Positions 1-64,000 of a stretch of DNA of 64,000 nucleotides are shown here, in pieces. A program made the position numbers and the translations under genes. Each line of letters begins with the position of its first letter. The first letter of the stretch is position 1. Where the stretch lies: positions 1 through 64,000 of IMG/VR virus record IMGVR_UViG_3300045988_075249; one strand, written 5' to 3'. The notes below the pieces were generated by a model, which saw only the letters and a list, made by a program, of their open reading frames with translations, did no database searches and was not told where the DNA came from. The DNA comes from a virus.

Positions 1-24400: not shown

Positions 24401-24712
24401 ATGGTTATTACTAAACATAGTAAGCAGAGAATTGTTGAAAGAACCAATGGGGTGTCTACTTTTGCAGAAGCAAAAAGATTGGCTAAGCAAGCTAGGATTT
24501 CTGGTAAAACGCTTAATCATTTCCAAAAGTATCCTAAATTCTTTTCTTATCTTCAAAATAAAAAGAATCAAACCAATGATTGTTCCATCAGGGTTTATAG
24601 GGGCTGCATTTATATTTGGAGAGGAAGAAACAAGGCTCTCGTAACTGCTCATCCTATACCCGAAAGATACATCAAAGAAATGGAGGAGATTGATAATGGC
24701 GTGGATAATTAA
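24401..24712 (+). CDS. hypothetical protein (103 aa)
   Basis: Supplied ORF after a promoter/leader motif. A weak resemblance to small toxin-like HxxR proteins is not asserted. Confidence 0.45.
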   Translation: MVITKHSKQRIVERTNGVSTFAEAKRLAKQARISGKTLNHFQKYPKFFSYLQNKKNQTNDCSIRVYRGCIYIWRGRNKALVTAHPIPERYIKEMEEIDNGVDN

Positions 24713-24884
24713 GGATAATAGAGTAAAACATGAAATTAAATGTAACTCCTGTGACAGCATTATTGGATTTACTAAAGAAGATATAAAAGAGGATATTTTA
24801 GAGGTATTCGGAGAATATATCTTTTATGCGAGAGTAAAATGTCCTGCCTGTGGAAACTATATTGTCGTAGAGGCTAAATACTAA
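24690..24884 (+). CDS. zinc-ribbon small protein (CNSC...CPAC), 64 aa
   Basis: Supplied ORF. Confidence 0.45.
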   Translation: MIMAWIIKDNRVKHEIKCNSCDSIIGFTKEDIKEDILEVFGEYIFYARVKCPACGNYIVVEAKY

Positions 24885-24901
24885 AGAAAGAAGGTGTAAT
24901 A

Positions 24902-25222
24902 ATGAAGCTGTGGATCGATGACCTGCGGCCGGCGCCCTTTGGATACCGCATTGCTAGAAGCGTAAATGAGGCTATCGAGATAATTGAGACATATGAGATT
25001 ATGCACCGAATGAGCGGTGGAAAGAAAATCTATGAAATTGAATTGATAGATATTGACCATGATGCCGGAGATTTCTTTCAAGATGGCGGAGATTATATCA
25101 AAATTCTTGATTGGATGGAAGTTACTAATAGAAACTACCCTATTCATATCCATAGTATGAATCCTGTTGGAATAGAAAATATGTGTCGTATTATTCAAAG
25201 AAATGGATGGAGAGAAGTATGA
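24902..25222 (+). CDS. cREC-like receiver domain protein (LWIDDLRPAP...IDHD...HSMNPVG)
   Basis: The N-terminal K-LW-x-DD-x-R-x-P signature and the D-H-D and HS-NP-G motifs match the cyclic-phosphate-processing receiver (cREC) domain described in RNA-repair operons, recalled from memory. Confidence 0.5.
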   Translation: MKLWIDDLRPAPFGYRIARSVNEAIEIIETYEIMHRMSGGKKIYEIELIDIDHDAGDFFQDGGDYIKILDWMEVTNRNYPIHIHSMNPVGIENMCRIIQRNGWREV

Positions 25223-25623
25223 GAGCATTTCTTATCGTTTCTTTTTCTGGATTCATTATTTTCCTCATTTCGTACAATATAGCTTTTTACAATAACGGAG
25301 AAACAAAACTTAATTTATCAACCTTTAGAAAAATATATAAAATAAATCCCCGGAAATGGTCGGTAAAAGAAAAATGGGAGGATAGCATTAAACATTTGTA
25401 TTACAGCGGTCATAAAGTTAAATTAAGCTTCTTGGCTTTTTGTTATTTTCGATGGGATAGAATTTTCTCCAGATTTACCGAAAACAGAAAAGACCAAAGA
25501 GATACTTTAATTTGGGTACTGCAAGATTGTCAAAGGGACATTGAGATATTAAAAGAAAAATCAGAACGCCAAATCCAAGACGCATTGGAGCAGCAAAGAA
25601 AAATTTTTGAGAGATGGGAGTGA
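25219..25623 (+). CDS. membrane protein (N-terminal TM helix) with a coiled-coil C-terminus, 134 aa
   Basis: ATG at 25219 (GGAGAG RBS) inside supplied ORF 25183-25623. Confidence 0.45.
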   Translation: MRAFLIVSFSGFIIFLISYNIAFYNNGETKLNLSTFRKIYKINPRKWSVKEKWEDSIKHLYYSGHKVKLSFLAFCYFRWDRIFSRFTENRKDQRDTLIWVLQDCQRDIEILKEKSERQIQDALEQQRKIFERWE

Positions 25624-25627
25624 TTAA

Positions 25628-26425
25628 ATGACAATTTTTGAACGAGTAAGAGAGCATTATGATGAAGCTCTTACCCATTTCACAGAAGACCAAGTTGTGG
25701 GAATCTTTCTTCAAGGTTCTCAAAACTATGGACTCGATACTCCGCAATCGGATGTAGATACAAAGCTAATTGTAGTTCCTAGCTTTAAAGACATTGCTAT
25801 GAACCGCAAGCCAGTTAGCACAACTCATATTCGAGCAAACGATGAACATACTGACTGGAAAGATATTCGCCTCTACATTCAGACATTCCGCAAACAAAAC
25901 TTAAACTTCCTCGAAATTCTTTACACAGACTTTGCTATTGTTAATCCCATCTATGAAAAACAGTGGAATCGTTTAATTCAAGCAAGAGAAAGGATTACTC
26001 ATTTTAATCCTTATCGTTCTGTTCAAAGTATGAAGGGTATTGCGCTAGAAAAATATCACGCTATGGAGCATGAATACCCAAGTAAAGTTGAAGTTTTAAA
26101 GAAGTATGGTTACGATCCTAAACAACTCCATCATCTTGTTAGAGTAGAAGATTATCTTGGAAGATATATCGCAGGAGAAAGTTATGAGAGTTGTTTAAAC
26201 CCAGGCCCATTCAAACAAGAGCTAATAGAAATTAAGATGGGCAAATATTCTCTCGCGGAAGCTAGGATTGTGGCAGATAAATCTAAGGCTCATGTGGAAG
26301 AAATGGCAGAGTATGCGTATTCTATCTATCCAAATAAAGAAGACGCGGAAGTCAATGCTCTTCTTGATGATGTGCAATATGAGATTATGAAATTAGCGGT
26401 TGAAAGGGAGTTGAATAAAAGATGA
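25628..26425 (+). CDS. Pol-beta superfamily nucleotidyltransferase (GS-x9-DVD motif: GIFLQGSQNYGLDTPQSDVDTKLIV)
   Basis: Canonical minimal NTase-fold motif near the N-terminus; 265 aa; TAG-free. Confidence 0.6.
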   Translation: MTIFERVREHYDEALTHFTEDQVVGIFLQGSQNYGLDTPQSDVDTKLIVVPSFKDIAMNRKPVSTTHIRANDEHTDWKDIRLYIQTFRKQNLNFLEILYTDFAIVNPIYEKQWNRLIQARERITHFNPYRSVQSMKGIALEKYHAMEHEYPSKVEVLKKYGYDPKQLHHLVRVEDYLGRYIAGESYESCLNPGPFKQELIEIKMGKYSLAEARIVADKSKAHVEEMAEYAYSIYPNKEDAEVNALLDDVQYEIMKLAVERELNKR

Positions 26426-27291
26426 TTAAGAATTGGCTCGTGACTGGAGATACACATGGGCGAGTTATGGAGCGCCTTTCGCAGATAGATAGCGATAAGT
26501 ATATTCCTGACGAAACGGCTATCATTATTCTCGGTGATGCCGGAATCAATTACTTCTTGAATAAGACCGATGTAAAAAACAAGAAGTCTATTCAGGCAAG
26601 TGGCTACACTATTTATTGCGTCAGAGGAAACCATGAAATGCGGCCGGAGCGTCTTCCCGCAATTAACTGTGCCTTTGACTTTGAAGTTCAAGGTATAGTG
26701 CGCTATGAAGAGGATTATCCTCATATTAAATATCTTGTCAATAATCAAATCTACAAATTTGGTGATTACTCTGCTCTTGTTATTGAAGGAGCCTATTCAG
26801 TAGATAAATATTATCGCCTTGCTGGAACTGGATTAACTGGGGAAGAGGATTATGAATTAGTCGCCAAGAAAGCTGGATGGTTTAAGGACGAACAGTTATC
26901 CGCGGAAGAAATGAATTTTGCAACATTGGTAATCAAAAATAAGCAAGTTGATTTTGTTCTTAGCCATACTTGTCCGCTCTCTTGGCAACCAGTAGATCTT
27001 TTCTTATCTGCCGTAAACCAGTCAACAGTAGATAATACGATGGAAAAATGGTTAGACTCTTTAAAGAATGAGTTTCAGTGGAAAATTTGGTTGTTCGGCC
27101 ATTTCCATAAAGATAGAATTGAACGACCCCACGTAGAGCAGTTTTTCCAAGATATTCAGCCTATTGATTCTATCTATAATAGATGGTATGGAGAAAAAAC
27201 TATTCACAAAGAATGGTACTTAGAAAAGTCGCCTAATTACTATTTAAAGGGTGATACGCCTTTCGATGAAGATTTAAAGGAGGAGCTTTAA
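26422..27291 (+). CDS. calcineurin-like metallophosphoesterase (GDTHG...GD...GNHE)
   Basis: Metallophosphoesterase motifs I-III are seen; 289 aa. Confidence 0.65.
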   Translation: MIKNWLVTGDTHGRVMERLSQIDSDKYIPDETAIIILGDAGINYFLNKTDVKNKKSIQASGYTIYCVRGNHEMRPERLPAINCAFDFEVQGIVRYEEDYPHIKYLVNNQIYKFGDYSALVIEGAYSVDKYYRLAGTGLTGEEDYELVAKKAGWFKDEQLSAEEMNFATLVIKNKQVDFVLSHTCPLSWQPVDLFLSAVNQSTVDNTMEKWLDSLKNEFQWKIWLFGHFHKDRIERPHVEQFFQDIQPIDSIYNRWYGEKTIHKEWYLEKSPNYYLKGDTPFDEDLKEEL

Positions 27292-27312
27292 GCCCTCCTT
27301 TATTTTTTTATT
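27277..27312 (+). terminator. rho-independent terminator (aaggagg...cctcctt plus T9)
   Basis: Seen in the sequence; overlaps the CDS stop. Confidence 0.6.
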
Positions 27313-27361
27313 TTTTTATGATATAATATATATAGAAAGTTAAGGAAAGGAAGTAATTTAT

Positions 27362-27532
27362 ATGATGCCTTATGTATGCGAAGGAACAATCGTAAAGACT
27401 CTTAATGGTCGAGAGGGCAAGGTAGTTGGTGTTGATCGAAAGAATAGGATCGCAGTTATCTACAATGGAAAAACTTCCTATACCGAGAAACTTGAAAATA
27501 TCAGAGTTGTTTCTTATAAGGAGGTAGAGTGA
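27362..27532 (+). CDS. small KOW/SH3-like protein (56 aa)
   Basis: ATG after the class-B leader; EGKVVGVDRKNRIAVIYNGK. Confidence 0.4.
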   Translation: MMPYVCEGTIVKTLNGREGKVVGVDRKNRIAVIYNGKTSYTEKLENIRVVSYKEVE

Positions 27533-27534
27533 AT

Positions 27535-27813
27535 ATGCCTGGTCGTAGAACTTCTAAGTTTACGAAGGATCAAAACGCCCTTCTTCAGGGAGAGGTTATG
27601 ATCATTCTTGCGGAAAGTGAAGAGGCATTAACTATTGAAGAAATTCAAGCAAGATCAATTACTCTTACAGGACTTTCTACTCAAAAGATTGCAAGACTAC
27701 TCGGCCATTTGATTGAAATGGGAAACGTAACAAAAGCAAAGAGTAAGAGTCTTGGTAAGATGGTATATAAATCATTGGCCGTGATGAGGAGGCAGGGATA
27801 TGATGTTTATTGA
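27535..27813 (+). CDS. winged-helix DNA-binding protein (92 aa)
   Basis: AGGAGG RBS; LTIEEIQARSITLTGLSTQKIARLLGHLIEMGNV is a helix-turn-helix-like stretch. Confidence 0.5.
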   Translation: MPGRRTSKFTKDQNALLQGEVMIILAESEEALTIEEIQARSITLTGLSTQKIARLLGHLIEMGNVTKAKSKSLGKMVYKSLAVMRRQGYDVY

Positions 27814-28053
27814 GGACACCTTTGATGTTATCTTCACTATTTATCTAGGTAATTAGGTTATTGAGTAGTGGAGAATGCAAGCTCCTAGACCTTTTATTGA
27901 AGCTCAATTCATTTAGATAGTTCAGCAAATTGCTTCTTAGAAGTAGCCTATGAAAGTAGTAGTATCAAGAGAAGAAGTGATTTGGGACTAGTTTGAGCAA
28001 AAACATAAAGTTCTTCCAATAACTATGGAATTTCAAAACTATAAGGAGTAAAG

Positions 28054-28392
28054 ATGGAATTATACAACTTATATGCAGGCTTGAGCGGTGGATTTGGTGG
28101 TTACCAATATCATTGTACTGAGGAGTATAATTCTAAAGATGAAGCTCTGGAAGCCGCGAGGCAACTTGCTATTGAAGAATATCAATCTTATGAAGGTTGT
28201 CATGGGCTAACTTCTGAAGAAGATATTCTTGAGCAATATTTGAAAGACAATGGGTTATCACATGATGAACTAACTGAATCTGACTATGAAGAAATCTGGG
28301 ATATGTATATGGAAGAAGTTGAAGGTTGGTTGTCCTATTTAGCAACTACCATAGAAGAAGATCCTGATCATGATAGATATTATGAATGGTAA
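28054..28392 (+). CDS. acidic hypothetical protein (112 aa)
   Basis: Supplied ORF. Confidence 0.5.
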   Translation: MELYNLYAGLSGGFGGYQYHCTEEYNSKDEALEAARQLAIEEYQSYEGCHGLTSEEDILEQYLKDNGLSHDELTESDYEEIWDMYMEEVEGWLSYLATTIEEDPDHDRYYEW

Positions 28393-28409
28393 GAAAGGAG
28401 TACGATAAC

Positions 28410-28571
28410 ATGGGTGGTTATTACGGAGATATGGATACTTTTATGATAGATGAAGGTATCCTGAATAAACTGGTCACATTCGGTTCATATGATGGCTTGC
28501 TCTTGGCAGGAACAATCAAGTATGTTATCAAAATGGATAGTGATTTCCTTATTGGAATTATCCCTGATTGA
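28410..28571 (+). CDS. small hypothetical protein (53 aa)
   Basis: GAAAGGAG RBS then ATG at 28410, inside supplied ORF 28386-28571. Confidence 0.35.
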   Translation: MGGYYGDMDTFMIDEGILNKLVTFGSYDGLLLAGTIKYVIKMDSDFLIGIIPD

Positions 28572-28689
28572 ACTCCAGAAGATGTAGATGCTAAGCAAAA
28601 GGAAGATACAGGTATAGCTTTTGTACCTCTTTCTCGACTAATTAATTCAGATATATTTAAGATTTTTATGTAATGAGGAGGCATGAAAG

Positions 28690-29963
28690 ATGGCTTATTT
28701 TGGTCTGGTGACTAAGATTCAGAACGTGCGGAAAGATCCGAATTCCGATCGGCTATATCTGGCGGATTGTTTTAGTGAGGGCGTAATCGTAGGCCCTGAC
28801 ATGAAGACCGGAGATCTGGTGCTCTATCTGCCCACCGATGGAGAAATTGAGCGTTGGTTTGGCAATGAGTTTTGCCTTTTCCGCAAGAATGAGGATGGAT
28901 CTGTTCAGGGTGGATACCTTAAAAATAACGGCCATGTGCGGGCTATTAAGCTCCGCGGCAACCAGTCTTCTGGTATTGTCATTGCTCTTGATCGAGTCTA
29001 TGAAAAGTTTGGTGACCAGCATTGGAGTGACGGAGATAAAGTAACTACTATCAATGACAAGGAGTTTTGCCGTAAGTATATTCCTAAGCGAAAGAGCAAT
29101 TCTACTTATGGAGTAAAAACTTCTTACAAAGGACGCAAAGCTGAGGGGATTACTTATCCTGAGTTCTCTATGCACACTGATACTGAGCAGCTTGCATATA
29201 ACTTTGATAAGTTCCGTGAAGGCGATAGACTGAACATGACCCTCAAAATGCATGGCACCTCTCAGCGTTCTATGAATACTTATGCAGAGCTTCCTAATGG
29301 TTTCTTCCGTCGCCTTTTCCATATGAAGAAGCGTACTAAGCAGGCTTATGTTCTTGGAACTCGCCGTTGCGTAGTAACTGAAAACTCTCAGGGATACTAT
29401 GGAAACGATCAGTTCCGTATGCCTCACCATGAAGCTCTAAAACCTCACCTTGAGCCAGGTATGGAAGTTTTTTACGAAGTAGTAGGCTACTATGGGCCCA
29501 ATGAAGAGAATACTATTATGCCTATTGGTGATAATACTAAGGTCAATGACAAGGCTTTTGTAAAGCAGTTTGGTAAACGGTCTATTTTCTCTTATGGCTG
29601 TGAACCCGGTCAGAGCAAAATGTATATCTATCGCATTACCTCTGAAAACGGAGAGAGAGAGTGGACTCCTGACGAAATCACTGCCTGGTGCGATTGGCAT
29701 GGTTTTAATCGCGTTCCTGTAATTGAGAACTTTACATTTACTACTGTTGAGGATCTTTAGGAGCGCATCAATAAATACTTCGAGGATCTTGCGGATCCGA
29801 TCGGCCGCACCCATGTTAAGGAAGGAGTAGTTATCCGAATTGTAAATCGGCGCACCTTTACAGCCTTCAAGTCAAAAACCTTTGAATTTAAAGTTATTTC
29901 TGGGATTGCTACAGAGAGCGTAAATTCTAGTAATATTTCTGAAGATATTCTTGCGGAAATGTA
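28690..29963 (+). CDS. RNA ligase with an N-terminal tRNA-binding (Myf/EMAP-like OB) domain; nucleotidyltransferase motif I KMHGTS; 1 in-frame TAG at 29758
   Basis: N-terminal FGLVTKIQNVRKDPNSDRLYLADCFSEGVIVG...GDLVLYLPTDG fits the tRNA-binding OB consensus (vgkV..v..hpdADkLyv..vd.G). LTLKMHGTS is the K-x-(D/H)-G ligase motif. The ORF continues through the TAG to the TAA at 29961. Confidence 0.5.
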
Positions 29964-30059
29964 ATTTACCCACAAATTTAAAAAAAAAGAGGGTAAAATG
30001 ATTAAATCATCTCCTTTTATTTCTTATATAATGTAGACAATAAAAAGGAGATGATTTTT

Positions 30060-30923
30060 ATGCCAAAAGCATTAGATTTAACTGGTCAAAAGTTTGGAAA
30101 ATTAACCGCTTTACGTAGATTACCAAATCAAGGTCGTAGAACTATTTGGGAATGTTAGTGTGACTGTGGTAATATAATCCCCGTCCGCGCAGAAAATTTA
30201 AGAAGTGGGCATACTACCTCATGCGGATGTAAAAAGAGAGAGCCATCTAAAAAATTTGTTGATTTAACAGGACAGAAATTTGGGGAATGGACAGTATTAT
30301 CAAAAGCAGAGAAAGAGAGCTACTGGCTATGTGAATGTTCTTGTGGAGTAAAAAGAGAAGTATATGCCCCATCATTAAAGAGTGGAAAATCTCTTTCTTG
30401 TGGACATTTATTTAAAAATTAGATTCGTAATCCTATTATAGGAAGCAGATATGGAAATTTAATTGTGTTAGAACAATTTAAAGAAAATGATACTTGGTGT
30501 TGTAAATGCTAGTGCGACTGTGGAAATATCACGATTGTAAAAAGACAAAATTTAACTTCTGGGAATACCTAGTCTTGTGGTTGTATAATCTCAAAAGGAG
30601 AAGCTAGAATAAAACGGATCTTGCAAGAAGCAAATATACCCTTTATTTCTCAATGGACGCCACAGGATTATCCAAATCAAAAATGTAAATTTGATTTTTA
30701 CATAGACAATAAGTATGTAGTAGAGTTCGATGGTCCATAGCATGAAGGTCAAGTAAGTGGATATTATACTAAAGAAAAAGTAGACGCTTTAATGCAAAGA
30801 GACTAGGAAAAAAATAAATATTGCCTATCTCACAATATTCCTTTATATCGTATTCCATACGAATATAGAGATACAATAACCTTAGAGCTGCTAACGGATG
30901 AAAAATTTCTCGTTAAATCTTGA
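30060..30923 (+). CDS. HNH/DUF559-like nuclease with triple LTGQKFG...CxCGN...SCGC zinc-ribbon repeats; 6 in-frame TAG
   Basis: The motifs WEC[TAG]CDCGN, GNT[TAG]SCGC and EFDGP[TAG]HEG place the recoded residue in the conserved DG-x-QH position. The RBS is embedded in a 14-bp hairpin (30005-30018 / 30043-30056). Confidence 0.6.
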
Positions 30924-30927
30924 ATTA

Positions 30928-30958
30928 AAGGAGAGTCATATCTCTCCTTTAATTTTTT
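30928..30958 (+). terminator. rho-independent terminator (aaaggagag...ctctccttt plus T-run)
   Basis: Seen in the sequence. Confidence 0.65.
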
Positions 30959-31006
30959 AATAAAATATGATATAATATTTATATAAAGGAAAAGGAGTAT
31001 AACAAA

Positions 31007-31546
31007 ATGTATAGAAAGATACTTATAATTGTTGATGCTCAAAATGATTTCATCACTAGGGCGCTAGGTACAAAGGAGGCGGATGCCGCAGTTCCTAATA
31101 TCGTTGATCTAATTAAACGATTCTGTTGGGAAGAAATTATTTGTACCATGGATACCCATGATGACGATTACTTCGATACTTTGGAAGGAAAGAAACTTCC
31201 TGTTAAACATTGTATTAAGGCAAGCGTGGGCTGGTGTATGGATTCCAGAGTCGTGATTGCGTTGAATAACAAGTTTAATTATTATGAAAAAGACACCTTT
31301 GGCAGTACCGATATGGTTAATGAGGTATATGATTCTCTAAAGATGAAGAATCCAGAGGAAGTAGAAATTCATATCTGCGGATTTTGTACCGATATCTGCG
31401 TTATGGCTAACGCGGTTATGCTTCGTGCAGCGTTGCCAAATACTAGAATTATCGTTCATTCTAGTGCGTGCGCAGGAGTAACTCCAGAATCGCATGAGGC
31501 AGCGCTAACTATTTTCAAAGCTCAACAGATTGATGTGGAGGATTAA
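31007..31546 (+). CDS. pncA: nicotinamidase / isochorismatase-family hydrolase (PncA-like)
   Basis: ILIIVDAQNDF followed by a conserved Cys (ICGFCTDICV): the cysteine-hydrolase signature. Confidence 0.65.
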   Translation: MYRKILIIVDAQNDFITRALGTKEADAAVPNIVDLIKRFCWEEIICTMDTHDDDYFDTLEGKKLPVKHCIKASVGWCMDSRVVIALNNKFNYYEKDTFGSTDMVNEVYDSLKMKNPEEVEIHICGFCTDICVMANAVMLRAALPNTRIIVHSSACAGVTPESHEAALTIFKAQQIDVED

Positions 31547-31549
31547 GAA

Positions 31550-32134
31550 ATGATTAGTCTGATTAACACGCGCAGTCATTGGACAGATGTAATTGAGCAA
31601 AATCATTTTCCCGATGGAACGCTGCATATTAATATGCCGCCCAATTATTTTGATTACGATACCGTTCTTTGGGAGTATGAGAACGATGCAGAACTGTTCA
31701 CTCTAATTTGCGTAAAGGGACACTTTAAAGATTGTCCCTTGAGGCTCGATATGCCATATATTCCTCATGCCATCGCGGCTGCTCGACATGGTAGAGTTGC
31801 AAACACTTGTAATAGAAGTGAAAATTATGTTGGTTATTCAACCAAATTTGGTGATTCCGCGGGAGATTTTTCAATTCTGCACAATTACACAGTAACAGAA
31901 GTTAAAGAGATTGGTTTAGAACTTGGTCTACCGGAGAAATTTATAGAAAAAGTTCCAGAAGATGGATTAACTGGACTCTCAGATGAAGAGAATCTAGGTT
32001 TTTCTTATAAAACTCTTGATAACTTTTTGCTATATCGTATTACTCCTCCGTATGAAGTATATAAAAATATTGAGCAGAGACACAAGAGAAACCTACATAA
32101 AACAGAGGAAATGCCAATCTGCCCCTTCTTTTAA
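31550..32134 (+). CDS. NAD synthetase (NadE)-like C-terminal domain protein lacking the N-terminal SGGxDS PP-loop
   Basis: GYSTKFGDSAGDFSILHNYTVTEVKEIGLELGLPEKFIEKVPEDGL vs E. coli NadE [44 protein letters not shown], recalled from memory. No PP-loop in the first 80 aa. Confidence 0.5.
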   Translation: MISLINTRSHWTDVIEQNHFPDGTLHINMPPNYFDYDTVLWEYENDAELFTLICVKGHFKDCPLRLDMPYIPHAIAAARHGRVANTCNRSENYVGYSTKFGDSAGDFSILHNYTVTEVKEIGLELGLPEKFIEKVPEDGLTGLSDEENLGFSYKTLDNFLLYRITPPYEVYKNIEQRHKRNLHKTEEMPICPFF

Positions 32135-32137
32135 ATA

Positions 32138-32168
32138 AAGAGAGCTTTACGCTCTCTTTATTTTTATA
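32138..32168 (+). terminator. rho-independent terminator (aaagagagc...gctctcttt plus T-run)
   Basis: Seen in the sequence. Confidence 0.65.
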
Positions 32169-32197
32169 TTTTATTATGGTATAATATAATAAAGGAA

Positions 32198-32932
32198 GTG
32201 ATTAAAGTGAGCGTATACGCTATTAGTGATCTTCATGGTATGTTATGTCTTTATCAAGAGGTAAAGAAATTTTTAAAACCAGAAGATAAAGTTTATTGCC
32301 TGGGCGATTGCGGCGATCGGGGACCTGATCCTTGGGAAACCATTAAAGCAGTTGCCGCAGATCCGCAATTTATCTACATCAAGGGTAATCACGAAGATAT
32401 GCTTGTCAATGCAATGAGAGAATATGCGAAGTATGAATGTTTCGACAGAGATTATGCTTTGCTTTGTTTTAATGGAGGGAAAGACACCTTTGAAGGTTGG
32501 ATAAGTGATGGTGCGAACCCTGATTGGTGTAATTATTTAAGTAAGTTACCTACTTATATGGAATACTGCAATAAAGACGATGTTAAAATAGCTCTTTGTC
32601 ATGCAGGGCTTACAGCAGGTTCTAATCCAAATACAAGAGATTTAATCTGGGATAGAGAACATATTTGGGATACTTACTATGAAAATAATACTATCTGTGT
32701 TCATGGACATACTCCTATCCCCGGTATGATTAGAGGCTATAGAGGAAGTCTAAAAAATTTCTTTGGAGCGAGAGAAGACTCTTATGTTGAGGGTGCTTTT
32801 TGGTACTGCAATGACCATAAGGTAAATATTGATTGTGGCAGTTTCTTTACTGGACAAACCGTTCTCTTAAATCTCGATACCTTTGACGAGCATATTTTTA
32901 TGGTTGATATGGAGGATAAACAGTATGAATGA
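32198..32932 (+). CDS. metallophosphoesterase (lambda-phosphatase / ApaH-like; DLHG, GDxxDRG, GNHE)
   Basis: Motifs are seen; GTG start at 32198 or 32207. Confidence 0.6.
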   Translation: MIKVSVYAISDLHGMLCLYQEVKKFLKPEDKVYCLGDCGDRGPDPWETIKAVAADPQFIYIKGNHEDMLVNAMREYAKYECFDRDYALLCFNGGKDTFEGWISDGANPDWCNYLSKLPTYMEYCNKDDVKIALCHAGLTAGSNPNTRDLIWDREHIWDTYYENNTICVHGHTPIPGMIRGYRGSLKNFFGAREDSYVEGAFWYCNDHKVNIDCGSFFTGQTVLLNLDTFDEHIFMVDMEDKQYE

Positions 32933-33770
32933 CCAACTTGGTACTCGTATGAAGGAGTTTTATGAACAGGTACCTAAAACTCGCCTCATGCGCAGAACTC
33001 CAGTAGCAATTAGAATTGATGGAAAAGCATTTCATACCTTCACTAAAGGATTTAAAAAACCATTTGACGAAGTGTTAGTTGAAGCTATGCAAGAAACTAC
33101 AGAGTATTTGTGCAGAAATATTCAAGGATGTGTTCTTGGATATACACAAAGTGATGAAATAACTCTAATTCTTGTTGATTACAAGAAATTAAATAGTGAA
33201 GCGTGGTTTGACTACGAAGTTCAAAAGATGTGCTCTGTTGCAGCATCTATGGCGACAATGGCTTTTAATAAAGCTTTTCATCGAGCGATTGAAGCATACG
33301 AAGTTGATTGGAAGTGTTCTCTAACTCCGCAAAGTGTAGAAATCCGACAGAAACATCAAGAATATATGAAAACTTTACGGATGGCAAGCGCAAAAGGTGC
33401 TATGTTTGATGCACGTGTTTTTAATATCCCAAAAGAAGAGGTAACAAATCTCATTTACTGGCGACAGTTAGATGCCATTCGCAATTCTATTCAAATGGTT
33501 GGTCAAGCAAATTTTTCTCATAGTGAACTTCAGGGTAAGTGCAGTAGTGAAATTTTAGAGATGCTTATTTCCAAAAAGGGGATAGATTGGAATAGTCTAC
33601 CGACCTATTTGAAGAGAGGTTCTTGTTGTATAAAAGACTGCGAAGAAACGGAAAGAGAAGATGGCTCAATTCATTTTAAACACTATTGGTTTATTGACCT
33701 TAATATTCCTCTATTCAAAGATGAAGGTAGGACTTATATTGAAGAACTAATTCAACCAGTTGAGATTTAA
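32925..33770 (+). CDS. Thg1-like protein (tRNA-His guanylyltransferase / 3'-5' polymerase family)
   Basis: VAIRIDGKAFHTFTKGFKKPFDE and YTQSDEITLILVD match the Thg1 motifs VVVRLDGRNFHRF...FAKPND and YGQSDEYSF, recalled from memory. The ATG at 32925 overlaps the upstream stop. Confidence 0.6.
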   Translation: MNDQLGTRMKEFYEQVPKTRLMRRTPVAIRIDGKAFHTFTKGFKKPFDEVLVEAMQETTEYLCRNIQGCVLGYTQSDEITLILVDYKKLNSEAWFDYEVQKMCSVAASMATMAFNKAFHRAIEAYEVDWKCSLTPQSVEIRQKHQEYMKTLRMASAKGAMFDARVFNIPKEEVTNLIYWRQLDAIRNSIQMVGQANFSHSELQGKCSSEILEMLISKKGIDWNSLPTYLKRGSCCIKDCEETEREDGSIHFKHYWFIDLNIPLFKDEGRTYIEELIQPVEI

Positions 33771-33782
33771 AATAAAAATCTT

Positions 33783-33830
33783 TTGATATTTTATAAAAAA
33801 TATATTATAATATTTATAGAAAGTTAAATG
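33783..33830 (+). promoter_or_regulatory. class-B promoter (TTGATA-17-TATAAT plus leader TATAGAAAGTTAAATGAATGGAGG)
   Basis: Seen in the sequence. Confidence 0.55.
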
Positions 33831-33846
33831 AATGGAGGAAAGCAGC

Positions 33847-34353
33847 ATGACTATTGAAGTAAAAGTTATGGTCGGTATCCCCGGTAGTGGGAAATCTACT
33901 TGGGCGCATAAAGAAGCTGAGTTGCTTGAAATGGATGGTTTTCATACTGCTATTATCTCCCGTGACGAGATAAGAAAATCTTTCGTTGGTGATGGAAGTT
34001 ACTTCGGAAAAGAGAATGATGTATTCGAAGAATTTGTCCGTCAGATTAACGAATGTCTCGAAATCGGAATTGATTACGTCTTTGTTGACGCAACTCATAT
34101 TTCCCAAGGATCAAGAGCAAAGCTATTGGGTAGACTGCGGCCGGACGGAAAAACAAGACTTGTCTTCGAAGTTTGCGATTGCGGGATTGATACCTGTATC
34201 GCTCGCAATAGCTTGAGAGAAGGATTTTCTCAAGTCCCAGAGTCCGCAATTAGGAAGATGGCTAGAAACTATAGATCTCCCACTCCCGCAGAATTTAAAC
34301 TTTATAAGTACGGATTTAAAGAAGTAAGAATTAATCATCATGGAATGGAGTGA
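33847..34353 (+). CDS. P-loop polynucleotide-kinase-like protein (GIPGSGKST)
   Basis: Walker A at the N-terminus. Its position directly before a phosphoesterase parallels Pnkp-type 5'-kinase / 3'-phosphatase end-healing enzymes. Confidence 0.5.
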   Translation: MTIEVKVMVGIPGSGKSTWAHKEAELLEMDGFHTAIISRDEIRKSFVGDGSYFGKENDVFEEFVRQINECLEIGIDYVFVDATHISQGSRAKLLGRLRPDGKTRLVFEVCDCGIDTCIARNSLREGFSQVPESAIRKMARNYRSPTPAEFKLYKYGFKEVRINHHGME

Positions 34354-34359
34354 TAAAAC

Positions 34360-34923
34360 ATGATTTTTCTAACTTCAGATTGGCACTTTAATCATTCGAA
34401 AGAGTTTATCTATAAACCTCGCGGATTTGATTCTGCTGAGGAAATGAATAGTGCTCTTGTTGAACGGCACAACTCTCTTGTAACCTCAGAAGATGATGTA
34501 TATATTCTTGGAGATTTATGTTTAGGTGGGGCAGAAAGCCTTGAGAAAAGCAGAGAACTTATTAGTTCTATGAATGGAAAACTTCATGTGGTTTTTGGAA
34601 ATCATGATACACCTAAACGTCGGCAAATGTATGCAGAGTTGCCGAATGTAGTTGAAACTGCATGGGCGCTTAGTCTTAACTACAAAAAATATCATTTCTA
34701 TATGTCTCATTTTCCAACTTTAACTGGAAATCTTGAAAAAGAGAGTCTCCATGAAATGATGCTTAATCTCTACGGTCATACGCATCAAAAATCTGATTTT
34801 TATGAGGATAGACCCTATATGTATCATGTAGGAGTTGATTCACATAGCTGTTATCCAGTTTCTCTTGATGCAGTTATTGATGAAATGAAACTAAAGGTAA
34901 AGGAGTGCGTTGATATGCTATGA
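34360..34923 (+). CDS. calcineurin-like phosphoesterase (SDWHFNH, GDL, GNHD, GHTH)
   Basis: Motifs are seen; 187 aa. Confidence 0.65.
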   Translation: MIFLTSDWHFNHSKEFIYKPRGFDSAEEMNSALVERHNSLVTSEDDVYILGDLCLGGAESLEKSRELISSMNGKLHVVFGNHDTPKRRQMYAELPNVVETAWALSLNYKKYHFYMSHFPTLTGNLEKESLHEMMLNLYGHTHQKSDFYEDRPYMYHVGVDSHSCYPVSLDAVIDEMKLKVKECVDML

Positions 34924-35060
34924 ATCCTATTTTCTGGATTTTAGTTGTATTAGCTCTTGTTGCTCTATGGTTTTTGTTAAATTTTACATTTAGAAAGATT
35001 GGAAAATTCTTCATTAAAGTTTATTATAAAAACCAAGAAGAACTTAGGAATTATAAATAA
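34920..35060 (+). CDS. small single-TM membrane protein (46 aa), possible partner of the SPFH protein
   Basis: The ATG overlaps the upstream TGA; hydrophobic stretch IFWILVVLALVALWFLL. Confidence 0.35.
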   Translation: MNPIFWILVVLALVALWFLLNFTFRKIGKFFIKVYYKNQEELRNYK

Positions 35061-35063
35061 TTT

Positions 35064-35960
35064 ATGAAAAAGAGTGGAATTATCGGCGGTATTGTAATTG
35101 CTCTGGTTTTGATTTTTGGTCTAATCACCGCGATTACTTGTCTTGAGCGAGTGCCTACTGGTTATGTTAGTGTTGTATATAATATGAGCGGTGGTGTCGA
35201 CGGAGAGGTTCTTACCCAAGGATGGCATCTGGTCTCTCCCACCAAGAAGGTAACTACCTATTCTATCGGTCTTGAGCAGTCTTATTTGACTTCTGAAGAT
35301 AAGGGCGATTCTCCTAATGACGAGAGTTTTAACGTACCTACTAGCGATGGCAAAACCGTAAAGGTAAACCTTGAGTTCTCTTACCGATTTGATGAAGATC
35401 GTGTTGCAGAAACCTTTACTCTATTCAAGGGTAAGGATGGCGAAACCATTAAGGATACCTTCATTAAGCCTAAGATTGTAGCATGGACTCAGGAAGTTAC
35501 AGCTAACTATCCTGTAACTGATATTTTTGGCGACCAGCGTACTGCAATCAATGCTGAACTTGACGTTTATCTGCGTGAAAAGTTTGACCAGTATGGTATC
35601 ATTATTGATACTGTAAACTTTACTGATATTTCTGTTGATGCTGAAACCGCAGAGGCTATCCAGAAGAAGGTAAATGCTCAGCAGGAGCTTGAGCTTGCCA
35701 ATATTGAGGCACAGACTGCAAAGGTTCAGGCTGAGAAGGAAAAGGAAGTCGCTGAGATTCAGGCCGAGCAGGCGCTAATTCAGGCTCAAGCGCAGGCCGA
35801 TGCTCTTGAAATTGCGGCGCAGGCCGAAGCTGAGGCAAATGCAAAGATTGCCGCTTCTCTTACTCCTGAGCTGATTGAGAAGATTAAGTATGAACAGTGG
35901 AATGGTCAGATGCCTTCTACTATGGCCGGAACTGATTCTTCTATTTTGATTACTCCCTAA
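35064..35960 (+). CDS. SPFH/Band-7 (prohibitin/HflKC-like) membrane protein with an Ala/Glu-rich coiled-coil tail
   Basis: N-terminal TM, SPFH core (VSVVYNMSGG...GWHLVSP...IDTVNFTDI), EA-repeat C-terminus. Confidence 0.7.
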   Translation: MKKSGIIGGIVIALVLIFGLITAITCLERVPTGYVSVVYNMSGGVDGEVLTQGWHLVSPTKKVTTYSIGLEQSYLTSEDKGDSPNDESFNVPTSDGKTVKVNLEFSYRFDEDRVAETFTLFKGKDGETIKDTFIKPKIVAWTQEVTANYPVTDIFGDQRTAINAELDVYLREKFDQYGIIIDTVNFTDISVDAETAEAIQKKVNAQQELELANIEAQTAKVQAEKEKEVAEIQAEQALIQAQAQADALEIAAQAEAEANAKIAASLTPELIEKIKYEQWNGQMPSTMAGTDSSILITP

Positions 35961-35966
35961 CTTTAA

Positions 35967-36000
35967 CCCTCCAGATTCTTAATCTGGAGGGTTTCTTTTT
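35967..36000 (+). terminator. rho-independent terminator (ccctccagatt...aatctggaggg plus T-run)
   Basis: Seen in the sequence. Confidence 0.7.
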
Positions 36001-36007
36001 ATGGCTA

Positions 36008-36066
36008 GCCTCGTCCTGCTCCGAGTTTCCGATCGCGCAGGCTCATCAAATTTTTCTTTCAAAATA
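36008..36066 (+). repeat. ~60-bp intergenic repeat, copy 2 (see 12776-12838)
   Basis: Near-identical to copy 1. Confidence 0.55.
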
Positions 36067-36141
36067 CTACAAATATTGATTTTTCTATAAATAAATAGTA
36101 TAATTTTAATATAAAAGATTTAAAAGATTAGGGGATATTTA

Positions 36142-36552
36142 ATGAGTGTAGTAAAAGCTATATATAATGCTCCAATAGTTTATGAGCTTGTAGAACCATT
36201 TGTAGGATGTACTATAATAAATATATCATATAATGGAATTATCTTTGGCGGTCGTGCCCAACTATCAGAAAAAGATAGAGGTTTTTTTGCTAGAGGTGTA
36301 GGTAAAACTATTGCAATATCAAAAGCAAGAATTGCTATATTAAAATATGAATTAAAGTCTGCTAAAACAGAGTTAAAACATAGAAATAACCTGTATCAAG
36401 AGGTAACAAAGTATGGGAAGTTATCTCCTGCGGAAGTTGACCCTACTGGAAATCTTTATCAAGCTATAATGCGTATTGAAAAAAGAATTGACGCGCTTTC
36501 CGCAGCCCTGAAGAAAGAGAAAAAAGATTTAAAAGCCTATTTAAGAAATTAG
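36142..36552 (+). CDS. hypothetical protein (136 aa)
   Basis: Supplied ORF. Confidence 0.5.
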   Translation: MSVVKAIYNAPIVYELVEPFVGCTIINISYNGIIFGGRAQLSEKDRGFFARGVGKTIAISKARIAILKYELKSAKTELKHRNNLYQEVTKYGKLSPAEVDPTGNLYQAIMRIEKRIDALSAALKKEKKDLKAYLRN

Positions 36553-36648
36553 GATAAGGCTTTAAATATTGTTAGACGGCTCCGAAAGGACAATAATAAT
36601 TAAACTTCCTTCTTCTTTTGTTATATATAGAGAAGAAGGTGGTATAAC

Positions 36649-36882
36649 TTGTTTTATTTATTAATTGGATTTCTTATTGGCATATTAGGAGTGCCGGTCT
36701 TAGACAGATTAGTTGACCTTATATCTACTATTATTGAACTTTTAAAGGCGAAAATTAGCGTGAAAATAGTAGAATGTAACGTAAAAATCAATGAATTAAA
36801 AGATGGTACGCAGAATACTCATACTAGAGTAATAGGTTTTACCACTACACCAAACAAAGAAAAGGAAGAAGATTATGAGTAA
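36649..36882 (+). CDS. small membrane protein (77 aa), TTG start
   Basis: Supplied ORF; a hairpin ccttcttct...agaagaagg lies immediately upstream. Confidence 0.4.
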   Translation: MFYLLIGFLIGILGVPVLDRLVDLISTIIELLKAKISVKIVECNVKINELKDGTQNTHTRVIGFTTTPNKEKEEDYE

Positions 36883-38131
36883 TGAAATTCGATTCTATGA
36901 TACTTGTTCTTTGTTAAATGCTGGAGAAAGCGTATTTGATAAAGAAGAAAAGTTTGTAGTTTCATCAATCACTTTTAAAGAGCTTGAAAGAATTAAAACT
37001 GCTAGCAATAAAGATCTGGATGTAAAGTATTCTGCTCGTTTGTTATTGCATCTGTTTGAAGAACATCCCGATATGTATGATGTTGTTGTCCATAGATTAG
37101 AGTACGAAGAAGCAATTAAAGAGCAATCTCTTGACATAACAGATGATACAAGAATATTATCAGACGCTTTTTGGTACAATAATAAAGTTAGAGTAGACGA
37201 AACAGTCTTTGTAACAAATGATTTAAGCCTAAAAACAATAGCAAATTTATTCTTTGGTTCCGGAGAAATAGAAAGCGTTGAATCAGATAATGATGATTAT
37301 AGTGGCTATGTAGAAATAAAAGCAGATGATAGTTCATTGGCATCTTTTTATCAAGATCCGAGTTTCAACCATTACAATCTTCATATTGGAGAATATTTAA
37401 TTATTCGAGACCTTGATGGGAAAATTGTTGATATAAGGGTCTGGACAGGAGAAAATCATAGATACCTTAATTATAACAACTTTGATTCTATTTGGTTTGG
37501 TAATATTACACCATATAAAGAGGATGTTTATCAAAAACTTTTATTTGATAGTTTAAGTAATAATAGAATTACTTTGATAAAAGGCCCCGCTGGTTCTGGT
37601 AAAACAATTATTAGTCTAGCTTATTTAATGTCTAAACTAGATAGAGGAGATTTGGACAGAATTGTCGTATTCTGTAATACAGTAGCAACAGCAAATAGTG
37701 CTAAATTAGGTTATTTACCCGGAACCCGCAATGAAAAGTTACTCGATTCCCAAATTGGAAATCTATTGATTTCTAAATTTGGCGGTAGAGATGGGGTAGA
37801 ACAACTTATTGAGACAGATAAGTTAGTCCTTCTACCCATGAGTGATATTAGAGGTTATGACACATCTGGAATGAAGGCTGGTATCTATATCTCTGAAGCA
37901 CAAAATCTTGATAGAACACTAATTAAACTCGCTCTCCAAAGAGTTGGCGAAGATTGTGTTTGCATTATAGACGGCGATGCTAAAACTCAAGTTGATGATA
38001 TTCATTTTGCAGGAAGTAACAATGGAATGAAACGTGTTTCTAAAGTTTATAGAGGTCATGATATTTACGGAGAAGTTGAACTTCGTAACATTTATAGATC
38101 TAGAATCGCGCAAATAGCTGAATATATTTGA
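36875..38131 (+). CDS. PIN-domain + PhoH-like ATPase (YlaK-like)
   Basis: N-terminal PIN-like fold (FYDTCSLL...D); Walker A GPAGSGKT; PhoH-type C-terminus. Confidence 0.65.
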   Translation: MSNEIRFYDTCSLLNAGESVFDKEEKFVVSSITFKELERIKTASNKDLDVKYSARLLLHLFEEHPDMYDVVVHRLEYEEAIKEQSLDITDDTRILSDAFWYNNKVRVDETVFVTNDLSLKTIANLFFGSGEIESVESDNDDYSGYVEIKADDSSLASFYQDPSFNHYNLHIGEYLIIRDLDGKIVDIRVWTGENHRYLNYNNFDSIWFGNITPYKEDVYQKLLFDSLSNNRITLIKGPAGSGKTIISLAYLMSKLDRGDLDRIVVFCNTVATANSAKLGYLPGTRNEKLLDSQIGNLLISKFGGRDGVEQLIETDKLVLLPMSDIRGYDTSGMKAGIYISEAQNLDRTLIKLALQRVGEDCVCIIDGDAKTQVDDIHFAGSNNGMKRVSKVYRGHDIYGEVELRNIYRSRIAQIAEYI

Positions 38132-38134
38132 TTT

Positions 38135-38168
38135 AAACCCAATCTCTTTAGAGATTGGGTTTTATTAT
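38135..38168 (+). terminator. rho-independent terminator (aaacccaatctc...gagattgggttt plus T-run)
   Basis: Seen in the sequence. Confidence 0.7.
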
Positions 38169-38184
38169 TGAAAGGAGATAAAGT

Positions 38185-39039
38185 ATGGGATATAGTATCA
38201 AAAAACATAGTCTCTATTCTTATGTTCAAATTGTAACAATTCCCTTCACAGACATTGAAAAAATTGACTTTGCCTTATGCAATCAACCGACGGAAACTCC
38301 AGATGCTTATTATAAAAGACAGGCTACTAAACCAGATATTATTACTAATGGAGGTTTCTTTGCCATGAATAATGGCAACACTTGCTTTAGTTATAAAGAC
38401 GAAGGAACTGTTATTTAGTCTGATTTTCGTCATGGAGTTGCAATTAGCGGCAATAAAACACTTATATATACAACATTAAAAGATTATGAAACCGCTAGAG
38501 ATTTTATCGCAGCTTATCCTGCATTAATTGTAGATAGCAAAAAAGTAGTTATAACAGATGGAAAAGAATTAGATTATAAAGCCCGCAGGACTTGTATTGG
38601 ATGGAATAAAAATAATTATTATATTGTAACCGTAGATTCTCCAGGTCTTGTTTATGCTGCCCTATAGCAAATTTTTCTTGAATTGAAAGTAGAATATGCT
38701 ATTAATTTAGATGGAGGCGGATCTACTAGATTACTAATAGATGGGAAAAGAAAAACTTCTCAAATTTATGCAAGACCAGTTGATAATGTAATGTGTGTAT
38801 ATTTTAAGAAAGAACAAGAGGTAGTTCTTTACAGAGTTCAAGTAGGAGCATTTCTATCTAAAACCAATGCAGAGAATATGTTAAAGGAATTGGAAGAGAA
38901 AGGATTTAGCGGGTATGTCAAGAAAGTAGGAATTTTTTATAAAGTTCAATTAGGTGCTTTCTCTGTGAAATTAAATGCAGAAAGACTAAAAGATAAATTA
39001 AAATCTGCTGGATATAGCTCTTTCATTACAAAAAAATAA
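38185..39039 (+). CDS. phosphodiester-glycosidase-like domain (NLDGGGS) protein with two C-terminal SPOR peptidoglycan-binding repeats; 2 in-frame TAG
   Basis: Supplied ORFs 38185-38418 and 38683-39039 are in one frame. SPOR-like repeats YRVQVGAF... and YKVQLGAF... Confidence 0.55.
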
Positions 39040-39041
39040 AA

Positions 39042-40448
39042 ATGACTAATGCTCAAATTATTTGGAAATACTTTAAAGGCAAAGGTTTTAGTGATTGCGG
39101 AATTGCCGGTTTAATGGGTAATCTTTATGCCGAAAGTGGTCTTAATTCTATTAACTTATAGAACACCTATGAAAAAAAATTAAAAATGACCGACGCAGGA
39201 TATACCTCCGCAGTTGATGATGGAAGGTATAAAAACTTTGTAAAAGATGGGGCGGGATATGGATTGGCTCAATGGACATTTTGGAGCAGAAAACAAAATT
39301 TGCTTTAGTTCTGTCAAAGTCGAGGTAAATCCATTGGAGATTTAAATACTCAATTAGATTTTTTATATTAGGAGTTAATTACAAGTTTTTCTAGTTTAGT
39401 TAAAATTTTGATTTCTGCCACTTCTGTCACAGAAGCCTCTACCGCAGTATTACTCTAGTTTGAAAGACCTTCAGACTAGAGTTTTTCTATGCAACAAAAG
39501 AGAACAAGTTATGGTCAATAGTATTATAATAAATTTGCTAACATTTCAAATATAGTTGAAGGAGGTAATAAAATGAAATATAGTGATAGCAATAAACCAC
39601 TTCAATGCATGATGACTAATAGCACTTGCTATAAATAGACACGCACTATGCAAGTTAAAGGAATTTTATGGCATAGTACAGGCGCGAATAATCCTAATTT
39701 AAAAAGATATGTTCAACCTAGCGATAATGATCCCAATTATAATACTTTAATAAGTAAAATAGGAAAGAATACAAGTAAAAATGACTGGAATCATGTATCT
39801 ATTCAAGCTGGGCTAAATTGCTGGATTGGCAAGCTAGCAGATGGAACAGTAACAACAGTATAGACAATGCCATGGAATTATCGTCCTTGGGGATGTGGTT
39901 CTGGAACTAAAGGCTCTTGCAATAATGGATGGATTCAATTTGAAATTTGCGAAGATGGATTAAATGATGCAGCCTATTTTAATAAGATTTATGAAGAGGC
40001 TTGTTAGATTACTGCTTACCTATGCAAGATGTATAATATAAATCCATTAGGAACAACTACCTTGAACGGTATTACCGTCCCAACTATTTTATGTCATGCT
40101 GATAGCCATAAGTTAGGATTAGGCTCTAATCATGCAGATGTAAACCACTGGTTTCCAAAATTTGGAAAAAGCATGGAAACAGCAAGAACAGATGTTTACA
40201 ATTTAATGTCAAATGTTTAGGAGGATGATGAAGATATGACTGATGAAAAATTCGCTGAATTTATGAATACTTGGCTAACCAATAAAGCTAATGAAAAAGA
40301 GACATGGGGTTCCGATAATCTCGAATGGGCTAAGACAAATGGAATTATGGCCGGCGACAGCGCTGGAAGAATGATGCCAAACAAATTCTGTACTAGATTA
40401 GAAACAGTAACTATGATTAGAAGATTGGCGGAAAAGCTAGGACTTTAA
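39042..40448 (+). CDS. endolysin: N-terminal phage-lysozyme-like domain + Amidase_2 (PGRP-type) domain + C-terminal SLH domain; 10 in-frame TAG
   Basis: GIAGLMGNLYAESG...GYGLAQWTFW (lysozyme-like), ILWHSTG...HADSH (amidase) and a C-terminal SLH-like stretch TWGSDNLEWAKTNGIMAGDSAGRMMPNKFCTRLETVTMIRRL. All supplied ORF fragments are in frame 0. Confidence 0.6.
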
Positions 40449-40449
40449 G

Positions 40450-40791
40450 ATGAAAAAGATAGAATTTTCTAAGAAGCTCATAAATGATATTCGCTTGCTA
40501 TTGTGGATTATAACCATATCAGGAATACTTTTAGCATTTATGTGCGTCTATATGGGTTATTTGGGGACTTTGCCATGGATTAGTGCTCTTATAGGTTTAC
40601 CATGGAGTGCTCATGGTATAGTTTGCTCCTTCTATCTAACGATGGCTAAATCAGATCATAAAAAGGGTGGAATAACCTACGATTTAGCTTTAAAAGAAAT
40701 TGAATCTAATTCCGCATCTATATATACTGTTTAGACAGAAGATTTTTCGGCATCTAATGATATTCCTATTGATCTCGATGGCCCTATTTAA
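40450..40791 (+). CDS. holin-like membrane protein (113 aa); 1 in-frame TAG
   Basis: Two or three TM helices; directly downstream of the endolysin. Confidence 0.5.
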
Positions 40792-40795
40792 TATA

Positions 40796-40835
40796 AAGGC
40801 TTAATGGGTATTTATCCCATTAAGCCTTTATTTGT
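40796..40835 (+). terminator. rho-independent terminator (aaggcttaatggg...cccattaagcctt plus T-run)
   Basis: Seen in the sequence. Confidence 0.7.
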
Positions 40836-40917
40836 TTGTAGCTTGATTTTTCTTAAAATATATGATATTATATATTCAGAAAATGAAAAGAATTAAAATA
40901 AAGGAGATTTATGTCTT

Positions 40918-41380
40918 ATGACTATATATACCGATGGTTCTTGCCTAGGTAATCCTGGGCCAGGAGGTTTTGGAGTTATTGTAGTTGATAATGATGTCGT
41001 TATAGACGCTTACTCAGAGCGTGAACCACAAACTACAAACAATAGAGAGGAAATGAAAGCTATTATATATGCGCTAGAACACTATGGCGCAAAAAGAGGG
41101 AGATTTCTTTGTCCCAATAGTCTATAGCGATTCTTCTTATTGTGTAAATAGTTTCAATTCATGGATAAATAGCTGGAAAGCAAATGGATGGGTACGCGCA
41201 GGCGGAAAGAAACTTGAAAATCTTGATTTAATTAAAATTTATGATATGCTAAGACAAGATTACAAGATTGATCTAAGAAAAATTAAAGGTCATGATGGTG
41301 AGCTTTATAATGAACTAGCCGACGCGTTAGCCACTGAAAGAATGACTAAAGAAGAAATTTTAAGAGAGTATGGTGAATAA
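40918..41380 (+). CDS. RNase H (RNase HI family) interrupted by a +1 frame junction at an A5 run (41091-41095)
   Basis: Frame 1 reads [17 protein letters not shown]...[10 protein letters not shown]; frame 2 reads ...[29 protein letters not shown]...[16 protein letters not shown]. Together these are the full RNase HI motif set. Confidence 0.55.
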
Positions 41381-43270
41381 ATGGCTGGAAAATTATATGA
41401 TGAAAAAAGTATTGAATCTCTTTCTCCTCTTGAATTTACTCGTTTAAGACCCGGAGTTTATTGCGGAGACACATCTACTTCCACGCAGTTAGTTGTAGAG
41501 ATTGTCTCTAATGCTGTTGATGAATTTAGATTAGGTCATGGAAATTTAATCACAGTAGAAATCCATGGAGCAAGAGTCACAGTTGGTGATCAGGGACAAG
41601 GATTCATTCCAAATTCTTTTAGAGAAGATGGAAAGACAATTCTTGAAGCTGCTTTTAGTGTTTTAAACACAAGCGGAAAATATAGAGAAGATGGAACTTA
41701 TGAAGGTACTTCTTTAGGTAGCTTTGGTATCGGTAGTAAACTCGCTACTTATCTCAGTCACGAATTAATTGTTACAACATATAGAGATGGACAGGGAGAG
41801 CGAATCACTTTTAATGAGGGAGTTTTCGCAGATAGAGATTCTACTGAGGTTGATAAAAATATTCATGGAACTTCTGTATTCTGGAGAGCAAGCGAGGAGT
41901 TTTTCACTGATCCTCGTCCAGATGTAAAGGCTCTAACTGAACTGTTTAAAACTATTGTATGTCTCTGTCCGGGTTTAACTATCAAGCTCGATAACAACGG
42001 AGAAAAAACAGAATTCTTCTCAAAGAATGGTCTAATGGATTTACTAGACGAGGCCGTTAAAGGAAAAGAGATCTTAAAGAATCGTCTATCAATTAATTTT
42101 TCCGAAGCTAAAAATAAGTTGGATTTAGCTCTAACTTATACAAATAATTATTCTTCTACCATTGTTCCTTATGTTAATACTGGTTTAACAGAAGCAGGTC
42201 CACATATTACGCAAATTAAAACCCTTTTAACAAGAGAAATGAATAAGTTTTTCCGTGAAAAAGGGTGGCTAAAAGAAAAAGACGATAATCTTACCGGCGA
42301 AGACTGTCAAGAGGGAATGTATCTCGTCTTTAATATTACCGCTCCCAATGTGGCCTATGACGCGCAGGTTAAGTCAAGAATCACAAAACTTGATATGAAA
42401 CCATTTACTCAAGCAATAGCAGAGGAATTGCAATATTGGTTTGCAGCAAACGAAAAAGATATAAAAGGAATCGCGGACAAGGCGCTTAATGCGCGTAAAG
42501 CTAGAGAAGCAGCCAGAAAAGCTAGAGAAGCAGCCAGAGGATTAAAGCCTAAAAAAGAAAATGGACTAAAGGCAAAAATGCAAATTAGTAATAAATTTAT
42601 TGATTGCATAAACAAAAATCCCAAAGAGCGAAATCTACTTCTCGTAGAGGGTTTGTCTGCTGGCGCTTCTGCCGTGGAAGCCCGCAATCCAAAAACAGAC
42701 TGTATTTATATGTTAAGAGGTAAAATTATTTCTCCCTTAAAAACTGCCATAGAGAAGATTTTATCTAACCAAGAAATGTCTGATATAGTTAGAGTTATAG
42801 GCGGCGGAGTTGGAACTTCTTTTGATGTATCAAAGATAAATTTTGATAAAGTAGTTATTACTGCTGATGCTGATAGCGATGGGGCAGATATTGAGCTAAT
42901 GCTTATTACATTCTTCTTTACTTATATGCGTCCATTGGTAGAGGCGGGTAAGCTATATCGAGCTGTAACTCCCCTATATATTGTTCGCCAAAGAGGAAAC
43001 GAATATTACTGTTACTCTGACGATGAGCTAGAAGAGTGGAAAAAAAGTCATAGTGGCTCTTATGATATTTTAAGAGCAAAGGGACTCGGAGAATTAAATC
43101 CAGAAGATTTGCAGAAAGTTTGCTTCATGAATGAAAGATATAAAAGAATCACTATCTCTGATGCAGAAGAGGCTACAAAGCTATTAAATGTCCTTATGGG
43201 TAGTGCAGTTGAACCTAGAAAGCAATATATTTATGACAATGCCAATGAGCTTGGATTTAATTTTGATTAA
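41381..43270 (+). CDS. type II DNA topoisomerase ATPase/TOPRIM subunit (GyrB / T4 gp39-like)
   Basis: GHKL ATPase N-terminus and TOPRIM (EGLSAGASA, D-x-D GADIE); contains a tandem KAREAAR repeat; TAG-free. Confidence 0.7.
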   Translation: MAGKLYDEKSIESLSPLEFTRLRPGVYCGDTSTSTQLVVEIVSNAVDEFRLGHGNLITVEIHGARVTVGDQGQGFIPNSFREDGKTILEAAFSVLNTSGKYREDGTYEGTSLGSFGIGSKLATYLSHELIVTTYRDGQGERITFNEGVFADRDSTEVDKNIHGTSVFWRASEEFFTDPRPDVKALTELFKTIVCLCPGLTIKLDNNGEKTEFFSKNGLMDLLDEAVKGKEILKNRLSINFSEAKNKLDLALTYTNNYSSTIVPYVNTGLTEAGPHITQIKTLLTREMNKFFREKGWLKEKDDNLTGEDCQEGMYLVFNITAPNVAYDAQVKSRITKLDMKPFTQAIAEELQYWFAANEKDIKGIADKALNARKAREAARKAREAARGLKPKKENGLKAKMQISNKFIDCINKNPKERNLLLVEGLSAGASAVEARNPKTDCIYMLRGKIISPLKTAIEKILSNQEMSDIVRVIGGGVGTSFDVSKINFDKVVITADADSDGADIELMLITFFFTYMRPLVEAGKLYRAVTPLYIVRQRGNEYYCYSDDELEEWKKSHSGSYDILRAKGLGELNPEDLQKVCFMNERYKRITISDAEEATKLLNVLMGSAVEPRKQYIYDNANELGFNFD

Positions 43271-43287
43271 ATGATGGTGGTGGAATA

Positions 43288-45651
43288 ATGAGTTTAATTA
43301 CTGAAGTTGATATTCTTGATGAAGCTAAAGAAAACTTCTTAACTTATGCAGAAGAGGTTCTTACTGATAGAGCTATCCCAGCCGCAGAAGATGGACTTCT
43401 AAGCGCCCAAAGAAAAATTCTTTGGACTATGGAAGATTATTTAAAGATGGATAATAAGAGTAAAACAAAAAAGTGTAATGCTATTGTTGGTTCTACTCTT
43501 GCAACATCTTACTTCCATGGTGATATAGCTTGCTATGGCGTTTTGAGAAAAATGGCTCAATCATTTTTAATGAGATACCCATTGATTACAGGTCAGGGGC
43601 AACTGGGAACTCAAGAAAATAATGATATGTTTTCATCCTCTCGTTATACGGAGGCCAAGCCTTCATTATTTGCTGATTTGATGATGAATGACTACAAGAA
43701 GGAAGTTGTTCCAGTTAAAGAAACTTATAATGGAGAATTTATGGAACCTGTAGTTCTTCCTTCTTTATTTCCTAATGCTATCTGTAACGGACGACAAGCT
43801 ATCGGAATTTCTATGGCGCATAATTCAGCCCCGCATAATTTAACAGAGGTATGTAACGCAGCCATTGCCCTAATCGAAAAGGGCGATCTTACTATTGATG
43901 AATTGCTTTCTTATATGCCCGGGCCAGATTTCCCTCTTGGCGGAGCTGTCCTAAATATCAAAGATATAAAGTCCGCATTTGAAACTGGAAAATCAAAAAT
44001 CTCTCTTAAAATTCAAGGCGACTATGAGATAGATGGGCAAACAATTACCTTTACAAGTATCCCTTATCGAACTTACAGAAACAAGATAAAGGAGCAAATT
44101 GAAAAGAATATAGACACATTTAGTGAGCTATTGGATGATTTCGATGATGAATCCAATATTGGGCAAAATAAGTTAGTATTCCATGTAAAATCTGGTGTAT
44201 CTATTTCTAAAGCTCTTAATACCTTATTCCTGCTAACTGATTTACAATCTACTCTATCATACAATATGAATTATATTGTAAATGGAACTCCCAAATTATG
44301 CTCAATGCTGGATTTGCTTAAAGAATACATTAAACATCAAGAGACTGTATTAATTAGCGCTACTAAATTTGATAAAGAGAAAGCCGAAGCAAGAGCACAC
44401 GTTCTTGAAGGGCTAATCGCCGCAGTTGATAAAATTGATGAAGTAATCAGTTTAATTAAACAGTCTGCGGGAAGAGCCGATGCGAAAACGAAGCTAATTG
44501 AGTTCTTATCTGTTGATGATGTTCAAGCTGGTGCTATCTTGGATATGAAATTAGGAAAACTTACAAGAATTGATAAGGATGAATTAATAAATGAGCTTCA
44601 AGAAAAGAGAAGTTTTATTGCTCAATGTGTAGAAATTCTAACAAAGCAAGAAGTTAGAAATCTTAAACTTACTGCTAAAATTAAAGAACTTCGAGATAAA
44701 TATGGTGATGCCAGAAGAACAAAACTTCTAAATACCGATATTCCTAAGGCTGAGAAAGAGCAAGTAGTAGTAGAAGCCAAAGACTGTATGGTAATAGTAA
44801 CAAAAAAGAATACCGTAAAAAGAATAGATATAAAGAATTTTAAGTCTCAGAAGAGAAATACTACTGGGGTAAAGACCAATGGAGATATTACAGTATTTTC
44901 ACAAAAAACCAATACACAAGATATGTTGATGGTCTTTTCTTCAAAAGGAAAAATGTATCGTGTCCTTGTTGATAATATTCCCGAGGGAACTAATACTTCT
45001 GTTGGCACTCCGTTATCAGCAATTATTGAATTTGAAGATAATGAAGTTCCTATTGCTTATACTACTTTAGCAAGAGATACAGATAAAAAGTTTATATTCT
45101 TTGCTACAAAACGAGGAATTATTAAAAAGGTTCCCTTAGAAGAGTATGATGCAATGAAGAGAACCGGTATCGTTGCTATTAAGCTAAAAGAAAACGACGA
45201 GCTTTCTTCAATCACATTTATCAATCAAGAGGAAATGATGTTAGTTACAAAGAATGGTATGGTTATTAGATTCCCAACTGCGGAAATGCCAATTTCTTCC
45301 AGAACCGCGCAAGGAGTTAAGGGCATGAATGTTGCAGAAGATGATTATGTAATTGCAGCATTGCCTATCGACCAATCTAAATATTTGGCTATTGTTTCTT
45401 CTAACGGATTAGGAAAAAAGGTTGAGTTAAAAGAATTTACATTGCAAAACCGTGGAGGAAAGGGCATCTCCTGTTATAAAGGTGCTATCTCGGGTGCAGA
45501 GTTAGTGAATGATGATGATCTGATTTTAATTTCTGGAAATAAAACTTCTATAGTTATTAAAGTGTCAGATTTTCCTTTGTTAAATAGAACTTCTATGGGA
45601 AATATTATGCTGAAAGATAATGAGCAAATAATTTCAACATCTAAGATTTAA
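43288..45651 (+). CDS. type II DNA topoisomerase DNA-cleavage subunit (GyrA/ParC / T4 gp52-like)
   Basis: SAQRKILWTM..., active-site region SYFHGDIACYG, C-terminal beta-pinwheel-like repeats. Confidence 0.7.
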   Translation: MSLITEVDILDEAKENFLTYAEEVLTDRAIPAAEDGLLSAQRKILWTMEDYLKMDNKSKTKKCNAIVGSTLATSYFHGDIACYGVLRKMAQSFLMRYPLITGQGQLGTQENNDMFSSSRYTEAKPSLFADLMMNDYKKEVVPVKETYNGEFMEPVVLPSLFPNAICNGRQAIGISMAHNSAPHNLTEVCNAAIALIEKGDLTIDELLSYMPGPDFPLGGAVLNIKDIKSAFETGKSKISLKIQGDYEIDGQTITFTSIPYRTYRNKIKEQIEKNIDTFSELLDDFDDESNIGQNKLVFHVKSGVSISKALNTLFLLTDLQSTLSYNMNYIVNGTPKLCSMLDLLKEYIKHQETVLISATKFDKEKAEARAHVLEGLIAAVDKIDEVISLIKQSAGRADAKTKLIEFLSVDDVQAGAILDMKLGKLTRIDKDELINELQEKRSFIAQCVEILTKQEVRNLKLTAKIKELRDKYGDARRTKLLNTDIPKAEKEQVVVEAKDCMVIVTKKNTVKRIDIKNFKSQKRNTTGVKTNGDITVFSQKTNTQDMLMVFSSKGKMYRVLVDNIPEGTNTSVGTPLSAIIEFEDNEVPIAYTTLARDTDKKFIFFATKRGIIKKVPLEEYDAMKRTGIVAIKLKENDELSSITFINQEEMMLVTKNGMVIRFPTAEMPISSRTAQGVKGMNVAEDDYVIAALPIDQSKYLAIVSSNGLGKKVELKEFTLQNRGGKGISCYKGAISGAELVNDDDLILISGNKTSIVIKVSDFPLLNRTSMGNIMLKDNEQIISTSKI

Positions 45652-45685
45652 AGATAAGAGTAGCTTTGCTACTCTTATCTTTAGT
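45651..45685 (+). terminator. rho-independent terminator (aagataagagtagc...gctactcttatctt)
   Basis: Seen in the sequence. Confidence 0.6.
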
Positions 45686-45757
45686 TGACTTTTATTTTTA
45701 ATAAGAATATAATATTATATATAATAAAAGTAATATTATAATAAGAAAGGTTATAGT

Positions 45758-45952
45758 ATGGACGATAGAGATAAATTAAAAAAGATTGCTCTCTTTGCTC
45801 TAGCGGGTATTGTTATATTATTTGTAATAATGATTTCTATTGCATTACCACTTATTCTAATGATTAAAGTTAGTGTTTGGTTTATACTCCTCTACGCAAT
45901 TCCTATCGGGGCGTTTTTGGGAGTGTATGTTTATTATGAGGAGTTTGATTAA
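45758..45952 (+). CDS. small membrane protein (64 aa)
   Basis: Supplied ORF; two TM helices. Confidence 0.5.
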   Translation: MDDRDKLKKIALFALAGIVILFVIMISIALPLILMIKVSVWFILLYAIPIGAFLGVYVYYEEFD

Positions 45953-47040
45953 TGTATCCTGAAGCTAAAATGATAGATGCAATGAAGGTATGGAAACTTC
46001 CTTCTGGAAAAGAATCTATGCTTTCAGAAATTTGCCAGTCTGGAGACTACTTCCTAGAAGAAAAGATTGACGGCTATTGGTATGAGTATGAAAAAACAGA
46101 AAATTATAGCTATCTTTTTTCGCGAAATACCAGTACCACAACAGGGCTGCTCTCCGAAAAAGGAGCTAATGTTCCCCATATTATGGAAGCTCTTGATTGT
46201 ATGCCTCCTAATACAATTTTAATAGGAGAAATATATTACCCTGGGTGTACTTCTAAAACAGTAACAACTGTTATGGGATGTTTACCAGAACTAGCTGTTA
46301 AAAGACAAGCAAATAATCCAATTCATTATTATATACATGATATAATTGAGTATGATGGAATTAACTTAATTAATCTGGGCGCAGAAGATAGATATAAGAT
46401 TCTTACTGGTGTATGGAATAGACATAATTTATCTCAATATGATTTCTTGAAATTGGCTCTAAAGATTACTGAAAATCTTGAAGAAGAGATTTCTAAAATC
46501 TTAAACTCTGGAGGAGAAGGAGCTGTTTTAAAGAAAAAGGATTATCCATATACTCCGGGTAAACGTCCAGCTTGGTCTACAGTAAAAGTCAAACAAATGG
46601 ATTCTATTGATTTAGTTTGCACAGGTCTCTGTCCTCCAACAAAGGAATACACTGGGAAAGAGCTAGATACATGGCCATATTGGGAAAGTCCTGATGGTGA
46701 GCTATGTGATTTTATTGATGCTGTACCTAAAGGAGACTTAATCACGGAAGGGTATGTTCCAATAACTAAATACTATTATAATGGCTGGAAATCAGCTATT
46801 AAAATTGGAGCATACGATAATGATAATAATTTAGTTGATCTTGGCACAGTTAGCTCAGGTATTACGGATGATATGAAAAGGCTAATGACAGAGTTTCCAG
46901 GAAACTTTGTTGGACACGTAGTAGCTCTTGATTGTATGTCCATCAATAGAAAAGATCATACCCTACGACACCCTGTTTTCAAATGTATGAGGGATGATAA
47001 GGATGCTAAAGACTGTCTCATAGATGAAATTTTTAAATAA
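45952..47040 (+). CDS. ATP-dependent DNA ligase (motif I EEKIDGYW)
   Basis: KxDG adenylation motif; 362 aa. Confidence 0.65.
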   Translation: MYPEAKMIDAMKVWKLPSGKESMLSEICQSGDYFLEEKIDGYWYEYEKTENYSYLFSRNTSTTTGLLSEKGANVPHIMEALDCMPPNTILIGEIYYPGCTSKTVTTVMGCLPELAVKRQANNPIHYYIHDIIEYDGINLINLGAEDRYKILTGVWNRHNLSQYDFLKLALKITENLEEEISKILNSGGEGAVLKKKDYPYTPGKRPAWSTVKVKQMDSIDLVCTGLCPPTKEYTGKELDTWPYWESPDGELCDFIDAVPKGDLITEGYVPITKYYYNGWKSAIKIGAYDNDNNLVDLGTVSSGITDDMKRLMTEFPGNFVGHVVALDCMSINRKDHTLRHPVFKCMRDDKDAKDCLIDEIFK

Positions 47041-47110
47041 ATCTGTTTGACACTAAAATAAAATTATTGTATTATATATTTGTAATTCAGGGATAAAGGA
47101 TAGAAATTAT

Positions 47111-47317
47111 ATGACCCGAAAATAGATGAAAAAGCTCGCTAAAGAACTATATTAGTGTGAGCAAATTCACCAAAATGAATCTTCCTCAAAAGAGGAAAAA
47201 TCCCGGGCTGAAAATCGAATTATGCAAATCACTAATTAGATTATGGCATTGAATGACGGGATAAATATTTTGCTAGAAATTGATGTTATGGTTCAAGATT
47301 TAGCAACACAACAATAA
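47111..47317 (+). CDS. small hypothetical protein (68 aa); 3 in-frame TAG
   Basis: Open only under TAG = sense; weak RBS. Confidence 0.25.
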
Positions 47318-47347
47318 ATAATATATTTTAAAGGAGAATGTCTAATT

Positions 47348-47614
47348 ATGGCAGCTATGAAAGAAAATACTCGTAAGGTTTTAGATTATTTAAAGGAAAA
47401 CAATGATACTAATTTGACAGCCGCAGATGTTGCTGAAGCTCTCGGTCTTGAGAAGCGTCAAGTTGATGGTATCTTTACTTCTGCGTTCCAGCGCAAGGGA
47501 TTGGGCGAGCGCGTTCCCGATGAAGTAACTCTTGAGGATGGTTCCCATCAGAAGGTAAAGTATCTTCGTCTTACCCAGAGTGGTCTTGATCTAGATCCCG
47601 ACGCACAAGAGTAA
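47348..47614 (+). CDS. winged-helix small protein (88 aa)
   Basis: Supplied ORF; AAGGAG RBS. Confidence 0.5.
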   Translation: MAAMKENTRKVLDYLKENNDTNLTAADVAEALGLEKRQVDGIFTSAFQRKGLGERVPDEVTLEDGSHQKVKYLRLTQSGLDLDPDAQE

Positions 47615-47619
47615 TGTCT

Positions 47620-47652
47620 ATCGGGAAGAGTTTTAACTCTTCCCGATTTTTT
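47620..47652 (+). terminator. rho-independent terminator (tcgggaagagtt...aactcttcccga plus T6)
   Basis: Seen in the sequence. Confidence 0.7.
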
Positions 47653-47656
47653 AATT

Positions 47657-48568
47657 ATGATTATAGGATTATTATTAATAGCTATAATCGGGTTAATAAT
47701 TTATATCTATTATCTCAAAAAGCAAACCCTTGAAGTAGTTTAGATTAACACAGATAATCAAAGAAAAAACGCTGAAATAGAAAAAGAAATAGCACATAAT
47801 AGAGAAGTGTTATCTAACATAAAAAATAATATAACATTTGAGAACGATATTCTTTCTTCTTTATTAAAATCTTAGGAAGAAATGCGGGAAAGTGCTTAGA
47901 AACAAGCTGATGAAGCCTATTAGGCACGCGTCTCCGCGCTTGTAAAATCCTACAAAGAAAAAGAATAGGAACTTTCTTTGACTTTTGATGCTAAAAATCA
48001 AGATTTGCTAAAGAAAATTTCTATTGAAGCCGGGAAATTAGCTGATTTATAGGCTAAGTAGCTTTCCTATATTTAGGCCAAATAGAGATAGGAAGAAATT
48101 GACTCTAATCAAGATTATTATCGTCTTGCTCTTGATGAAATAGATATTAATGATATTACGTTATTGCGCGAATTACAACCAAGATTTGTAAAGAAAGAAA
48201 GTATAGATAAACTAATATGGGAAGTATATTATAAGCCAGCTTATGATATTTTAATGGCCCATTTGTTTCCCAAGGCAGTTAAATATTGCGGTATCTATAG
48301 AATAACTGATTTAACTACAGGCAAGTCCTATATTGGACAATCGGTTGATATAAAAGAACGATTTAGATAGCATATTAAATCTGCTTTAACCTATGGAAAG
48401 GTAACTAATAAGTTATACTCTGCTATGCAGAAATCTGGAGTTCATAATTTCGTGTTTGAAGTCTTAGAAGAAGTAACCAGAGACAAACTAAACGAGAGAG
48501 AAACCTATTGGATTGAGTTCTATAAGACTAAAGAATTAGGTCTTAATGGAACTAAAGGAGGAGCTTAA
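47657..48568 (+). CDS. GIY-YIG nuclease preceded by an N-terminal TM helix and a Q-rich coiled coil; 11 in-frame TAG. It may be two genes, with the nuclease from 48164
   Basis: GIYRITDLTTGKSYIGQSVDIKERFR[TAG]H is the GIY-YIG core. One frame runs from the ATG at 47657 to the TAA at 48566 when TAG is read as sense. Confidence 0.45.
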
Positions 48569-48846
48569 TGTTTAGAATTATTGGTGATAGATGCACTGGA
48601 AAAACTTATCAGTTAATGCAATACGCTAAGGATAATAATGCTATATTCGTATGTAGTAACCCTCACTCAATGAGAAGTAAAGCGGAAAGTTATGGAATTA
48701 TTGGACTTAGATTTATGAATTATTCAGAATATTTAAATCACAGCAGAGGAATGAAGGATAAGATTGTAATAGATGAAGCAGAAACATTATTGCGATTGAT
48801 AAACCCTTCTATGAAACTTATTGGATATAATTTAAGTGAGGAATAA
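48568..48846 (+). CDS. small P-loop-like protein (92 aa)
   Basis: Supplied ORF; GDRCTGKT. Confidence 0.45.
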   Translation: MFRIIGDRCTGKTYQLMQYAKDNNAIFVCSNPHSMRSKAESYGIIGLRFMNYSEYLNHSRGMKDKIVIDEAETLLRLINPSMKLIGYNLSEE

Positions 48847-48848
48847 TT

Positions 48849-49475
48849 ATGAAGATTATTAAGCCAGATGTTGAACTTATTACACCTATTGATGGTGAAA
48901 CAATCCTTAAACGAATTGAATAGTGTGGTAGAGTATGTTATAAATCCGAGGATAAAATTACAGAAGATAGCGCTGTAAAATTCGTATAGAATATTATCAA
49001 GAGAGGCCATGAGGCGGTTCTTGAGCATTGTTCTTTTACCCTTAAATTTATTTGCGATAGAGGCGTAAGTCATGAAATTGTACGCCATAGATTGGCAGCT
49101 TATTGTTAGGAATCTACGAGATATTGTAATTACTCAAAAGATGGATTTGGAAATGAAATTACGGTAATTGAACCTTGTTATCTTGAACCAAATAGTTCAA
49201 AATATATACTATGGGAAATGTCTTGTGCGGAATCTGAAAAAAAATATTTTGAGCTTTTGTTCGAAGGCTGCACTCCACAAGAAGCAAGAGCAGTTCTGCC
49301 TAATAGTTTAAAAACTGAGGTAGTTATGACTGCGGACTTGCGTGAGTGGCGACATTTCTTCAAGCTTCGTTGCTCTCCAGCCGCGCATCCACAAATGAGA
49401 GAAGTTGCAATCCTCGGTTTGAATAAAGTCAAGGAAAAGATTCCTGTAATTTTTGATGATATTACTCCTGATTGA
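48849..49475 (+). CDS. thyX: flavin-dependent thymidylate synthase ThyX; 3 in-frame TAG
   Basis: RHRLAAYC[TAG]ESTRY is the ThyX RHR-x7-S-x-RY signature with the recoded codon at the conserved Q. C-terminal REWRHFFKLRCSPAAHPQMRE. Confidence 0.75.
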
Positions 49476-49528
49476 CAATCTTTATTTTATATGTTATTAT
49501 ATGTATATAAAATAAAGAGGAAATGATT

Positions 49529-49924
49529 ATGAGTAAATGTAAAAACTTTTTAGATTATTTTGATTGGCTTGTAGCTAATTACCAAGAGCCAATCACTATT
49601 CCAGATGAAGTGCAAGAATTTTATAATATTCTTCGCTCACAGCAAGATATGCAGGTTGAGAAACCTCTCTTTACAGAAACTGGATTACAAATTCTTGAAC
49701 ATCTTCAAAAACATGAGGCGAAATCCTTAAAAGCAAAGGATATTGCAGATGGAATGGAGATTTCCTCAAGAAAAGTATCTGGCTCAATCAGAAAATTAGT
49801 GTCAGATGGTTTCGTAGAAAAATTTGGTTCTAACCCTGTTGTCTATACCCTGACAGAAAAAGGTAAAAACTTTGATATTGAGAAATATAAAGGAGAATTA
49901 AGTAATGAGCAAGAAAATGATTAA
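49529..49924 (+). CDS. winged-helix (MarR-like) protein
   Basis: AAGAGGA RBS; LKAKDIADGMEISSRKVSGSIRKLVSDGFVEK. Confidence 0.5.
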   Translation: MSKCKNFLDYFDWLVANYQEPITIPDEVQEFYNILRSQQDMQVEKPLFTETGLQILEHLQKHEAKSLKAKDIADGMEISSRKVSGSIRKLVSDGFVEKFGSNPVVYTLTEKGKNFDIEKYKGELSNEQEND

Positions 49925-50861
49925 TAACACTCACATCGAAGGGTATGTCTATGAACATAAACTTGAAAAGAAGGTTTCTGGAGAGAACTCTAAAAATCCT
50001 GGAACCGAATTTATTAATGGTATCTTGAGAATTGCCACAGACGATGATATGTTGAATGTTGTCGATGTTCATTTTAGCTATGTAACTGAGACAACTAAGA
50101 ATGGTAAAGCAAATTCAACTTATGGAGTTCTTTTGAATATCATTGATGGAAAGATTGGTTCCGTAATGGAGCATGGTAAGGAAAACGCAGGAAAGATCCG
50201 CGTTGATTCCGCTATTGGGCTAAATGAGTGGTACGATAATAACACTAATGGCCATCCTCTTGTAAGTGTCAAGAGAAATGAGGGCGGATTCGTCCATATA
50301 ACTCAAGAGTTGGCAGAAGAAAAGAATCGTGCTACTTTTGATGTCGATATGGTAATTACCGGAGTATTGCGCGCGGAAGCAGATGAAGAGCGCGATCTTC
50401 CTGAGAAGGTTACTGTAAAGGGATGCGTATTTGATTTCCGCGGAGCACTTCTTCCCGTCGAGTTTAGCGTATATGCTCCATATGCACCGGAAAAGGCTTT
50501 GGATTACTTCGAGAATTTGGGAGCCACTTCTAGCTCTCCTGTCTTTACTAGAGTGCAGGGAATTCAGGTATCTAAGACTGTAGTTCGTAAAGTTGAGGAA
50601 GAGAGCGCTTTTGGTGACTCTAGAGTAAAAGAAGTCCGTAATTCTCAGCGTGATTTTGTAATTAACTGGGCACAGCCTGACATTTATGAGTGGGACAATG
50701 AGGAAACTCTTCTCGTATCCGAGCTTAATGAAAAGATGGCTGCGCGTGAGGTTACTCTTGCTGAGATTAAAAAGCGTCAGGATGAGTATCAAGCAACAAA
50801 GGGTAATGCTCTAAGTGGAGCATCTACTGCCGCTCCTGCAAAGGGAGAATATAAATTCTAA
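49905..50861 (+). CDS. hypothetical protein (318 aa), possibly an ssDNA-binding/annealing partner of the downstream Sak4-like ATPase
   Basis: Supplied ORF; the function is inferred only from position. Confidence 0.4.
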   Translation: MSKKMINNTHIEGYVYEHKLEKKVSGENSKNPGTEFINGILRIATDDDMLNVVDVHFSYVTETTKNGKANSTYGVLLNIIDGKIGSVMEHGKENAGKIRVDSAIGLNEWYDNNTNGHPLVSVKRNEGGFVHITQELAEEKNRATFDVDMVITGVLRAEADEERDLPEKVTVKGCVFDFRGALLPVEFSVYAPYAPEKALDYFENLGATSSSPVFTRVQGIQVSKTVVRKVEEESAFGDSRVKEVRNSQRDFVINWAQPDIYEWDNEETLLVSELNEKMAAREVTLAEIKKRQDEYQATKGNALSGASTAAPAKGEYKF

Positions 50862-50918
50862 GAAAAGGGAGTTTATCTCCCTTTTCTTCCCAAATATTTT
50901 GATAAGGAGCGAATATAA

Positions 50919-51899
50919 ATGAGTTTGTTAGATATTAAGCCTCATGAAGTATCAAGAGATCTGAGAGGTTATTCAGTATTCTTTTATGGAGACCCAAAGA
51001 GTGGTAAGACCACCATCGCGAGCAAGTTTCCAAAAGCACTTTTACTCGCTTTTGAGAAAGGCTATAATGCGTTGCCCGGAGTATATGCCCAGCCAATTAA
51101 TAGCTGGGGCGAATTTAAGAAACTGTTTAGTGAATTAAAAACACCAGAGGTACAAGAAAAATTCCAAACTATTGTAATTGATACCGCAGACATTGCATAC
51201 GGATACTGTGAAAAGTTTATTTGTAGCAGAGAAGGTGTCGATACTATTGGTGATATTCCTTATGGAAAAGGGTATGCACTTGTAAGTTCAGAGTTTGACG
51301 AAGCGATTCGTAAAATTCTACAACTTAACTATGGTCTTATTCTTATTTCTCACGCAAAAACAAAGACAGAAAAGAACGCAAAAGGAGAGGACGTTGCGTC
51401 ATAGATTGTTCCCACTCTTGACAATAGAGGAAGATTAATTTGTGAGAGAACTTGTGATATTATCGGATATTCTCGTTCTGTTACTAATGAATCTGGAGGA
51501 ACAGAAACAAGACTCTTTATGCGTGGAACTCCGCAGTATGTTGCCGGTTCTCGTTTCAAGTATGTACCAGAATCTATTGAATTTACATATGATAATCTTG
51601 TAAATGCAATTTCTAATGCTATTGATAGACAAGCAGAAGAAACTGGTGGACAATATATTACAAACGAAGCAACTCAAGTTGTAACAGAGGATGTAACTTA
51701 TGACTTTGATACACTAATGAGTAAGTTTAACGACCTGGTTGGAGATCTTATGTCTAAAAATCAATCTAACGCTGGAAAAATTACATCTATCGTAGATAAA
51801 TTTTTGGGCAAGGGCAAAAAGGTTGGAGATTGCACTCCAGACCAAGCCGAACAATTAGATTTGATTGTTCATGAATTAGAGGAATTATCCAAGAATTAA
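50919..51899 (+). CDS. Sak4-like RecA-family recombination ATPase (Walker A GDPKSGKTT); 1 in-frame TAG at 51402
   Basis: Supplied ORFs 50919-51404 and 51519-51899 are in frame. Confidence 0.55.
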
Positions 51900-51904
51900 A
51901 ATAT

Positions 51905-51940
51905 AAGGAAGGAGAGAAAATTCTCCTTCCTTGATTTTTT
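51905..51940 (+). terminator. rho-independent terminator (aaggaaggagag...ttctccttcctt plus T-run)
   Basis: Seen in the sequence. Confidence 0.7.
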
Positions 51941-51996
51941 ATCTATTTTATGATATAATATTTATATAAGATTGTTATGAAAGGAGAGCGTAATGT

Positions 51997-52530
51997 ATGG
52001 CTAAGCACATGGTAAAATGTTTTTACTGTGGAGAAGTATTTGATGCATCAACTACACCATACGTTAAACCAAATTCAAGACGTTACGCTCATAAGACCTG
52101 TGCGCAAACGGCCGAGGAAAATAAAACGCAAGAAGAAAAGGATAGACAACTATTAGAAAATTATATAAAGAAGTTATTTGGAATTAACTGTATTTCTCCA
52201 AAAATTAAAAAACAAATTGAAACCTTTAGAAAAGATAATAATTATTCATATACTGGAATGTATAAAACTTTAAAATACTTTTTTGAGATAAAAGGTAATT
52301 CTATTGAAAAGGCTAATGGAGGAATAGGAATAGTTCCTTTTGTCTATGATGAAGCATATCTTTATTGGAGAGCATTATGGGAAGCAAGAGAAAGAAATGA
52401 GCAAATAGATATAGGAAAGTTTATTTTGCCTGTAAGAGAAGTCCATATAGAACCTCCTCAACGGCAACCAATGAAACATATACGAAAGCTATTTACTTTC
52501 TTAAATGAGGAGGAAGCGCATGAAGAGTAA
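51997..52530 (+). CDS. zinc-ribbon hypothetical protein (177 aa)
   Basis: Supplied ORF; N-terminal CFYCG...HKTC. Confidence 0.5.
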   Translation: MAKHMVKCFYCGEVFDASTTPYVKPNSRRYAHKTCAQTAEENKTQEEKDRQLLENYIKKLFGINCISPKIKKQIETFRKDNNYSYTGMYKTLKYFFEIKGNSIEKANGGIGIVPFVYDEAYLYWRALWEARERNEQIDIGKFILPVREVHIEPPQRQPMKHIRKLFTFLNEEEAHEE

Positions 52531-54058
52531 TTATATAGATACAGCGGCGATTACTTAGGTAATTGGATGTGTATTCAATAATGCTTCTATTCTTGATGAT
52601 ACAGATAAGTATATAATTCATGAAGATGACTTCCAAGAAGATTTTCATAAGATAATTTTCGGTAGTATCTATAATATCCATCTAACAGGTAGTCAAGTTA
52701 ATATAGACGCGATTATAGATTATCTAGCAAACAGACCAAAGTTTGACGCCATATTTAAGCAAAACAAGGGTGTAGAATATCTCCTTGAAGCATCGCAAAG
52801 TGCAAGGCAAGATACTTTTAATTATTATTATAATAGATTAAAGAAGTTTACTTTGTTAAGAGCATATAGCAATTTTGGTCTTGATGTTAGCTATCTTTAT
52901 GATCCAAATAATATTCTCGATACCAAAAAACGCCAAATGCAAGAAGATTGGCTGGATAATACTAGCTTAGTTGAAATAGCTCATGCTATTGATACAAAAA
53001 TAGATGAAATCAAAAGTAAGTACATAGAAGATGATCTTGGATTAGGCTATCAAGCCGGAGACGGAATCAATGAACTTATTAGTGATTTAGAACAGCATCC
53101 CGAAGTTGGTATTCCACTATATGGCCCGTTAATTAATACAGTAACAAGAGGAGCAAGATTGCGAAAATTTTATTTGCGGTCGGCGGCTACGGGAACCGGT
53201 AAAACTAGATCTATGATAGCGGATGCGTGTAATTTTGCGTGCAATGAAATCTATCATGACCAATTTGGATGGATTAAAAATGGAACCTCTCAACCAACTT
53301 TGTTTATTGCCACAGAGCAAGATAAAAGCGAAGTTCAAACAATGATGTTAGCTTTCCTATCTGACGTAGATGAAGAACATATCCTTAACGGTCAATACTT
53401 TGAGGGTGAAAAAGAGAGGGTGCTAAAGGCCGCAGAAATAATTAAACGCAGTCCAATTTGGATAGAAGAATTACCAGATTTTTCTTTACAAGATGTAGAG
53501 AATAAAATAAAAAAGAATATTAGAGAAAATGAAGTTAAATATGTTCTTTTCGACTATCTTCAAACGTCGCTTAAAATTCTTGAAGAAATTAGTAAGAAGT
53601 CTGGGGGAGTTAGATTAAGAGAGGATAATATCTTATTTATGCTCTCCGCTAGATTGAAAGATTTAGCTAATAAATATGGTGTATTTATCATGTCTGCAAC
53701 TCAATTAAACGCCGATTATTAGAGTAGTGAAACGCCAGATCAAAATCTATTAAGAGGCGCAAAAAGTATAGCCGATAGAATAGACGTTGGCATGATTCTA
53801 CTAAGTGTTACAGATGAGGACTTAGTTAAGTTAGATCCAATACTAGAGGGTAACAAGAACTTATTGCGTCCGAATCTAAAATTATCTATCTATAAAAATA
53901 GACGAGGTTCGTACAAAGGAGTATATCTATGGTGTTCTGCTAACTTAGGAACTTGTAGAATTTTACCACAATTTTGTACTAATTGGAGACATGAGATGGT
54001 GGGCATTGAAGATATTCGAGTAATTGTCGATGAAGGGCCAGCAGCTTGGGAAAAATAA
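52519..54058 (+). CDS. DnaB-like replicative helicase. The N-terminal domain and the RecA-like core are in different frames (+1 junction near 52795-52800); 2 in-frame TAG
   Basis: DnaB-N-like HKIIFGSIYNIHLTGSQVNIDAIIDYL in frame 1. Walker A LRSAATGTGKT, VLFDYLQ and KNRRG in frame 2 (supplied ORFs 52853-53722 and 53792-54058). Confidence 0.55.
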
Positions 54059-54072
54059 TGGAGGAATATATA

Positions 54073-54249
54073 ATGAAGAATAGTCAAGGTTTAGAGTACA
54101 GAATGAGCAAGAAAATGTTTAATGAGCTTCTTTCAAGCAGAACAGAGGAAGAAAAGAAACAGAATCCTTATGTTTATGTGATACAAATTATCAATGAGCA
54201 ATTTGGCTTGAAAGAAACAGTAAATAAAGTATCTTTCTATGATGCTTAA
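54073..54249 (+). CDS. small hypothetical protein (58 aa)
   Basis: GGAGGAA RBS; inside supplied ORF 54046-54249. Confidence 0.4.
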   Translation: MKNSQGLEYRMSKKMFNELLSSRTEEEKKQNPYVYVIQIINEQFGLKETVNKVSFYDA

Positions 54250-54251
54250 TT

Positions 54252-64000: not shown

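Follow-up and report, generated by a model that had tools for sequence, protein, structure and literature searches.

The protein encoded by the Thg1-like protein (TLP) gene of the window, i.e. the whole stretch of 64,000 nucleotides analyzed here, is, as judged from its sequence, a bacterial-type TLP and not a eukaryotic Thg1. We consider it rather likely that this protein is an active, template-dependent 3'-5' RNA polymerase, with the upkeep of tRNA 5' ends as its most likely task. It is encoded by a large phage of the gut that carries a set of 29 tRNAs of its own. Coordinates of all features are given in Table 1.

Table 1. Features of the window related to the TLP gene, its predicted active site, the tRNA genes and the neighboring genes
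Feature	Position	Strand	Details
tRNA array	1101..19825	+	29 tRNA genes and tmRNA (7487-7802); likely substrate pool
tRNA-His(GUG)	5271..5347	+	G-1 at 5271; U1·C72 mismatch at 5272/5343; C73 at 5344; CCA encoded
RlaP-family nucleotidyltransferase	25628..26425	+	Pfam RlaP 24.8 bits (cut-off 23); PHROG 388
Metallophosphoesterase	26422..27291	+	4-nt overlap with RlaP stop; Pfam Metallophos; PHROG 1649
RNA ligase	28690..29964	+	424 aa given read-through of TAG 29758; PHROG 968, E 1.5e-41
Terminator-like hairpin, then promoter-like site	32133-32163, then 32163-32190	+	just 5' of the phosphoesterase-TLP pair; consensus scan
Lambda-phosphatase/ApaH-like metallophosphoesterase	32198..32932	+	Pfam Metallophos; PHROG 246 NinI-like; PDB 1g5b lambda phosphatase
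Shine-Dalgarno GGAGGA of the TLP gene	32912..32917	+	7 nt upstream of ATG 32925; read from the sequence
TLP gene	32925..33770	+	281 aa; stop TAA 33768-33770
D32 codon	33018..33020	+	first metal-binding carboxylate (BtTLP D30, hTHG1 D29); alignment to BtTLP
S76-D77-E78 codons	33150..33158	+	BtTLP S74-D75-E76; alignment to BtTLP
Helical hairpin, residues 120-158	33282..33398	+	~39 residues; BtTLP has ~8 aa there
R180-M191 codons	33462..33497	+	stretch RQLDAIRNSIQM; R180 = BtTLP R147, M191 = BtTLP M158; alignments
Promoter-like site	33783..33811	+	11/12 matches; between TLP and kinase; consensus scan
P-loop kinase, PNK/PSTK/KTI12 class	33832..34353	+	Walker A GIPGSGKST; Pfam AAA_33, E 5e-16
Calcineurin-like metallophosphoesterase	34360..34923	+	Pfam Metallophos_2; PHROG 547, E 7e-44

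The start codon of the TLP gene is consistent with the N-termini of 47 aligned homologues. No TAG codons are present in the gene, which is thus unaffected by the TAG read-through occurring elsewhere in the same phage. The number of promoter-like sites in the consensus scan was not higher than in a shuffled control.

Profile searches confirmed the Thg1 family membership claimed in a preliminary description of this DNA. Against Pfam Thg1 (PF04446; curated cut-off 29.2 bits), the protein scored 106.1 bits (E 1.7e-30) over profile positions 3-130 of 130, while the score for Pfam Thg1C (23.5 bits) was slightly below the cut-off of 26.3 and no NCBIfam model matched. PHROG 4717 'tRNA-His guanylyltransferase' (E 4.6e-87) and the TLP structure BtTLP (PDB 4kgk; E 1.4e-57) were matched as well. 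Based on the Pfam, PHROG and PDB scores, the family match is far beyond chance. An AF2 model of the monomer (pLDDT 84.8, pTM 0.83) was used for a Foldseek search, in which BtTLP was again the best match (E 7e-24, identity ~37%), only chains of Thg1 or TLPs were among the 32 matches with E <= 0.001, and target-normalised TM-scores reached 0.81-0.83 at best. Thereby, the polymerase-like palm fold of the solved Thg1 and TLP structures is predicted for the window TLP, and BtTLP (PDB 4kgk/4kgm), its best match by sequence, profile and fold, is its closest solved relative.

The three carboxylates D32, D77 and E78 align with D29/D76/E77 of hTHG1 and D30/D75/E76 of BtTLP. Furthermore, R30, K45, S76, R180 and M191 correspond to R28, K43, S74, R147 and M158 of BtTLP (numbering according to PMC3701042). 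In an alignment of 48 homologues including the window TLP, D32, S76, D77, E78, R30 and R180 were invariant, only K or R was found at position 45, and M191 was present in at least 90%. BtTLP and the window TLP thus have the catalytic carboxylates, the equivalents of K43, S74, R147 and M158 and the domain order in common. They differ in that BtTLP is bacterial, while the window TLP is phage-encoded, contains an additional hairpin of ~39 residues and has an activity that is predicted. According to these alignments, no catalytic or NTP-binding residue has been lost and the active site is intact. An inactive relic is extremely improbable given the intact open reading frame, the complete set of catalytic residues and the strong conservation over thousands of homologues; no point supporting a relic was found.

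Assignment to the bacterial-type TLPs is based on several lines of evidence. The clade profile gave 248.6 bits versus BtTLP, 70.5 bits versus the archaeal MaTLP and 46-49 bits versus eukaryotic Thg1. A phylogeny with the Thg1 and TLP families, as proposed in the preliminary description, also led to placement with the bacterial type: in a neighbor-joining tree, for which partial outgroup sequences were rebuilt from HMMER alignments, the window TLP was separated from eukaryotic Thg1 and an archaeal TLP in 100/100 bootstraps. The eukaryotic enzymes (human 3otb, C. albicans 3wbz, yeast 5xox) share the superfamily fold and the three carboxylates with the window TLP. In contrast to it, they carry the HINNLYN motif, which in the tree alignment was present in only the three eukaryotic sequences, and its histidine stacks on the anticodon base G36 (PMC6471195). 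The window TLP has AIRNSIQM instead, with Ile185 at the position of the anticodon-stacking histidine. Hence, the earlier proposal that the enzyme is a TLP is borne out by its sequence, profile matches and predicted fold as well as by the diagnostic residues, the lack of HINNLYN and its position in the tree. Eukaryotic Thg1 adds G-1 opposite A73 without a template.

For BtTLP, template-dependent activity, a 5-160-fold preference for 5'-truncated tRNAs and action on non-His tRNAs have been described (PMC3061083). Template dependence together with a preference for 5'-truncated tRNAs of any identity is known for BtTLP and MaTLP only, and the physiological substrate is known for none of the bacterial TLPs (PMC3061083). 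For the phage enzyme, we infer that it is active, which substrates it accepts and where 5'-truncated tRNAs come from, and the steps of the mechanism are taken over by analogy from BtTLP. The TLP would bind a tRNA through the acceptor stem and the T arm, not through the anticodon, and would use ATP or GTP to activate the 5'-monophosphate end. It would then extend this end with NTPs that pair with the acceptor stem's 3' strand (positions 72, 71, etc., and in tRNA-His also C73) and stop once the stem is whole. Targets could be the phage's own 29 tRNAs, host tRNAs, or both. As candidate substrates, we envisage tRNAs whose 5' end was trimmed through mis-cleavage or by nucleases, which is a hypothetical source, as well as tRNA-His lacking G-1. 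Added to the observed family membership, active site, predicted fold and gene context, the sequence conservation, the 29 tRNAs and the biochemistry of BtTLP support such an upkeep role. In sum, tRNA 5' ends are probably mended or completed by the window TLP, with tRNA-His as a possible main target.

Action on RNAs other than tRNAs, e.g. extending or activating the 5' ends of other small RNAs or of RNA breaks prior to ligation, seems improbable. It would be in line with the substrate recognition of TLPs, which is broader than that of Thg1, with non-tRNA substrates proposed for some TLPs (PMC6471195), and with the additional helical hairpin. This hairpin is conserved inside the window's phage clade, and its length ranges from 15 to 59 aa over the TLPs of Clostridia and phages. 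However, the known TLPs depend on a template strand as well as on an acceptor/T-arm structure resembling that of tRNA (PMC6471195), and the heavy investment of the phage in tRNAs likewise argues for tRNAs as substrates.

The tRNA-His gene was detected by ARAGORN at 5272-5347 with the anticodon GTG, and its Rfam tRNA score was 56.1 bits (gathering score 29). The preliminary description was right that G-1 is encoded, as G 5271 lies opposite C73, but it had missed the adjacent U1·C72 mismatch. Position -1 is T in all other 28 tRNA genes of the window, so that G-1 of tRNA-His is not a chance base. In the minimum-energy fold of this tRNA, both G-1 and U1 are unpaired. An exact-pattern search for the window tRNA-His in IMG/VR gave no match. 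For comparison, related contigs were obtained in IMG/VR through a neighboring marker protein; these contain 20-39 tRNAs per 21 kb. In 12 of them, tRNA-His has T at -1, G1:C72, C73 and CCA, and at least 6 of these 12 are confirmed TLP carriers with orthologous TLPs. Fully normal tRNA-His genes with G-1 were found in TLP carriers as well (contigs 3300032167_000002 and 3300021254_000022, and Bacillus phage G). Also, tRNA-His genes without G-1 are present in T5, Serratia CHI14 and Vibrio D479, and the T5 type occurs in 347 Escherichia/Salmonella phage records. Since neither Escherichia nor Salmonella is among the ten genus names listed for the 164 TLP-matching phage records, T5-like phages are essentially devoid of TLPs. 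Thus, encoded G-1 status does not track the presence of a TLP in either direction. We rejected the general rule that phages have a TLP on account of a tRNA-His without G-1: TLP carriers show all three types of tRNA-His, and the G-1-less genes of T5, CHI14 and D479 also counter it.

These data bear on a dedicated role of the TLP as enzyme adding or restoring G-1, in which tRNA-His would be cut by RNase P in the ordinary way and G-1 then be added opposite C73, allowing HisRS to charge it. Normally, the G-1:C73 signal shifts RNase P cleavage. In the window tRNA-His, the combination of C73, U1·C72 and a G-1 unpaired in the predicted fold may weaken this signal. In addition, BtTLP adds G-1 to C73-tRNA-His with a kcat/KM of 5500 M-1 s-1, equal to yeast Thg1 (PMC3061083), and the related contigs with T at -1, at least six of them TLP carriers, are in line with such a role. 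Nevertheless, we regard this role as unlikely, as the window itself encodes G-1, position -2 carries a T, as found directly before the cut in the other 28 tRNAs, carriers with an entirely normal G-1 tRNA-His exist, T5-like phages manage G-1-less tRNA-His essentially without a TLP, and the kinetic preference of BtTLP is for repair of truncated tRNAs (PMC3061083). The preliminary description had gone further and concluded from the encoded G-1 that the enzyme acts in general 5'-end repair rather than in G-1 addition. While general repair remains plausible, partly due to the RNA-repair neighborhood described below, G-1 addition or restoration may still be one of the reactions. The argument from the encoded G-1 is weak in view of the efficiency of BtTLP opposite C73, of C73 and the mismatch beside G-1, of the at least six related TLP-carrying phages with T at -1, and of the missing link between G-1 status and TLP presence.

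Within the window, mismatches were found at 1:72 in 3 of 29 tRNAs, and at 2:71 and 3:70 in none. Identity rules account for two of these three, namely C1·A72 of the initiator tRNA and the weak 1:72 pair of a Gln-like suppressor tRNA. The 692 tRNAs of the related contigs show the same pattern of acceptor-stem mismatches. The window and four related contigs have all retained U1·C72 of tRNA-His despite differences at other tRNA positions, and in more distant phages U1 of tRNA-His occurs with U72 or A72.

A further model is tRNA 5'-editing, in which a partner nuclease, possibly a neighboring metallophosphoesterase, would remove mismatched or damaged 5' nucleotides and the TLP would rewrite them, as does DdiTLP3, which rewrites tRNA 5' nucleotides from the 3' strand in amoebal mitochondria (PMC6471195). 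U1 of tRNA-His serves as an example of a nucleotide that would be removed and then rewritten from the 3' strand. The Dictyostelium enzyme is likewise a TLP rebuilding 5' nucleotides of the acceptor stem, but its substrates are numerous tRNAs whose genes encode mismatches at positions 1-3, whereas in the window only the mismatch of tRNA-His is unexplained. A general 5'-editing of the mitochondrial kind was ruled out by the mismatch counts of the 29 window tRNAs and the 692 tRNAs of the related contigs. The retention of U1·C72, the occurrence of U1 with U72 or A72 in more distant phages and the frequent proximity of metallophosphoesterase and TLP genes speak for a role of editing. Regarding the latter, among 70 dereplicated loci, 25 had a metallophosphoesterase <2 kb from the TLP (on the same strand in 24), and the density was 1.19 per 10 kb close to the TLP versus 0.43 farther out, a count that takes in loci of shared ancestry. 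Nevertheless, with mismatches being rare, a conserved feature that is U1 and not the mismatch, and a nuclease role of the metallophosphoesterases that is putative, 5'-editing is very improbable. On a more specific version, the TLP and a linked metallophosphoesterase would together rewrite the 5' end of the phage's own tRNA-His from U1·C72 to G1:C72, followed by addition of G-1, and would supply the missing G-1 in sister phages; we give this little probability. If true, this would be the first known case, for viruses as well as for the bacterial world, of a pathway that edits tRNA 5' ends or adds G-1 post-transcriptionally.

Returning to the upkeep of tRNA 5' ends as the preferred function, its gene context was analyzed. 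Within 8 kb of the TLP gene, genes for RlaP, an RNA ligase, a PNK-like kinase and three metallophosphoesterases are located, and this RNA-repair block is syntenic in ~20 related phage contigs. The pair of kinase and calcineurin-like metallophosphoesterase is conserved 3' of the TLP gene in related phages (synteny in ~22 loci). In a separate 220-kb phage with a 69% identical TLP, RlaP and RNA ligase are encoded 2-4 kb from the TLP. The RlaP family adds nucleotides to RNA 3' ends (PMC12776372). For the RNA ligase, the Pfam RNA_ligase score increased from 19.6 to 34.8 bits (cut-off 27) with TAG read-through, while a sequence search against the PDB gave no match. The kinase matched PHROG 505 polynucleotide kinase (E 6e-20) and PSTK in the PDB, and its scores for NCBIfam PSTK and bacterial Pnkp were weak and far under the cut-offs. 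The location of the TLP gene in this region fits tRNA 5'-end repair, and the enzyme may work alongside the RNA ligase, the PNK-like kinase, the phosphoesterases and the RlaP 3'-end nucleotidyltransferase encoded nearby.

Comparison with the T4 Pnkp/Rnl1 and bacterial Pnkp repair systems is based on the RNA ligase, the P-loop kinase and the phosphoesterases lying together in one region of the phage. The ATP-dependent RNA ligase of a T4 Pnkp/Rnl-like cassette is present in the window (PHROG 968, Pfam with TAG read-through), while the kinase and the three phosphoesterases, all calcineurin-like and one of them lambda-phosphatase-like, are putative end-healing enzymes. The T4 and bacterial systems, however, seal anticodon-loop breaks and do so without a 3'-5' polymerase, and the kinase and phosphoesterases of the window are likened to them by weak homology only. 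A tight linkage of the TLP with kinase, RlaP or ligase was unsupported at <2 kb, where in dereplicated loci none of the three was enriched relative to 2-10 kb. The stop codon (TGA) of the lambda-phosphatase/ApaH-like gene overlaps the TLP start by 8 nt, which might point to functional coupling. This is weakened by the fact that a metallophosphoesterase of this type accompanies NadE in other phages, also after gene rearrangement, and may therefore belong to NAD metabolism instead.

Genes for TLPs are already annotated in many large phages, and the window TLP is an ordinary, known kind of phage accessory gene. Homologues with 40-59% identity were found in 164 GenBank phage records, all at least 88 kb in size among the matches listed. 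The phage genes annotated as 'tRNA-His guanylyltransferase' (e.g. Bc431v3 gp143, Bcp1_164, phage G gp378, Fnu1 gp147) belong to PHROG 4717, the family of the window TLP; modification of phage or host tRNAs was suggested earlier for them, and jumbo-phage Thg1 was already proposed in 2021 as a 5'-end repair enzyme (PMC7824862). Neither enzyme activity nor RNA 5'-end data were found in the literature for any phage TLP. Phages with a TLP and a full tRNA set offer a compact system for finding the physiological substrate of a bacterial-type TLP. The three natural variants of tRNA-His beside orthologous TLPs (G-1 with normal stem, G-1 with U1·C72, and G-1-less) provide a ready comparison.

Megablast of positions 31000-36000 of the window against GenBank phages gave no match. 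Unlike the annotated GenBank phage TLPs, the window TLP falls into a distinct clade that is very abundant and comprises gut phages and Clostridia. A hairpin insert of its own is found in this clade, and the lineage of the window has the RNA-repair neighborhood, whereas no annotated RNA-repair neighbors were found around the TLP genes of Fnu1, Bcp1 and 2L372D. Relatives of the window TLP comprise >8000 clusters at 90% identity and occur in 319 IMG/VR contigs, and their sequence is strongly conserved.

The gene for the Thg1-like protein (TLP) starts with an ATG at 32925, with a GGAGGA read from the sequence seven bases upstream, and ends with a TAA stop codon at 33768-33770; it encodes 281 aa and has no TAG codon. 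A TTG at 32883, the alternative start from the ORF list, was rejected in favour of the ATG, from which 47 homologues align. The Pfam profile Thg1 (PF04446) was covered almost fully (E 1.7e-30; 106.1 bits, cut-off 29.2), the C-terminal domain Thg1C scored slightly below threshold, and PHROG 4717 'tRNA-His guanylyltransferase' matched with E 4.6e-87. The Thg1-like ORF of the preliminary description is thus real, as judged from its start with GGAGGA, intact frame and Pfam score, and the profile search proposed there as refuting test placed the protein inside the Thg1 superfamily.

In a comparison with the sequences of all solved structures, the TLP of Bacillus thuringiensis (BtTLP; 4kgk, E 1.4e-57) matched best, followed by the archaeal Methanosarcina TLP (MaTLP; 1e-13) and then by eukaryotic Thg1 enzymes (1e-9 to 1e-7). 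A profile of 48 clade sequences gave the identical ranking (248.6, 70.5 and 46-49 bits, respectively). Also, in a Foldseek search with an AlphaFold model of the window protein (pLDDT 84.8, pTM 0.83), BtTLP chains ranked first (E 7e-24) and all matches at E ≤ 0.001 (top 32) were Thg1 or TLP chains. Every residue named as functional in the BtTLP structure paper (PMC3701042) has a counterpart: the metal-binding carboxylates D30, D75 and E76 correspond to D32, D77 and E78 of the window protein, the stacked pair R28 and R147 to R30 and R180, and the activation site residues K43, S74 and M158 to K45, S76 and M191. Across the 48-sequence alignment, the three carboxylates, S76 and both arginines are invariant, position 45 is K or R only, and M191 is conserved in ≥90%. 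In eukaryotic Thg1 enzymes, the His of the motif HINNLYN stacks on anticodon base G36 (PMC6471195), whereas the window protein has AIRNSIQM there with Ile185 replacing the His; within the alignment, HINNLYN was found only in the three eukaryotic sequences. In a neighbour-joining tree, for which the outgroups were partial sequences, the window protein and every other bacterial or phage TLP lay apart from eukaryotic Thg1 and MaTLP (100/100 bootstraps), and BtTLP clustered with the TLP encoded by Bacillus phage Bcp1. Because of the match ranking, the shared residues, the absence of HINNLYN and the tree split, the protein is, by sequence comparison, a bacterial-type TLP; its earlier designation as TLP is thereby borne out, including by the phylogeny that had been suggested as a check.

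According to the AlphaFold model, residues 120-158 (33282-33398) form a confident helical hairpin, in place of which BtTLP has about eight residues. Inside the window clade, P135, Q136, V138, Q141, H144, Y147, L151 and A154 of the hairpin are each present in at least 90% of the sequences. Across TLPs of Clostridia and phages, this position is occupied by inserts that are 15 to 59 residues long and unrelated in sequence; the hairpin represents a surface element that varies within the family and is clade-specific in the window lineage.

The preliminary description had argued from a tRNA-His with encoded G-1 that the enzyme serves general 5'-end repair rather than G-1 addition. The tRNA-His(GUG) gene (5272-5347; Rfam tRNA, 56.1 bits) encodes CCA and is indeed preceded by a G at 5271 facing C73, which stands out because all 28 other tRNA genes of the window have T at -1. 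However, this tRNA differs from the standard bacterial type: its 1:72 pair directly beside G-1:C73 is U·C, and G-1 and U1 are unpaired in the minimum-energy fold. Four related contigs (L087-L090) share U1·C72 although their tRNA-His genes differ from that of the window at other positions, and more distant phages have U1·U72 (L117, L130) or U1:A72 (L110). Among relatives' tRNA arrays, which were fetched via a neighbouring marker protein, 12 contigs (L091-L093, L095-L097, L099, L101, L102, L106, L128, L132) have a tRNA-His with G1:C72, C73 and CCA but with T at -1, this T falling one base after the CCA of the preceding tRNA; at least six of the 12 are confirmed TLP carriers. Other TLP carriers (contigs 3300032167_000002 and 3300021254_000022, Bacillus phage G) have a G-1 tRNA-His that is normal throughout. 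T at -1 with C73 and CCA is likewise found in phage T5, Serratia phage CHI14 and Vibrio phage D479. T5-like phages are essentially devoid of TLPs, since Escherichia and Salmonella are absent among the ten genus names listed for the 164 GenBank phage records matching TLP; the T5-type tRNA-His is present in 347 Escherichia/Salmonella phage records. With such exceptions on both sides, the G-1 status of tRNA-His and the presence of a TLP predict each other in neither direction. In adding G-1 opposite C73, BtTLP equals yeast Thg1 in efficiency (PMC3061083). The reasoning that an encoded G-1 makes addition unnecessary is therefore weakened by U1·C72, the G-1-less carriers, the BtTLP kinetics and the two-way exceptions, while the missing rule mildly favours a broader role of the TLP, for which tRNA-His may still be one substrate.

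Editing of tRNAs by bacterial TLPs was considered unlikely by Rao et al., who pointed to the lack of 5' mismatches in bacterial tRNA genes (PMC3061083). When the first three acceptor pairs of the window tRNAs and of 692 tRNAs of related arrays were surveyed, mismatches were limited to 1:72 of three tRNAs, namely the initiator (canonical C1·A72), the CUA suppressor and tRNA-His, so that general editing is not indicated. The suppressor looks Gln-like, with G73 and a pyrimidine-pyrimidine 1:72 (C1·U72 in the window, 18859-18933). CCA is encoded in 29/29 tRNA genes of the array (1101-19825), some of which are just 3 nt apart (8631/8635); the array includes a tRNA-Ile(TAT) of 95 nt (1101-1195) and a tmRNA at 7487-7802 with the tag DNDYFENYLAA.

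Same-strand genes within ~8 kb of the TLP gene
Gene product	Position	Strand	Remark
RlaP nucleotidyltransferase	25628-26425	+	
Metallophosphoesterase	26422-27291	+	overlaps RlaP gene
RNA ligase	28690-29964	+	Pfam 19.6 -> 34.8 bits; cut-off met only if TAG at 29758 read through
Nicotinamidase	31007-31546	+	
NAD synthase, half-length	31550-32134	+	
Lambda-phosphatase-like phosphoesterase	32198-32932	+	stop overlaps TLP start, 8 nt
P-loop kinase, PNK/PSTK class	33832-34353	+	
Third phosphoesterase	34360-34923	+	
PIN-PhoH protein	36875-38131	+	

The block around the TLP gene is syntenic in ~20 related contigs; in an unrelated 220-kb phage, RlaP and an RNA ligase are encoded at a distance of 2-4 kb from the TLP. 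RlaP enzymes extend cleaved tRNAs at the 3' end by one or two nucleotides (PMC12776372). Linkage was analyzed with iterated HMMs in 166 TLP loci (L001-L086, L261-L340 and the window), dereplicated to 70 at 70% TLP identity. Calcineurin-like phosphoesterases were located within 2 kb of the TLP in 25/70 loci, in 24 on the same strand, and their density was 1.19 per 10 kb near the TLP vs 0.43 at 2-10 kb (~2.8-fold, uncorrected for shared ancestry). This was the only gene type enriched beside the TLP; kinase, RlaP and ligase were common in the wider region of the 70 loci without concentration at the TLP. The TLP-overlapping phosphoesterase remains with NadE where genes are rearranged in other phages. 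No annotated repair genes surround the TLP in three GenBank phage lineages (Fnu1, Bcp1, 2L372D). Overall, the neighbourhood supports a role in RNA-end metabolism for the window lineage, not a universal operon.

The 'NAD synthase' matches its family only over the C-terminal half, at profile positions 114-238 of 242; the initial ~72 residues are unrelated and contain no PP-loop motif, whereas a full 242-aa NadE is encoded by relatives, for example L084. Between RNA ligase and nicotinamidase, a 290-aa ORF (30051-30923) with six in-frame TAGs and three repeats (LTGQKFG...CxCxCG) had no Pfam match. Directly upstream of the RNA-repair genes, 19955-24294 encodes a DUF2828/DUF7788 protein, after which come two ORFs bearing repeat and shoulder domains of the major vault protein; this pair also occurs near TLPs in L051, L081, L262 and L274.

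By analogy with BtTLP and MaTLP, the enzyme would recognize a tRNA through its acceptor stem and T arm rather than its anticodon, activate a 5'-monophosphate using ATP or GTP and then add NTPs complementary to the 3' strand until the stem has been completed, on tRNA-His presumably as far as position -1 opposite C73. Direct substrates plausibly include mis-cleaved tRNAs from the tightly packed array, because RNase P products bear the 5'-phosphate needed by the TLP; 5'-OH ends made by nucleases would have to be treated by the neighbouring kinase first.

Phage Thg1-family genes have already been annotated (the 164 GenBank records, PHROGs); papers of 2013 and 2018 regarded them as unusual tRNA-modifying candidates, and Iyer et al. 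2021 described sporadic jumbo-phage enzymes restoring nucleotides at 5' ends (PMC7824862). In the literature searched, no experimental work on phage TLPs was found. Leads from this analysis are the occurrence of three tRNA-His types (encoded G-1 with a normal stem, encoded G-1 with U1·C72, no G-1) next to orthologous TLPs, the linkage of phosphoesterases to the TLP, and the hairpin of the window clade.

The TLP family is very large (at least 8000 candidates at E 1e-5), with relatives encoded on 319 IMG/VR stretches. A nucleotide search of the TLP region against GenBank phages yielded no near-identical phage; a 99%-identical TLP is encoded on a 129-kb metagenome contig, and TLPs of 86-88% identity on IMG/VR contigs of 104-146 kb sharing the gene order of the window. 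The nearest cellular TLPs (47-68% identity) are almost all from gut Clostridia, among them isolates and, as the one complete chromosome, a Lacrimispora. The window belongs to a large gut phage (GC 37%) that reads TAG as sense codon and encodes a lysozyme-amidase, a RecJ-like protein and gyrase. Several ORFs depend on TAG read-through for their existence and yield full Pfam domains with it: lysozyme plus amidase (39042-40448; 10 TAGs), RecJ-like DHH/DHHA1/RecJ_OB (55639-57390; 13 TAGs), GIY-YIG (47657-48568; 11 TAGs) and the RNA ligase (one TAG).
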